DNA of 64,000 nucleotides from Candidatus Multivoradales bacterium (GTDB lineage Bacteria > Acidobacteriota > Thermoanaerobaculia > Multivoradales > JAHEKO01): assembly GCA_965248055.1 (NCBI GenBank), contig CBDFIJ010000004.1:2784001-2848000 (forward strand). The letters are read 5' to 3'. Position 1 is the stretch's first letter. Every line of letters begins with the position of its first letter. Positions 1 through 64,000 of this stretch are shown here, piece by piece. The position numbers and the translations under genes were made by a program. The notes under the pieces were generated by a model that ran no database searches, was not told the origin of the DNA, and worked only from the letters and a program-made list of their open reading frames with translations.

Positions 1-2803
1 GGCTTGGCTTAGCCTCGGACTGAGTCAATGGATGCAGGCGCAACCCAGCGCAGAAACCATTCCCTCTGCTTGGCAGGGAACGTTGGTCGTTGCTGTAGAG
101 GTGCGTGGCCCGGTGGGCGAGGAACTCGCTGGTGAGATTGAGGCCGCGGTGGCGGAGAGAGTCTTGGTGCTCACAAGGGAGTCGATTCGCTCGGCGTTGT
201 CGATCGCTCACAGTCGAATTTCTGGCGGCGACATCGAGGCGTGGGTGCGGCCAGCGAATGCCCAGACGGGGGTTCATTTGGTGATCGCTATCGGTCAGGA
301 GTCGACAATTGGCGCGGTCGAGATCACTGGCATACCGAACGAGGTTGCTGGGTGGCAGCCTCGCGTACTGGTCAAATCTGGCGACCGCTTGGTTGAGAAT
401 CGGTTGCTGCGCACGATCTATGGCTTGGAAGAGGCGATGGAAGATGCCGGATACCTAGATGCCCAGGTGGCCCTGTCTGTGAAGCCGATGTCAAACGCCC
501 AGCTCGCTGTTGGGTTAACTGCCAAGCCCGGCCCCAGATTCCAGGTTGTCCAGCTGGAGGTCGACCCAGCTCTTCCTGAGGATGTTGAATCACCAACCAA
601 GATGGTCAACCGTGTTGGTGAGCCGTATCAGCGGCGCAAGATCGGAGAGGACGAGGAACGATTCCGTCGGCAGTTAGTTAACCAGGGGTATCGCAGTGCG
701 CGGGTGGCGGCGGCGGACGTGGAGCGCGTTGAACCAGACGCAGTCACACTGCGCTTTCCGATTGTCGCCGGTCCCAAGGTAGAGATTCAAATCGAGGGGT
801 TTGATGTCTCCAAGCTGCGCAAGAAAAACCGCTTGCCGGTACTGCGCGAGCAGGGGTTTGACCCGGCCTTGGTGCCCGCGACCGAGAGAACCCTCAGGGA
901 CTTCATGCAGAGCAAGGGCTTCTATCAAGCTCAAATAGGCTCACAGATCGCCGAAGAAGATGACTTGACTCAGGTCGTGTTTTCGATCGTGCCCGGAGAA
1001 AAGCGAAAGCTAGCGGCGGTATCCATAGACGGGGCCTCAACCTTTGCCAGTGAGCGGCTTAGCAACCTGCTGTTGACCGAGAAGGGACGTCCGTTGGTCG
1101 ATTCTGAACTGGCAGAGGACCTCAACAACTTGCGTTCGTTCTACGTCAGGCAGGGATTCTTGCAAGCGCAGGTCGAGGCGGATGTTGCACCGACAGATGG
1201 GCAGGATCGCCCGGGTCAACTCGTCGTCACGATCACAGTCAACGAAGGGCCTCGTTCTGTGATCCGTTCGCTGCAGATCTCCGGTGCGAACAGGCTAGCA
1301 GAGGTTGATCTGGTGAAAAACCTTCCAACATCTGTGAACGGGCCGTTTCACGAGTCGATCGTGCGCGAAGGGGTGGCCGAGATCCAGCGCAGGTATCGCC
1401 AGCGGGGATTTCGTTCTTCGATCGTCACGGCCGAAGTAGAAGCCGTCGCACAATCTCCTCAACAGGTCGACGTTGAATATCGGATCTTGGAAGGCCCCGC
1501 GGTACACGTGGGGGAGGTGTTTCTGCGAGGCTTGAGTCGAACGCGACCCGGATTCGTTCGTAAAGTGCTTGGCCTCGAACCTGGCGACTTACTCTCGTCC
1601 GATCGGTTGTTGAGTGCCGAGCGAAGGCTGTTTCAGCTCGGACTGTTCTCCGAAGTCGACGTGCGAAGCTCGCCGGCAGCACCGTTTTCCGACAGTGAGG
1701 ACCTGATTGTTGAGGTCAAGGAAGCTCCGGTACATCGCCTCAGCTACGGACTTGGCTGGGACACCGAGGATGAACTGCGCGGGGTTGCGGGCTACACCCG
1801 CAACAACTGGCTGGGACGGGGGTTCTCGTGGAATCTAGATGCAGCGGTGAGTGCCAAGGAAAAGCTCTTTCGGGTCATTCTCACGCAACCATGGATCGGT
1901 GTGCATCAGACCCCATTGACTTATTCGCTATTCCGCTTGGACGAGAATCGAGAGAGCTTCCAGCTTCGACGCGCCGGTGTGCAGGTGGGTGCGCGGCAGC
2001 AGCGTGGGCGAACCCAAGCAGGGTTGCTCCTGACCTGGCGCCAGAACAAGACCTCGGACGACGCGTTCAATCTAGATCGAGAGATTGCATCCGTCGAGAT
2101 CGCATCAATGACCCCCAGTCTTTTTGTCGATCGGCGCAACGATCCGTTCAATCCCACGCGCGGCTGGAGCGGGCTGGTACAAGTTGAGAAGGCGTTCTCC
2201 TTGCTTGGCTCGCAAGAGGAATTCCTCAAGCTCTTCGGCCAGTACACCCAGTACCTCAACCTGGGAGCGGCCGGGACCCTGGGTAGCAGTGTCCGGGTTG
2301 GATGGATCAACCCAGGAGCCACCGAGGGGCTGGGCAGATTGTTTACCGATCTCGATCTACTGCCGCCGGGTCTTGAGTCAGCCGAAGTACACATTTCCGA
2401 GCGCTTCGTTTCTGGAGGACGCAGCAGCCATCGGGCCTACGGGCGGTTTGAATTGGGCCAACTGGGTGAGACCCTGTTGTTGTGCGATCAACTGCCGGCA
2501 GACGGTAGGTCTTGCAGCCCTGATGAGATTCTGCCGGTTGGCGGCAACGCCTTGGGTCTGATCAACCTGGATTGGCGTTTCCCGATCGCCGGAGCTCTCG
2601 GAGGCGTCGCCTTTGTCGACGCTGGCAATCTCTGGGCAGACTGGAGCCACGCCGACCTCGACCAACTCAAACTCGGAGCGGGAATCGGCTTCCGCTACTC
2701 CTCACCGATCGGCCCCTTGAGACTTGAAGTCGGGTGGAAACTCGACCGCGAACCGTTTGAAGATCCTTACGTGATTTTCTTCAGTCTAGGCAATCCGTTC
2801 TAG
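1..2803 (+). CDS. BamA/TamA (Omp85) family outer-membrane protein with multiple POTRA domains, probably 5'-truncated
   Basis: The frame is open from base 2 (AWLSLGLSQW, before Met at 32). It has repeated POTRA-like units (GY/GF..A.V, ..I.EG), an Omp85 lid motif (ERFVSGGRSSHRAY), GIGFRYSSPIGPLRLEVG and a terminal Phe. Confidence 0.9.
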   Translation, partial: AWLSLGLSQWMQAQPSAETIPSAWQGTLVVAVEVRGPVGEELAGEIEAAVAERVLVLTRESIRSALSIAHSRISGGDIEAWVRPANAQTGVHLVIAIGQESTIGAVEITGIPNEVAGWQPRVLVKSGDRLVENRLLRTIYGLEEAMEDAGYLDAQVALSVKPMSNAQLAVGLTAKPGPRFQVVQLEVDPALPEDVESPTKMVNRVGEPYQRRKIGEDEERFRRQLVNQGYRSARVAAADVERVEPDAVTLRFPIVAGPKVEIQIEGFDVSKLRKKNRLPVLREQGFDPALVPATERTLRDFMQSKGFYQAQIGSQIAEEDDLTQVVFSIVPGEKRKLAAVSIDGASTFASERLSNLLLTEKGRPLVDSELAEDLNNLRSFYVRQGFLQAQVEADVAPTDGQDRPGQLVVTITVNEGPRSVIRSLQISGANRLAEVDLVKNLPTSVNGPFHESIVREGVAEIQRRYRQRGFRSSIVTAEVEAVAQSPQQVDVEYRILEGPAVHVGEVFLRGLSRTRPGFVRKVLGLEPGDLLSSDRLLSAERRLFQLGLFSEVDVRSSPAAPFSDSEDLIVEVKEAPVHRLSYGLGWDTEDELRGVAGYTRNNWLGRGFSWNLDAAVSAKEKLFRVILTQPWIGVHQTPLTYSLFRLDENRESFQLRRAGVQVGARQQRGRTQAGLLLTWRQNKTSDDAFNLDREIASVEIASMTPSLFVDRRNDPFNPTRGWSGLVQVEKAFSLLGSQEEFLKLFGQYTQYLNLGAAGTLGSSVRVGWINPGATEGLGRLFTDLDLLPPGLESAEVHISERFVSGGRSSHRAYGRFELGQLGETLLLCDQLPADGRSCSPDEILPVGGNALGLINLDWRFPIAGALGGVAFVDAGNLWADWSHADLDQLKLGAGIGFRYSSPIGPLRLEVGWKLDREPFEDPYVIFFSLGNPF

Positions 2804-2813
2804 GCGAAGAATT

Positions 2814-3043
2814 GTGAAGTTCAAGGACGTAATCATCATCTATCGGCCTGGGCGAAGTGGTACAACTCCAATCGACGGTTTCAAGAAATAGTGAACAGCT
2901 GAGAAGCCTATTCGGGATCGAGCAATACATATGAGAGGGATCTCGCCACCGATGAACTGGATCTCTTGGAGCGCTTACTTCATGGCTATTGTGTTGAGCT
3001 GGGAGACCAAGAGGCTGGGCTGGCGGTGAGTGGTTGTGGTTGA
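2814..3043 (+). pseudogene. Probable sulfotransferase remnant (N- and C-terminal fragments, internal deletion)
   Basis: GTG at 2814 reads VKFKDVIIIYRPGRSGTT, resembling a PAPS-binding loop, and stops at 2891. A second frame reads NTYERDLATDELDLLERLLHGYCVELG, resembling sulfotransferase C-terminal helices, and has an internal TGA at 2900. Confidence 0.45.
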
Positions 3044-3178
3044 CGTCGTGTTTGGTGGTGGATCCGGCGCCGGGATGCCATTGCGTAGGTAGGAATCGCG
3101 CCGTTTCCTCTCAAAGTCTTAGCTCACACTCCCGAGCTTAAGGGAGCGTCAAAGGCGAACTGGACAGGCAACCCCAGA

Positions 3179-4021
3179 TCATGAGTTACCACTGCCCTCT
3201 CTGGACGGTGGTGGTGAGGGTGATTTGCCAAGGAAGGCCAGCTCTCGTGGACGAATCCCACATGAAAGGCCCAGTTCGAGGTGGTCGTAGTTGTGTAGAT
3301 CGACAACCTCAACTTGTCGAAAAGAAAGGCGCATGAGATCGACAAAGTCGATGCCGTAGTCTCGATAATGGCCGTTGAATGATAGGTCAGGAAAGATCAC
3401 GGTTTGCTTGCGAGACCATTCTCCAGGGACTGTTATGACAGCTATACCCCGGGGTCTTAGCACGCGGGCCAGTTCTGCTAAGGCTCTTCCATCATCCGGG
3501 ACATGCTCAAGAACATGGTTAGTGAGAACCATGTCGAACGATTGATCGGCAAATGTTAGGTTCTGGATATCTTCACCGGGAAAACCAACATCCTTCAAGA
3601 ATCGGTCGGTTGTTGCGTATTCCACACCGGGTCCGGTCAGTGCCGGTACCAAGATCGGCTCAGGGGCAAAGTGCAGTACTCGGCAGGGGCCTTTTCTTGC
3701 AATAAGGTCGGGCAAGAGGTAGCTGAGGCCTCTGTGGCGCCCCCGAGAACGACATTGTGGGCAGATAGATTGCCATGCGATTCTCAGACGGTTGCTACTG
3801 TGGACAAAAGAGTGACCCGCATAGCCACAGCAAGGACAGTGGTAGCGGGGTGTCTCGTTGTGCAATTGATTGATTAGATTGGCACTGCCGGAGAGTAGAG
3901 CGTTCCATGCACCTCGTGAGTCATGTAAGCGGAGGTGCCCAAGAATCCGAGAACCCACACGCCGCAAGGTCTCCTTTGGCCACGGGAGGTTCGATCCCGG
4001 ATTGTCAATGCGGAGAACCAT
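3179..4021 (-). CDS. Class I SAM-dependent methyltransferase with N-terminal Cys (Zn-ribbon-like) motif
   Basis: Motifs CPCC...CPQC, VLHFAPE, DIQNLTFADQSFD and NHVLEHVPDD..ALAELARVLRPRG. Confidence 0.85.
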   Translation of the reverse strand: MVLRIDNPGSNLPWPKETLRRVGSRILGHLRLHDSRGAWNALLSGSANLINQLHNETPRYHCPCCGYAGHSFVHSSNRLRIAWQSICPQCRSRGRHRGLSYLLPDLIARKGPCRVLHFAPEPILVPALTGPGVEYATTDRFLKDVGFPGEDIQNLTFADQSFDMVLTNHVLEHVPDDGRALAELARVLRPRGIAVITVPGEWSRKQTVIFPDLSFNGHYRDYGIDFVDLMRLSFRQVEVVDLHNYDHLELGLSCGIRPRELAFLGKSPSPPPSREGSGNS

Positions 4022-4135
4022 AAAAACATCATATGTGATTCAACTCACTACTGCTCCAAAGTAGGACAGGGCCATGCCCTGCGCGCGCCTTCTGTGCAGA
4101 GAGCGGGCTGAGCCTAGCCAATAGCCTCCCGCCTC

Positions 4136-5219
4136 TGCATAAGTTCAGAAACAAATGGCACTCGTTCAATGAGGGATGTCGATGAGCATGAGGTTGATCA
4201 GAGGGCGTTTCCAAGGCCTGGGACATCTTCGTCATCTAGGGGTATCTTGGGTCATGACCCAAGATAGCGCTGAGAAACGTATCCGAGCATTGAGATTCTG
4301 GCAGGAGCATGGGATCGATGCAGCGATCGATGCATTTTCGGTGAGCCGGAGGACTCTGTACCGCTGGAAGTCTCGTCTTGGTAGGTGCAAAGGAGAGCTA
4401 AGCTCTCTAAACCCTCAATCAACAGCTCCGAAGAAAAGAAGACGGCGCAAGTGGCCCTCTGAGGTAGTAGCCGAGATCGGTCGATTGCGGGTCAAAGAGC
4501 CCAATCTTGGCAAGGACAAGATCTATCCGCTGTTGAAACCCTGGTGTGAAGTAAGGGGAATTACCTGCCCCTCGGTGAGCACCATCGGCCGCATCATTGG
4601 CGATGCTCCCGACAAGATGCGCTTGGTGCCTCAAAGGATTGATCGCCTGGGTCGAGTGAAAGCAAAACGAAAGCGTAAGCCTCGCAAACCTAAAGGAACC
4701 AAGGCATGCTCGCCTGGCCAGTGGGTGGCAGTAGATACCATCGAGCGATTCTGTGATGGCCAACGCCGGTACTTGATCACTCTGACCGATGCCGCCAGCA
4801 GCATGAGTCTGGCAATAGCCACCAACTCCCACACCTCGAGCACGGCAGCGCGCTTTCTGGACCTGAGCCTTGATGTCTTGCCATTTGCTGTTACTACCGT
4901 GCTCTCAGACAACGGTAGTGAGTTTCAAGGAGCCTTCGACAAGAAAGCTGCTGAGGCTGGAATCAAACGCTGGTACACCTACCCCAGGTGCCCGAAGATG
5001 AACGCCCAAGCCGAGAGATTCAATCGAACCATCCAAGAGAAATTCGTTGACTACAACGAAGACTTGCTCTTCACTGACCTCCAAGCTTTCAACCAAAAAC
5101 TCTTCGACTGGATGCTCTGGTTTAACGCCGAAAGGCCCCACTGGAGCCACCGACAAAGACCACCGCTACAATACGTAGCTGAACATACCGATCAGTGCCA
5201 AATGTCATGGACGCATACA
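4136..5219 (+). mobile_element. IS481-like insertion sequence (1084 bp) with 5-bp target duplication GCCTC
   Basis: IRL 4136-4162 (TGCATAAGTTCAGAAACAAATGGCACT) matches the reverse complement of IRR 5194-5219 (TGTATGCGTCCATGACATTTGGCACT) at 18/27. GCCTC flanks both ends (4131-4135 and 5220-5224). Confidence 0.85.
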
Positions 5220-5228
5220 GCCTCTTGA
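4176..5228 (+). CDS. IS481-like DDE transposase (HTH plus integrase core)
   Basis: HTH (VSRRTLYRWK) and DDE residues (VAVDT, VLSDNGSEF, NAQAERFNRT). The start may be ATG 4182. The stop codon lies outside the element. Confidence 0.92.
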   Translation: MSMSMRLIRGRFQGLGHLRHLGVSWVMTQDSAEKRIRALRFWQEHGIDAAIDAFSVSRRTLYRWKSRLGRCKGELSSLNPQSTAPKKRRRRKWPSEVVAEIGRLRVKEPNLGKDKIYPLLKPWCEVRGITCPSVSTIGRIIGDAPDKMRLVPQRIDRLGRVKAKRKRKPRKPKGTKACSPGQWVAVDTIERFCDGQRRYLITLTDAASSMSLAIATNSHTSSTAARFLDLSLDVLPFAVTTVLSDNGSEFQGAFDKKAAEAGIKRWYTYPRCPKMNAQAERFNRTIQEKFVDYNEDLLFTDLQAFNQKLFDWMLWFNAERPHWSHRQRPPLQYVAEHTDQCQMSWTHTAS

Positions 5229-5253
5229 CTTGATCCTTTAGGGTTCGTAGAAT
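5225..5253 (+). promoter_or_regulatory. Sigma70-type promoter of groES-groEL
   Basis: TTGACT (5225-5230), a 17-bp spacer and TAGAAT (5248-5253), directly before CIRCE. Confidence 0.85.
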
Positions 5254-5279
5254 TAGCACTCGTCAAGAGAGAGTGCTAG
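5253..5279 (+). promoter_or_regulatory. CIRCE element (HrcA operator)
   Basis: TTAGCACTC-N9-GAGTGCTAG is one mismatch from the consensus TTAGCACTC-N9-GAGTGCTAA and lies upstream of groES. Confidence 0.95.
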
Positions 5280-5351
5280 CAGATATGTTGGCTAACTTGA
5301 CAAGCTCTTAATAATCAACGTTTTGGATAAACCAAAAGGAGATATAGAGAA

Positions 5352-5642
5352 GTGAAAATTCGTCCGCTTCATGACCGCGTAGTGGTCAAGCGCCTTGAGT
5401 ATGATGAAGAAGAAGTTCGAGGTGGCATTATTATCCCCGACACTGCCAAAGAGAAGCCTCAGCAGGCAGAAGTGGTAGCCGTCGGCCCCGGAAAGCTGAA
5501 GGAAGATGACAGCCGCTCGACCATGGATGTCAAGGTCGGTGACCGCGTCTTAGTCGGCAAGTACTCCGGTAGCGAGATCAAGTTTGACGGCGACGAACTC
5601 GTCATCATGCGCGAGGACGAGATCCTTGCGGTACTCAACTAA
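5352..5642 (+). CDS. groES: Co-chaperonin GroES
   Basis: [28 protein letters not shown], and an AAGGAG RBS upstream. Confidence 0.98.
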
Positions 5643-5677
5643 GCAACACTACAGAAACTAGTCGCTAGGAATACTAA

Positions 5678-7336
<1,659 letters not shown>

Positions 7337-7359
7337 AAAGCCAATCAACCTGTTTTGTC

Positions 7360-7391
7360 AAGGCCGGTGCCCTAGGGCACCGGCCTTTTTT
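7360..7391 (+). terminator. Intrinsic terminator of groESL
   Basis: Perfect palindrome AAGGCCGGTGCCCTAGGGCACCGGCCTT followed by a T-run. Confidence 0.9.
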
Positions 7392-7437
7392 CTTTCCGCG
7401 AATTTCTCGATACGACGCGCTGTCGAGGCGACTACAA

Positions 7438-8589
7438 TTGGCTCTTGAGAGCAAACTGATGAGCCGAGTTACCACCCCTCCCGTCGAAGTTCTCTATACC
7501 GTCCCCAATTTTGTCACTGCCGGGTCGGGGCTGTTGCTCTTCAACATCGCCACCAGTCTTGACCGAGAGCGTTTTCGCCCGTCTGTGTGTGTGCGCAAGC
7601 TGGCTAACGCTCCTCTGGAAATTAGGCTGCGGGAGAAGGGTATTGAGGTCTTTGAAGGGCCGATCGTCGAACCAGGAAAGCCGCGCTGGAATTTACTGCA
7701 ACGGTGCCGCAGCGCTGCACGACAGGTGATGGAGAACCGGGAGTCCCAGAAGCCGATTCAGATTTGGCACTCCTTCCACTACATAGACGACTACTCCGAA
7801 CCTTTGATCGCGCGGGCCGCAGGCGCTCAATTCGTATTTACCAAGAAAAACATGAGCTGGAACCGGCGTTCCTGGTGGTTGCGATCGCGCCTCGCGCACG
7901 GTATTGCGGCGCAAAATCGAGACATGATCGCGCAGTTCTTCACGGGTGGATTTCGTCGTAAGGTTCGCTATGTCCCGTCAGGGGTTGACGTCGACACCTA
8001 TCGCCCGCCGACGAAAGAACGATCAAAAAACGATCGGTTCACAGTCGCCTGTGTAGCCCACTTGCTCCCCGTGAAAGACCAGGTCTCCTTGGTCGAAGCT
8101 GCAGCCCACCTGCCGGAGCTTCGGGTGATCCTTGCCGGGCGCACCGACGATGTTGCCTATGCAACCAAGGTTCGGCAAAGGATCGAACAGTTGGCACTTG
8201 GCGAGCGGGTTGAAATTGCCGGCCAAATTGACGAGATCCCTTCATTTCTTCACACCATCGACGCCTTCGCTCTGCCAAGCCTTGGGCGGGGCCGCATGGA
8301 GGGTTGTCCGGTCGCCCTGCTTGAGGCGATGTCGAGTGGACTGCCGGTCATAGCCAGTGACATTCCGGGCAGTCGAGATGTTGTGCAGCACAATCAGAAT
8401 GGCCTTCTGGTATCGCCGGAGCAACCCGAAATGTTGGCCGACGCGATCAAAACCCTAATTGAGTCTCCGGAGTTGTGCCGGAATTTCGGAAGTCGCGCCC
8501 GGGAGCGCTGCGTAGAACAGTTTTCGACGGCCCTAGAAGCGCAGCGCTACATGAGCCTCTACGACCGAGTTCTATCCAGCCGGAACTAA
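7438..8589 (+). CDS. Glycosyltransferase family 4
   Basis: VAHLLPVKDQ and an EGCPVALLEAMSSGLPVIASD (E-x7-E) motif. The start is uncertain (ATG 7459 is possible). Confidence 0.9.
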   Translation: MALESKLMSRVTTPPVEVLYTVPNFVTAGSGLLLFNIATSLDRERFRPSVCVRKLANAPLEIRLREKGIEVFEGPIVEPGKPRWNLLQRCRSAARQVMENRESQKPIQIWHSFHYIDDYSEPLIARAAGAQFVFTKKNMSWNRRSWWLRSRLAHGIAAQNRDMIAQFFTGGFRRKVRYVPSGVDVDTYRPPTKERSKNDRFTVACVAHLLPVKDQVSLVEAAAHLPELRVILAGRTDDVAYATKVRQRIEQLALGERVEIAGQIDEIPSFLHTIDAFALPSLGRGRMEGCPVALLEAMSSGLPVIASDIPGSRDVVQHNQNGLLVSPEQPEMLADAIKTLIESPELCRNFGSRARERCVEQFSTALEAQRYMSLYDRVLSSRN

Positions 8590-8590
8590 T

Positions 8591-10192
8591 TCAGGGCGAA
8601 TCGAGGTCCTCTGAATCGACATTCATTGGGTCGACGGCCAGCGAACCAAGGTTAAATCTTGCAATCAGCCAGGAGATGGGTGGGCCGCCTTCTCGGTTGG
8701 CAATCGAGATCAACTGCGAGCCTGTGGAGTGGGCGAAGACTTGATACTCACTGGATAGCTGGCTCGATTGTGAGTCGGTGATTAAGACGATACTTTCGGG
8801 CACGGGGCGACCGTAGTAGAAATCCATGTATGCGGCTCCGCTCCCTTGGCGGAGTTGGTTCAGAAGTTTTTGGCCATTGGTGACTGTAACCGGGGCCAAT
8901 CGACGCCTCCGCTCGGGTGACAAACTAGACAGCATTCCGACCGCGACATCGCGGTTTCGAAAGGCCAAGGTCACACCGTCGAGACTGGGCAGCGAACGAA
9001 GCACTTGGGCTCCGGTCTCCAAGTAGTGACCGTGCTGGGTCAGCCGCCACCCTTCAGGACTCAAGGTTTGGAAAGCGGCGGCTGGGGTAAGCAAAGCAAA
9101 ACAGGTTACGGCTGTTAGCGATACCGTCACCAACAGTTTGGCTCGCCTGCCTTTTGTCAATGCTAGAAACCAGGCAACAGGAACCCAAAGGAACAAGTCA
9201 ATTCTCACCAGTCTCGGGTCATTGAGAAACGCGATCACCAGCAAGAGTGCGATACCGAATCCAGCCATAACTAGGTCGGGCTTGGAGGCTTTTCTTATCG
9301 CAACTGCGGCAACGCAAATCAGGCCAGCGGTCGACACAACGGTGCGCGCCAGTGCGCTAAAGCTTGCGGGAAGACTGAGGGTCGTCCAGATATCCAGCCA
9401 GTGCATGGTTGAGGTCGGATGAGTGACCACCCAGAAAATCGCAGGACTGTACAAAGCTAGCAGGCTTAGCCAGAAGGAAGTGCTCTTTCTTGTCGACGAC
9501 GAGTTGTTCCAAGACTCCTTGACGTCGATCACCATCCACAGCCCAATCAGTAGCAGTGGAATGAGGTACATCGAATAGAGAAGAACCAACAGTGCCAGCC
9601 AGGAGAGCGCCCGTGTCGTTGAGGACCACACCGCCGTATGCCAGCCATGGCGAGAAATCAAAACAGACAGGGCGGCCAGGAGCAGCAGGGTGATCGAGTG
9701 CCAGCTTGGTCCGGCCAAGTACATCCAAGTACCCGGATGAACAATCAACATCAAAGGCACGGCGAGTGAAGTCAGCAGTGATGCGCGGCGTGCTCTGGAA
9801 GACAGGAAAAGTAACAGTGCTGCACAGACAACGACTGCCGTGGCGAAGAACTCAGCGGCCGCCGGGTGCCCTGAAAAAGGCGCGATCGCGGTAGCCAGTA
9901 ACAGGGCTGAAGCGACATTCGAAAGGCGTAGCGGCTCAACGTAGGCGGGCGCCAAGAGTTCGAAGGCAACGGTGTGGTGCGCGGTGCGCAATGAGTCCGG
10001 GCCACGCAATGCCGCACCCATCCCCAGGTTATCGGCATCCAAGATGCTCTGACTCCAATAAAGCAACGCCCGGGCATCACCGGGTGGGGAGAGCAGTGGC
10101 TGTATCCGGATGACGACTAGCGACAGCAATGTCGCAACGGATATCAACAGCCAGATCCGGGAGCGGGCCCCCTGGCCGAAGAAGTGTTGCAT
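8591..10192 (-). CDS. Polytopic membrane protein, possibly a GT-C fold glycosyltransferase
   Basis: An N-terminal TM followed by PPGD..LYW, many hydrophobic segments and a soluble C-terminal domain, inside the glycan locus. Confidence 0.5.
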   Translation of the reverse strand: MQHFFGQGARSRIWLLISVATLLSLVVIRIQPLLSPPGDARALLYWSQSILDADNLGMGAALRGPDSLRTAHHTVAFELLAPAYVEPLRLSNVASALLLATAIAPFSGHPAAAEFFATAVVVCAALLLFLSSRARRASLLTSLAVPLMLIVHPGTWMYLAGPSWHSITLLLLAALSVLISRHGWHTAVWSSTTRALSWLALLVLLYSMYLIPLLLIGLWMVIDVKESWNNSSSTRKSTSFWLSLLALYSPAIFWVVTHPTSTMHWLDIWTTLSLPASFSALARTVVSTAGLICVAAVAIRKASKPDLVMAGFGIALLLVIAFLNDPRLVRIDLFLWVPVAWFLALTKGRRAKLLVTVSLTAVTCFALLTPAAAFQTLSPEGWRLTQHGHYLETGAQVLRSLPSLDGVTLAFRNRDVAVGMLSSLSPERRRRLAPVTVTNGQKLLNQLRQGSGAAYMDFYYGRPVPESIVLITDSQSSQLSSEYQVFAHSTGSQLISIANREGGPPISWLIARFNLGSLAVDPMNVDSEDLDSP

Positions 10193-10251
10193 TGTGAGTT
10201 CCGGATCTAGTTGTCACCAAGCCGAGGTCGAGTCGTGGCTTGGCGATTGGC

Positions 10252-11079
10252 TTATTCTACGAGCGCCTTCTCATAGGGATCGCCTTGAGAGAGGGAGCGC
10301 AGCCAACTTGGATACGGCACCGCGCTGGGTAGCAATAAAAGATGACAGCGCCCTCGATGGCCGATGTCGTCGGAGTCGTGCGTTGGAGAATGAGTCTTGA
10401 GGTAGTAAGCCGAATAGTCCAACTCGTCGCACCAGCTTAGGACCGCGTCGGCATTTTGTACCATGGTCAGCTCTGGATTGGAGTGCATTTCCACCATGAA
10501 TGCGGTCTTGGCTTGGCTGGCGATTTCCCTACTTCCCTCGAGCACGCTAGCTTCGGCTCCTTCGACATCAATTTTGACGAAGTCGGGAGCGCAATCTTGG
10601 GAGCGTGCCAGTTCATCCAAGGTCCAGTTCTGCACCGCTTGCACAGATCCCCTTTGGCTCGCGGTAATCGCATGACCTTGGTACATGCTACTTGCGGCAC
10701 CCCCTCCGATCGCGAACAAGGGGGTCTCCCCTTGGTTCAAAGCACCGGCGAATCCACGGATTACTTTGAATCGGGTGGTGTCAAAATTCATCGCCAGGTT
10801 GGAGCTGCTGATCTTGCAGGCGGTTTCCTCAGCGTCGACCGCGACCACCCGTTGAACACCCAGGACCAGTGCCAAGAGTGAAAACTCGCCAAAGTTGGAG
10901 CCGATATCAAAGAAGGTCTCACTCCGTTTTAGGTATCCGGCAACCCACGCCGAGTCGTAGTCGGGTTTGATGCGGATCGTGCCCCGCCGTACCTTCACTG
11001 AGGTACCAACCAGTGCTATCTGCTGCTTCGAGAGCCCTGGGACCAACAGACACAATCGATTGAAAATGCGTGCGATCAA
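10252..11079 (-). CDS. FkbM family methyltransferase
   Basis: FFDIGSNFGEFS and PDFVKIDVEGAEASVLEG. Confidence 0.9.
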   Translation of the reverse strand: MIARIFNRLCLLVPGLSKQQIALVGTSVKVRRGTIRIKPDYDSAWVAGYLKRSETFFDIGSNFGEFSLLALVLGVQRVVAVDAEETACKISSSNLAMNFDTTRFKVIRGFAGALNQGETPLFAIGGGAASSMYQGHAITASQRGSVQAVQNWTLDELARSQDCAPDFVKIDVEGAEASVLEGSREIASQAKTAFMVEMHSNPELTMVQNADAVLSWCDELDYSAYYLKTHSPTHDSDDIGHRGRCHLLLLPSAVPYPSWLRSLSQGDPYEKALVE

Positions 11080-11080
11080 T

Positions 11081-12313
11081 TTACTCCTCCGTTGTTGGGG
11101 TTGTAATGTGCCTTGCTAGCTGCTTGGAGTCAACCAGCCAGAGTAGTGGAAGCACCAAGAGAGACACCGCCGGCGTGGTGTAGCGAGCGATACTCAGGCC
11201 AGTCATGGTCATGATCCAGAAATACCCCGCGACTCCAATAGCCAACACAACCATGGATCTTCCGATGGTTCCAGATCGCAGCGCATTGCGCATTCCGAAA
11301 GCGACAAAAGCTAGGTAAAGGCACTGCACCAAGATGAGAACTCGCTCCCCTCGTCCACTGTCGGTGCCGTACCAGCTACGGGTCGCTTTCCAGCCGATCA
11401 AACCAAACAACCCCACTGGGTTGACCAGTGCCTGATTGGCTAGGGCGTTGGCCATCGAACCAGTACTAGGATCTTGCTGATGGGCGGCTTCAACAGCTCC
11501 CATCGTTCGAGCGATCGCGCCACTGGCTGGGCGGTGGCTACGATAACCCTTGTCGCGAATACTCCAAGTGAGACCATCGTGAATGGCGGCGGAGCCAGCG
11601 GTACTGAGTGGTATCAGTTGGCCGGTTTTGCCCAGGGCGAACAGTTCCCAGGGTGCCACGGTGGCCAGCGCGGCGAGCGACAATCCCAAGGCACCGGTCC
11701 TTACCTTGATACCGATAGGTTGCATTCTGCTGATCCACCAGCCGCACAAGACTAGAACTAGAGGTAAACCGATAGCGATCGGTCGGAACAACGTGCAGGT
11801 CCCGGCGACAACCCCCGAAGTGATCCACCAGCCGACTTTCCCTCCGGTGGCGCCGCGCCACAGTGCGTAGACCGAGATCAGTAGCAATGGAACGAAAGCG
11901 TTCTCACTCAGATTCAGCGAATTGAGCCACAGTGCTGGCGGGTAGACCGACCATAGTGCGGCTGGGATCCAACAAGCGGGAGCGGGGCCTAGATGGCCGG
12001 CGAACAATCCGATCATCCCGGCCGCTAGGGTGGCACATAGGGTACGAAACCAAAACAGGGCCAGAGATCTAGGGATCGAAACAAAGTCGGCGATGCGATA
12101 GAGGCCGGCCAGCGTCATTGGATATCCCGGAGGGTAGCGCACCGCCGGTTGCCCAGCGTCTGTCTCCAGGCCATTTCCGGACAGAACATTCTGCGCAACC
12201 GGGGAATAGAAAGACCGGAAATCCGCGGTATCGGGATCCGGAGTCGGCGCCATCCAGGAAAACGCCAGGAAGGACACCAAGCCCATCGCCGCTCCAACCG
12301 CTGCACTCCTCAT
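11081..12313 (-). CDS. GT-C fold (ArnT/PMT-like) membrane glycosyltransferase
   Basis: D...Y..VAQNVLSGNG, RYPPGYP, LSENAF, TLFRP and ARY motifs, with multiple TMs. Confidence 0.75.
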   Translation of the reverse strand: MRSAAVGAAMGLVSFLAFSWMAPTPDPDTADFRSFYSPVAQNVLSGNGLETDAGQPAVRYPPGYPMTLAGLYRIADFVSIPRSLALFWFRTLCATLAAGMIGLFAGHLGPAPACWIPAALWSVYPPALWLNSLNLSENAFVPLLLISVYALWRGATGGKVGWWITSGVVAGTCTLFRPIAIGLPLVLVLCGWWISRMQPIGIKVRTGALGLSLAALATVAPWELFALGKTGQLIPLSTAGSAAIHDGLTWSIRDKGYRSHRPASGAIARTMGAVEAAHQQDPSTGSMANALANQALVNPVGLFGLIGWKATRSWYGTDSGRGERVLILVQCLYLAFVAFGMRNALRSGTIGRSMVVLAIGVAGYFWIMTMTGLSIARYTTPAVSLLVLPLLWLVDSKQLARHITTPTTEE

Positions 12314-13723
12314 TTAGTCTTCCGAGCGTGAGGCGACGGCAACCAAAGACAGCCCTGGCCACGGGATCCAGCGATCTATACGGCGCCAGATCCAAACCGT
12401 CGCGTTTAAGATTTTGAGCGGCCAGCCGCCCAGTCGGGTGCGACCCAATATCTTTGCGCTAACCAGCCATCCTGGGACCGAGATCGAATTAAAAGATCGC
12501 AGGGTCTGCAACTGAAGCCCGGCGTCTTGGATTGCGGATTTTAACGTGGTCGGAGTGTAACGACGGAAGTGCCCTAGTTCGGTGTCCAGCTTGCTGAACA
12601 GCCACGGCCCGCGGGGAACCAACACGATCGCTCGGCCCCCTGGTAACAGGCTCGCCCGAATGTTCTTGAGAGCCCCGACGTGGTCGTCAATATGCTCCAA
12701 GACATTAAGCATGATGGTGGTGTCAAACCGCTCTCCCAGAGCTTCTGTGGTGGGTTCTTTCTCGATATTCAAGGCTGCCACCGCAATCCGTTTGTCGCCT
12801 TCAAACATTCGCCCTAAACGTTCGAGATGGGAAGAATCAATGTCAGTGGCGTAGTAGAGATCTCGAGGCACGAAATAGCGCGTCAAGTTGCCGGCCCCAG
12901 CGCCGATTTCCAACACCCGGTCACCCACCCAGGGACGGATGAAGTCCGCCATCCAGTAATTGAACTTCGGGGCTCCGGCGAGCTCACCAAGGACTGTATG
13001 CCCGGTGTCGTCGGAAGTGGTGTCGTTGAACAACCCGTAGCGCAGGATCGCACCGATTGCCTTGAACCCGTCGCTGGCAGAAATCTTCTTACCTTCAGAA
13101 TAGGTGCGCCCGTGATAGGAGATCGAGACTTCGTAGATGCGACATCCCAACTGAGAGAACCTGGCAGTCAATTCTGGCTCGATAGTAAAGCCTCGACTGC
13201 GCAGTGGCACGTTGTAAAGGATACCCAGACGAAAGGCTTTATAGCAGGTCTCCATGTCGGTCAGATTGAGGTTGGTCACCATATTGGAAAGCATGGTCAG
13301 GAATCGATTGCCGACGGTGTGCCAGAAAAATAACACCCTGCGCTGACGGCCAGAAAGGAACCTCGATCCGTAGACTACGTCGGCTTGGCCATCCAAGATC
13401 GGTTGGATCAACTTGGGGTATTCCGACGGGGAGTACTCCAAATCGGCGTCCTGGATCACGGCGATGTCACCGGTGGCTTTCTTGATCGCGGTGCGCACCG
13501 CTGCTCCCTTGCCGGCATTTTCTGCATGCAGGATGAGCCCAAAGTCGCCTTTGGCGGCCAGCGATTGCAGCAGTTCGCGAGTGCCGTCGGTAGACCCATC
13601 GTCTACCACCAGTATTTCTTTAGTGACGCCTTCCGGTAGCGAAGCGGCGAGCACTTCCTCGAGAAGCGGTGCCACCGTGTAGCGCTCGTTATAGACCGGG
13701 ATCAGGATAGAGAGTGTCGTCAT
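12314..13723 (-). CDS. Fusion of a GT2 (polyprenol-phosphate glycosyltransferase-like) and a class I methyltransferase
   Basis: N-terminal IPVYNE, VDDGSTDGT, IQDADLEY and LTDMETCYK. C-terminal VLEIGAGAG and NVLEHIDD. Confidence 0.9.
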   Translation of the reverse strand: MTTLSILIPVYNERYTVAPLLEEVLAASLPEGVTKEILVVDDGSTDGTRELLQSLAAKGDFGLILHAENAGKGAAVRTAIKKATGDIAVIQDADLEYSPSEYPKLIQPILDGQADVVYGSRFLSGRQRRVLFFWHTVGNRFLTMLSNMVTNLNLTDMETCYKAFRLGILYNVPLRSRGFTIEPELTARFSQLGCRIYEVSISYHGRTYSEGKKISASDGFKAIGAILRYGLFNDTTSDDTGHTVLGELAGAPKFNYWMADFIRPWVGDRVLEIGAGAGNLTRYFVPRDLYYATDIDSSHLERLGRMFEGDKRIAVAALNIEKEPTTEALGERFDTTIMLNVLEHIDDHVGALKNIRASLLPGGRAIVLVPRGPWLFSKLDTELGHFRRYTPTTLKSAIQDAGLQLQTLRSFNSISVPGWLVSAKILGRTRLGGWPLKILNATVWIWRRIDRWIPWPGLSLVAVASRSED

Positions 13724-14649
13724 GCTTGTTTCGATGGTGTCTTGAAGAAATCAGCTGTTCGTTCCAAGCCGTCTGACAGAGCCAGAGACTGGGGGAGCCC
13801 TAGGGCACTTCGCCCGCGCCCGGGGTCGACCACTGAGCGTCGTTGTTCTCCAGGTTTTGCCGCGGCGAATTGCGCTTCTTGCTCAACTCCACAAGCCCGG
13901 CTGACATGCTGATGCAGTTCAACCACTGAAGTTTCGACTCCGGTGCCCACGTTGTAGATGTGAAATCCATCAACTCCAACTGCAGCGAGGTTGGCGCGTA
14001 CAACGTCGGAAACATGAACGTAATCTCTGGTTTGCCCGCCGTCGCCAAAGATGGTGGTTAACTCGCCGGACAACAATCGCTGCATAAAGATCGCGACCAC
14101 GCCGGCTTCTCCGTGTGGGTTCTGGCGCTCTCCGTAGACGTTGGCGTAACGCAAACAAGTCACGTTGAGCCCGTGTTGCACATGAAAGTAGTACAAGTAC
14201 CGCTCCCCTGCGAGTTTGCTCACGCCGTAGGGGGATACCGGGCGAGTGGGATGATCTTCATCGGCAGGAAAGACATCCTGCTCGCCGTAAATCGCCCCTC
14301 CGGTTGAGGCGAAGATCACCTGCTTAACGCCGCCTTTGACTGCAGCTTCAAGTAGGTTCAGTGTGCCGCTAATGTTGACATCTGCGTCAAAGCGAGGGTC
14401 TTGCGTTGAACGCCGTACGTCCATCTGAGCAGCATGATGGACGAGTAGATCGAAGTTACCGTGCTCAATCAGATCGTGAGCCTCACCAGAACGAATATCA
14501 GCTTCCAACAAGTCCGCTCCGGGAGAGAGGTTTTCGATTCTTCCGCTTGAGAGGTTGTCGATGCCGGTAGTGGCGTGACCGCGGTTGATAAATGCTTGCG
14601 AGACATGCGACCCGATGAAGCCAACCCCTCCTGTAATAACGATCCTCAT
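13720..14649 (-). CDS. NAD-dependent epimerase (UDP-glucose 4-epimerase-like SDR)
   Basis: ITGGVGFIGS, YGVSK, LRYANVYG and GDGGQTRDYV. The start is set at MRIVIT. Confidence 0.9.
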   Translation of the reverse strand: MRIVITGGVGFIGSHVSQAFINRGHATTGIDNLSSGRIENLSPGADLLEADIRSGEAHDLIEHGNFDLLVHHAAQMDVRRSTQDPRFDADVNISGTLNLLEAAVKGGVKQVIFASTGGAIYGEQDVFPADEDHPTRPVSPYGVSKLAGERYLYYFHVQHGLNVTCLRYANVYGERQNPHGEAGVVAIFMQRLLSGELTTIFGDGGQTRDYVHVSDVVRANLAAVGVDGFHIYNVGTGVETSVVELHQHVSRACGVEQEAQFAAAKPGEQRRSVVDPGRGRSALGLPQSLALSDGLERTADFFKTPSKQA

Positions 14650-14743
14650 AACCCTCCCACAACGCCCGACAATAACATTGACCATGGCGATCTTCGGTCG
14701 GTTGCAGTGCCCCAGATTCGCCTAGCGGAGGACTGTTTCACGT

Positions 14744-16267
14744 TCATGAGTAGTCTTTTTGATAACACACGAACCGACCAAGCTCCCCGGCTTTTGTCCA
14801 ACCTTGGTCACTCGGGTTACTTCCTAAGTAGCGCTGCAGGTAGCTAGGCCAATCACAAACCCAGCGGATTTTCGAGTCCGCAAGATAGGCAGAAATTTCA
14901 CTCTGTCGATACACTACTTCGTAGTTGACTTTGCCGTCGAGATTCACAGTTCTATTGCGAAAAAACCCCAAAGTTCCCGATTGACCGGCGGCGACAACCT
15001 CCCCGTCTGGCACGAGATGAGCTACCAGTGGCACCTGCTGTCGGTACATTGAGCTACCAGAAAACAGTTCTGATGAATGAAATGTCAACGTGTAAGCAGT
15101 GCTGATCACGGTTAGGGCAGCAAGACCTGACATCCCCCAAGTTGGGCATTTTTGTAGTAGGCGAACTGCGAGCCGGCTCCAGGCAACGACTGCAGGGAGC
15201 ATCAGCAAAGCGAGGTAGCGTGGGTAAAAGTGAACGGCCCAGGAGGAAAAAAAATACCAGACGGCCAGGCCGATTCCTCCGACGATCACACTGAGTTCAA
15301 ACGAGCGATCTCGCCGAAAGATTGCTTTCGTATTGCTTGAGGCGACGAAGCGGACGATTAGCGTCGCGACAAGGGCGCTCCCCGCCACCGGAATCGGCCA
15401 GTATGAAGCGAATCGATCGCCGAGATACGCCCAAGGCACGACCGCCTGGGCAATAGATTCGATCAGGTCATCGATTCGGCTGGAATGAAATCCCCAATAT
15501 TGTTGTGCGGTGGCGCTGGTGGGCATGATCGAGCCAAATTCGATCAAATTGAATCGCCACCAGGGACTAGAAACCGCAAATGCAGTGATGGTCATGACCA
15601 GAATTCTTCTCGCCGCACTGCTAAGTCTTGTTCGTTCGGCGATTAGATAGAGGATTGCGAAAGCGGCGAGTACGAAGCCAGAGTCGATGCGCGTGAGGAC
15701 CAGCATTCCGGCGCCAGCGCCGAAAGCCAGCGCTTGCGGGTAAGTAGCAAGGCCACGCGTTTGGCTCCATCTCCACATCAGCGCGTATCCCAAAAGTAAT
15801 GCGCCGGTCTCCAGCCCGTTCAAATGGGTGCGCATCGCGAAACTGGCGCTGAGGTAAAGCACCATCGTGACGCGAACCCACGGGGTAGCAGTGTTGCTGC
15901 CCGCGCGGTCCCTGCTGATCAATCCAAGAATGTACGCGGTGAGCACGAAAAGAACGACCTGTAGGATCAGGACAAGCCGCAATGAGGTTAGATCGGATAC
16001 CGCAAAAAGGGGTGCGAGCGCTATGGTAAATAAGGGCTGAAAGCCGTTGGTCTTGTGACTCCCATCGACCGTAAATCCTCGTCCTTCTACCAGATTGGCG
16101 GCAACGCTGAAGGAGTAGTACGCGTCTTCCGTCAGGGGTAGATCAGGGACTAGCTCGTTGGTGCGAAAGCCTAGACTCAACAAGGCCGCAACCAGAACGA
16201 CAGTCGAAAATGCCAGGATCGAACTCTGTCCTAGTGGAATGAGTGAACCGGAGACTGGCTCACTCAC
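14744..16267 (-). CDS. GT-C-like polytopic membrane protein
   Basis: EDAYYSFSVAANL, TNGFQPL, NGLET, LTRID, YPRY and NLDG motifs, with multiple TMs. Confidence 0.7.
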   Translation of the reverse strand: MSEPVSGSLIPLGQSSILAFSTVVLVAALLSLGFRTNELVPDLPLTEDAYYSFSVAANLVEGRGFTVDGSHKTNGFQPLFTIALAPLFAVSDLTSLRLVLILQVVLFVLTAYILGLISRDRAGSNTATPWVRVTMVLYLSASFAMRTHLNGLETGALLLGYALMWRWSQTRGLATYPQALAFGAGAGMLVLTRIDSGFVLAAFAILYLIAERTRLSSAARRILVMTITAFAVSSPWWRFNLIEFGSIMPTSATAQQYWGFHSSRIDDLIESIAQAVVPWAYLGDRFASYWPIPVAGSALVATLIVRFVASSNTKAIFRRDRSFELSVIVGGIGLAVWYFFSSWAVHFYPRYLALLMLPAVVAWSRLAVRLLQKCPTWGMSGLAALTVISTAYTLTFHSSELFSGSSMYRQQVPLVAHLVPDGEVVAAGQSGTLGFFRNRTVNLDGKVNYEVVYRQSEISAYLADSKIRWVCDWPSYLQRYLGSNPSDQGWTKAGELGRFVCYQKDYS

Positions 16268-17211
16268 TCAGCCCTACCTGGACGGTAGTCGGAAATAATT
16301 GTCTTGAGCCCTTGGCGGAGGGAAAAGGAGGGTTTGTATCCCAGCGTATTCGTAGCGCGTTCTAGCGAAGCGATGGATTGCTTTACGTCGCCAACCCTCT
16401 CACTCTCGGTTTGGATGTTCGGGGCTACGCCCAGCAGCTGTGAAATCGTCGTAGCCAGTTCGAGTACACTCGTTTCTTGCCCTCCAGCGATATTAACGAC
16501 GTGACCGGAAGGGGCCGTGGCGGCAAGTATGTTTGCCGCTACCGCGTCCTCGACAAACGTAAAGTCTCTGGTCTGAGTGCCGTCGCCGAAAACGACCATC
16601 GGTTGCTCTGATAGGGCTGCAGCCACGAATCTAGGAACGACTGCTGCGTATGGACCCTCGGGATTTTGCCGAGGGCCGAAGACATTGAAATAACGCAATC
16701 CGAAAAATCCGGTCTGATAACACTGATCAAAGCCATGGGCAATGCACTCAACGGCGGCCTTGGAAGCGGCATAGGGGGATAGCGGCCTTCCTTCATTGCC
16801 CTCACGCTTAGGAGTCTGCTTTGAACTCCCATAGACGCTCGACGAAGAGGCGTACACGACTTGACGTACCGAATTAGCCACTGCGGCGGCGAAGATTTGC
16901 GCCGATCCTTGGACGTTAACGTCGGTGGTCATTGCTGGGTGCGCCACCGATCGTGGCACCGAGCCCAGCGCCGCCTGGTGAAAGACAACCTCGCACCCGG
17001 TGGTCGCTTGTACGCAAGTGTCGGAATAGCGAATGTCTCCCTCCAAGAACTCAATCTGATCGTTGAACAAAGCTAGGTTGGACTCAAGTCCCGTGGAAAG
17101 GTCGTCGAGGACCCGAACCCGAGCTCCCAGGGACAGTAAGTGTTGAACCAAGTGAGAACCGATAAACCCTGCGCCTCCGGTGACCAGAACTTGTTGGTTC
17201 TGCCAGTTCAT
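16264..17211 (-). CDS. UDP-GlcNAc/GlcNAcA 4-epimerase (WbpP/TviC-like SDR)
   Basis: VTGGAGFIGS, FHQAALGSVPRS, YAASK and LRYFNVFGPRQNP..YAAV. Confidence 0.88.
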   Translation of the reverse strand: MNWQNQQVLVTGGAGFIGSHLVQHLLSLGARVRVLDDLSTGLESNLALFNDQIEFLEGDIRYSDTCVQATTGCEVVFHQAALGSVPRSVAHPAMTTDVNVQGSAQIFAAAVANSVRQVVYASSSSVYGSSKQTPKREGNEGRPLSPYAASKAAVECIAHGFDQCYQTGFFGLRYFNVFGPRQNPEGPYAAVVPRFVAAALSEQPMVVFGDGTQTRDFTFVEDAVAANILAATAPSGHVVNIAGGQETSVLELATTISQLLGVAPNIQTESERVGDVKQSIASLERATNTLGYKPSFSLRQGLKTIISDYRPGRAE

Positions 17212-19106
17212 TGGGCCAACGCAGCCGGTTCAAGGTCGGTATCCAAGAGCGATGATTCCGGGACTACCTCGGCCAAAGCCGCCCGCAGGACCTCCGATGA
17301 GGCGGTCTCAGAAAGATCTTTGAGTTGTTCAAAACGTTCGAAAAACCAATCTGCGTCCACTGGCTCAATACGTCCGTTGGAGATTTTTGGATGGAGGGTC
17401 CTTTCCATCTGTTCCCCGGCAAGGGAGAGCTCCTCTTCCAGTTTTTCGCCCGCCCGTAGCCCGGTGAACTCGATCGCAATGTCGTGATGTGGTTTCAATC
17501 CGGACAAGCGGATCATGTCTTCAGCGAGATCGACAATGCGCACCGGATTTCCCATGTCGAGAATCAAGATCTGCCCTGACTCACCGATGGCCCCGGCCTG
17601 CAGCACCAGTTGCGCGGCTTCGCTTGGGGTCATGAAGTACCGCTCAACCTCTGGGTGCGTAACCGTGACTGGGCCGCCCTGGTCGATTTGCTGGCGAAAA
17701 ATGGGAACCACCGATCCCGTCGATCCGAGCACATTGCCGAAACGAACCGCGACGAATCGAGTCGCTACGGTTTGAGCGTATGCCTGGATGGTCAATTCCG
17801 CCACCCGCTTGGTAGCTCCCATGATCGACGTCGGGCGTACCGCCTTGTCGGTGGAGATCAAGACGAAGGCAGCGACCTCGGCTTCGGCGCAACACTGGGC
17901 CAAGGACGCGGTGCCCAAGACATTGTTGCGGACCGCCTCGCGTACGTTCTCTTCCATCAGCGAAACATGCTTATACGCTGCAGCGTGAAAGACCACCTGA
18001 GGCCGGTGTTCGGCGAGAACCGAGCTAATCCGCGCCCGATCCCCAGAGTCGGCGATCACCGAGACCACCATCGGGCTATCCCTGAGTTCCCGATCGATCT
18101 CAAACAGAGCGGCTTCTGATCGCTCAACCAGGATCAGTTTTTCTGGCGAGTAGCCGAGCACTTGGCGCGCCAATTCGCTGCCAATCGAACCGCCACCACC
18201 GGTAACCAATACCACTTTGCCCTGTAAGAAATCCTGCAAAGACTTACTGTCGAGAGCGACTTGTTGGCGTCCTAGCAAGTCTTCAATGGCGATGTCTCGC
18301 ATCCGCCGGATTTCAACTTTGCCGCCAATGACTTCATGGAGACCTGGAATCACCAAAGCGCGAATCGGAATCGCCTCGCAAATACCGGCGATCCGGCGCA
18401 TATCTGCCGGTTCGGCGTCGCCAAGGGTGACGATCACCTGTTCAATGCCGAGTTGCGGCACCAATTCGGCCAAGTCTTGGGTGGTGCCGATGACCGGGAT
18501 CCCGTGTATCCGGCTCCCTTGCTTGACCGAGTCATCGTCGACGAACCCCTCGATCACGATCCCCATCTCGGGATGGCGGTGGATCTCCCGCGCAGTCGCA
18601 ACGCCGGCCGAGCCGGCTCCGATCAGCAGAGCGCTGCCTGGGGCTTGCTCTGGAGAGCGTCGTCTACGTTGGATGCGTTCGAAATCGAGTCGTCGCGAAA
18701 CCCGCAGGGCCAACACCCCACCGTAGGCCAGGGCAGTGTCAAAAAGAATCACCGAAAAAGGTGTCTTCCATGTCGCCAACGAATCCGGGAGACCAAAGCG
18801 AACGGCGACCAAAACCACCATCGAAATCAACGCGGCTTTGGCGAAGGCCGTGATTTCGGCCAGACCGATATACCGCCAAACAAAGGAATTCACTCCCAAA
18901 AAATGCAGCGTCGTTAGTTGCAGTGCGACCACAAGCGGCAGTTGCACGAGCAGCGCAGTGCGTTCGGCTTCGGGCAGCAAGAACTCGAAGCGCAATAGGT
19001 AGGCGACGACCAGAGCCAAAGTCAAACAACCGAGATCCAGAAGGAACTGGATACTTCGCGAGTATCGGTCGACGAGGCGCCGCCATGAAAAAGAGTGATC
19101 GGACAT
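17208..19106 (-). CDS. Membrane-bound UDP-GlcNAc 4,6-dehydratase (PglF/CapD/WbpM family)
   Basis: Four N-terminal TMs, IEDLLGR, TGGGGSIGSE, FHAAAYKHV, STDKAV, MGATK, VRFGNVLGS and GEKL.E. Confidence 0.93.
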   Translation of the reverse strand: MSDHSFSWRRLVDRYSRSIQFLLDLGCLTLALVVAYLLRFEFLLPEAERTALLVQLPLVVALQLTTLHFLGVNSFVWRYIGLAEITAFAKAALISMVVLVAVRFGLPDSLATWKTPFSVILFDTALAYGGVLALRVSRRLDFERIQRRRRSPEQAPGSALLIGAGSAGVATAREIHRHPEMGIVIEGFVDDDSVKQGSRIHGIPVIGTTQDLAELVPQLGIEQVIVTLGDAEPADMRRIAGICEAIPIRALVIPGLHEVIGGKVEIRRMRDIAIEDLLGRQQVALDSKSLQDFLQGKVVLVTGGGGSIGSELARQVLGYSPEKLILVERSEAALFEIDRELRDSPMVVSVIADSGDRARISSVLAEHRPQVVFHAAAYKHVSLMEENVREAVRNNVLGTASLAQCCAEAEVAAFVLISTDKAVRPTSIMGATKRVAELTIQAYAQTVATRFVAVRFGNVLGSTGSVVPIFRQQIDQGGPVTVTHPEVERYFMTPSEAAQLVLQAGAIGESGQILILDMGNPVRIVDLAEDMIRLSGLKPHHDIAIEFTGLRAGEKLEEELSLAGEQMERTLHPKISNGRIEPVDADWFFERFEQLKDLSETASSEVLRAALAEVVPESSLLDTDLEPAALAQ

Positions 19107-19108
19107 GG

Positions 19109-19717
19109 TCAGTTTTTCTTAACCCCAAAGATTCGCCACAGCGTAGCGACCAGGACTTTGCAATCGGTCCACCAACTACGTTGCCGCAGATAGCGGACAT
19201 AGCCATTAAGTTTATCCGGCAGAACGACTTGGCGGTAGTACCGTTCTCGGTCTCCAGCATGATTGGCGAGGATTTCTTCCTCGTGGCGATAGACGAGCGT
19301 GGTCGGGTCGGTGATTCCAGGGGCAACGCGCAGAGTCTCCTGCCACTTCGGGCTGTCAAGATCCACATATTCCCGCACCTCTGGACGCGGCCCGACCAGC
19401 GACATAGTGCCGTTGACCACATTCCACAGTTCGGGCAGTTCGTCCAATTTGGTTTTTCTCAACCATCTGCCGATCGTGGTGATCCTGGGATCTCCCGCGG
19501 CGGTCACCGCTGAGCCAGTCGCGTCCGGTTTCATGGAGCGAAACTTGAGCAGAACAAACTCCTCACCTTGGCGCCCGACTCGGAGTTGTCGAAACAGCGC
19601 GGGTCCTCGAGAGCCGATACGGATCGCTAACGCGATACCAGCCAACAACGGACTGAGTACGATAAGCCCGACTGCCGCCAGCGAAACCTCTACCCATCGC
19701 GGCAGACCTTCTGGCAT
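19109..19717 (-). CDS. Phosphoglycosyl (initiating sugar) transferase, PglC/Bac_transf family
   Basis: KFRSM, DPRIT, KLDELP, MSLVGPRPE and PGIT. The start is uncertain. Confidence 0.92.
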   Translation of the reverse strand: MPEGLPRWVEVSLAAVGLIVLSPLLAGIALAIRIGSRGPALFRQLRVGRQGEEFVLLKFRSMKPDATGSAVTAAGDPRITTIGRWLRKTKLDELPELWNVVNGTMSLVGPRPEVREYVDLDSPKWQETLRVAPGITDPTTLVYRHEEEILANHAGDRERYYRQVVLPDKLNGYVRYLRQRSWWTDCKVLVATLWRIFGVKKN

Positions 19718-19731
19718 TTTCTTCACTTGAG

Positions 19732-20931
19732 TCAACGACGGTGGTCCTTGCAAGTACGCCGAAGGGTAGCTATCACGTACTCTTGCTCAGAGCCGGTCAT
19801 TGAGGGAAACAGTGGCAGGGTGATAATTTTCCGCCATACCGCATCCGCAGTGGGGCAGGAATTCAATTGGTCAGGGAAAGTCTCGCGGTAGTAGGGATGC
19901 AGGTGGAGAGGTCTCCAGTGGACGCTGGTGCCTATTCCGGCCTCGCCGAGCTGCTCAATCAATTGATCGCGGTTGATCGTCAGTTGATCGAGTTGGATGC
20001 GAATCGGAAAGATGTGCCAGGAGTGGAGGTTCTGGTCGTTGCAAGGAGGGAGCGACACGGCAGCGAGATCCGCCAGTTCTTGCCGATACTGCATCGCCAG
20101 CCGTTCACGGTCCGCGCGCAATGCTTCCGCGCGCTGAAGTTGCCTGACTCCCAAAGCGGCGGCGATATCGGTCAGGTTGTACTTAAATCCGGGGGCTAAG
20201 ATCTTGTAGTTCCAGCTACCGCCTTCGTGAAACCTCTTCCACGCGTCGTTACTCAGCCCGTGCAGCGACATCAAACGTATGCGTTCGGCGATCTTCGGGT
20301 CGTTGGTGACCGCCATCCCTCCCTCGCCGGTGGTGATGGTCTTGTTGGCGTAGAAGGAATAGCAGGTGACCTCGGAAGGCCCAGAACCACAAGTCTGCCA
20401 GGGCTGCTCTGCAGAAGGGCGCCAAGCGGCCGGAAAGGCGTGGGCCGCATCTTCCACACTCCAAATATGGTGCTGTTGGCGAAACTGGGCAAGCCGCTCC
20501 AAGTCAACAACCAACCCGGCGACGTGCACCGGAATGATGCCGACCACTTTGGCCCCAGATGCGTTGGTCGCTGCGAGCTTGCGCTCAGCGTCGTCCCAGT
20601 CCAGATTCAGCGTCCTTGGATCGCAGTCGACAAAGATGGGAACTCCACCCATATAGCGCACCACTTCTGCGGTGGCGGCAAAGGTCATGGTGGGTACCAA
20701 GACCGCGCCGCCCCGCTGGAGGCCGAGCGCCTCTACTGCCAAGTGGAGCGCAGCAGTGCAGGAGTTCAAGGCGATGGCGTGGTCAGCACCCACCGCCGCA
20801 GCAAACTGGGTTTCAAACCGGTGACAGACTTCTCCGGTGGTTAACCAACCAGAACGCAGAACTTCCGCGACTGCCTCAATTTCTTCGGGCTCCAAGCCCA
20901 CACGATAGAAAGGAACCTTCATCACTCTCAT
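19732..20931 (-). CDS. DegT/DnrJ/EryC1/StrS family sugar aminotransferase
   Basis: NSCTAALHL, EDAAHA and SFYANKTITTGEGG (PLP lysine). Confidence 0.95.
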   Translation of the reverse strand: MRVMKVPFYRVGLEPEEIEAVAEVLRSGWLTTGEVCHRFETQFAAAVGADHAIALNSCTAALHLAVEALGLQRGGAVLVPTMTFAATAEVVRYMGGVPIFVDCDPRTLNLDWDDAERKLAATNASGAKVVGIIPVHVAGLVVDLERLAQFRQQHHIWSVEDAAHAFPAAWRPSAEQPWQTCGSGPSEVTCYSFYANKTITTGEGGMAVTNDPKIAERIRLMSLHGLSNDAWKRFHEGGSWNYKILAPGFKYNLTDIAAALGVRQLQRAEALRADRERLAMQYRQELADLAAVSLPPCNDQNLHSWHIFPIRIQLDQLTINRDQLIEQLGEAGIGTSVHWRPLHLHPYYRETFPDQLNSCPTADAVWRKIITLPLFPSMTGSEQEYVIATLRRTCKDHRR

Positions 20932-20942
20932 CTGACCGCAGG

Positions 20943-21638
20943 CTACTGAGGTTTCTTGGCGACTGCAACGAAGTGTGAGCGCAACGGCGGTAGCCTCACC
21001 AGCAGCTCTGCCAACCGGGACATTCTTGGGACCAACCTGCGAGCGATCGGTGGAAGAAGGGTGGTCGTTTGGCTGGTCAGTGTGAACTCAGAGAATAAGC
21101 CTTGAAGCTCTCCTACGGTCACCGGGCGTACCGTGGCATTGCCCGGGCTTGGGTAGCGAAAGTCGTAGCAAATAACCACGCCACCCGGTTTCATGACCCG
21201 AACGATTTCACGACCTATTTCAGCTCGATCGTTTTCCGGCAAAACTGAACTCAAAACAGTGGACACAACTACCAAGTCGAACTCCTCATCAGAGCACGGT
21301 AGGCTGGTGGCGTCTGCGCTACCGAGGCTCACGCTTGCAAAGCGTTTCCTGGCCTGGACTAGAGAATTGGCATCTAGGTCGATTCCGCAAATCGATTGCG
21401 GGCTAACCCCCCAGTTGAGGAGCTGTTGAATCCAAGTTCCTGACCCGCAGCCGACATCCAAAGCCGCCGTTTTGGCATCAGGCACGAACTTGATGGTTTG
21501 AAACAAAGCCTCTGCGACGGACACCCGCTGCTCGCGAAACCACAGTTCGCACGGGTCCTGCTCCGAGTACAGCGTATTGAGCTGTATTCGGCGTCGGTGG
21601 TTTTCCTGGCGGATGCGTTGGTGATCAGCTCGCGGCAT
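20943..21638 (-). CDS. Class I SAM-dependent methyltransferase
   Basis: LDVGCGSG, GIDL, DATSLP..EEFDLV and RVMKPGG. The start is set at MPRAD. Confidence 0.88.
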   Translation of the reverse strand: MPRADHQRIRQENHRRRIQLNTLYSEQDPCELWFREQRVSVAEALFQTIKFVPDAKTAALDVGCGSGTWIQQLLNWGVSPQSICGIDLDANSLVQARKRFASVSLGSADATSLPCSDEEFDLVVVSTVLSSVLPENDRAEIGREIVRVMKPGGVVICYDFRYPSPGNATVRPVTVGELQGLFSEFTLTSQTTTLLPPIARRLVPRMSRLAELLVRLPPLRSHFVAVAKKPQ

Positions 21639-22641
21639 GGGAGAAAGGGATCTTGACCAAGAACTTCCAGATTCCAGCCCAGGTTCCCAGGCCATACGAA
21701 GTGTGCAATGTCCAATAGGCAAGAGGCAGTAATAGGCGAGCCTTTGGATCGAGAGAGGGGTGAGACACGGTGGCGGCGAGCGTGGTGATCGCGTAAGCGC
21801 CCACTAGGATCGCCAAGGGTATCCACGACCAAGAAGTGACGCCCAAGGTGGCTACCAAAGCAGCGAGCCAAACCGCGGGAATGAAGTGTCGCAGTCGGGC
21901 TTGTTGAAGATGCTTCTGCATCACCTTCACCTTCCAGTATCCGTACTGGAAGTACTGGCTCCAGGCACCCTGTAAGGTCGGTCGGCTGTGGTAAACGGTG
22001 GCCATTTCGGGAAGTAGAAGGATGCGCATACCCGCCTTACGCATTCGCGAATTGTGCTCATCGTCCTGATTGCGCACTAGAGACTCGTCAAACAACCCCA
22101 CCTTATGCAGTGTTTCTCGCGTCCAAGCGGGGAAGGGAACGGTGTCGACGTATGCCCATTGATCAGAGGTCCGAAAGGACGAACCTCCAACTCCGAAACG
22201 GGAGCTCATTGCGGCTGCGATGGCACGTCCAATGACTCCCTTGCCGACGGTGGTGATCGGCCCACCAACGCAGTCAGCATTCCCCGACTGCAGAGCATCG
22301 ACCGCCGCCGCTAGGTGTTGAGGGCCGACTTCGCAGTGGCCGTCGACCCGAGCCAAGATTGAGCCCTTGGCTTCAGCGATCCCTAGGTTGAGAGCTGCCG
22401 CAGCGGTCTGCTTTGGGTTGCTGTGAATGGATAGGGCGATATCCGGATGCCGACTCTGCCATTCCTCGGCAATGGCCACAGTTCGGTCATCGGACAAGCC
22501 ATCCAAAAGAAGAATTTCAAAGTGGGGGGCAGGGTAGATCTGAGTACCCAAGCCGTCGAGCGTCGTTTCGATGAACACCTGTTCGTTGCGGCAGGGAATA
22601 AGCACCGAAACCAGCGGATACTCTATGTTCGGAGCGTTCAT
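21625..22641 (-). CDS. Glycosyltransferase family 2 (ExoA-like)
   Basis: IPCRNE, DGLSDD, RVDGH, FDESLVRNQDDE and QYFQYGYWK. Confidence 0.9.
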   Translation of the reverse strand: MNAPNIEYPLVSVLIPCRNEQVFIETTLDGLGTQIYPAPHFEILLLDGLSDDRTVAIAEEWQSRHPDIALSIHSNPKQTAAAALNLGIAEAKGSILARVDGHCEVGPQHLAAAVDALQSGNADCVGGPITTVGKGVIGRAIAAAMSSRFGVGGSSFRTSDQWAYVDTVPFPAWTRETLHKVGLFDESLVRNQDDEHNSRMRKAGMRILLLPEMATVYHSRPTLQGAWSQYFQYGYWKVKVMQKHLQQARLRHFIPAVWLAALVATLGVTSWSWIPLAILVGAYAITTLAATVSHPSLDPKARLLLPLAYWTLHTSYGLGTWAGIWKFLVKIPFSHAAS

Positions 22642-24098
22642 GATGAGGCCTCGGTCTGGTTTCGATCGAGCCTTGAAATGACCCCGCGAACTTTACCTCC
22701 GGCTCCCGTTAGCAGTGCGTCTACCGCCTCCACCGTGACTTCCATCGGCCCCACCCGGTCGGCGATGTTTTGCCGTAGTTGCGGTTCCACCTCTTCGATC
22801 TTAATTCCGTCGGCCAAGACCACTCGAACCGCAAGTTGTTCGGTGTTGCGTTGAATGACCTGACCGGCGACCACCGGCAGACCATAGTAAATGGCGTGGA
22901 ATCGCGTCACCGAACGCCCGTCTGGGGTGATCACTGCATCTTCAATCCGGCCAGTAATCTCGCGGACAACGCGCAGGGACCGGCCACAAGAACAGCTTTC
23001 ACTGGGATCGTCCAGAACGCCTAGATCCCCTACCTCGTAGCGAATCAAGGGCATTACAGGGTTGAGCAGTCCGGTGACCACCAAGCGCCCAACCTCAGAT
23101 CGATCGGCGGGTCGATCTTGATCCAAACTGAGGTGCTCGAGATGACCAGCATCGTGCCACCAATGCAGGCGTCCGTGGTTACATTCACTAGCCGCTGCCA
23201 CCATTTCTGCCATGCCGTAGGTTTCTTTGACCGGACATCCCAGTCCCTCTTCGATCAGCTTTCGCTGCTCGGCTGTGATGGGTTCCGCGTTGGTGATGGC
23301 GCATGCCAACGGCGGTATGTCACAACCCAGCCGGCGCGTGCGAACGGCCAGGTCCACTAGCGCAGAGGTATATCCATAGAGGTAATGAATCCTGTGGTCT
23401 TGGAGTGCTTTGAGGTAGCTGGCCGTGGTGTCGTCGGTCAGGTGGTAGACCGACATATAGAGTTGGTGGAGTCCGGAATTCCATACCCAAAACGGTGGCT
23501 TGGATCTTTTGGGATCGGTGACTTGCTGCCCACCGAAGATCGCCCAACTCTGATTTCGGTCGAGGCCATACCAATGGCGCCACCGCGCCTCAGCCAGTCC
23601 ATACCAAGCTCGGACAGTGTCGCGGCTGGCGAACATCGTCAGTGGGGTTCCGGAAGACCCACTGGTGGTCCAGGAGAGCAGCTTTGAGCGCGCGATCGAT
23701 GGATCGAGAAACTGGGATGGATTTGCGCGTACTGTCGTTCGTTGTAAGACCGGCCATTGATCCAGGTTCAGAACCCGAGGATTGTTGCTGGTACCGCCGT
23801 GTTGATCCCAGTAATTAGAGTAGTAGGGGATCTTGATTGCGGCATTTTGCAACACGGTTTCCAGAGTCTGCTGTTGCCATTCTTGCCAACGGCTGCGGCC
23901 CCAGGTCTCTCGCTCGATAGCCTGGCTGACCATTTTGGGTGTGTCGGCGCTGTAGCGCCGAGCGGACAGCCGACGACCATGCAGCGATGCGGCTACCACC
24001 TTCAGCGGATAGGGCGCGCGCAGGTATAGTCGTTGGGTGGTCGCAGGCACGGTTGAGATCAGGTTCTCTTGGTATGGCGTGCGATCAACTCGACCCAT
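22638..24098 (-). CDS. Phenylacetate-CoA ligase/CapK-like adenylate-forming enzyme
   Basis: TTSGSSGTP, YGMAE, MPLIRYEVGD, CSCGR and ITGR. The start is uncertain. Confidence 0.88.
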   Translation of the reverse strand: MGRVDRTPYQENLISTVPATTQRLYLRAPYPLKVVAASLHGRRLSARRYSADTPKMVSQAIERETWGRSRWQEWQQQTLETVLQNAAIKIPYYSNYWDQHGGTSNNPRVLNLDQWPVLQRTTVRANPSQFLDPSIARSKLLSWTTSGSSGTPLTMFASRDTVRAWYGLAEARWRHWYGLDRNQSWAIFGGQQVTDPKRSKPPFWVWNSGLHQLYMSVYHLTDDTTASYLKALQDHRIHYLYGYTSALVDLAVRTRRLGCDIPPLACAITNAEPITAEQRKLIEEGLGCPVKETYGMAEMVAAASECNHGRLHWWHDAGHLEHLSLDQDRPADRSEVGRLVVTGLLNPVMPLIRYEVGDLGVLDDPSESCSCGRSLRVVREITGRIEDAVITPDGRSVTRFHAIYYGLPVVAGQVIQRNTEQLAVRVVLADGIKIEEVEPQLRQNIADRVGPMEVTVEAVDALLTGAGGKVRGVISRLDRNQTEASS

Positions 24099-25102
24099 CT
24101 CTGGGCCACTACGTTGCAGTCGGATTGCTCGGCGAGGCTACGGGCTCGATGGACTATTTTGCGGGATAAACCGGGGTCGTCCAAGAGTCGGGCCAGCGCT
24201 TTTGCCGAAGCTTCGGCATCTCGAACCGGAACTAGCAGGGCAGTCTCTTCATCGGAGACCAGATCCGGAACCCCACCGGCGTTGGTGGCGACGATCGGCA
24301 TGCCGCAAGCTGCGGCCTCAAGGACTGTGATCGGCGCGTTGTCCACCGAATTGGTGTGCAGGTAGATATCGTGTTGTTCAAAGACTGCGGTTTTCAGTTC
24401 GCCGGTCAGAAAGCCAGGAAATTCCACGGCATCGGCGATACCCAGAGACCGGGCGAGAGTTATTATCGAATCGAGCATGCCGCGATCCTGTCCGGCCATA
24501 GTCAGGCGAGCATCGGGATGACTCTTGCGCAGAATGGCGAAAGCTTCCAGCGCAACTTGGGGTTCATAGATGGGGTGAAAGGTGCGCATCCAAAGAATCC
24601 GTGGGCGCAACGGAACGCGGTTTCGAAACCGGTATTTGCTCAGGTCGAGTGGATTGGCGATGACTGTCGGCTTGAATCCAGCGCTGGCCAACGAGCTGGC
24701 CAAGAATGAAGTAGGAACTACGTGGGCGATTGCCCGATCCATGACTGCTCGAAAACGCTTTGGGTGATTGGCCAGGGTCGCCGGAAGATCGCCCCCGTGC
24801 AGCCAGTAAATTACTGGGATACCTAAAGATCTTGCCCAGCTACTGGTCAAGTTAGCCAACCGAAATGCTTGGCCGCTGTAAACCAAGATCACCGCGGCAT
24901 CGAGCGAGCGCCGGCCAGACCAAAGAGCTAGGCACATCTCCAATGCACGCCGCAGTCCGCCGATTGCCGAGCACGAGAGTCGCACCTCGACTGGAAGGTG
25001 CTTCAATTTCGCGGCTAGGACTTCGGCTGGGTTGGGTACCCAGCCCGAATGGCGACCCAACATCGGACCCAAGAACAGCACCTGAGATTTCTGGGGCGAC
25101 AT
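24059..25102 (-). CDS. Glycosyltransferase family 4
   Basis: WMRTFHPIY and DNAPITVLEAAACGMPIVATNAGG. Confidence 0.9.
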   Translation of the reverse strand: MSPQKSQVLFLGPMLGRHSGWVPNPAEVLAAKLKHLPVEVRLSCSAIGGLRRALEMCLALWSGRRSLDAAVILVYSGQAFRLANLTSSWARSLGIPVIYWLHGGDLPATLANHPKRFRAVMDRAIAHVVPTSFLASSLASAGFKPTVIANPLDLSKYRFRNRVPLRPRILWMRTFHPIYEPQVALEAFAILRKSHPDARLTMAGQDRGMLDSIITLARSLGIADAVEFPGFLTGELKTAVFEQHDIYLHTNSVDNAPITVLEAAACGMPIVATNAGGVPDLVSDEETALLVPVRDAEASAKALARLLDDPGLSRKIVHRARSLAEQSDCNVVAQRWVELIARHTKRT

Positions 25103-26469
25103 TACTCAGGTGGTGAGGAGGTGGTTGAACTCGACCAGGAAAATGCAGCGATTGCAAAGGCCATCGGAATGAGCGCGATACGGGTCGCGGCATGGCTCAT
25201 CGCCAAGATCGACCAAGCCATCCAACAGGCAGTGAATCCCTTGGCTTGGGCAGAGGGTGCACTGCGATACAGAGATATCATCAGCGAACCGAGTGCCAAC
25301 AACGCGATCACGCCAAACACTCCGTGCTCCGCCAAAAGCCTGGTGTACTCGGTATGGGCCGCCACACCACGCATCACCGGTCGGTGTCGGGGTGATAGTC
25401 CTGGGCCGACCCCGGCGAGGAAATTGTCGGCAAAAACTTCCATATCAGCACGGATGATTCCCACCCTCCCGGTCGATTCCATTGAAGCGTAACGTTGTGC
25501 CAAACTGCTATCGGTCCAGGTGTTGAGTCGCGGCAGGACGACCGCCATCCCAATTCCAACCACGCAAGTAAGAGCCAACAGCGTTCCACGAATCCGGCGA
25601 TCTCGAATTAGGTGAATACCTAGGATCGCCAATGCTAAGAATGCGGTCAGCGGTCCGCCACGGGAAAAGGTGAAGATCGATTGAGCAAACAGCACAAGGG
25701 CGACTCCACCGCTCAACAGCATCAGTGTTCGATTCTGCGAGGTGAAGGTAAGGATGGCTCCCGCGATCGCTCCGGCTCCCAAAATTAGCGAGACCTGGTT
25801 GGGTCCGTATCCGCCGCTCAACAGGTGACTGGAATGGACTGAAAAAGTGATCGTGTCGGCCGATGCGATTCCTTGGACTACGGTTGCCCAAATCGCAACT
25901 GCAGGAAGCAAGATGGCGAGCATCAGCGACCTGGGTTCAATCTCCCGTCGCTGGATGCCATTTGCTGCAATCACCCCCAGGCCCAGTGCAACTGGGCCGG
26001 AGAGACTGAACGACAAAGTTTCGCGTGCCAATTGCGTCACTCCGAGAGCGGATACCGTGAGTGGAATCGACACCGCGAGTGCGAGCAGATAGAGCATCGC
26101 CATCCCGGACGTAGCCCAGCTCTTGCGCTGGTGGGTACGGAGGATGATCAGTAGGGATATAAGAATGAGTACGTACTTGGAGTATTCCCATAAGGGGCTT
26201 GAGCCGGTCATTCGCCAAAGCACATCACTCGCAGATGCATAGGCCGCCACCGATAGTAGACGGCCGTTGTGACGGGACTGCAACGCCCACGGAATCGCTA
26301 GCACCAGGGTGCTCAGCGCATGAATTCTCCCCAAGATCGCGAACGAGCTGATCAACAGGCCCAGCACCACATGCAGGGATGCCCAAGTGATCAGATGAAC
26401 GGCGGGTGATTGGATGCCTAGTCCGATTTTGGCGGGGCGTGGAACGGATGGAGCTACAGGTTGCGTCAT
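25102..26469 (-). CDS. O-antigen ligase/polymerase (Wzy-like) membrane protein
   Basis: Multiple TMs with GPNQVS, TFSRGG, STGR, GVGPG and AAHTEYTRLLAEHG. The start at ATG 26469 overlaps the upstream stop. Confidence 0.82.
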   Translation of the reverse strand: MTQPVAPSVPRPAKIGLGIQSPAVHLITWASLHVVLGLLISSFAILGRIHALSTLVLAIPWALQSRHNGRLLSVAAYASASDVLWRMTGSSPLWEYSKYVLILISLLIILRTHQRKSWATSGMAMLYLLALAVSIPLTVSALGVTQLARETLSFSLSGPVALGLGVIAANGIQRREIEPRSLMLAILLPAVAIWATVVQGIASADTITFSVHSSHLLSGGYGPNQVSLILGAGAIAGAILTFTSQNRTLMLLSGGVALVLFAQSIFTFSRGGPLTAFLALAILGIHLIRDRRIRGTLLALTCVVGIGMAVVLPRLNTWTDSSLAQRYASMESTGRVGIIRADMEVFADNFLAGVGPGLSPRHRPVMRGVAAHTEYTRLLAEHGVFGVIALLALGSLMISLYRSAPSAQAKGFTACWMAWSILAMSHAATRIALIPMAFAIAAFSWSSSTTSSPPE

Positions 26470-27632
26470 TGAGTGGAGCCCAGCCAGTGTACGGAAAAGG
26501 CCCGGGCGACCGCAGCTAGGTAGTGATCGTAGCTGAACTTGGGGGAGAGGCCCAGAGACGCATCCCTCGCTGCTGTCCAAGTTTCTGGGCGGTCCAAAAA
26601 TCCACGGATGCAATCTGCGATCAACTCTGCTGTCGGATCTTCAATCGCGACGCCCGCCCCAGATTCGCTCAGAACCGCTGGGATCGACGACACCGCGGAG
26701 CTGATTGGAACTACTCCGTGGGCCATCGCCTCGCTTAGAACCTTGGGCCAACCCTCGGACTCGGAGGGAAGTATCAGAAAGTGGCCCGAGTCGAGATGTT
26801 GGGCCAAAGAGCTTCGAGGAATCCAGCCCAGAAAGCGAACCCAAGGACGTAATGCAGACTCCAAGGTTGTTGTCGCGTGCTGTCGAAGCGAGCCGTCTCC
26901 GATAACGTCTAGGCTGGCCTCGACACCGCCTGACACCAGAATTCGCAGGGAGTCGATTACCAGATGAAGTCCTTTCCCTGGTTCCAGACGAGAAACAAAG
27001 AGCAAGCGGACCGGAGGTTCGAGAGATTTCCCCTGTGCGGTCTTGTCGCCCGAATGGATTTCGTCGGCGGTCAAGGTCGGATTCTCAAAGGCGAGAATAT
27101 GCGGTGGTTGGTCGGGCCATTGGCCATTCACGGTGACCAAGGTGCCGGGCGGTTGGCGCTGTAACAACCACCTTTGCAGACGGTAGGCGAGGGGCTGATT
27201 CCTTGCTGCTCCCCAGTTGCCAGCGTACTTGAACCAGCGAAACTTCGGGTTCTTCCTAAACTTGAGCTGCAAGATCGCCAGCAAAGCGATATTGGCGGGA
27301 CAGCGCACATGAACCGCGTCACAGCGACGAAGTTCACGGGAAATAGCTCTCCCATAGTGGAACCAGTGAACCAGAATGCCGAGTTTGGCGGCCATCCCCG
27401 AGCCGCCCGATGGGGCGACTGGGACCAGAGAAATTGAATCGTTGGTGTACGGCGTGGCAGCGGCGTGCGCCGCCTCACTGTAGAGCGGTGCGATATGGGT
27501 CAACGAGGAAAACAAGGTGGCCAAGTGATCCAATTCACGTACCGTTGGCCCCCAACCAACAACTCCTTCAGGCGACTGATAGTGCGGCGTGTGAGACACC
27601 ACCAACAGGCGCATCTGTTGGGTTTTCGTCAC
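26466..27632 (-). CDS. Glycosyltransferase family 4
   Basis: FVSRLEPGKG and SEGWPKVLSEAMAHG. A GTG start overlaps the upstream TGA. Confidence 0.88.
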   Translation of the reverse strand: MTKTQQMRLLVVSHTPHYQSPEGVVGWGPTVRELDHLATLFSSLTHIAPLYSEAAHAAATPYTNDSISLVPVAPSGGSGMAAKLGILVHWFHYGRAISRELRRCDAVHVRCPANIALLAILQLKFRKNPKFRWFKYAGNWGAARNQPLAYRLQRWLLQRQPPGTLVTVNGQWPDQPPHILAFENPTLTADEIHSGDKTAQGKSLEPPVRLLFVSRLEPGKGLHLVIDSLRILVSGGVEASLDVIGDGSLRQHATTTLESALRPWVRFLGWIPRSSLAQHLDSGHFLILPSESEGWPKVLSEAMAHGVVPISSAVSSIPAVLSESGAGVAIEDPTAELIADCIRGFLDRPETWTAARDASLGLSPKFSYDHYLAAVARAFSVHWLGSTQ

Positions 27633-28774
27633 GCTGCGATCAAGTCCGTCAACCATCGGTTGTAGAGTGCAATCTGGTGTTTCCAAGTCGTCGACTCCGC
27701 ACGTTGGCGAGCTGCCTCGCCCATGGCCCGCAACTGATCCGGGTCGTCCAGCAGTTGAGTAACCGCTGCCGCGATCGCACCGTGGTCGTTTTCCTCGACC
27801 ACCAGTCCGGTGTCCGAATCGGCTACCGCCTCCGGGAGTCCGCCGGAATTGCTAACCACTGCCGGTAGGCCGCAAAGAGCGGCTTCCAAAACGACGATTC
27901 CAAAGCCCTCGAAGTCCCCGTGGAAATTCCTTGAAGTGAGAACAAATAAATCGGCACAGCGGTACAGATCTGCCAGATCCTGGTCGGCAACCTTGCCCAA
28001 AGGGCGAACCTGGGGTGCGACGTTGAGAGCGGTTGACAGGTCCACCAGTTCATCCGCATTGGAGAGTAGGCCTGCGACGGCGTAAGTAACTTCAGGATGA
28101 TGTTCAAGTATTTGCGGCAAGGCGCGAACCACCAAGTCTTGGCCTTTGCGTGGCGTGACATTGCCCACCGTAAGCAGCAGCGGTCCGTCGGGGAGGTTGA
28201 AACGTTTGCGAGTCTGATTGCGGTTGTCTTTCTCGACGGGGCCGAATTTGGAGCCATCGGCTCCGTTGTGAATCACAGTGGTGGATGGGGACGCCATGCC
28301 CTCTGTACTCATAACTCGATGCGTGTGCTGGCTGACGCAGATGGTCCCAGTGACCCCGGTGAACGCCTGCCGCGTAAGGAGTCGGGTAAACGACTCGCCT
28401 TGGGAGAACTCGGTGCCATGTCCGATGGCAACCACTGGGCACAATCTGGGGGACAGATTGGACGCCAACAATACGGCACTCCTGCCGGTGGCGACGATCA
28501 GATCCGGTTGGAAGTCTTGCTTCATTTGGCGGAGCCGTCTGGAGTCTCCGACGACGCGGTGGATCGGAGAACTGCGTGATTCCAAGCGTTCTACCGGAAA
28601 GGGCAGGTCTCGCACCCACGCTTCAATCTCTTGCTCCGTGGCGTAGTCCTGCCTCGACAATACTCGAACTTCCCAGCCCAACTTGGCTAACCCTGAGGCC
28701 AGTTGATAAGCGTGCTGGCCAATCCCGCCCGGTCCAGGGGGAAACTCAGAAGACACCACTAAGATCTTCGGCAC
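27629..28774 (-). CDS. Glycosyltransferase family 4
   Basis: EFPPGPGGI, VGNVTPRKGQD and EGFGIVVLEAALCG. Confidence 0.92.
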   Translation of the reverse strand: MPKILVVSSEFPPGPGGIGQHAYQLASGLAKLGWEVRVLSRQDYATEQEIEAWVRDLPFPVERLESRSSPIHRVVGDSRRLRQMKQDFQPDLIVATGRSAVLLASNLSPRLCPVVAIGHGTEFSQGESFTRLLTRQAFTGVTGTICVSQHTHRVMSTEGMASPSTTVIHNGADGSKFGPVEKDNRNQTRKRFNLPDGPLLLTVGNVTPRKGQDLVVRALPQILEHHPEVTYAVAGLLSNADELVDLSTALNVAPQVRPLGKVADQDLADLYRCADLFVLTSRNFHGDFEGFGIVVLEAALCGLPAVVSNSGGLPEAVADSDTGLVVEENDHGAIAAAVTQLLDDPDQLRAMGEAARQRAESTTWKHQIALYNRWLTDLIAA

Positions 28775-28795
28775 GTCTCGTTCTCCCCAGAGTAC

Positions 28796-30394
28796 CTAAT
28801 TGAAGCGTGCGATTTGTGGATAGTGCTGCAGCATTGTTTTAGCTTGGCGATTTCGCACAGCCATCCGTAGGAATGTCACTGGCAGCGCCAATCCCGCGAG
28901 TATCACCCGTACGGCTTTCCGACTCAGCGAGCCGCGAATGCTCATTGTGCCGAGAACGGCGATCCACTTCAACCAGCGGCGTTTTCGCCGGCTGAGATAG
29001 CGGTGGCTCAAATAGAGTTCTGTAATCGAGGGCAGATGGAATTCAAACAAATGCTCGCGGCTTCCTTTGTAGGTTTTTTTTCGCGCTCCCCAAGTGCGCA
29101 GACCACCTTGCGGGGCGCGATCGTGAACCAGCGAGAGCTCCGGGTTCAAGACCATGAGAGCGCCGGACAAATAGGCACGAAACCCTAGGTCATGGTCGGC
29201 TCTGGCCCCTTGTTCATAAGCGAGATCGAAAAGGCCAGATTCGATCAACGTTTTCCGCGTCGCCAAGGTGTTGTTGGTGGGGAATACGTCGCTCACCCGG
29301 GTGCGGTCAAAATCAGCCCCAGGTTTCCTCTCTCCAGGTTCCAAAGCCACGCCACTGGAGACCCCGGCCTGGAATCGGCTGAGTGTTTTGAGGTGCCCTG
29401 CCAGAAGTTCGCGCGGGACTGCGTCGTCGTCATCGTCGATGAACAAGAAAGCCTCGGCGTTGGACTCGCGAAGTGCCAAATTTCTGGAAGAGCATTGCCC
29501 TCTTTTCGAGGGATTGTGGACGATCAAGGGCAAATCACCCGCTGAGCTCAGCCACTGCTGGTCGCGGTCCTCCTCCGGAGTTTGGTCGACTACGTGGACT
29601 TCTGTTGGCCGAATTGTTTGGGCGTCAAGTTGTGGCAGCAAACGTTCTAATTGGCGTGGTCGATTGAGTGTCGGGATGATGACTGCCACTTCGGGACGAT
29701 AGTCGGGCGTTACTTGATGGGTGTGAGGCTGGTAGGTGACCGAGGAGCGGGGCACAGACTTGAGTCGACCCCACAAGCGTAGCGCCTTGCTCGGCGAGAT
29801 TTGTCCGATCGCAGCTGCCAAAGCCCAGCCCAGCCATTTCACTCCCTGATCTTTGCTGACAATACGAAATGCGTCCTCCAAGGGGAGCTCGAATCGTTCG
29901 TGGGCAGAGTGGCCCCCGACCAAATGCGGAATGTGGCGGCAAAGTGCGCCGGCGCGAATCGCCCGTAGGCCGAAATCGAGCATCGCACCTTCGGCTGACA
30001 GGAATTCACTGTCGAAGCCATCCAGCGCCCGAATCAACGCGGTGCGAATTAAGGAACAGTGTGGATGGGCGCGCCAACTGGTGCATTCGATGTCAGAGGG
30101 AGGGTCAACTCCGAGCATCCAAGCCGGTCGGGTTGTGTCGAGGGTGTAGGGCGCCCCAGACGTTCCGAGACTCAACCCTGCGTGCCACAAGTCGCCAGAC
30201 TTCTTCAGTAATTGAACACACAGTTGTTCACTGGGTGGTCCTAGCTGTGAATTCCAGAGCAGCACAGCTTCTGGGTTGCCAGATAGCGTGGTGAGTAGGC
30301 TGCAGAGATCTGGTATTGAGATCGTGGGTCCGAGAGACCATGGTTGCGGTGGACCTTGCAGCGAAGCCAAAACGATTCCTGGTTTCTGGCTCAT
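28796..30394 (-). CDS. Glycosyltransferase family 2 with a degenerate N-terminal GT2-like domain
   Basis: IIPTLNRP, VVDQ, SRNLAL, FIDDDD, GLFD and D.DLG.R. Confidence 0.85.
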   Translation of the reverse strand: MSQKPGIVLASLQGPPQPWSLGPTISIPDLCSLLTTLSGNPEAVLLWNSQLGPPSEQLCVQLLKKSGDLWHAGLSLGTSGAPYTLDTTRPAWMLGVDPPSDIECTSWRAHPHCSLIRTALIRALDGFDSEFLSAEGAMLDFGLRAIRAGALCRHIPHLVGGHSAHERFELPLEDAFRIVSKDQGVKWLGWALAAAIGQISPSKALRLWGRLKSVPRSSVTYQPHTHQVTPDYRPEVAVIIPTLNRPRQLERLLPQLDAQTIRPTEVHVVDQTPEEDRDQQWLSSAGDLPLIVHNPSKRGQCSSRNLALRESNAEAFLFIDDDDDAVPRELLAGHLKTLSRFQAGVSSGVALEPGERKPGADFDRTRVSDVFPTNNTLATRKTLIESGLFDLAYEQGARADHDLGFRAYLSGALMVLNPELSLVHDRAPQGGLRTWGARKKTYKGSREHLFEFHLPSITELYLSHRYLSRRKRRWLKWIAVLGTMSIRGSLSRKAVRVILAGLALPVTFLRMAVRNRQAKTMLQHYPQIARFN

Positions 30395-31605
30395 GAGGCA
30401 AGGACTCGCTGGTAGAGAGCTGCGAACTGTTCCGCCTGCTTTTCGATCGTGAACTCTCTGAGTGCGCGTTCGCGACCGGTTCGTCCCATCTTGTGGCGCC
30501 GTTCAGGGTCCCCGATGAGGGTGTCTAGAGCATTGGCCAGCGCACTGGGTTCACGGCGTGCAACGACCAGTCCAGTCACACCATGAACCACGTTTTCTGC
30601 TAGACCTTCAGCGTCACTGGTGACTACCGGTAGGCCGGACGCCTGGGCTTCCAAGACCGCATTGGAAAACCCCTCGGAAACTGCCGAGTGAAGAAAGATA
30701 TCCGCCTGATTCAGTTCCTCTAGTACGCCTGGGGCGGGCATCGATCCAAGCAACTGCACGTGGTCCTGGATCTGCAGCTGGTGCACCGCGAATCGGACTG
30801 CGGCTTCAAAGGGTCCTTCGCCCACAATCCGATATTGCAAATTCACTCCTCGGTTAATCAACAAAGCGATTGCCTGGAGAGCGTGCTCGTATCCTTTTTT
30901 CCAATGTAGACGTCCGACCGACAGGACGCGAATGGGTGTACACTGTGGTCGCCGCCGCTGTGCAGAGTTTTGAAATGGGGCTGAATAGATCGCGGGCGCA
31001 ATCAGCTTGAAAAATCGGTCCTCTGTCCAGCCTCTGTCCAAGGCGCGACCTTTCAAATCTTCGCCCAGAAAATGAAACGCGTCGATCTCTCGCCAAATTA
31101 GTTTGTAAGTGTTGGGGTTGTCCAGTCCATGGAAAGCGATGTCATAGCCGCGGAAGCTGCAGACAGTCTTGACGTTGAGTAAGTGGCCCAGATGCGGCCT
31201 CTCCAAGGCGAGTGTTCCGAACTCAAAATGGACGATGTCGGGGCGAGCGGCAATCAGGGGGGCATCGACGTAGAACCGCTGTAGGCACCGCACAGTTCCC
31301 AGAAGCTTCAACCCGCGAACCAGGTAGCGGGCCGTGCGGATGGGTGCTATCAGCACACACCTCAACAACACCAAAGGTAGGAGAAGTAACACCAATCCGC
31401 GAGGCGCGAGCGGCCATGGTGTAGAGACACGATCTCGTAGTTCTTGGGATCCGGGCACGTCGGGCATCCGGTTCCATAGGTCACGGTTTGTTGCTTGCGT
31501 GACTATTGCCACGTCGATACCGTTGGCGACCAGTGCAGCGGCTTTGTGCCAGAGGAATACCTCGGAGAGGACCGGAAACTGCGCCATGACCAGTGCTATC
31601 TTCAT
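30391..31605 (-). CDS. Glycosyltransferase family 4 (WcaL-like)
   Basis: FPVLSE, SFRGYD, VGRLHWKKG and EGFSNAVLEAQASG. Confidence 0.92.
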   Translation of the reverse strand: MKIALVMAQFPVLSEVFLWHKAAALVANGIDVAIVTQATNRDLWNRMPDVPGSQELRDRVSTPWPLAPRGLVLLLLPLVLLRCVLIAPIRTARYLVRGLKLLGTVRCLQRFYVDAPLIAARPDIVHFEFGTLALERPHLGHLLNVKTVCSFRGYDIAFHGLDNPNTYKLIWREIDAFHFLGEDLKGRALDRGWTEDRFFKLIAPAIYSAPFQNSAQRRRPQCTPIRVLSVGRLHWKKGYEHALQAIALLINRGVNLQYRIVGEGPFEAAVRFAVHQLQIQDHVQLLGSMPAPGVLEELNQADIFLHSAVSEGFSNAVLEAQASGLPVVTSDAEGLAENVVHGVTGLVVARREPSALANALDTLIGDPERRHKMGRTGRERALREFTIEKQAEQFAALYQRVLAS

Positions 31606-31762
31606 GGTCGGTCGTCAGAGTGTAAGGACTTCAGGTGATTGCGACTCGGCGCGCGGTTGGGGTGGGAGTCTTCGGGGTCTTTAGAACTTGGAATGGGAAT
31701 TTCTCCGAGTGGATGGTTGCTAGGTATAGCTACCAAGATCGGTCGGGTAAACCGATATGCCC

Positions 31763-32926
31763 TCACGACAGCGCTCCAGAAAACAGGCGGTCCATTGCGG
31801 CGATCTGTTGATCTAGGTCAAAGTCTCGCACCACCCGGGCTCGAGCGCTGCCACCGATTTCCGTGGCTAATCCGCGATCACTCAGAAGGCGAGCCACGGC
31901 GGTGGCAGTATCTTCCGGGTTCCTGGGGTCGACCAAGATTCCGTCGGTTCCTGACCGAATCGCCTCGGACATGCCACCGACCGTGCTACAAACCACGGGT
32001 AATTCCATGGCCATCGCTTCAAGGACTGAATTGGCGATTCCTTCGCTGAGGCTGGTGTGCAAGAAAACGTCGGTATCGTGCAGAGCTTCGAGAATCTGGT
32101 CCCGGTCTCTGAACCCAAGCAGTCGAACGTGTTTCTCCAACCCCAGATCGGCAATGGTAAAACGGACCCGTTCCAGCTCGGGACCGTCGCCGATCACGCG
32201 ATATTGCAGATTGGGAAACTCGGTTAGGACCCGAGCGATGGTGAGTAGGGAGTATTCAAAACCCTTGCGCCAGGTCAAGGACCCTACCGACAGTACTGTT
32301 GGAACGGTGGCGGTGTTTTCCCTGGTACGCCGAAATACTGAGGTATTGACGGCGGGGAAGACAATCGTTCCCTGGTCCTGGTCGAGCCCCAATCCCTGGG
32401 CTTCGCGGCGCATCGCCTGTGAGACGCAATGCACCGCGGACGCTCCGGCGAAGATCTCGGGAAGCGCCTCCTTGAGTTGGATTCGGTGTGGCATCAACGG
32501 GGCGACCTGGATCTGCTCCCCTCGACAACTGACTACGTAGCGCGTGTTGCCATCCAGGAAGCGCAACAGGTTTGCGGCTGAGGCAATCCAAGGAAAATAG
32601 AATAGGCCCCTGCGGCCAGCTAAGGGAAGCACTTGCGGCCAAGATCGAAAGTTGACTGAGCGGAGTATTGGCAGGACCTTGGGTCCAAGTCGCTTTGTCG
32701 CACCCACGAGCGCAGTGGCGGTCCAAAACCATCGGAGAAATCGCGGCTTTGGGGGAGGAAGCCGCAGCCATCGGAAAATCGTGCCGCGTCGAGATATCGG
32801 GCGAACGGAACTGGCGATTGACACCTGCCAGTCTCTACCGCGCAGCCCCTCAAACAGTTGCTCGAGGAAGGTCTCGGGCGGCCATCGAACGCCAACCACG
32901 ATGACTTTCTTGTCAACCGATGCCAT
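31763..32926 (-). CDS. Glycosyltransferase family 4
   Basis: VGSLTWRKG and EGIANSVLEAMAM. It resembles the neighbouring GT4 gene. Confidence 0.9.
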   Translation of the reverse strand: MASVDKKVIVVGVRWPPETFLEQLFEGLRGRDWQVSIASSVRPISRRGTIFRWLRLPPPKPRFLRWFWTATALVGATKRLGPKVLPILRSVNFRSWPQVLPLAGRRGLFYFPWIASAANLLRFLDGNTRYVVSCRGEQIQVAPLMPHRIQLKEALPEIFAGASAVHCVSQAMRREAQGLGLDQDQGTIVFPAVNTSVFRRTRENTATVPTVLSVGSLTWRKGFEYSLLTIARVLTEFPNLQYRVIGDGPELERVRFTIADLGLEKHVRLLGFRDRDQILEALHDTDVFLHTSLSEGIANSVLEAMAMELPVVCSTVGGMSEAIRSGTDGILVDPRNPEDTATAVARLLSDRGLATEIGGSARARVVRDFDLDQQIAAMDRLFSGALS

Positions 32927-34337
32927 AGCTCTCAAACCAGTGGGACAGGGTGATCAACTTGCAAACCCCCGAACCGGTTTCTCGGTCGCGTTGGCTTTTG
33001 AATCGCCTGACGTAGTCGTCGAGTTTGTTTGGGATACACACCGAGCGCAGGAACAAGCTGGGCTCCAGCAGCCAGCGCTGGATCATTTCGTCTCCCTGCT
33101 TGCCCGCGAGCTGAACCTCCCAGTTTCGCTGAATGGCGGGCCTGCCAGTTAGGGCTCGTCTGGCCTTGCGCCATGCTCGTTTGGGATAGACGTGAGTCCA
33201 CTTTTTGTCCAAGGAGAACAAATCTGTTCCCGCCTCTTGCCACTCGACCCTTGCGAGACCCGGAGCGTATCGTTTGAGATACTCGATCTGCAGTCTCCTG
33301 CCCCGCAGGTAGTCATCGGGCTGGTCTAAAGCCCAAAGGGCGAGATCGATGTCGTAGAAGGGAAGTTTGACCTGGGTCGCTCCCTGGTAGGCGCGAATAC
33401 TGGCTAGCGTCCAGCGCGCAGACCATTGCTCGGTTTTGAAGATCTTGTAGCGCCGCGTAAAATGCTTTTCATCGGGAACCGTACGCGACCACTGGTCCGC
33501 CAAGAGATTCTCAGCGTTTCCCCATAGATCACCCAAAGCGGGATCGAAAAGACTCACCAAATCCTTTGCGCCGGGCGTTGACCAATGCTCCAAAATCCAC
33601 CCAATGTGATCGTCAGTGGGGCAATCATGCGGTGCGTCTAACCATACGTCGCCCCAATGTCCACCCAGCACCCAATCGAATTGCGATAAGTACTCTTCGA
33701 TGCCGAGTTGCCGCGCTTGAAACAGGTCTTGAAACCCTTCCAAGAGTTCCTGTGCCCGATCGATTTTGCTAGGCATGTACTGCCCAATGACCAGGGAATC
33801 ATGTTTCAGTCCAGCCTTGGCAGCGACAGAAACGGCGATCTTGTTCTCAATCGAGTCTGAGGCATAGCCGTAGGAAAAGGAGCGTAGTTCAAAGCTGGGG
33901 TCGGCATGGCCAAGGGCCGCCAGTAGGCATCGAGAATCTAGTCCCCCAGAAAGTGGCAGTACCGACTGATATTGCAGGCAAGACGCGACTGAGGAATGAA
34001 ACAAAGCTGCGAACTTGTCGACGGAGCGATCGAAATCAAGTGGTTCTTCTGGGATCTCTCGATCCCAAGACCAAGAACGTGAAACTTGGGTGGGGCGTCC
34101 ACCTTGAAACGAATAGGTGTGTCCACCACGGAGTAAATGGATGCCGTCGAGGTGAGTTCGATCCCCCAAGAACATGCCGTATCGAAGAAAAGAAGCTAAT
34201 CCGGTCCAATCGATTTTGGGGTTGGGGCTCGCCTGGATTATCTGGCGATAATGTTGATCTGGTTCAGTTCGTCCGTTTTCATTAGCATAAACGTGTTCAC
34301 TCTGGAACGGATCAACAGTGATTGATTCAATTGTCAT
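32913..34337 (-). CDS. Asparagine synthase-related (PP-loop) amidotransferase
   Basis: LPLSGGLDSR, GGHWGD and LPFYD. No N-terminal catalytic Cys. The start is set at MTIES. Confidence 0.8.
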   Translation of the reverse strand: MTIESITVDPFQSEHVYANENGRTEPDQHYRQIIQASPNPKIDWTGLASFLRYGMFLGDRTHLDGIHLLRGGHTYSFQGGRPTQVSRSWSWDREIPEEPLDFDRSVDKFAALFHSSVASCLQYQSVLPLSGGLDSRCLLAALGHADPSFELRSFSYGYASDSIENKIAVSVAAKAGLKHDSLVIGQYMPSKIDRAQELLEGFQDLFQARQLGIEEYLSQFDWVLGGHWGDVWLDAPHDCPTDDHIGWILEHWSTPGAKDLVSLFDPALGDLWGNAENLLADQWSRTVPDEKHFTRRYKIFKTEQWSARWTLASIRAYQGATQVKLPFYDIDLALWALDQPDDYLRGRRLQIEYLKRYAPGLARVEWQEAGTDLFSLDKKWTHVYPKRAWRKARRALTGRPAIQRNWEVQLAGKQGDEMIQRWLLEPSLFLRSVCIPNKLDDYVRRFKSQRDRETGSGVCKLITLSHWFESYGIG

Positions 34338-34647
34338 GAAGAACGCTGTTGGTGAATGCGAGCCTATTTTGAGAGTTGAGAGACAAGCAGTAATACACTC
34401 TTCCGCATCCATAGGCGCCGCTGTTCTAGGTGAAGAATGCTCATGAAGGACTACGGTGAGCGACACGGAAGTGATCGCCTTGTAGAAAAGGACGATGGCA
34501 CGTAATCTCGTACCGTTCAAGGCTCGTCGGAGTTGGCGAGTAGGGGCGATGGATGTCTATGAATGAAATCAAGCTCGAGTTGAAATCGACCAAGGGCCAT
34601 CGGCTGAGACCGACTCGGTGTTGTTTCGACTGGCAAGGAGAGAGCTG

Positions 34648-35295
34648 GTGAAATTTCGGTTCTTAGGTCGCGCCAAGGCTCAATCATCTGCGACAAAGGC
34701 AGTTATCTTTACCAAAGAACATGAAGAGCTGCAGGGTTATGTAATTGGTGACTACACCTACGGACGCCCAAAAGTTCGAGACTATGGTGGGGCGACTACG
34801 CTCAAGATAGGCAGGTTCTGTTCGATAGCGGCGAGTGTAACGATTCTGGTTGGTGGCGAGCACAACCCACGATTAGTCTCGACCTATCCATTCGCAACCC
34901 TTGGACACTGGTCTCCTAAAACCAGTGACGCGGTGGACTCTTTGAGTAAGGGCGACGTGGTGATCGAGAATGATGTTTGGATTGGGACGAATTCTTTGAT
35001 CTTGTCTGGAGTTCATATTGGCAACGGCGCCGTGGTCGGTGCTGGCAGCGTTGTGGTTAGCGACGTGAACGACTATGAAGTAGTTGCAGGGAATCCGGCG
35101 CGCCATATTCGCTATCGGTTTAGCAGCGAAGTTATCCAAGGCCTCTTGAAAACGCAGTGGTGGCACCGGCCTTTTGAAGAGATTCGGAGTCTGCTGCCGA
35201 TCATGATGAGTGGTGATATTGAACGGTTCATCGAGGCTGTACTGGTGGAAAACACAGATGTCTCTGCGTCGCGCTCGACACTCAAGCAAGAATGA
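34648..35295 (+). CDS. CatB-related hexapeptide-repeat O-acetyltransferase
   Basis: IGDYTYG, LKIGRFCSIA, STYPF, NDVWIG and VAGNPAR.IRYRF. AAGGAG precedes GTG 34648. Confidence 0.9.
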   Translation: MKFRFLGRAKAQSSATKAVIFTKEHEELQGYVIGDYTYGRPKVRDYGGATTLKIGRFCSIAASVTILVGGEHNPRLVSTYPFATLGHWSPKTSDAVDSLSKGDVVIENDVWIGTNSLILSGVHIGNGAVVGAGSVVVSDVNDYEVVAGNPARHIRYRFSSEVIQGLLKTQWWHRPFEEIRSLLPIMMSGDIERFIEAVLVENTDVSASRSTLKQE

Positions 35296-36173
35296 GAATT
35301 GAAGCCGCGTTGCCTACAGTTTCAATCGTTGTCCCCAACTACAACCACGCGCCGTATCTTGCCAAACGGCTCGACAGCATCTTCAATCAGAGCTACCGGG
35401 ATTTCGAGGTTCTTCTCTTGGATGATTGTTCGACTGATGGCAGTCAGGAAATTCTGACGAGGTATGGTGACCGACCAGAAGTAAGCCAGGTGGTTTTCAA
35501 TGAGGAAAATGGCGGCAATCCGTTCCTGCAATGGAAGAAGGGACTTGAGCTAGCCCGTGGTGAGTATGTATGGATTGCCGAGAGCGATGATTGGGCGGAG
35601 AGCGATTTTCTGGAACGGTTGATCGGCCTTCTCGATACTCAGCCAGAGATAGGGTTTTTCTTCTGCAAGTCGATCAATGTGGATTCCGAAGGGGTTCCTT
35701 TGCGTCAACCAACGCGAGCGGAAAGGCTACTTGGTGACACGATGTGGAAGGAGAGCTTCGTAGCTGACGGTGGGCAGCTTATCCACTATTTCTTGCCCGA
35801 TGTGGGAGCCATCCAGAACACCAGTGCGGCAGTGTTTCGAAGGCGTGTGGGTGAGCGATATATTGATCAGATCGTTGATTTTGATCGGGTCGGCGATTAC
35901 TTGTTTTGGGTTCTCATGACCGCTGATGGAGTGGTCGGATTTCTGAAAGAGCCGCTGAGTTTTATCCGTAGGGCATCGTCGAATGTTGGTGGAGAAGGGT
36001 ACTACCTTGCAAAAGAGAAGCAACTGTTGGGGATTCATCGACACTTGATTGGGCAGTTGGGTTTGCCACCCCGTCAGATTCTTCGGATGGGCCGGTATCA
36101 TCTAAAGTGGCTGTTTCGAAGAAGAACTCTGCGCTTGCTCTCCCTGCTTGGGCGGCAGAAAGTATTCCGATGA
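35292..36173 (+). CDS. Glycosyltransferase family 2
   Basis: VPNYNH, LDDCSTD, QWKKG and WIAESDD. Confidence 0.92.
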   Translation: MRIEAALPTVSIVVPNYNHAPYLAKRLDSIFNQSYRDFEVLLLDDCSTDGSQEILTRYGDRPEVSQVVFNEENGGNPFLQWKKGLELARGEYVWIAESDDWAESDFLERLIGLLDTQPEIGFFFCKSINVDSEGVPLRQPTRAERLLGDTMWKESFVADGGQLIHYFLPDVGAIQNTSAAVFRRRVGERYIDQIVDFDRVGDYLFWVLMTADGVVGFLKEPLSFIRRASSNVGGEGYYLAKEKQLLGIHRHLIGQLGLPPRQILRMGRYHLKWLFRRRTLRLLSLLGRQKVFR

Positions 36174-36243
36174 GCGGTGATATTTGGCGAATGGGGCCGG
36201 CTCAGGTTGAACAATGCTGGCTGGGGCGAACCGGTGATTTGAC

Positions 36244-37491
36244 ATGAGAATACTCTTGATTCCAGGTTGCTTTTACAAAGCTGAGGGGAAGATCGCCAAG
36301 GGAATCGCCGGTGCTCTTTCTGATTACCAGATCCACTACTTCGCCAAGGCCGAGATTGCCCGCAGGAATGAGGAGTTTCGGTCTTTGGTGAGGAGTGTTG
36401 ATGTAGTGCATTGGCTGTTCAACGTTGGGAACCTGCAGCCGTCGCTTGAGGAAAACTACATGCCCGCCGCGTGTCCAACCATCGCGTCTGTCTACCATGT
36501 TTGCCCCTGGGAACGGACCAAGATTGTAGAGGCGTCTCGCAGTGACACCATTCACGTGATTTCGCAGGAATGGCTGGAGCTAGTTGGTAGTGCGACTTTA
36601 ACTCCCGTTTTCCTAGCTCATGCTGGGATCGACCCGATCGAGCTGGAGGGGATCTCAGCCCCGATTTTTCGAGGGGGACAGTTCAGGATCGGCGTCGTGG
36701 GGATGTATGGGCAGATCAGGAATCGGAAAAGGTTTGACGTACTTGTGCGGGCTGTTGAGGTTCTGACGTCGCGTGGTTTGGATGTTCGGTTGGTGTTGCA
36801 AGGGTCGGGTTGGGGCGAAAACCTCGATACACTGAGAGACGCGAACATTCCATTTGACTTGTTGGGCTTTCGCTCAGGAAGAGCAATTCTTGATGTCTAT
36901 CGACAGATACATTGCCTGGTATGTACTGCGGATTGGGAAGGTGGCCCCTTGACCGTGTTGGAGGCATTGCACTGTGGCGTGCCAGTAGTCTCGACACGGG
37001 TTGGCGTGTCGATGCAAGTATTGAAGCGGGGTGGCGGGGTTCTGTGTGACAAGAACAACCCAGTTCAAATAGCTGAGGCCATTCAAGGCCTGGCTGAATC
37101 TCCTGATCGCTTCCGTCGCCTTCAGAGTAGCGCGCGAGAAGTAGCGAAGAGCTATAGCTGGGCCGCGTTGTCGCAGGAATATCGGATTCTCTATGAGAGC
37201 ACGATAGAAGCTTGGGAGCGAAATATGGGTAGCAAGTGGAAGTATCGATCTCGTCCCGCTAAGGCACGAGGGATGCAGCATCAGCGGCGTGTCGAACTAC
37301 TCTACGATGGGATGAATGAAGGAATCGCACTTGCCGGAGAGGATCGTTGGATTGTTGCTGCGCGTAGAGTTGTTGCAGGAATCTCGAGTATGGAGGTGGC
37401 ATTTCGACGAAAATTGACGATTGTTCGACGGTTCAGCCAGGTACTATTCGCGCGGCTGGTCGGCGAGCCAGCCGGATCCAACAAGGGGTAG
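36244..37491 (+). CDS. Glycosyltransferase family 4
   Basis: RKRFD and EGGPLTVLEALHCGVPVVSTRVG. Confidence 0.88.
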   Translation: MRILLIPGCFYKAEGKIAKGIAGALSDYQIHYFAKAEIARRNEEFRSLVRSVDVVHWLFNVGNLQPSLEENYMPAACPTIASVYHVCPWERTKIVEASRSDTIHVISQEWLELVGSATLTPVFLAHAGIDPIELEGISAPIFRGGQFRIGVVGMYGQIRNRKRFDVLVRAVEVLTSRGLDVRLVLQGSGWGENLDTLRDANIPFDLLGFRSGRAILDVYRQIHCLVCTADWEGGPLTVLEALHCGVPVVSTRVGVSMQVLKRGGGVLCDKNNPVQIAEAIQGLAESPDRFRRLQSSAREVAKSYSWAALSQEYRILYESTIEAWERNMGSKWKYRSRPAKARGMQHQRRVELLYDGMNEGIALAGEDRWIVAARRVVAGISSMEVAFRRKLTIVRRFSQVLFARLVGEPAGSNKG

Positions 37492-37498
37492 CAGTTTC

Positions 37499-38368
37499 GT
37501 GAAAATTGACCGAGCGAATTCAGCCAACTGGCAGCATACTATCCAGGCCAAGCGTAGCGTATTTCGGCTGAATGTCCGCGAGATCATTCGTTATCGCGAC
37601 TTGATTTTCCTGTTTGTGCGACGCAACGTGGTGATCGCATACAAGCAGACGATTCTGGGGCCGCTTTGGTATCTGATTCAACCCCTGCTGTCTGCGGTGA
37701 TCTTCACCATCATGTTCAACAGGATCGCCAATATTTCCACCGGTACCGTCCCACCGTTTCTTTTCAACCTAGCGGGTTTGACGGTCTGGGGGTATTTCCG
37801 GGATTGCTTGTCGTCAACCTCTGACACGTTCAAGAGTAATGAACATATTTTCGGGAAAGTCTATTTCCCTAGGGCTGTCGTGCCAATCGCGATCGTGATC
37901 TCAAATTTGATGAAATTTGCAGTTCAGATGGTTATGTTCTCTGGTTTCTACTTGTACTACTGGCTTAACGGAGCGCCCATCAGAGTAGACGAAACAGCGG
38001 TTCTTTTTCCTGTGGTAATCCTGATTATGGGCATGATGGGATTGGGGATTGGAATGGCGATTTCTTCCTTGGTTACGAAGTATCGAGATCTAACGTTCTT
38101 AGTGCAGTTTGGAGTTCAGCTTCTGATGTACCTATCGGTGGTGGTCTATCCGTTGGCTTTGGTGACCGAGAAGCTGCCGAAATTTGGCTGGTTGGTCAAA
38201 ATCAACCCACTTTCCCACGTGATGGAAATTTCTCGGCACATGTTGCTAGGGATTGGTACTGTGTCGCGTAGCTACGCACTATATGCGGCTTTGATGGCGG
38301 TCATCTTTTTGGTGGTCGGCCTAGTCATGTTTAATCGCGCCGAGCGGGATTTTGTCGATACGATTTAG
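37499..38368 (+). CDS. wzm: ABC-2 polysaccharide export permease
   Basis: YRDL, YKQTILGPLW, KVYFPR, KYRD and INPL. A GTG start at 37499 is assumed. Confidence 0.9.
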   Translation: MKIDRANSANWQHTIQAKRSVFRLNVREIIRYRDLIFLFVRRNVVIAYKQTILGPLWYLIQPLLSAVIFTIMFNRIANISTGTVPPFLFNLAGLTVWGYFRDCLSSTSDTFKSNEHIFGKVYFPRAVVPIAIVISNLMKFAVQMVMFSGFYLYYWLNGAPIRVDETAVLFPVVILIMGMMGLGIGMAISSLVTKYRDLTFLVQFGVQLLMYLSVVVYPLALVTEKLPKFGWLVKINPLSHVMEISRHMLLGIGTVSRSYALYAALMAVIFLVVGLVMFNRAERDFVDTI

Positions 38369-38370
38369 CA

Positions 38371-39681
38371 ATGGGTGAGGTAATTCTTCAGGTCGATGAC
38401 CTGTCTAAGCAGTATCGGTTGGGTGTGGTCGGAACGGGGACTCTCAGCCATGATCTGAACCGTTGGTGGGCAGGAGTTCGTGGCAAGGAGGATCCAACGG
38501 CATTGGTTGGCGTATCGGCCCCAAAAAAGGTCTCCCGAACGCGTCACTTTTGGGCTTTGCGGGAAGTTAGTTTTTCCGTAGAGCGGGGTGAGGTACTTGG
38601 GATTATTGGCAAGAATGGAGCCGGCAAATCAACTCTGTTGAAGATTCTATCTAGGGTGACCACTCCGACCTCTGGAAGAGTTCGCTATAACGGGCGTATC
38701 GCTTCATTGCTTGAAGTGGGGACCGGGTTTCATCCCGAATTGACCGGGCAAGAAAACATTTTTCTGAATGGCGCCATTTTGGGTATGACCAAAGGGGAGA
38801 TCAGAAGCAAGTACAGTGAGATTGTTGAGTTTTCTGGAGTTGGGAAGTACATCGAAACGCCAGTGAAACGCTATTCGTCTGGGATGAAGGTCCGCCTTGC
38901 CTTTGCGGTGGCGGCGCATCTAGACCCGGAGATACTGGTAGTTGATGAAGTCCTGGCCGTTGGTGACGCGGACTTTCAGAAAAAGGCAATCGGGAAAATG
39001 CAAGATATTGCTACCGGCGAGGGGCGGACAGTCCTCTTTGTCAGCCACGATATGGATACCATCAACAAATTGACTTCTCGATCAATCGTGCTTGTTGAGG
39101 GCCGTATTGCGTTTGACGGAGATACCCCGACTGCGGTCTCCGAATACTTGAATGATCAATCAATGGGCCTTTCCGAGAGATGTTGGGATCGGGAGGACGC
39201 TCCTGGGAACGAATTTGCCCGCCTAAAGCGAGTGGCTATTCTTGATCAAGACGATCGCATACAGAGGCAGTTTGAAGTGACTAAACCGATCACCGTGGAG
39301 GTGGAGTACTGGGATTTCAACCAGGCGTTTCAAAGCACGGCGATTTTGCACGTTCTCGATGACCAACGGCATGTTCTTTTTGCCACAAACGAATTCAGCA
39401 GCAAGGAGTGGGATGGCGTTCACGATCGTCAATCGGGCTTAGTTACGGCACGATGTACGATCCCTGGGAACCTGATGGCGGAAGGACGTTTCGTGATAAC
39501 GGTCGCTGTCGGCAACTACAACCCCAACATGGTGCATGCGAGGGCTGATGAAGTCGTTGGGTTTCAGGTTGTCGACTCGATGAGTGGCTCGAGCGTAAGG
39601 GGGCCTGCGAGCAACAAATGGCCGGGACTGGTCCGTCCGATGCTCGATTGGACAACTAGGAAGGTTCCCCTTTCAGAGTAG
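38371..39681 (+). CDS. wzt: ABC polysaccharide export ATPase with C-terminal carbohydrate-binding domain
   Basis: GKNGAGKST, YSSGM, VDEVLAVGD, VSH and a Wzt_C-like extension. Confidence 0.92.
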   Translation: MGEVILQVDDLSKQYRLGVVGTGTLSHDLNRWWAGVRGKEDPTALVGVSAPKKVSRTRHFWALREVSFSVERGEVLGIIGKNGAGKSTLLKILSRVTTPTSGRVRYNGRIASLLEVGTGFHPELTGQENIFLNGAILGMTKGEIRSKYSEIVEFSGVGKYIETPVKRYSSGMKVRLAFAVAAHLDPEILVVDEVLAVGDADFQKKAIGKMQDIATGEGRTVLFVSHDMDTINKLTSRSIVLVEGRIAFDGDTPTAVSEYLNDQSMGLSERCWDREDAPGNEFARLKRVAILDQDDRIQRQFEVTKPITVEVEYWDFNQAFQSTAILHVLDDQRHVLFATNEFSSKEWDGVHDRQSGLVTARCTIPGNLMAEGRFVITVAVGNYNPNMVHARADEVVGFQVVDSMSGSSVRGPASNKWPGLVRPMLDWTTRKVPLSE

Positions 39682-39692
39682 TCGGGGCTAGA

Positions 39693-41012
39693 TTAGGCTG
39701 GAATGATGTGTTCTGTTTGATTGTTGCGATAAACCCCTCGGGTATCTACCACCAGTTGGCTGTGTCGCTCTACGAGGGCGTAGTCAACGTTTGCGTGCTG
39801 CGTCAGAATAAGAACTGCGTCAACAGTGCTTACCGTTTCCTCGCTTAGATCACGGCTGGCCATCGCCGGAATCTCTGGCCACGAGCGCATGGGGGGGAGT
39901 ATCGGCACGTATGGGTCATGGTATCCAAGCTCTGCACCAACTCTGAGTAGCTGATCCATGATCGGGAACGCCGGGCTTTCCCGGGGATCGTCGACGTTGG
40001 GTTTGTAGGCGATCCCCAGCACTAGGACTTTGGCGTCATCAATCGAGGTGCCTCGGTCCGAGAGTGCGCTGACTAACCGCTCGACCACGTGGTCGGCCAT
40101 TTGGGTGTTGATTTCACCGGCCAGTTTGATGAAGTCGGCACTGGCTCCAGCGCGCTCTGCAGCCCAAGATAGATAGAACGGGTCAATCGGGATGCAATGA
40201 CCACCCCAGCCAGGGCCTGGGTCAAAACGCATGAAGCCGAAGGGCTTGGTCTCGGCGGCATCGAGCACTTCCCATATGTCGACGCCGAGCTTTTCATAGA
40301 CCAGTTTGAGCTCGTTGACCAGCGCGATGTTGATTGCCCGAAAAATGTTTTCGGTCAGTTTGGTGGCTTCTGCGGCCCGTGGGCTGGATACTTCGATCAC
40401 CGAAGGAACGATGGCCCGATAGAGAGCTGCTGCAACCTCAGTGGCGTCAGTACCCAGTCCTCCAACAACTTTGGGGATGCTGGAAGTGGAAAAATCTGGA
40501 TTCCCTGGGTCTTCGCGCTCTGGTGAGTAAGCAACCCAGAAATCAACCCCGGCTCGAAGACCTGAATTCTCCAAGAGCGGCTTAACAACCTCTTCAGTGG
40601 TGCCCGGGTAGGTAGTGGACTCCAGGACAACCAGTTGTCCCTGACGCAAGTTCTGGGAAATGGTGGTGGCGGTCGCTTCGACGAAGCGAAGGTCAGGATC
40701 GCCTGACGCCGCCAGGGGGGTGGGGACGGTAATCAAGATTGCGTCGGCTTGCTGCAGAAGAGTGGGATCAGTGGTCGCGGTCAGATGGTGGTTCTCGGTT
40801 GCACGCTGAATTCTTTGGGACGGGATGTGGCCGATGAAACTGGCGCCACTGAGTAGGTTGTCGACTTTGTTTTGATCAATGTCAAATCCGATGACCGAGA
40901 ACTCTCGTTCGGCGAAGGTCAACGCGAGTGGTAGGCCGACGTAGCCCAATCCGACAATGCCGACAACGGCATCGCGCGCAGCGACTTTGGAAAGAAAATC
41001 CTGTGAATGCAA
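39693..41012 (-). CDS. UDP-N-acetylhexosamine 6-dehydrogenase (WbpA/WecC family)
   Basis: GLGYVG, VPTP, ESTTYPGTT, SPERED, GGHCIPIDP and YKPNVDD.RESP. Confidence 0.93.
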   Translation of the reverse strand: MHSQDFLSKVAARDAVVGIVGLGYVGLPLALTFAEREFSVIGFDIDQNKVDNLLSGASFIGHIPSQRIQRATENHHLTATTDPTLLQQADAILITVPTPLAASGDPDLRFVEATATTISQNLRQGQLVVLESTTYPGTTEEVVKPLLENSGLRAGVDFWVAYSPEREDPGNPDFSTSSIPKVVGGLGTDATEVAAALYRAIVPSVIEVSSPRAAEATKLTENIFRAINIALVNELKLVYEKLGVDIWEVLDAAETKPFGFMRFDPGPGWGGHCIPIDPFYLSWAAERAGASADFIKLAGEINTQMADHVVERLVSALSDRGTSIDDAKVLVLGIAYKPNVDDPRESPAFPIMDQLLRVGAELGYHDPYVPILPPMRSWPEIPAMASRDLSEETVSTVDAVLILTQHANVDYALVERHSQLVVDTRGVYRNNQTEHIIPA

Positions 41013-41061
41013 CGGCTACCCGGATAGTTCCAGTTTCGCGGAAGCCGGAAATGCTGTCGAA

Positions 41062-41988
41062 CTAGGGCTCAGACGGCGAGATAATTGGGTCTTCCACCAC
41101 TTCGCCGGCGACCACTGCGGCCGCAGCTCCGGCCACCGGTACCCATCCTGGCAGCATAGCGACGACGCAGGCGCGGCAAGATTCATCGCCCCGCTTGATC
41201 CCTTCTTGGTCCAGGCGAGTCACGATCCCTGTGCACTCCCACTGAAATGGCGGCTTACCATATTGCCAAGTCGAGGATTCCGCTACCGTCATATTGGCCT
41301 GCTCGCCAAGTTGCTGGGGTGTGGACTCGATGTGACACTGGTCTTGGTCTGGCTCGACAATCGCGACAAACATGTCCGAACGTACGCTTCTGAGACCGTT
41401 GGGTGAGTAGGCGGCAACAAAGTACTCTGCCGGGTTGTTCTCAAGCTCCTCAAGCCACTCTTGGAGATCTTCGTTGGATAGTGCGGTCATCCAGGTTCTG
41501 GGCTCTGCCGAGCCGACCGAGGCTTTCTCGCGGATCTCGTCATCGTCGAAACTATTGTTGGGGTCGCGATCGATGGACGCCTCCTTGGCCTTCCACCAAT
41601 CAGCCCAGTCGGTGTCGTTGTACTCGTCGTGCTCATCGTCGTCGTAGTACTCGTGGTCGTTATCGAGATCGAATCGCTCAGGCTCACGATCTTCGGGGTC
41701 CGGAAGGACGCCCCAGTAGTTATCCTGTGAATCGGTCTGCATGATGGTGTAGTAGAAATCTTCGACGATGTGATGCATCCGTCGATAGTAGAGGCGCACC
41801 TCGGAATTCGCGGGTAGTTCCCCTACCGTGGCAGAAACCACTGCGTGATTGCTTTCATCGTGAAACGGTTCAAGCGGAACGCAGGCAGTAGGAGTCACCG
41901 TAATAGTTTGCGCCGCCATCGGCGCAACCAAGATTGCCCCAAACAGGGCGACTCCTACAACTGAGTGTCGCGCTGATTTTCTATTCAT
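41062..41988 (-). CDS. Secreted acidic hypothetical protein with a C-terminal hydrophobic tail
   Basis: Signal peptide (..APMAA|Q), a D/E-rich insert, several Cys and a C-terminal GAAAAVVAGEVVEDPIISPSEP. Confidence 0.75.
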   Translation of the reverse strand: MNRKSARHSVVGVALFGAILVAPMAAQTITVTPTACVPLEPFHDESNHAVVSATVGELPANSEVRLYYRRMHHIVEDFYYTIMQTDSQDNYWGVLPDPEDREPERFDLDNDHEYYDDDEHDEYNDTDWADWWKAKEASIDRDPNNSFDDDEIREKASVGSAEPRTWMTALSNEDLQEWLEELENNPAEYFVAAYSPNGLRSVRSDMFVAIVEPDQDQCHIESTPQQLGEQANMTVAESSTWQYGKPPFQWECTGIVTRLDQEGIKRGDESCRACVVAMLPGWVPVAGAAAAVVAGEVVEDPIISPSEP

Positions 41989-42154
41989 AATCTAGCCCCT
42001 CAAGATACAACAACATAAAAACACAACCCTACAGCTAACCTCGCTTTTCGTAGGCCCACGGGGAAATTAACCTAACTGCGCTGTTTCGTCAACTTCTGTA
42101 ACGCAGAACAGCGGGACACCACGAGCACTAACGACCTCCACTCAGGCCCGAAAG

Positions 42155-43027
42155 CTACCTGCTTGCTGCGATAGTCGCGACATTGGGGTCGGCTTGGATA
42201 CCTGCTGGCAAGGAATCAAAATAATCAGATGCTTCATCCGGATCGGCCTGGGCGATGCAGCGCAACGTTTTCCAGGCCTCAAGCGCACGAGGTGACTGAG
42301 TGCAGAGACGCCAAGAGCGCGCTACTTCTCGGCACCGCTGTCCACCGACAAGAACCGAGACCGCTGAACAATAGGTATTGGCATCGAGGCCCTCGAGTGC
42401 CAAAAGCCGAACCGCCGGGACCGCCGCATCTTGACTCCGACCGGCGGCGGTTTCAAGCAGCATCAAGTTCCGCAACGCAGCGTGGTCCTGTCCGTCCTTT
42501 GAAATCGACTGGCGCAGTAGTGCCCGGCGGTCTCGGTAAGAAGTCGGAGTAGGTGGCACCGGAACTCTATTGTTCGATGGGGGAGCTTCGATCTTCAGGA
42601 GGTGTCTCAGCCGCGCCGGTTCCATCCATCGGAAAGCAGCCTCTTCAAAAATTCGGCGGGTTCCTGGATTGCCCTGGTAGGTGCTGTAGACGCCGAATCT
42701 GCGTTCAAGTTCGACTAGGCGCGCAAAGACCTTGCTGAACTGTTCACCATTCTGCTTGCGGTCGCAGGTAATCGCGAGTTCGAGTTGACATTCGGTGAGT
42801 CGCTGTGGGCGGTCCAAGAGTCCAAAGCAAGCGATTTCTAGATCGCGGTAAGACGATTCAAAGTCGCCACTGTTTCGAGCTGCAACTCCAAGGTTCAATA
42901 AATTTTCATAGAAATCTGGTTGGGCTGCAAGAGGTACTGACGAAAAATCAGACCCTGCGAGCATCGCCACAGCAGCGATCAAAACGGTTGACCGTGGCTG
43001 GAATGTCTTGCGGCGCGTTGTTTTCAT
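42155..43027 (-). CDS. Exported helical (TPR-like) hypothetical protein
   Basis: ATG overlaps the upstream stop. It has a signal-like N terminus and TPR-like helices. Confidence 0.6.
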   Translation of the reverse strand: MKTTRRKTFQPRSTVLIAAVAMLAGSDFSSVPLAAQPDFYENLLNLGVAARNSGDFESSYRDLEIACFGLLDRPQRLTECQLELAITCDRKQNGEQFSKVFARLVELERRFGVYSTYQGNPGTRRIFEEAAFRWMEPARLRHLLKIEAPPSNNRVPVPPTPTSYRDRRALLRQSISKDGQDHAALRNLMLLETAAGRSQDAAVPAVRLLALEGLDANTYCSAVSVLVGGQRCREVARSWRLCTQSPRALEAWKTLRCIAQADPDEASDYFDSLPAGIQADPNVATIAASR

Positions 43028-43740
43028 GCTCGCCGCGCCTCCTCGACGATCCTCTGGGCGTTGGAGCGGGTCAACGAAGTGGCGATTTCTCTGCCCCATG
43101 TCCGCTCAATGACCTCTCGTGCGGCCTCAAGGCCTGGGGGACGCCAGGTCGGAGAGTGCGCGTCGCTAGCCACGTAGTGGACAGTCCCCCGATCAATCAG
43201 ACTGTGGGCAAATTTCTGCGCCGGGGATCCGAATTCACCGGTTACCGACATTGCTGTGACTTGAAACTGAATCCCTTGCCCTGACCAACCATCGATCAAT
43301 TCCGGGGTTTCGACCAGGAACGGAATGAACTCGGGGTGGGCAATGATCGGTGACAGTCCGGCGACCATCAATTCGTGGATTATTTCGCCCGCGTTGTGCG
43401 CAGTGTGGTTGGCCCCGAACTCGAGCAGGGTATATCGTGTTCCACCGAGTCCAGTCGCTGTGCTTCCTTGGGCGAGCAAGTCATCAACCGACTGATCGGT
43501 GACGTGTACCTCGCCGCCGGATAGAACTTCCAGGTTTCCTGAGTAGGAGGCATTTAACGCGGCAGCGCGCTGCTCGATTTCTCGCCGGGTGAGGGTCGGC
43601 CAAGCGCTAAATTGGTGCGGGGTCGCAAATACGTGGGTGCAACCACTTTCCTCGGCGAGTCGACACATCGAAAGCGAGTCGTCGTTGCTTTGGGCGCCGT
43701 CATCAACGTTGGCAAGAAGGTGCATATGAATGTCAATCAT
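43024..43740 (-). CDS. PHP-family protein-tyrosine phosphatase (CpsB/CapC/YwqE)
   Basis: MIDIHMH, DDGA, ATPH, IAHPE and VASDAH. The true start is at MIDIH. Confidence 0.92.
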   Translation of the reverse strand: MIDIHMHLLANVDDGAQSNDDSLSMCRLAEESGCTHVFATPHQFSAWPTLTRREIEQRAAALNASYSGNLEVLSGGEVHVTDQSVDDLLAQGSTATGLGGTRYTLLEFGANHTAHNAGEIIHELMVAGLSPIIAHPEFIPFLVETPELIDGWSGQGIQFQVTAMSVTGEFGSPAQKFAHSLIDRGTVHYVASDAHSPTWRPPGLEAAREVIERTWGREIATSLTRSNAQRIVEEARRA

Positions 43741-43759
43741 GCTGAAGCGAAACAAGAGA

Positions 43760-46071
43760 TCAGGCGGCAGTGTCCCGCACCGCAGAATCGGAGGACCGGT
43801 AAGAAGCCTTGTGGTAGTTGTACCGGTAGCTGCGATAGCGAGAACCGGATCCGTCGGGGTTGAAACGATTGAGAACCAAACCCAAGACTTTGGTACCGGC
43901 AACCTGCAGCCGCGCTCGCGCTGCGCGAGCGTGGTCACGTCGGAGAACCCCCGAAGCGACGGTAAGCACCAATCCGTCGACGTGCAGAGCGACCAACATT
44001 GGGTCACTCACGGCTAAGACCGGGGGTGCGTCAATGATCACGAAGTCGTAGTACTTGCGCGCCTCGTCAACCAATTGCCCCATTTGTACAGAGGACAAGA
44101 GTTCACTGGGATTGGGGGGAATCGGCCCAGAGGGAAGTACGCTCAAGTTGGCAACTTGGGTCAACTGAACTGCTTGCCCGAGGTCTGCGCCTCCGGTCAG
44201 CACGTTGACGCTGCCGATCCGGTTACTAATCTCAAAGATCTTGTGTTGGCGTGGGCGCCTTAGGTCTGCGTCAATGATCAAGACCTTTCTTCCTAGTTGC
44301 GCCATAACCACGGCCAGATTGACGGCAGTCGAACTCTTACCTTCGCCAGCGTCTGCCGAAGTGATGGCCACTGCCTCCAAAACATCGGCGGAAGACATCA
44401 ACAAAGCTGCCCGTAGGGAACGATAGGCCTCAGCGAGCACTGAGTGTGGCTTGAGCAACGGAATCAGTTCGATGTTTGGTTCCGCATCTCCGTCTTCCGG
44501 TCTCTGTGGACCGGTTGGCGACGGGGAATCACTGCCGTAGGCTGCATAGTTGTATTGGTAGTTGTAGCGATAGCCATATCTCCCTCGCCGGTAGCCATAG
44601 CGGCGGGTCTTGGCACTGGCGTCGGGAATGATGCCCAAAGTAGGAAGAGCAAAGGTCCGCTCGGCCTGCTCAGGAGTCTTGATTGTGTTGTCCATGTAGT
44701 GGAAGCCAAGCACCAGCAAGATGCCGAAAATAGAGCCGAACAAAAGCCCAGATGTGACGTCTTTTCTCCAATTGGGTTGAAAAGGACTGCTTGGCGCGAT
44801 CGCTCGTTCAATCACGTGGACGTTGGTGTCGTTGGTTTCGCTTAAGTCGGAAGAGGCAGAACTACTGGCTTGCTGTTGTTGCAGCTTCGTCAATCGTTCT
44901 TCTAATCCTTGAATCTCTCTGCGAAGCGATCCGGCAAGAGAGGACTCACCCGAGTTTTCGGTGGCTGCTTCGCGAGTCTGTTCAATTTCCGTAAGCAAAT
45001 TTTCTTCGCGTGAAACCGCAGCTTGGTAGTCGGAACGGGCTTGTTGTCGGGCCGCTGAAGCGATGCGCGCAACCCCGCGCGAATAGCCGGCCCGAGCTTC
45101 GGCCAGAGAGGTCTCAGCGTCATCAAGGGCTGGATAGCCTGGGCGATAGCGTTCGCGAAGCGCGGCGATCTCTTGCTCTTTTTTTCTAATGTCGCGCTCT
45201 AGAGCAGACAGCTCAGCTGAGTTGGAACTACGAGCGATGGTTTCAGAGGACTGGCTTCTGAGCTGTTGGTATGTGGCTTCGAGGCTAACACGATCCGTGC
45301 TGGCCTGGGTGCGATCAGATTCCAAATCCTTGAGGCGTTCATTGGCGAGGTCGCCGGAGGCGTCGAGCGTCAAGTTCTGCGACTCCCGGGTCAGTGCACC
45401 GAGGTCCTGGCGCTTGCTGGCGACTTGATCTTGAGCGTTCGAATCTGTCCGGTCAAGAAATCGGTCGCAGCTCCGGCTTGCGTGCGGCGTTGGTCGACCC
45501 CCAATTGAATGTACTGCTGTGCCCACTCGTTGACGATCTTGGCCGCCAGTGCTGGGTCGGCATGGACAAAGCGTATGTTGACTAGCTCGGTGCCTTTCTC
45601 GGGCGCCACCTTGACTTTGAGTCCGCGCGCCATTCGAGCGATCGCCGCTTCATCTTGTTCAGGGGTTGAAGCCAGGGTGTTGTCTTCGACCGCAGTTGGC
45701 TTTCCGCCGAATTGCGGCTCTTCCCACAAGCGCAGAGAGCGCACGACTTGTTCGGCGATACGGCTGCTCTGAATGAGTTTGTATTGGGTTGGGTAGTACT
45801 CGAAGTTCCACATGCCCTCAAACCAAGCCATCTGCGGGTTGGTAAGACTCGCCAAAGTCTTACGTTGGATATGAACCTTGGTCGAAGCTTGATAAAGGCG
45901 CGGAGTGATCAGGTAATGCACGATGCCAAAACCGACTCCGATCAGAGCAATCGCAAGAACCCAAAGCCATCTGCGTCGAACAGCACCTACCGCTTCGACC
46001 AATAGCTCAGATTCAAACAGCCCGGAAGACTCTCCAGCACCGTGTTCGGTTGCCAGTAGGTCTTGACTCAA
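43760..46071 (-). pseudogene. wzc: Wzc-type polysaccharide co-polymerase/tyrosine autokinase, split by a 1-bp frameshift near 45433
   Basis: The 5' part (46071-) has the Wzz-like TM and P.Y.A motif. The 3' part has TM2, EAYRSLR, Walker A (GEGKSS), IDADLRRP, IIDAPP and a Tyr tail. One extra C gives QIRTLQDQVASK and a 770-aa ORF. Confidence 0.88.
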
Positions 46072-46889
46072 AAGAAGGACTCCTTGATCTCCACCACATC
46101 ACCGTTGAGTAGTTGGAAACCGGGATTCGCTCGGTAGTTGACTTTCAAAGTCTCGGTCTTGCCGTCTTTGCCGGTGCGACGAACCACCGCTTTGGAGGAA
46201 GCCCGCTCTGACGGTCCACCTGCATAAGCGATTGCCGCGCCCAAAGTAATGGGAGTTTGCTCGGCCCAATCTTGCCTGCCCACGTTTTCAACGCTTCCTT
46301 GGAAATAGATGTAGATCGGCGCGACCTTGGAAACCGTGATTACGTCGTTACTAAATACCGGAATGTCATACCTGCTGGCGCCCGCTTGCAGTTGGTCGAC
46401 GGGGATTTGCAGAGTGCTGGTCAGTCCATTCTCTGCTCGGCGCACCACGGTCAAAGTGCTCCCCGCCTCATTGGTAAAGCCGCCGGCTTCAATGATCGCG
46501 TTGAGTAAACTCAAAGGGCCTGGGATCGGGAGTTTTCCAGGATTACTCACCGCGCCCAGGACCGAGATCGGTTTGGAATTGAACTCGTCAATCCTCACCC
46601 GAACGATCGGGCGAAGAAGGAATTCCTTCAAAGTCGCGGTGATGCGGTCAGAAAGTTGAGTTTCGCTCAGCCCGGCAACTTCCACGTCGCCATAAAAGCC
46701 CAAGTCGATCATGCCCCCGGTGGTGACCCGATATTCGCCTTTGATCTCGTCTTCACCCTGAACCTCAATGGTCACAACATCCATCGGGCCCAATCGATAC
46801 TCCTGGTAAGAATTTCCACTTTGCCCGTGGGCCAATACCGGGATACAGCACCAAACGAGTGCAACCGCAATGAACTTTATGAAACGCAT
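46068..46889 (-). CDS. Polysaccharide export protein (Poly_export plus SLBB, Wza-like)
   Basis: EYRLGPMD, G.IDL..YG.V.VAG, V.GAV.NPG, AIIEAGG and L.NGDVV. Confidence 0.9.
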   Translation of the reverse strand: MRFIKFIAVALVWCCIPVLAHGQSGNSYQEYRLGPMDVVTIEVQGEDEIKGEYRVTTGGMIDLGFYGDVEVAGLSETQLSDRITATLKEFLLRPIVRVRIDEFNSKPISVLGAVSNPGKLPIPGPLSLLNAIIEAGGFTNEAGSTLTVVRRAENGLTSTLQIPVDQLQAGASRYDIPVFSNDVITVSKVAPIYIYFQGSVENVGRQDWAEQTPITLGAAIAYAGGPSERASSKAVVRRTGKDGKTETLKVNYRANPGFQLLNGDVVEIKESFF

Positions 46890-46982
46890 ACTGATTTTGT
46901 GATTGACTCCACATCAACTCAGGGAGCATGGGTTCTCTACAGCGAATTATATGCCGAGAAGGTCGGCTCGGCCACAGATTTC

Positions 46983-48311
46983 CTAAATGCCTGAGGCGCG
47001 AATCGAAGGCGGGCTGGCTTTGGCGCCAAAAGGAGTGAAGGTTACGCCCAAACGGAACCGGTCAACATTGCGGTCAAATTCAACTCCTGCCCCTTGATCT
47101 ACTTCGCTGTGCGAGTACCCTGCTCCGAAGGTCGAGCGATCTCCGAGAGGGAGTTGATAGTCGATTCCATAGGCGGTTCGATCGTCGTTGCGCGGAGTCA
47201 AACCTTGGTAGCGGTCGGTCCCGGTCTCGTAGTAACCACTTAGGGTGGATCGGCTGCTGGATAGCTGTAGACGGGTGCCGGTCGATTGCGCAATGAAATG
47301 GCTATGGATATTGGACAACGCGTAAACCAGGCCGCGTCGTGAGTAGACCGCGAGATTCCATTTCTGGCTGCGCGAGGTCATGCCGACTTCGACTCTTCCG
47401 GTGTTGTCCGAAATCGGAGCGATTGCGACTGCCCCCTGGTCGGGTTGGATATCCAGGCCAACCCAGTCTAAGGACAACCACGAGCGCGATCCCTGCAGAG
47501 TTGAACTGACGAACAGGGAGGTGCTGGAGTTGGATCGATCTCGTCCGAGTTGTGAGAACTGTGCTTCGCTGTCTTGAATGCCAGCGGTGAAGGAGACGCG
47601 GTCGGTGTTGATCCGTAGCCCGAATCGAGAAACGGTCTCTTCGCGATCTAAATCTTGAAATCGTGACTGGACCTCAACGGAGCGATCTACCGACTCGAAC
47701 TGGGTCACGCTGGTTCCGGCGACCAGATCGATGTGCCGGTACAGGTTGACGGAGAAATCGACTTTGGCCGCTTCTTCTCGCTGCACCAACTCCTGTTCCA
47801 ACTCGCGAGTGACCACGCCGAGATGTTCTCTGATCCCCAGGGAAACTTCGGTCTGCAGACGGTTGTACAAACCGAAGAGCGAGGCTCCGTAGACTTCGTT
47901 GAGGCCACTGCGTTGGTCCTGACCGCTCCACCAGTTGTACTCGGGCCGAGCGTGCAGGGTGAGAAATGCTTTGCTTCCGACCGGCAGATATCCCTGGAAG
48001 CCAGCACTGGCAACCGCAAGAAAATCTTTGTCTTCCCCGGAGTCGGTCAGCTGTCCGACGGTGTTGGAGACATAGCCAAGTCGATCAATGCCGATCCAAG
48101 GATCAACCCGCAGGCGCCCAAACTTCCAACGCGAATTGTCGATCGCGCTGTCTAATAATTCCCTCGGGTTGTCCCTGATCCCCTGGACCGATCCGGGTGC
48201 TGAGTAGGGGCTCGACTGAGCAAACGATATGCTCGCCAACTGAGAGCCAACGGTTAACCAAGCTATTAGCAATCCCCACTGACTAAAACGGACCAAGTTC
48301 GCGCTCTGCAA
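46983..48311 (-). CDS. Putative outer-membrane beta-barrel of the polysaccharide export system
   Basis: Signal peptide and alternating amphipathic beta-strand pattern, immediately upstream of the Wza-like gene. Confidence 0.7.
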   Translation of the reverse strand: MQSANLVRFSQWGLLIAWLTVGSQLASISFAQSSPYSAPGSVQGIRDNPRELLDSAIDNSRWKFGRLRVDPWIGIDRLGYVSNTVGQLTDSGEDKDFLAVASAGFQGYLPVGSKAFLTLHARPEYNWWSGQDQRSGLNEVYGASLFGLYNRLQTEVSLGIREHLGVVTRELEQELVQREEAAKVDFSVNLYRHIDLVAGTSVTQFESVDRSVEVQSRFQDLDREETVSRFGLRINTDRVSFTAGIQDSEAQFSQLGRDRSNSSTSLFVSSTLQGSRSWLSLDWVGLDIQPDQGAVAIAPISDNTGRVEVGMTSRSQKWNLAVYSRRGLVYALSNIHSHFIAQSTGTRLQLSSSRSTLSGYYETGTDRYQGLTPRNDDRTAYGIDYQLPLGDRSTFGAGYSHSEVDQGAGVEFDRNVDRFRLGVTFTPFGAKASPPSIRASGI

Positions 48312-48394
48312 TTTCTTAGATTCCCCCGGATATCCATGTGTCGTCTCAGCCGAAAGTCCCCGAAGTTAGGACCGACTAGCCAAGAGGCTCACCG

Positions 48395-49819
48395 ATGATA
48401 CCGGAGCGGACAGAACAAATTTGGTTGGTTACGCTTTGTGCTATCAGCGCGCTGTGCGCAGTGCCTTTTGGCGCGGTCACCGCGAACTGGTCGTTCGGTC
48501 TGCGTTTGCTCCTGGCACTTCTAGTGTTGGCAGCGCTCGCTCTAGGGATTGTCACGGGCATATCGCGAGCCACCAAGATCGTTCTGGGGTCCCTCTTGGG
48601 CATGGTATTCCTAGCGGGTCTTCAGCTACTGCCCTGGCCAGCCGCGCTGGTCGAAGTCGTCTCACCCGGCCACTTGCGGTTGCCGACTCGGGCTGCCGAG
48701 CTAATGGATCAAGCGAGGGCCGAAGTTTCCCTGACGGTTTCTCGGGATCTCACTTGGTCCTCGATGGGAGCGTGGCTCGGGGCGGGATGTGCACTTTTTC
48801 TCGGCGTTGTTGTCGGTCGGCTCAAGAGCCGACATTGGCTCTACATCGCCGCAGCCACAGGCGCGGTCTTCCAGGTGGTCTACGGGGTAAGCCGCTGGTG
48901 GAGTCAGAGCAGTGAAATTCTGGGACGCGAAGTGGTAGGTGACCTGAGCCGCGTCAGAGGGACATTCGTCAATCCCGACCATTTTTCTCTCTACCTGGAA
49001 ATTACCCTGGCCTTGATACCGGCGGTTGCTTGGTGGTTGTGGCAAGAAAGCAGCGATCGGTTCGGGACCATGCGCGCAGCGATGACAATGTTGCCGCTGG
49101 CTGCACTTTGGATGCTATTGCTCGGCGCGGTGGCGCTGAGTGGCTCTCGCGCCGGTTTGGCCGCGATTGCGGTTGGCTTCCTAGTGCAGGGTTTGGCATT
49201 GATTGTTTGGGGCAAAGACCGACTGAGCGGTGGGGTTTTGTTGGGCGGTGGTTCGGCGGCAGTGTTGGCACTGTTGATCTTGACCGGAGGATTGGGCTTC
49301 GCCCGTTTGGTCGGCACTTCGTCATATCAGGTGACCTCCAACCTGCGTTGGGCGGTGCTGCGTTCAAGTCTAGAGTTGTGGCGCGAATTTCCAGTCTTCG
49401 GTTCGGGGCTAGGTACTTTTGTCTCTGCCTACCCCCCATTTCAGCCGGTCGCTGCAGAGGGTGCGGTATGGCGACACGCTCACAACGGTTGGGTGGAGAT
49501 GCTTGCCACCACCGGAGTAGTGGGCATTGTGCTGGTGCTGTTGGGCCTAGTTGCGCTGGTCTGGGGTCTGAGAGGTGGCTTGCTGGATGGAGTTCGAACT
49601 CGGCACCGCGCCGCCGCCCTCGCAGCAATGGGAGTCTTAGCCACCGCTGCGCTACACGAAACCGTGGAGTTCGGTTTGACGATGCCAGCGAACGCGACTC
49701 TTGCGGCGCTGCTGATCGGCGTTGGCCTTGGAGTTCCTACCCGTGTCCGGGCAACAGATCATTCGATTCAGGAAGCGGGACGCAGTCGCGCCGAACCGGG
49801 GGTTACTTCCGACGGTTGA
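48395..49819 (+). CDS. O-antigen ligase family membrane protein
   Basis: RGTFVNPDHF, SGSRAG, PVFGSGLGTF and HAHNGWVEML, with many TMs. Confidence 0.88.
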   Translation: MIPERTEQIWLVTLCAISALCAVPFGAVTANWSFGLRLLLALLVLAALALGIVTGISRATKIVLGSLLGMVFLAGLQLLPWPAALVEVVSPGHLRLPTRAAELMDQARAEVSLTVSRDLTWSSMGAWLGAGCALFLGVVVGRLKSRHWLYIAAATGAVFQVVYGVSRWWSQSSEILGREVVGDLSRVRGTFVNPDHFSLYLEITLALIPAVAWWLWQESSDRFGTMRAAMTMLPLAALWMLLLGAVALSGSRAGLAAIAVGFLVQGLALIVWGKDRLSGGVLLGGGSAAVLALLILTGGLGFARLVGTSSYQVTSNLRWAVLRSSLELWREFPVFGSGLGTFVSAYPPFQPVAAEGAVWRHAHNGWVEMLATTGVVGIVLVLLGLVALVWGLRGGLLDGVRTRHRAAALAAMGVLATAALHETVEFGLTMPANATLAALLIGVGLGVPTRVRATDHSIQEAGRSRAEPGVTSDG

Positions 49820-51321
49820 TCGGTCTCGAATTCAACAACGTGGTTGCCTGGGCCCAGCTCGAGATCGAGAGTTATATGCCCGCGCACGATCGGGAAGGCG
49901 ACCCAGTCCCCATCCAGCCACAGTGTGCCAATTCCGCCTCGAGGCGAGGAATTGATGTCGACCTCAAGAACACTGGCTTCGGTGGTGACCACCGACAAGT
50001 AGGCCCGCAATGGGCTCCTGATCCAGTCCGCCGGATTCCAATCTTGCGGTGGTGGAGAACTCGGGATCCCTGCTTTCTTTCTGGCGATGGCAAAGGCGGC
50101 TGTTTGGCGCCACTTGCCATCTACTTTTGCAGTGTAGCGGGCACGGGTCTGCGCATCGCTAGTCGATTGCGTAAGGCTCAGCCAGTGCAGTCCCCAATCC
50201 TCAGAGGACAGGGCGGCTTCATCGGGTTGATGGTTGATTAGCGCCAATGCGGTGCCCCTGTCGGGGTGTCCATAAGAAACAACTCCGGCGAGCCGAGTCA
50301 TCACATCCGTTGGCACCGGGCAGACCGTGAGTACACATTGACGATTGGCCCAGGCCAACCAGGGTTTGAGAGCGTGCAGTAGGTTCTTGTGTACCGGTCC
50401 CGGCGGCAGAGCCCGGAGTATTGCGACCACCTGTGGCAAATTGGTGTTGTCTGGAGTGATCGCTAGCGACCGAGCAAACTCATCGATTGCTTTGAAGTAT
50501 TCCTGACCATTGAGCAATAGCGTTGCCCGGGCAAGATGTTGTTCACTCGCCTGCAAAGATAGCTGGCGCATCGTGGTTTTGGTCTTCACCGCGTTTGACC
50601 ATTGGCCCGCTCTAGCCAACGTCTGGTAAACCGGCTGCCATGCTGCTGGCAAATCGGGCAATACGGAAACTAGGTCATCGTAACTATGCTGCAGTCTCGT
50701 CCAGCGGGGCAGAATCGCATTGCGAATGGTGGCGGAGTTCATTGCTTGGCGTAGGGTGACGGTGGCCCGTTCTCTCTCTTCGGACGACAGGTCTCCCCAC
50801 ACCTCCAACAGAGCGAGCGCCAGATAGCCCTCGACTTCGCCTCGGCCGGGAGCCAAGGTCTGGGCCTCGGTCAGTGGGCCTAGCCAGCGCTCTCGTTCCA
50901 ATCGTTGAATTCCTTGCTTGGATCGCAGTCCGGAGAGAAATTCACTGGCGCCGACTCCCATTGCCGCGACCCACGACCCTGGTTCGCTTTGCCAGGCTTG
51001 GCGGGAAAGAGTGTTGAGTTCCTCGACCGCCAGTTTGCTCTTGTCTCGGAGCGCGATCCGTTCTTCGGTTGATAGATCTCGGGTGGCGGGCAATACCAGT
51101 TGCGACGCCAGAAGAGTGCGAATCGCTCGCGCTTTGGCGGTTGGAACATCGTTGGCTTTGCGCACCGAAATGCGTCCGACTCCGAGCTCCTCGGCAAATT
51201 CAACGCGGTCAAAAAGTTCCTTGAGTTGGTGTTGCTGGCGAGTCCAGCGGTAGTGTGCGCTGGCTGAAACTAGTAGCGTTGCGCCCGCAAGGAAGATTGG
51301 AAGTAGCCTTGCGTTCTTCAC
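49768..51321 (-). CDS. Exported/membrane-anchored helical (TPR-like) hypothetical protein
   Basis: 517-aa ORF with an N-terminal hydrophobic segment, a helical core and a beta-rich C terminus. Confidence 0.65.
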   Translation of the reverse strand: MKNARLLPIFLAGATLLVSASAHYRWTRQQHQLKELFDRVEFAEELGVGRISVRKANDVPTAKARAIRTLLASQLVLPATRDLSTEERIALRDKSKLAVEELNTLSRQAWQSEPGSWVAAMGVGASEFLSGLRSKQGIQRLERERWLGPLTEAQTLAPGRGEVEGYLALALLEVWGDLSSEERERATVTLRQAMNSATIRNAILPRWTRLQHSYDDLVSVLPDLPAAWQPVYQTLARAGQWSNAVKTKTTMRQLSLQASEQHLARATLLLNGQEYFKAIDEFARSLAITPDNTNLPQVVAILRALPPGPVHKNLLHALKPWLAWANRQCVLTVCPVPTDVMTRLAGVVSYGHPDRGTALALINHQPDEAALSSEDWGLHWLSLTQSTSDAQTRARYTAKVDGKWRQTAAFAIARKKAGIPSSPPPQDWNPADWIRSPLRAYLSVVTTEASVLEVDINSSPRGGIGTLWLDGDWVAFPIVRGHITLDLELGPGNHVVEFETDQPSEVTPGSARLRPAS

Positions 51322-51322
51322 G

Positions 51323-51802
51323 ATGACGAGATCGTATCAGCGCCGCTTTGGCCGGCTGTTTTATTTGTGGCTGCTAGGTTCCGCGATACTGATGTGGTCG
51401 CCGTCCGAACCCGGTGGTGCGGGCGGATCGGCGGGTTTCGGGGTGGCGATCGAATCTGCCGCCAATCTCTTCCATGGACTGTGGTTTCTACTCGGAGCGA
51501 TGATCCTAGTTCGAGCGAAACGACGATGGCGATGGGCCGCGGTGTGGGGAGTTTTGGTCGTCGCCGGGTTCGTTTTTGAACTGGGTCAAGTCTGGGTTCC
51601 GGGTCGATCTGCGGGCATTATCGATGCATCCTGGAACCTAGTCGGGGCGGCGTTGGGCATGGTGCGTTGGGGGCCCGAGCGCGCGGACGCTCAGGCCCCC
51701 GAGTCGCAAGATTGCCGAAGCGCTGATCAGGGGCTTAAGAGCCAAGAGAGCCAAGATCAGGAGAATCCAGATCGAGAGAACCCATGCCGGGAGAACCGGT
51801 GA
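51323..51802 (+). CDS. VanZ-like small membrane protein
   Basis: H..WF, ELGQVWVPGRSA..D..WN..GA.LG and a low-complexity C-tail. The start is uncertain. Confidence 0.78.
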   Translation: MTRSYQRRFGRLFYLWLLGSAILMWSPSEPGGAGGSAGFGVAIESAANLFHGLWFLLGAMILVRAKRRWRWAAVWGVLVVAGFVFELGQVWVPGRSAGIIDASWNLVGAALGMVRWGPERADAQAPESQDCRSADQGLKSQESQDQENPDRENPCRENR

Positions 51803-52971
51803 AGGGCAACTTTGATCCCCCTGTGTGGAATTGGCCTGAGGAGCGCCGTTGGGTGCTGGCCGCCGCTTATGGGGATCGGCTGCCAGACAAGCCCGAATGC
51901 CGGAGCGAGCTACTGTCGCAAGCGGCCTCCTCGATGGGCCTTGCCGCACGGATCGCTGCTCGCTGGTCGCGAGATCTGGATAGACGATTGGACTCTTCGT
52001 CGGCGCTGGAATTTCGCCGCGCTCGTACCAAGGTCGAGGGGACCAACTTACGATTGGACGCTGGGCTAGAGCTGGTAGAACAAGAGCTTGCTGCGCTCGG
52101 GGCCGCAGCAGTTCTGCTCAAGGGGATGGCTTTGCGCCGTCTCGGGTGGTCGCCCGCTGGCGGCAGGCCGATGGTCGATATCGATCTGTTGCTCGATCCG
52201 TCTGTGGCGCGTCAGCTTCAGGTCCGGTTGCAAGCGATTGGCTTCGCCAGCGCGGTCGAAGATCTTCCCGGAAAACACTTGCCGACTTTGACCCATGAGG
52301 AGTTCGGCGTGATCGAACTTCACAGGGCGATTCCGGGCTTGGGGTCGCTGAACAGCCCGGTCGATTTTCAGTCGGTCCGAGATAGCCTGATCGAGAAGAA
52401 CGCGAGTCGCGTCTACTTTCCAGAGCCTTTTCTGCTGGCCGCTCATGCTATTGCTCACGGCTGGCTCCTTGAGGGACACCTGGCAGGGTCGAGGGTCTTC
52501 ACCATGTTGGGAGATCTGATGGATATCTCAGCCGCACAGCCTTTGGATCAATGGTGGAGCGATGCGATGCACTGGCTGCCGACCATGCCTGGGGTTGATC
52601 AGCAGGCGTTGCAGCAGATTTGCGCCGATTGGCGCGCGACCACGGACCTTTCTCTTAGCTCGAAGGATCGCTGGAACCCGGCAACCTGGGCCGCGGCGCA
52701 GCGCCGCATTGTTGACCACGCGCTAGCTTTGGAAGTCGACAAACACTATCGATGGAGTCTGCGCAGCCACGGCGTCTGGCGTCAAGGATCAGCCCGGGCG
52801 ACAAGCAAAATCCTGCATCTGCTGTGGCCCAGTGCAGAAGTGCTGATCGATCGTTGGGGAATACCGCCAAGAGTGCTGGGTGGCTCGGTGTGGAGACTCC
52901 GCTGGTTCGGACATCTTGCGGTATCTGGAAGCCGGTTCTTGTATGGTTGGTCGCGCACTAAGGTCGGCTAA
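51784..52971 (+). CDS. Uncharacterised nucleotidyltransferase family protein (NTP_transf_5-like)
   Basis: VLLKGMAL, RPMVDIDLLL and IELH. Confidence 0.85.
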   Translation: MPGEPVKGNFDPPVWNWPEERRWVLAAAYGDRLPDKPECRSELLSQAASSMGLAARIAARWSRDLDRRLDSSSALEFRRARTKVEGTNLRLDAGLELVEQELAALGAAAVLLKGMALRRLGWSPAGGRPMVDIDLLLDPSVARQLQVRLQAIGFASAVEDLPGKHLPTLTHEEFGVIELHRAIPGLGSLNSPVDFQSVRDSLIEKNASRVYFPEPFLLAAHAIAHGWLLEGHLAGSRVFTMLGDLMDISAAQPLDQWWSDAMHWLPTMPGVDQQALQQICADWRATTDLSLSSKDRWNPATWAAAQRRIVDHALALEVDKHYRWSLRSHGVWRQGSARATSKILHLLWPSAEVLIDRWGIPPRVLGGSVWRLRWFGHLAVSGSRFLYGWSRTKVG

Positions 52972-53011
52972 GGGCTAACTTAGGCCGGAATTACGAGAAT
53001 TTGAGGACCCC

Positions 53012-53959
53012 GTGAAAGTCACTGAACATCTGCAGCGCGCAACCGAGCCGATGATTTCATTCGAGATCATTCCTCCGCTGCGCGGTGGAACTGCGACCGC
53101 ATTGTTGGGGTTGATTGACGATCTGGCGAAGTTCGATCCGCCCTTCATCGATATCACCAGCCACGCTGCGCAGGTGAGCTATGAGGAAACCGCCGAGGGA
53201 TTCCAGCGGCGGGTGAAGCGCAAGCGTCCGGGAACGCTGGGGATCTGCTCGTTGATTCAGCATAAGTATGGGATCGACGCGGTTCCCCATGTCCTGTGCC
53301 AGGGATTCACCCGCGAAGAGACCGAAGATTTCTTGATCGAGTTGAAGTACCTGGGCATTGACAACGTCTTGGCGGTTCGCGGTGATGACAGCGGGTTCGA
53401 AAAACCTCTGCGCTACGGGCGCAGTGCCAACCGCTACGCTTCGGATCTGGCGGCGCAAGTGCAGGCGATGAATCAGGGGAAATACTTGGAAGAACGGCTG
53501 TTGGATGCCGAGCCCTCCAATTTTTGTGTCGGCATTGGTGGTTATCCAGAGAAGCATTTCGAAGCGCCGAACCTGGAGGCGGATCTACGCCATACCAAGA
53601 CCAAAATCGAGGCCGGCGGTGAGTACATCGTCACCCAGATGTTCTTCGACAATCAACATTATTTTTCCTATGTTGAGTCTTGCCGCAGGGTTAGCATCGA
53701 GGTGCCGATTCTGCCTGGCATCAAGATCCTCAACTCCAAACGCCAGGTGACCTCAATTCCCCGCAATTTCTACTGCGAGTTGCCCGACGCGCTGGTCGCC
53801 GAAGCCGAGGCCAACCCCAAGCGAGTACTGGACGTGGGCATCGAGTGGGCCGCCCAACAAGCGCAGGGCCTGATCGACGGTGGTGCTCCAGCGATTCACT
53901 TCTACGTGATGGAAAGCGCGGAAGCAGTCGGTCGGGTGGTGGCCAAGCTCAAACTCTAG
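53012..53959 (+). CDS. metF: 5,10-methylenetetrahydrofolate reductase
   Basis: SFEIIPP, VLAVRGD, GYPEKHFEAPN, IVTQMFFDN and IHFY. Confidence 0.95.
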   Translation: MKVTEHLQRATEPMISFEIIPPLRGGTATALLGLIDDLAKFDPPFIDITSHAAQVSYEETAEGFQRRVKRKRPGTLGICSLIQHKYGIDAVPHVLCQGFTREETEDFLIELKYLGIDNVLAVRGDDSGFEKPLRYGRSANRYASDLAAQVQAMNQGKYLEERLLDAEPSNFCVGIGGYPEKHFEAPNLEADLRHTKTKIEAGGEYIVTQMFFDNQHYFSYVESCRRVSIEVPILPGIKILNSKRQVTSIPRNFYCELPDALVAEAEANPKRVLDVGIEWAAQQAQGLIDGGAPAIHFYVMESAEAVGRVVAKLKL

Positions 53960-54072
53960 TCCGCCGAACCAACCCATCTCCAGCGTCATCTCCCGGCTCG
54001 GCGTTTTTGACACGCTCGCATACATCAGCTGACCTAGATCAAACACCTGTGAGACAGCGCCGTTAGTCGCCG

Positions 54073-54170
54073 AGGCTGTGGGGGATGTGGGAATCTCGTG
54101 AGAGATTTCCAAGGGCTGTGGGAAGGCAAGCGTAGCTGGCTTTGCACCAGCCCATCATCATCCACAGCCT
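54073..54170. repeat. Nested inverted repeats (three-way-junction-like) in the IS left end
   Basis: Outer stem AGGCTGTGG/CCACAGCCT, inner hairpin GGGAATCTC-GTGA-GAGATTTCC and inner stem GGGCTG/CAGCCC. Confidence 0.75.
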
Positions 54171-54239
54171 TGACAAGTAAAAAGGGGGCCAAGATCCTTC
54201 GGGTCTATCGAATAACCCAAAACGAAGGGAGGCCCCCAG

Positions 54240-54459
54240 ATGCAAATCGTCGCACTCGATCCAAGTTTCTACAAGTACTACCGTGAAGACATCGTTGTCT
54301 TAGGCTCTCAGGCTCGTGATCGGCTGCGCTTGGTTGCGAGCTTCGAGCAACTACGCGACAAGGGGATCTCGGGTGAAGAAGCAGCTCAGATCTTGGGCAA
54401 GAGTCGAGCTACCCTTTACCGCTGGCGCAAACGCCTTGAACGTGGCCCCCGACATCTAG
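54240..54459 (+). pseudogene. IS481-like transposase, 5' fragment (HTH)
   Basis: AAQILGKSRATLYRWRKRL. It joins the 3' fragment in frame once the inner IS is removed. Confidence 0.9.
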
Positions 54460-55775
54460 GAGCTTGCTGAAAAACCCCACCACCGGACCATAACGATTCT
54501 ATAATTGGGAATAGGAGGTTTTGATGCGTGGATCGGATCAAGGTCAGGGATCAATGTTCAGCTACGTTGACCTGGAACGGCGAATTCCTCGGTCTCATCC
54601 GTTGCGGCGGATCCGAAGTTTGATGGACGAAGCTCTTGGAGAGCTATCGGAGCGTTTTGAGACGATCTACGCTTCGAGTGGTCGCCCTTCGATTCCCCCC
54701 GAGCGTCTGCTCCGCGCATTGCTGCTTCAAGTGCTCTTCAGCGTGCGTAGTGAACGCCAGCTGATGGAGCAACTTGAGTACAACCTTCTATTTCGCTGGT
54801 TTGTCGGTCTTGGTATCGACGAGCGGGTGTGGGACGCGACGACGTTTTGCAAGAACCGAGAGCGCTTGCTCGAAGGTTCGATCGCGGAAGAACTGTTTGC
54901 AGCGGTGCTGTCTCAAGCCGAGGACCGTGATCTGCTGTCACCGGATCACTTCAGCGTTGATGGCACACTGATCGAGGCTTGGGCTTCGCACAAGAGCTTT
55001 CGGCCAAAGGACGAAGAGGTTAAACCTCTGGACGGTGGAGCGGACTTCCGAGGCCAGAAGCGGTTGAACCAAACGCACGCTTCGACGACCGACCCCGAGT
55101 CTCGGCTGTCGCGAAAAGGCCGTGGTAAGGAAGCAAAACTAAGCTACCGGGGCAACATTCTGGTCGAGAACCGGCACGGGATGATTGTCAACACCGAGGT
55201 CAACATCGTCACCGGCAACGGTGAGACAACAGCGGCTCTGGCCATGCTGGAGCAGCGGGCTAGCAATCATCGCGTCACGGTGGGTGCTGACAAGGGCTAT
55301 GACAACCGAGCGTTTGTAGAGAATGCGAGGAAGCTGAATGCGACACCTCACGTAGCGCAAAGCACCAAGAATCGCCGCAGCCGGATTGACCGACGCACCA
55401 CTCGCCACGCAGGTTACGAGATCAGCTTGGCGAGACGACCGAGAGTCGAGGCACCCTTCGGCTGGCTCAAACAGTACGGACTGCAACGCAGACCGATGTT
55501 TCGAGGCGTAGCCCGCATCGGTTGGTCTTTCACTTTTGCGGCAACAGCGTTTAACTTGCTCCGAATAGCCAATCTGAGCGCGCCAACATGACGAATTTCT
55601 ATCCCAAGTGCTCCTCAAATCGCTCGAATCACCCGTTAGGGCGAATCGAAGAGCTGACCCAAGGGGTCACCAACACCCTCAACTCGCCAGCCACCTTGAT
55701 TCGTCTCCACATTCAAAGTACTTCGACCGTTATGACCACTGAAATTAGCTCCGTTGCCCTTTTTTCAGCAGGCTG
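54460..55775 (+). mobile_element. IS5-family insertion sequence (1316 bp) with CTAG target duplication
   Basis: IRL GAGCTTGCTGAAAAA and IRR TTTTTCAGCAGGCTG match at 13/15. CTAG lies at 54456-54459 and 55776-55779. Confidence 0.92.
54524..55591 (+). CDS. IS5-family DDE transposase
   Basis: HPLR, GRPSIPPE.LLRA, RSERQL, FSVDGTLI, TTDP, GADKGYD and R..VE..FGW.K, with an AGGAGG RBS. Confidence 0.93.
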   Translation: MRGSDQGQGSMFSYVDLERRIPRSHPLRRIRSLMDEALGELSERFETIYASSGRPSIPPERLLRALLLQVLFSVRSERQLMEQLEYNLLFRWFVGLGIDERVWDATTFCKNRERLLEGSIAEELFAAVLSQAEDRDLLSPDHFSVDGTLIEAWASHKSFRPKDEEVKPLDGGADFRGQKRLNQTHASTTDPESRLSRKGRGKEAKLSYRGNILVENRHGMIVNTEVNIVTGNGETTAALAMLEQRASNHRVTVGADKGYDNRAFVENARKLNATPHVAQSTKNRRSRIDRRTTRHAGYEISLARRPRVEAPFGWLKQYGLQRRPMFRGVARIGWSFTFAATAFNLLRIANLSAPT

Positions 55776-55779
55776 CTAG

Positions 55780-56597
55780 AACCGATATCAAGCCGACCCA
55801 AGCGGGTGCGTAAGGCTGACTGGTCACCTGAATTGGTACAGAGAGTCGAAAGTCTCCGTCGAGACTTTCCTGCCTGGGGCAAGGAAACCCTAGCGCCGCT
55901 GATCCAGGGCGAGGGCTTTGAGGTATCAGAAGCCACTGTCGGGCGTATCTTGCGCAAATTGATGGATCGAGGGGTAATCCACCGGGTACGCTACCGGCGC
56001 CAGAAGTACAAAAACTCCCGGCGTATGCGCCGGCTCCACGCTCAGCGACTGCCGAAATGGTGTCCCCGACCAACGCGCCCTGGCGAGCGACTGCAGATCG
56101 ACACGCTGCATCTGGTCCCTGCTCCAGGCAAGTGGCTCAAACACTTTTCAGCCTCCTGTCCGGTCAGCCGGTGGACAGTGGGAGAGATCTATCAACGTGC
56201 CACTTCTCGCTGTGCAGCACGCTTTCTAGACAAAGTCATTGCCGAGTGTCCGTTTGACATCACCTCGATCCAAGTGGACGGTGGTAGTGAATTTATGGAT
56301 GAATTTGAGAAAGCCTGCCGAGATAGAGGCATCACCCTCTATGTGCTGCCGCCAAAGAGTCCGAAGCTCAACGGCACCGTCGAACGAATGCAGGAAACCT
56401 GGAGAGGAGAGTTTTATGAAATGTATGAGCTACCCGATACTGTCTCGGCTTTGAGACCTTACATCCAGAGATTCCAGGACCTCTACAACACCTACAGGCC
56501 GCACAAGAGCTTGAAAAGAAAACCCCCGGCAAGGTACCTTAGAAAGCTCGACCCAGGGGTCGTGCTCCCGCCGACTGTCTCAAAGGTACTGATCTAG
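55780..56597 (+). pseudogene. IS481-like transposase, 3' fragment (integrase core)
   Basis: WGKE.L, VSEATVGRIL, LQIDT, IQVDGGSEF, NGTVER and YN..RPH. Confidence 0.9.
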
Positions 56598-56606
56598 GAC
56601 ATCAGC

Positions 56607-56636
56607 TTGACAGCGGGCGCCGTGAGTCATTAGGTT
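56607..56636 (+). promoter_or_regulatory. Putative sigma70-type promoter of the riboswitch-metH leader
   Basis: TTGACA (56607-56612), an 18-bp spacer and TAGGTT (56631-56636), a few bases before the aptamer 5' end. Confidence 0.7.
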
Positions 56637-56640
56637 TAGC

Positions 56641-56760
56641 CTGCATCAAGAGCGTTCGGGTGACCGAACGCGGCAACCTGGGAAGGACACCCAAGGTGCC
56701 AACCCGCCAACCCGCGGTGGGGATGTGGTCGGCCACGGTAAGCCGGTAACGAAGGTCCCA
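56641..56760 (+). ncRNA. SAM riboswitch, SAM-I/IV-like
   Basis: Core motifs GCATCAAGAG, GGCAACC, GGTGCCAA and GATG. P2 is a simple hairpin (CGTTCGG-GTGA-CCGAACG). P4 and a short P5 are present, and L3 GGAC is complementary to the 3' GTCC. It lies upstream of metH. Confidence 0.88.
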
Positions 56761-56768
56761 AATCTTAC

Positions 56769-56797
56769 CCGTGCCGATTCTTGTGGCACGGTTTTTT
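56769..56797 (+). terminator. Riboswitch-controlled intrinsic terminator
   Basis: CCGTGCC-N9-GGCACGG followed by TTTTTT. Confidence 0.85.
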
Positions 56798-56840
56798 GTA
56801 TTTGGAGATGCCTAGTTGACGTTTGAGGTGTGAGGAATCA

Positions 56841-59800
56841 ATGAGCAGTATTGAAATCGATACCGAATCGCTAGTTGCGGAGTCCATAGTTCCAGAAACG
56901 CTAGCCCCACCGAGCGATCTGAAACAGCGCCAAGCCTCTTTGGCGGATGCGCTCCAAGAGCGGATCTTGGTGTTGGACGGTGCCACCGGGACAGCACTGC
57001 AAGACGCTGATCTTCAGCCCACTGACTTCGGGCGAGCCGAGTGGGAGGGTTGTAACGAGGCACTGTGTGAGACCAGGCCAGACGTCATTCTCGGGGTACA
57101 CCGCATCTATCTGAACGCGGGTGCGGACATTGTTGAGACCAATTCTTTTGGCAGCACGCCCTTGGTGCTGGCGGAATTCGATGTGGCGGAGAAGGCATTT
57201 GATTGGAGTCGACTGTCCGCGCAGCTCGCACGCCAAGCAGTGGCCGAGGTTGCCGCACAACGGACTGCCTTTGTCTGCGGTTCAATGGGACCAACAACCA
57301 AGGCGCTGTCGGTCACCGGGGGCGTTAGCTATGACCAACTGGTTCAGCACTTCTGCGTTCAAGCGTGCGGGTTGATGGCTGGTGGTTGTGATTATATTCT
57401 GATCGAAACCTGCCAGGACACGCTCAACATCAAGGCGGCGGTGGAAGGAGTTCGTGGCGCCGTCGCCAAATGCGGCTGGAGCATCCCAATTGCCGTCTCG
57501 GTGACCATCGAAACTAGCGGCACCATGCTCGCCGGACAAGATGCCGAAGCTCTGGCAGTCTCGCTGGCACACCTTGATCTGCTCTATTTAGGGCTCAACT
57601 GCGCCACAGGTCCGGACTTGATGGCGGACTCGCTGCGCACTCTCTCAGAGCTGGCGCGGGTGCCGGTTGCCTGTGTCCCCAATGCTGGGCTACCAGACGA
57701 GAATGGCATCTACCAACAGCGACCGGCGGACTTTGTCGAGGCGTTTTCCAGATTTCTCGACCAGGGGTGGGTTAATTTGGTTGGCGGTTGCTGTGGCACC
57801 GAAGCGGAGCACGTGCGAGCGCTCGCAGACCTAGTGCGAGGCCGCACGCCGAGGCCACTGGCGGTTCATTCACGTCGCTTGGTGTCTGGAATCGAGGCGG
57901 CGGAACTCGACGCCGACAGTCGCCCTCTGCTGGTAGGGGAACGGACCAACATTTTGGGCAGCAGGAAGTTTCGAGGTCTGATCGCATCCGGAGACTTTGA
58001 GACCGCCGCCGAGGTCGGGCGTTCTCAAGTTCGAGGTGGCGCCCAGGTGGTTGATGTATGCCTGCAAGATCCGGAGCGCGATGAAGCCGCAGAAATGAAG
58101 CAATTCTTGACAGTGCTGACCAAGAAGGTGCGAGCACCGTTGATGATCGACACCACCGATCCAGAGGTGATGGCGGTGGCTCTCCGCCTATGCCAGGGAA
58201 AGGCGGTACTCAATTCGGTCAATCTAGAAGACGGCGAAGAACGTTTTCTCCGGGTCGTGGCTCTGGCTCTCAAGAATGGAGCTGCGATGATCGTCGGCCT
58301 GATCGACGAGCAAGGGATGGCGGTCTCGGTGGAACGTAAGATCGAGGTCGCTCAGCGATCGGTAGATGTCATGCGTCGTGAAGGAGTTCGAGATGAAGAC
58401 GTCTGGTGGGACGCCTTGGTCTTTCCTTGCGGCACCGGAGACCCTGAGTACGTTGGTTCAGCGGCCGCGACGCTGGCCGGTGTCGAGCGACTGAAAAGCG
58501 AATTTCCTCTCTCGTCAACCGTACTCGGCGTTTCCAATATCAGCTTTGGGTTGCCGCTGCCAGGGCGCGAGGTATTGAATTCCGTGTTCTTGCATCGCGC
58601 GACGCTGGCCGGTTTGGACGCCGCGATCGTCAACACTGAGAGACTCGCCCGATTTGCCGAGATCGCCTCTGAGGACCGGAATCTGTGCGACCAACTGCTG
58701 AATCTGCAGGCGGGTGAAACCGAGAAGGCCGATACCGCGGTCCAGGAATTCACCGCCCATTTTCGCACTCGCAAAGTGGTGGCGACCAAACCGCGTAGTG
58801 AAATGCCACTGGCAGAGCGGCTGGCCAATGCGGTGATCGAGGGGAGTCGCGAGTTCCTGGTCGAAGATCTGGAGGTGGCCTTGTCTGAAGAGCAGTGGCC
58901 AACCCCGCTAGCAGTGATCAACGGCCCGTTGATGACCGGAATGGATGAGGTCGGGCGGCGATTCAACGCCAATGAGCTGATCGTTGCCGAGGTGCTGCAG
59001 AGCGCCGAAGTGATGAAGGGCGCGGTCGACTACTTGGAACCCTTCATGGACAAGGACGAAACCGCCTCGCGCGGCCGCGTGCTATTGGCGACCGTCAAGG
59101 GCGACGTTCATGACATCGGCAAGAATCTGGTCGATATTGTGCTTTCAAACAACGGCTTCGAGGTGGTCAATCTTGGCATCAAGGTGCCGAGCGAGACTTT
59201 GATTCAAGCCGCGCGGGAACACCAACCCGATCTCATCGGTCTTTCAGGCCTGTTGGTCAAGAGCGCTCACCAAATGGTAGCTACCGCGTCGGACTTGCGT
59301 GCGGCTGGAGTCGAGGCACCACTGTTGGTGGGAGGGGCTGCATTGTCGCGCCGTTTTACCCATCAACGAATCGCGACCGAGTACGCTGGTCTGTGCACCT
59401 ACGCCAAAGACGCAATGCACGGATTGGAGTTGGTGCGCCGCATTCTGGACCCAGCTCTGCGTTCGGAGTTGGATGGCGAAGTGGCTGAAGCCCAAGCCAC
59501 CGATCGAGCACAAGGGGTGGGGTCAACGCGCATCAGCAACGCCCGTCGCGCTGCCAAGCCGAAGATTGACAACGATTTTGCTGCACCAGTGCCACCCGAT
59601 TTGCGGTTGCACCGAGAGAACTTCGCGGTCGAAGACATCTGGCCTTGGGTTAATCCACAAATGCTGTATGGCAAGCATCTTGGCCTGCGCGGTTCGGTGG
59701 CCAAACTCGCCCAACAGCAGGATGGAAAGCACCAGTTGTTGCAAGCTGCGGTGCAACAAGCGCAAGCGGACTGGAAGGAGCATCAATTCGAGGTGCGCGG

Positions 59801-60365
59801 CGTGTGGCGCTTCGTGGCGGCAAGACGCGACCAGGATCAAATACTGTTGAGTTTGCCGGAGTATCACTCGCTGGTGGGTTGGAGTTTTTCGCGCCGGGCC
59901 GAGTCCGATCAGCTCTCGTTGGTCGACTACATTCTTCCCGAGGATCATTTGGCGCTGTTCGCGGTAACCGTCGATCGGCGAGTGGCAGAGCGCTCCCGAG
60001 TTCTAAAAGACGCCGGGGAGTATTTGGCGAGCCACACCTTGGCGGCGTTGGCGTTAGAGACTGCCGAGGCGGCAGCCGAATTCTTGCATCGCAATCTGCG
60101 CCAAGCGTGGGGCTTTGGAGATCCTGAGTCAACGACTGTGGCTGATGTGATCAAGGGCCGGTATCGCGGCCGTCGATACAGCTTCGGCTATCCAGCGTGC
60201 CCGGATCTTGAGGGGCAGCGGTTGCTGCTCGAAGTGCTAGATGCGCCGTCGATTGACCTTCAGCTGACCGATGGCGACATGATGGACCCGGAAGCGTCGG
60301 TTTCGGCTTTGGTATTCCATCACCCGGAAGCCAAGTACTTCGGTGTCGCCGAAGGCCTAGATTAA
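56841..60365 (+). CDS. metH: Cobalamin-dependent methionine synthase
   Basis: LDGATGT, GLNCATG, GGCCGT, GERTN, DVHDIGKN, SGLL and RYSFGYPACPDL. GAGG precedes ATG 56841. Confidence 0.97.
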   Translation: MSSIEIDTESLVAESIVPETLAPPSDLKQRQASLADALQERILVLDGATGTALQDADLQPTDFGRAEWEGCNEALCETRPDVILGVHRIYLNAGADIVETNSFGSTPLVLAEFDVAEKAFDWSRLSAQLARQAVAEVAAQRTAFVCGSMGPTTKALSVTGGVSYDQLVQHFCVQACGLMAGGCDYILIETCQDTLNIKAAVEGVRGAVAKCGWSIPIAVSVTIETSGTMLAGQDAEALAVSLAHLDLLYLGLNCATGPDLMADSLRTLSELARVPVACVPNAGLPDENGIYQQRPADFVEAFSRFLDQGWVNLVGGCCGTEAEHVRALADLVRGRTPRPLAVHSRRLVSGIEAAELDADSRPLLVGERTNILGSRKFRGLIASGDFETAAEVGRSQVRGGAQVVDVCLQDPERDEAAEMKQFLTVLTKKVRAPLMIDTTDPEVMAVALRLCQGKAVLNSVNLEDGEERFLRVVALALKNGAAMIVGLIDEQGMAVSVERKIEVAQRSVDVMRREGVRDEDVWWDALVFPCGTGDPEYVGSAAATLAGVERLKSEFPLSSTVLGVSNISFGLPLPGREVLNSVFLHRATLAGLDAAIVNTERLARFAEIASEDRNLCDQLLNLQAGETEKADTAVQEFTAHFRTRKVVATKPRSEMPLAERLANAVIEGSREFLVEDLEVALSEEQWPTPLAVINGPLMTGMDEVGRRFNANELIVAEVLQSAEVMKGAVDYLEPFMDKDETASRGRVLLATVKGDVHDIGKNLVDIVLSNNGFEVVNLGIKVPSETLIQAAREHQPDLIGLSGLLVKSAHQMVATASDLRAAGVEAPLLVGGAALSRRFTHQRIATEYAGLCTYAKDAMHGLELVRRILDPALRSELDGEVAEAQATDRAQGVGSTRISNARRAAKPKIDNDFAAPVPPDLRLHRENFAVEDIWPWVNPQMLYGKHLGLRGSVAKLAQQQDGKHQLLQAAVQQAQADWKEHQFEVRGVWRFVAARRDQDQILLSLPEYHSLVGWSFSRRAESDQLSLVDYILPEDHLALFAVTVDRRVAERSRVLKDAGEYLASHTLAALALETAEAAAEFLHRNLRQAWGFGDPESTTVADVIKGRYRGRRYSFGYPACPDLEGQRLLLEVLDAPSIDLQLTDGDMMDPEASVSALVFHHPEAKYFGVAEGLD

Positions 60366-60811
60366 CCACCGCTGCCGAGTGCTCGCCAGCGGCGCTTCAA
60401 GGCGGCGATGGCGAAACCCAGATAGCGCAGAATCGCCTGGCTTCGGTGCGCAAGGGGAACGTTCGCTGCTTCCTTTCGATTGGTTCCCGAGACCACTTTG
60501 CCGAGCACCTGTTTCACGGCTACTGGGTGATCGATGCTGGGGCTGGCATCTCCAGCAGTGACCACAGAAAGCTGTCCACGAAAGGGACGCCAGCCCAGGA
60601 GTCGGTGAACCAGAAGGCCGTTTTCTCCTTCGACCACGATCACATCACCCGGTAGATAGATCTTTTTTCGTTGTACCTTTAGTAAGTCTCCTTCGACGAT
60701 CCACGGCGCCATACATTGGTTGCGTGCGGTGGCGTCAAAGGTGGAGAATCGCGCCTCGGTCAATTTGCTGGAAAGTGTTCGCCGAGAATTCATGGGTACA
60801 TAGAAGGTCAC
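60362..60811 (-). CDS. S24/S26-family (SipW/Sec11-like) peptidase-like protein
   Basis: CMAP...GD, GDVIV, VHR, T.GD and V.GKV motifs. The start is uncertain (ATG 60793 is possible). Confidence 0.75.
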   Translation of the reverse strand: MTFYVPMNSRRTLSSKLTEARFSTFDATARNQCMAPWIVEGDLLKVQRKKIYLPGDVIVVEGENGLLVHRLLGWRPFRGQLSVVTAGDASPSIDHPVAVKQVLGKVVSGTNRKEAANVPLAHRSQAILRYLGFAIAALKRRWRALGSGG

Positions 60812-60950
60812 TGATCTGACGGTGGGCTACATCGCGGCCTGGACCTGTCAGTCTACGGCGTGGTCAAGCAAAAGCCTACGCAAAGACCCTGAATCGCAGC
60901 AATCCTGACTCGCAACAGTTTTGAATTTATGGTGTTCAATCGGGTTGTTT

Positions 60951-60972
60951 TCCTACCGATCGTTCGGTAGGA
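60951..60972. promoter_or_regulatory. Palindromic operator, likely bound by the adjacent TetR regulator
   Basis: TCCTACCGA-TCGT-TCGGTAGGA (perfect 9-bp arms) just upstream of the tetR start. Confidence 0.75.
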
Positions 60973-60982
60973 TTTGCGGCCC

Positions 60983-61603
60983 ATGACCTCGAAGGCCAAC
61001 AGTCCCAAGCCAAACACTTTGGAGACCTTGCGCAGCACCGCTTCGATGCTTTTTTCGCAGCGTGGTTATGCGGGCACTTCGATGTCTCGAATCGCAGAAT
61101 CGGTGGGGGTGCGCAAGGCGAGTCTGTACAACTACTACGACTCCAAAGAAGCGCTTTTGGAGGACTTAGTCGAGCGGGGGATGGAAGCGTGGAGTGAGGC
61201 TTGCCACGGCTGCTTGGAAGGTGCGGAAAACCCGCCGGAGCAATTGCGCACCTATTTCTACGCCATCTTCGCTTTTGTCGACGCTCATCCGGAGACCGCG
61301 GCGTTGATCCGAGTGGCCTCGATGCAGATCGGCGGTGCCTTGGGCGAGCATTTTCGTCGGCCGGTGCTGGAGGAAAAGGAACAGATGGTCAACGATGTTG
61401 CCAGGTTGTGCCAAGTGGCGATGAAACGGGGCCAGATGGCGCCGGCCAATCCGCGCGAACTGGCTCTCTTTTGGACCGCCACAGTGGACGGTATTTTGAT
61501 CGACAAACTCTTTGCAACTGCGTGGGCGCGGGAATATCAAGAGGGGCTTGAAAAACTGTGGCAACGATTGTGGGTGGCGGTGGGAGGCGTAGATGCGTCA
61601 TAG
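60983..61603 (+). CDS. TetR/AcrR family transcriptional regulator
   Basis: LFSQRGYAGTSMSRIAESVGVRKASLYNYYDSKEAL. Confidence 0.95.
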   Translation: MTSKANSPKPNTLETLRSTASMLFSQRGYAGTSMSRIAESVGVRKASLYNYYDSKEALLEDLVERGMEAWSEACHGCLEGAENPPEQLRTYFYAIFAFVDAHPETAALIRVASMQIGGALGEHFRRPVLEEKEQMVNDVARLCQVAMKRGQMAPANPRELALFWTATVDGILIDKLFATAWAREYQEGLEKLWQRLWVAVGGVDAS

Positions 61604-62966
61604 ATGGATGGTCCTAGGAATCGCTGGTTGGGTTCTTGTCGGCGGGTTGCAATTGACCGCCAGGATGCAGGCTCAGGAAGGTCCGTGGGATCTGGGCGAT
61701 GTCGTCGGTAGAGCTTGGGAGTCCAATCCGGCCTATCTGGCGGTGCAAGAGCAATTGGTCGAAGTGCAGGCGGGAATCGACCAAGCGTGGTCATCTGCCT
61801 ATCCACAGATCACGCTCAAATCGAACTGGAATCAGTCTCGCAACCCGGCTCTTCTCAACAGTCCTGATTTTGAAAATTTTGTAACCCAGTTCCCCGGTGC
61901 CTTCACGCCGCGGGTTCAGGAGCTGTTCACGATCGGCTTCGATATCGAACAGACGGTCTATTCGTGGGGCAAAGTGGGCGCTGGGATCAAGGCAGCCGAG
62001 CAGGCCCTGGCAGCCACTCACTCTGGGGTAGAGGTGGCCAAACTGGACGTTGCACGGATTGCTGCACACAACTACTTCGAGGTCCTCGCTGCTAGCGCTC
62101 GGCGAGAGACCGTTGCCCAACAGCAAGCGGTACGCGAAGAGGCGCTCGCGGTAGTTGAGGCGCGCTTTGAGGTCGAAGAGGCCACCGAGCTGGAGCGTTT
62201 GCGCGCTCGGGCTTCATTGGCTCAGGTTGCGCCCAACGTTGCCGCAGTAGACGGGCAAGTGCGGGCGGCCCGAGCCAACCTGCGAGCAGTGCTGGGTTGG
62301 ACCTCGGATCTTCCTGAACTAATCCAAACCGAAAGTGAGCTGCCGCAGATTGGCAGCGACGGGATTCTGATTGGTCGGGCGATTACTCATCGACCCGAGA
62401 TCCGACTGATCGACGCTGACCTGGAGTTTGTGAGATTACGTTCGGTGATCAGCCGTGCCGGTCGCAAGCCGCAAATCGACCTGACCGGCAATATTGGCAG
62501 GCAGGTAGCAGACCCCGACAATTTCTCGGACGACCTCTACGACGATTGGCGGGTTGGCATCGGTCTCGATTGGAGCCTGTTCGACGGTGGGATGCGCGAG
62601 AGTGAGGCTGCACGATTTGACAGCCAGCGTCGTCGTCGTCGATTGGATCGTTTGGCAGCGGTGTTGGGTATTCAAGCGGAGGTCGAGAGTTCGGCGGCAG
62701 TCTATCGGGCCAGCTTGGCGGGACTGGAAGCTGCTCAGGTGGCGGCGCAGGCTGCGGGAGAGGCAGCACGGGTAGGCCAGGAGGCGTACGCAGAGGGCGT
62801 GGCGTTGCAGGCCGATTTGCTGGACGCGCAACAGGTGCAAGCCGTCGCAGACTTAGTCGAAGTCGAGGCTCGGTTTACCGCCTGGAAGGCTTGGGCTGAT
62901 GTTTGTAGGGCGGTGGGAACCGACGCTACCGACAGGGACTGGGTCTCCGATTGGGTGTCTGAATGA
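61593..62966 (+). CDS. TolC family outer-membrane efflux protein
   Basis: Signal peptide, A.ESNP, YPQI, RPE, W.LFDGG and a Y.EG...DLLDAQ repeat pattern. Confidence 0.9.
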   Translation: MRHRWMVLGIAGWVLVGGLQLTARMQAQEGPWDLGDVVGRAWESNPAYLAVQEQLVEVQAGIDQAWSSAYPQITLKSNWNQSRNPALLNSPDFENFVTQFPGAFTPRVQELFTIGFDIEQTVYSWGKVGAGIKAAEQALAATHSGVEVAKLDVARIAAHNYFEVLAASARRETVAQQQAVREEALAVVEARFEVEEATELERLRARASLAQVAPNVAAVDGQVRAARANLRAVLGWTSDLPELIQTESELPQIGSDGILIGRAITHRPEIRLIDADLEFVRLRSVISRAGRKPQIDLTGNIGRQVADPDNFSDDLYDDWRVGIGLDWSLFDGGMRESEAARFDSQRRRRRLDRLAAVLGIQAEVESSAAVYRASLAGLEAAQVAAQAAGEAARVGQEAYAEGVALQADLLDAQQVQAVADLVEVEARFTAWKAWADVCRAVGTDATDRDWVSDWVSE

Positions 62967-63010
62967 GTGAGCAGGGGTTGAAGTTAGACCGGAAGAGAAG
63001 GAGCCGTAGT

Positions 63011-64000
63011 ATGAAGCGCCACACTTGGCTGGGTGTCATGACGATATTGCTCGTTGCCTGCGGGGGCCGAGAAGAGAGCGCCCCTGCCGAGGAAACGGTG
63101 ACCGAAGTTGGGGTGATCGAGATTGCACCCCAGGAAATTGTTGATTGGGCGGTTCTTCCGGCAGATCTGATCGCCGATCGCAAAGCGACGCTGGCGGCCG
63201 AAGTGCCGGGTCGGGTCGAGCAGATGCGGGTTGAGGTGGGAGACCAACTGACCCGCGGAATGACCATCGCCTCGGTGGATCGTCGGGTCTTTGCGCAACA
63301 AGTCGCTGAGGCCGAGGCTTACCAAAGGCAGGCTGCCGAGGATGCTCAACGAGCGGAGAAATTATTTGAGAAACGTTCGATTACCCGGCAGCGTTTGACG
63401 GCAGCGCAGACCGGTCTCAACGTTGCCGATGCGCGCTTGGCGTCCGCTCGCTTGACTTTGGACAAATCGACCCTTCGCGCCCCCTGGAGCGGCCGGGTTT
63501 CCGGGCGCTGGGCGGAAGCGGGGGACTACCTGCAGCCCGGCCAACCGGTGGTCGAGTTGGTGTCGGATAGGAAACTCAAAGTGCGGGCACCGGTGGCGGC
63601 ACCTGACGCACCATTGATCAAGCTTGGAATGCCGGTGGAGGTAACCGTCGAAGGGTTTGGTACAGAAATTTTCCGCGGCGAGATCGTCCGGGTTGGTGCA
63701 ACCCTAGACATCGCTTCTCGGACTCTGCAGTTGGAGGCCGAAATCGACAATAGCGAAGGTCGACTCAAGGCTGGCATGTACGGTCAATTGCGATTTCCGC
63801 GTCGAAAATTCGAACAAGCGGTGGCGGTTCCCCTTGGTTCTTTGATCGACACCGAGACCGGCAAACTGCTCTATCTGGTGGATTCCGATGGGGTGGTCCG
63901 ACGGGTCGATCCGGAGCTGGGTTCGATCATCGGTGACCAAGTGATTCTGCTCAACGGCGTGGTGGCTGGCGATCGGGTGGTGGTGGAAGGCCAATATCGT
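63011..64000 (+). CDS. RND efflux periplasmic adaptor lipoprotein, 3'-truncated (absent from the ORF track)
   Basis: An AAGGAG RBS and MKRHTWLGVMTILLVAC lipobox, then AEVPGRV...VEVGD, LRAPWSG, SRT and LKAGMY. The frame is open to the window end. Confidence 0.92.
   Translation, partial: MKRHTWLGVMTILLVACGGREESAPAEETVTEVGVIEIAPQEIVDWAVLPADLIADRKATLAAEVPGRVEQMRVEVGDQLTRGMTIASVDRRVFAQQVAEAEAYQRQAAEDAQRAEKLFEKRSITRQRLTAAQTGLNVADARLASARLTLDKSTLRAPWSGRVSGRWAEAGDYLQPGQPVVELVSDRKLKVRAPVAAPDAPLIKLGMPVEVTVEGFGTEIFRGEIVRVGATLDIASRTLQLEAEIDNSEGRLKAGMYGQLRFPRRKFEQAVAVPLGSLIDTETGKLLYLVDSDGVVRRVDPELGSIIGDQVILLNGVVAGDRVVVEGQYR

Follow-up and report, generated by a model that had tools for sequence, protein, structure and literature searches.

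One textbook transposase whose stop codon is completed by the target is that of IS870, a member of the IS630 family in which the stop is created by insertion into CTAG. IS870 differs from the element described here, an IS481-like insertion sequence (IS) in the 64-kb stretch of DNA that we analysed (hereafter, the window), in that it belongs to another family and its stop lies inside the duplicated target. The transposase of ISRe46/TnRErm46 also has no stop codon within the element and is reported to take one from its target, the frame being closed by TAG where CTAG stands in the right direct repeat (PMC6794481). ISRe46 and IS481 proper belong to the same transposase family as the window element, and the core of their inverted repeats (CATGAC) is similar. 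They target, as given in the same text, the 6-bp palindrome NCTAGN and duplicate this target (PMC6794481), whereas the family studied here duplicates 5 bp of any sequence, and its stop lies outside the duplication, in an asymmetric promoter element that supplies it at about 57-70% of insertions.

ISKpn28, known from Klebsiella chromosomes and plasmids and matching 2706 plasmid records, is a different element from a different host, with a transposase 43-45% identical to that of the window element over 92-95% of its length. Like the window element, it has a right end (...TGGACCCATACA) through which the ORF stays open. In one flank, arranged as in the window, TGGACCCATACA is followed by TCTTC and then by TTGAAA-N17-TATCAT, which gives the tail SS; a second flank reads ACA GCAAG TTGGCT and gives the tail ASWLL. 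The accessible part of a study on ISKpn28 reports that it makes 5-bp direct repeats, and in its Table 3 TTG follows the repeat in 5/9 loci with direct repeats (PMC13733257). These TTG-flanked loci, as far as that part goes, include a copy newly acquired during construction of a derivative strain from its parent, and the new copy at site C lies inside nlpD, upstream of rpoS, where GGTGG is followed by TTGCTT (PMC13733257). [quoted passage not shown]

Homing to promoters is shared by the window family with TnGBS, ISLre2 and ISKra4, which insert at a distance of 15-17 bp as compared with 5 bp here. Their transposase is Mutator-like, whereas the window protein is rve/IS481-like, so that the window element works in a similar way but is no member of that group; the term 'stop codon' is absent from the main text of the paper on these elements. 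An ORF that enters the flank and acquires copy-specific tails was described for IS1239 of Streptococcus pyogenes, where the accessible text infers a relaxed C-terminal constraint (PMC13630536). Read-through in IS1239 is attributed there to a lineage-specific 1-bp deletion, unlike the family-wide design found here, and the abstract is silent on a target that gives a regular stop (PMC13630536). In the literature covered, from which ISfinder, TnPedia and the supplements of PMC13733257 and PMC3942029 were outside the scope, we found neither an IS481-like insertion 5 bp upstream of a -35 box nor a stop derived from the -35 hexamer itself (TGA of TTGA, outside the duplication). A target-completed stop is already published within the IS481 family, and the -35-derived, TTGA-dependent version would be a variant of it.

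The insertion sequence at the groES promoter

The element, which we assign to an ISKpn28-like group of IS481-like insertion sequences, spans positions 4136-5219 on the + strand (1084 bp). Its ends were placed by a blastn search of the complete genome with this region, together with a listing of the flanks of the copies, and it is bordered by two copies of the target-site duplication GCCTC, read directly in the sequence at 4131-4135 and 5220-5224 (+ strand). The left terminus at 4136 reads TGCATAAG..., and the right terminus at 5219 reads ...GCATACA. The left inverted repeat, TGCATAAGTTCAGAAACAAATGGCACT (4136-4162, + strand), was identified by comparison with the right end in reverse complement, and the right one, AGTGCCAAATGTCATGGACGCATACA (5194-5219, + strand), doubles as coding sequence for the final 9 residues, W-T-H-T included; an inverted-repeat search around 4136-5219 missed both terminal repeats, which are too imperfect. 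Four runs of a single sample, from which the assembly itself may derive, have contigs that break at 4134-4136 and 5219-5220, and in the same runs, which are not independent of the assembly, depth over the element was about 7-10 times that of the flanks. No empty pre-insertion joint was found among the contigs of these four runs.

The transposase ORF (4176-5228, + strand) is predicted to encode a protein of 350 aa with HTH and rve/rve_3 domains, and crosses both the right inverted repeat and the duplication. Its start codon is uncertain, as the homologue P0001 begins two codons later. The junction at 5208-5230 reads TCA TGG ACG CAT ACA GCC TCT TGA CT, where ACA ends at 5219, the right copy of the duplication together with T5225 makes the codons GCC TCT (Ala, Ser), and the predicted stop is the TGA at 5226-5228, within the -35 hexamer; there is no stop codon inside the element. 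This is the reading put forward in the initial annotation, in which a transposase without an internal stop borrows TGA from the -35 box (ACA GCC TCT TGA), the 5-bp duplication and the first T forming two codons that bring TGA into frame, and both the ORF and the letters at 5220-5228 bear it out.

The -35 hexamer of the groES/groEL promoter, TTGACT (5225-5230, + strand), directly follows GCCTC and is separated by a 17-bp spacer from the -10 hexamer TAGAAT (5248-5253, + strand); TTGACT-17-TAGAAT (5225-5253) agrees with the sigma-70 consensus at 10/12 positions. An inverted repeat read in the sequence at 5253-5279 (+ strand), TTAGCACTC-N9-GAGTGCTAG, is putatively CIRCE-like. Downstream of the targeted promoter lie groES (5352-5642, + strand) and groEL (5693-7336, + strand), both identified by translation. 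On the other side of the element, a 280-aa ORF similar to SAM-dependent methyltransferases (3179-4021, - strand) diverges upstream, and the element is therefore intergenic between this ORF and groES.

Regarding family assignment, the 350-aa transposase matched the Pfam entries rve (5.8e-10), rve_3 (1.1e-11), HTH_23 and HTH_32. The top NCBIfam family was NF033577 (IS481), with 175.6 bits as compared with a curated cut-off of 224, and IS3 came second with 103.1; since the NF033577 score is under the curated cut-off, we use the label 'IS481-like'. The element has the single-ORF DDE transposase of IS481, with an rve core, an N-terminal HTH and no frameshift, as well as imperfect terminal repeats running from 5'-TG to CA-3' (TGCAT...ATACA) and a 5-bp duplication. 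It lacks the NCTAGN target of the canonical IS481 clade, and the conserved TTG sits outside the duplication. With the ISKpn28 group it has in common a related transposase, 5-bp repeats, a right end reading ...TGGACnCATACA and an ORF open to the end. As in the ISRe46 type of target-completed stop, the ORF is open to the IS end and is closed by the target, which gives the stop at 44/77 of the metagenome junctions described below; the stop is not placed inside the duplicated target, since TGA starts one base beyond the first post-duplication base.

Two insertion sequence families in the same genome

The genome contains about 9 full or near-full copies of the window element (family 1), with eight full-length matches, plus fragments. 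Perfect 5-bp duplications flank six of the copies, and the duplications of the family read GCCTC, GGGTC, GGAAT, CTTTC, ATCGC and TTTCC. At 10/13 family-1 right ends, five variable nucleotides are followed by TTG, and in 7/10 of these by TTGA, the ten hexamers being TTGATC, TTGGCA, TTGACA, TTGACG, TTGTTA, TTGCTG, TTGACG, TTGACA, TTGACA and TTGACT. Exactly 17 bp further on, TAnnnT or TATGAT is present at 9/10 of the TTG sites. The TTGA sites yield two-residue tails after W-T-H-T (AS, RG, NS, GI, IA and FP), and the others yield GSWH (TTGGCA), LSC (TTGTTA) and RAC (TTGCTG); AS, RG, GSWH, LSC and a 13-residue tail were verified by translation, and the remainder were read from the flank listing.

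In two of the three exceptions, the family-1 right end and 5 nt lead straight into the left end of an element of a second family (family 2), whose inverted repeat supplies the 13-residue transposase tail at the abutting site. We considered these two copies (3172900 and 3000377) as off-target insertions and rejected this, as both abut a family-2 left end; their arrangement fits a later insertion of family 2 into that very position. The remaining exception, L012 (G000:C4:2237008-2237387), is a 3' fragment of 380 bp, which may be fused to a large gene or lie inserted in one. The frame of this fragment stays open for 985 codons, and its flank, GTGTCGCGGC, is not promoter-like. In addition, IS256/Mutator-like transposase genes were observed in or adjoining two family-1 copies, L005 (2547-3827, 426 aa) and L007 (2678-3955, 425 aa), and one of these two genes interrupts the 5' part of copy C4:943232-945764.

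Family 2 is 1252 bp long and IS481-like, with a transposase 30-32% identical to that of family 1. Five nucleotides and TTG follow 10/12 of its right ends, with TTGA in 7/10 of these, and seven perfect duplications were found among the 11 copies with both ends. The family-2 ORF closes at its own TAG within the right repeat (...GATC TAG GACA). Family 2 thus reaches the same target with its own stop, and promoter targeting therefore needs no borrowed one. A search for tRNA genes in the 100-bp flanks of family-2 copies gave none, and longer flanks gave tRNA-Tyr and tRNA-Phe, placing family 2 at real promoters: one copy stands 5 bp ahead of a TTGACT hexamer that is followed after about 45 bp by tRNA-Tyr, and another lies just upstream of tRNA-Phe.

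The window holds one member of family 2 (element 2, 54030-56601, + strand), which is interrupted by an insert of about 1.3 kb and carries the duplication TCAGC on both flanks (54025-54029 and 56602-56606, + strand). Its right junction reads ACATCAGCTTGA at 56599-56610. As pointed out in the initial annotation, element 2 has the same register (ACA TCA GCT TGA) and an ORF that stops earlier, inside the right inverted repeat and in another frame, namely at the TAG of the repeat. The -35 box targeted by element 2 is TTGACA (56607-56612, + strand), followed by N17-TTAGGT, and a SAM-I/IV riboswitch (56638-56763, + strand; Rfam RF01725, 46 bits) begins a few bases after the -10. The insert splits element 2 at 54460-55775, and the C-terminal coding part at about 55300-55590 resembles another transposase. 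Directly upstream of the left TCAGC, the sequence ...CGCATACA (54017-54029) resembles the end of a family-1-type right end. Judged from these letters, two IS families seem to be piled up at the promoter of the SAM riboswitch.

Transposase tails and junctions beyond this genome

A large protein collection contained 2656 homologues at E<=1e-20, and tails were scored in 119 of the best 120 cluster representatives (44-98% identity), leaving out the 210-aa fragment P0008. These counts, those that follow and those given above for family 2 were read off alignments and protein listings by eye, so that small counting errors are possible, and protein clusters and metagenome loci may overlap and are not phylogenetically independent. 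A terminal W-[T/P/A/S]-x-T was reached without an internal stop in 117/119 proteins, the exceptions being one frameshifted and one cut short. The tail after this motif had exactly two residues in 64/119 proteins, none in 3/119, one in 1/119, and from 3 to more than 40 in 49/119. Among these 49 longer tails, the third residue was Cys or Trp in 25, which is the expectation for TTG[C/T/G] in frame. The longer tails include in-frame fusions, with a PilP-domain protein in P0012 and with a cold-shock-domain protein in P0093. In the Klebsiella proteins P0004, P0005 and P0009 (518-558 aa), the ISKpn28 transposase is read past W-T-H-T into a second, partial transposase, and tandem or nested copies together with the missing stop account for these three fusions.

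In metagenomes, a scan with a 19-sequence profile gave 80 loci (41-51% identity), of which L071, L080 and L086 were excluded, their contigs stopping short of the end of the element, so that 77 junctions remained. At offset 5 after ...ATACA we found TTGA in 44/77, TTG[C/G/T] in 21/77 and other sequences in 12/77, and, at the distance expected of a -10 box, the A of its 'TA' reached a conservation of at least 90%. In random flanks a stop at the third flank codon would be expected at about 3/64, as compared with the 44/77 found. At four junctions without TTG at offset 5 (L101, L116, L123 and L128), TATAAT or TAGAAT nevertheless stands at the usual distance, and in two of them TGG directly precedes TATAAT in the manner of an extended -10. 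This pattern of bases suggests that the whole promoter, and not the TTG word alone, is what the elements target.

A scan of genome contigs gave 5 loci. Gammaproteobacterial MAG copies (about 50% identity) showed the same pattern, with TTGACA, TTGATA, and TTATGC with a 12-residue tail. One locus, L047 (47% identity), has an internal TGA directly after the Trp, which indicates that a stop within the repeat is possible.

With respect to the initial annotation, its expectation that W-T-x-T followed by two variable residues recurs across homologues was borne out by the 64/119 proteins and by TTGA at offset 5 in 44/77 junctions. Its stronger form, that this geometry always ends in WTHT-x-x-stop, holds at TTGA sites and fails at TTGC/G/T, which make up 21/65 of the TTG sites.

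Possible origins of the missing stop codon

We consider it probable (about 0.7) that the missing stop is a tolerated by-product of the insertion site. Insertion is oriented, with the right end of the element toward the gene and the duplicated 5 bp immediately upstream of a sigma-70-type -35. The transposase ORF is dual-coded with the whole right inverted repeat, the terminal ACA being the last codon of the IS, and translation would run on into the flank until it meets a stop in frame: TTGAnn would give W-T-x-T-x-x, and a TTGC/G/T hexamer or an atypical site would give a longer, arbitrary tail. The terminal codons would be constrained as DNA, that is, as the site of transposase binding and cleavage, and not as protein; the usual target would give a stop two codons on, hence no selection for an internal one, and a short disordered C-terminal tail would be of little consequence.

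Several observations bear on this reading. About a third of the on-target sites leave the ORF unterminated. The invariant residues C341, W345 and T348 fall on AGTGC, TGG and ACA, which are conserved DNA blocks of the repeat, and because of this coincidence the conservation of the C-terminal residues is explicable at the DNA level. In an AlphaFold model (19-sequence alignment, mean pLDDT 81) the last helix ends at residue 337, and residues 345-350 have a pLDDT below 50, a low value that is in itself no proof of disorder. Finally, TTGA makes up 7/10 of the TTG sites in the stop-less and in the stop-bearing family alike (10 vs 10 sites, a small sample), so that no extra TGA bias is detectable. 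The overall TTGA share of the TTG-type metagenome junctions was 68% (44/65). In E. coli promoters, A occupies that hexamer position in about two thirds, which is close to this share.

The initial annotation had proposed instead that the borrowed stop could tie accurate targeting to correct termination of the transposase. Developed further, only copies at a proper TTGA promoter would make a native-length, fully active, cis-acting transposase, and off-target insertions would be self-limiting. This is unlikely. It accords with the stop-less design in 117/119 homologues and with a TGA of TTGA that is always in phase, and the 12/77 off-pattern junctions would indeed give extended proteins; moreover, a distinct CTAG-targeting clade of IS481 also borrows an in-frame stop, according to the accessible text of its description (PMC6794481). 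However, 21/65 TTG-type sites are on target and yet unterminated, giving extended tails, and the TTGA share is not in excess of that in the stop-bearing family of the same genome. The tail region is modelled as disordered and its conservation is explicable at the DNA level; near-identical, presumably recent copies in the genome include those with GSWH and LSC tails; and transposase from other copies could mobilise any copy. The initial annotation had itself named variable-length tails as an observation that would speak against coupling, and such tails occur in 49/119 proteins, fusions to downstream genes included. Of the other two observations that it had named, conserved internal stops were not seen (117/119 without one) and a TGA bias beyond that of the target is not detectable. 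On present evidence, coupling is the less likely and the tolerated by-product the likelier of the two.

A wider version of the same idea, in our view similarly doubtful, holds that the stop-less design is functional: the element would home to the whole promoter, the borrowed TGA would serve as a licence in cis at a strong-consensus -35, and such a design would have evolved twice in IS481, as TAG/CTAG and as TGA/TTGA. Recognition of the whole promoter would accord with three of the junctions without TTG (L101, L123 and L128), where TATAAT stands at the right distance. The persistence of the stop-less design across a large clade, together with the borrowed stop of the CTAG clade, could reflect selection rather than tolerance.

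It is still less probable that the position of the stop has a regulatory role, in which a stop in the -35 box would tune read-through transcription into the downstream gene or insulate the host promoter. The transposase is co-oriented with groES, and no terminator-like site was found on the + strand between 4329 and 5400, which together make read-through into the groES promoter plausible; however, at a like site the family-2 ORF closes 14 nt earlier, and the stop lies elsewhere at about 40% of the junctions. A local accident or decayed copy, in which a mutation removed the stop and TGA stands in TTGACT by chance (a probability of about 5% for a stop at that codon at a single locus), is refuted by the same end and geometry in the other copies in this genome, in 117/119 homologues and at 65/77 junctions from unrelated metagenomes.

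Returning to the tolerated by-product, which we prefer, the finding matters in the first place for annotation. In this lineage, transposase genes by the thousand carry no stop codon themselves, that of ISKpn28 on clinical plasmids of Klebsiella among them, and for this reason pipelines label them as pseudogenes or join them to the gene that follows; with the rule 'IS end + 5 nt + TTGA', the true ends of both the element and the protein can be placed. Every insertion also marks a -35 box and can thus serve in promoter mapping, uncultivated bacteria included. As regards the biology of these elements, oriented promoter homing, described earlier for TnGBS/ISLre2, has been reached by a second, unrelated DDE family, and a target-completed stop recurs in the IS481 family with a different target. 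Both together make it open to experiment whether a C-terminal read-out of the target has a function at all.
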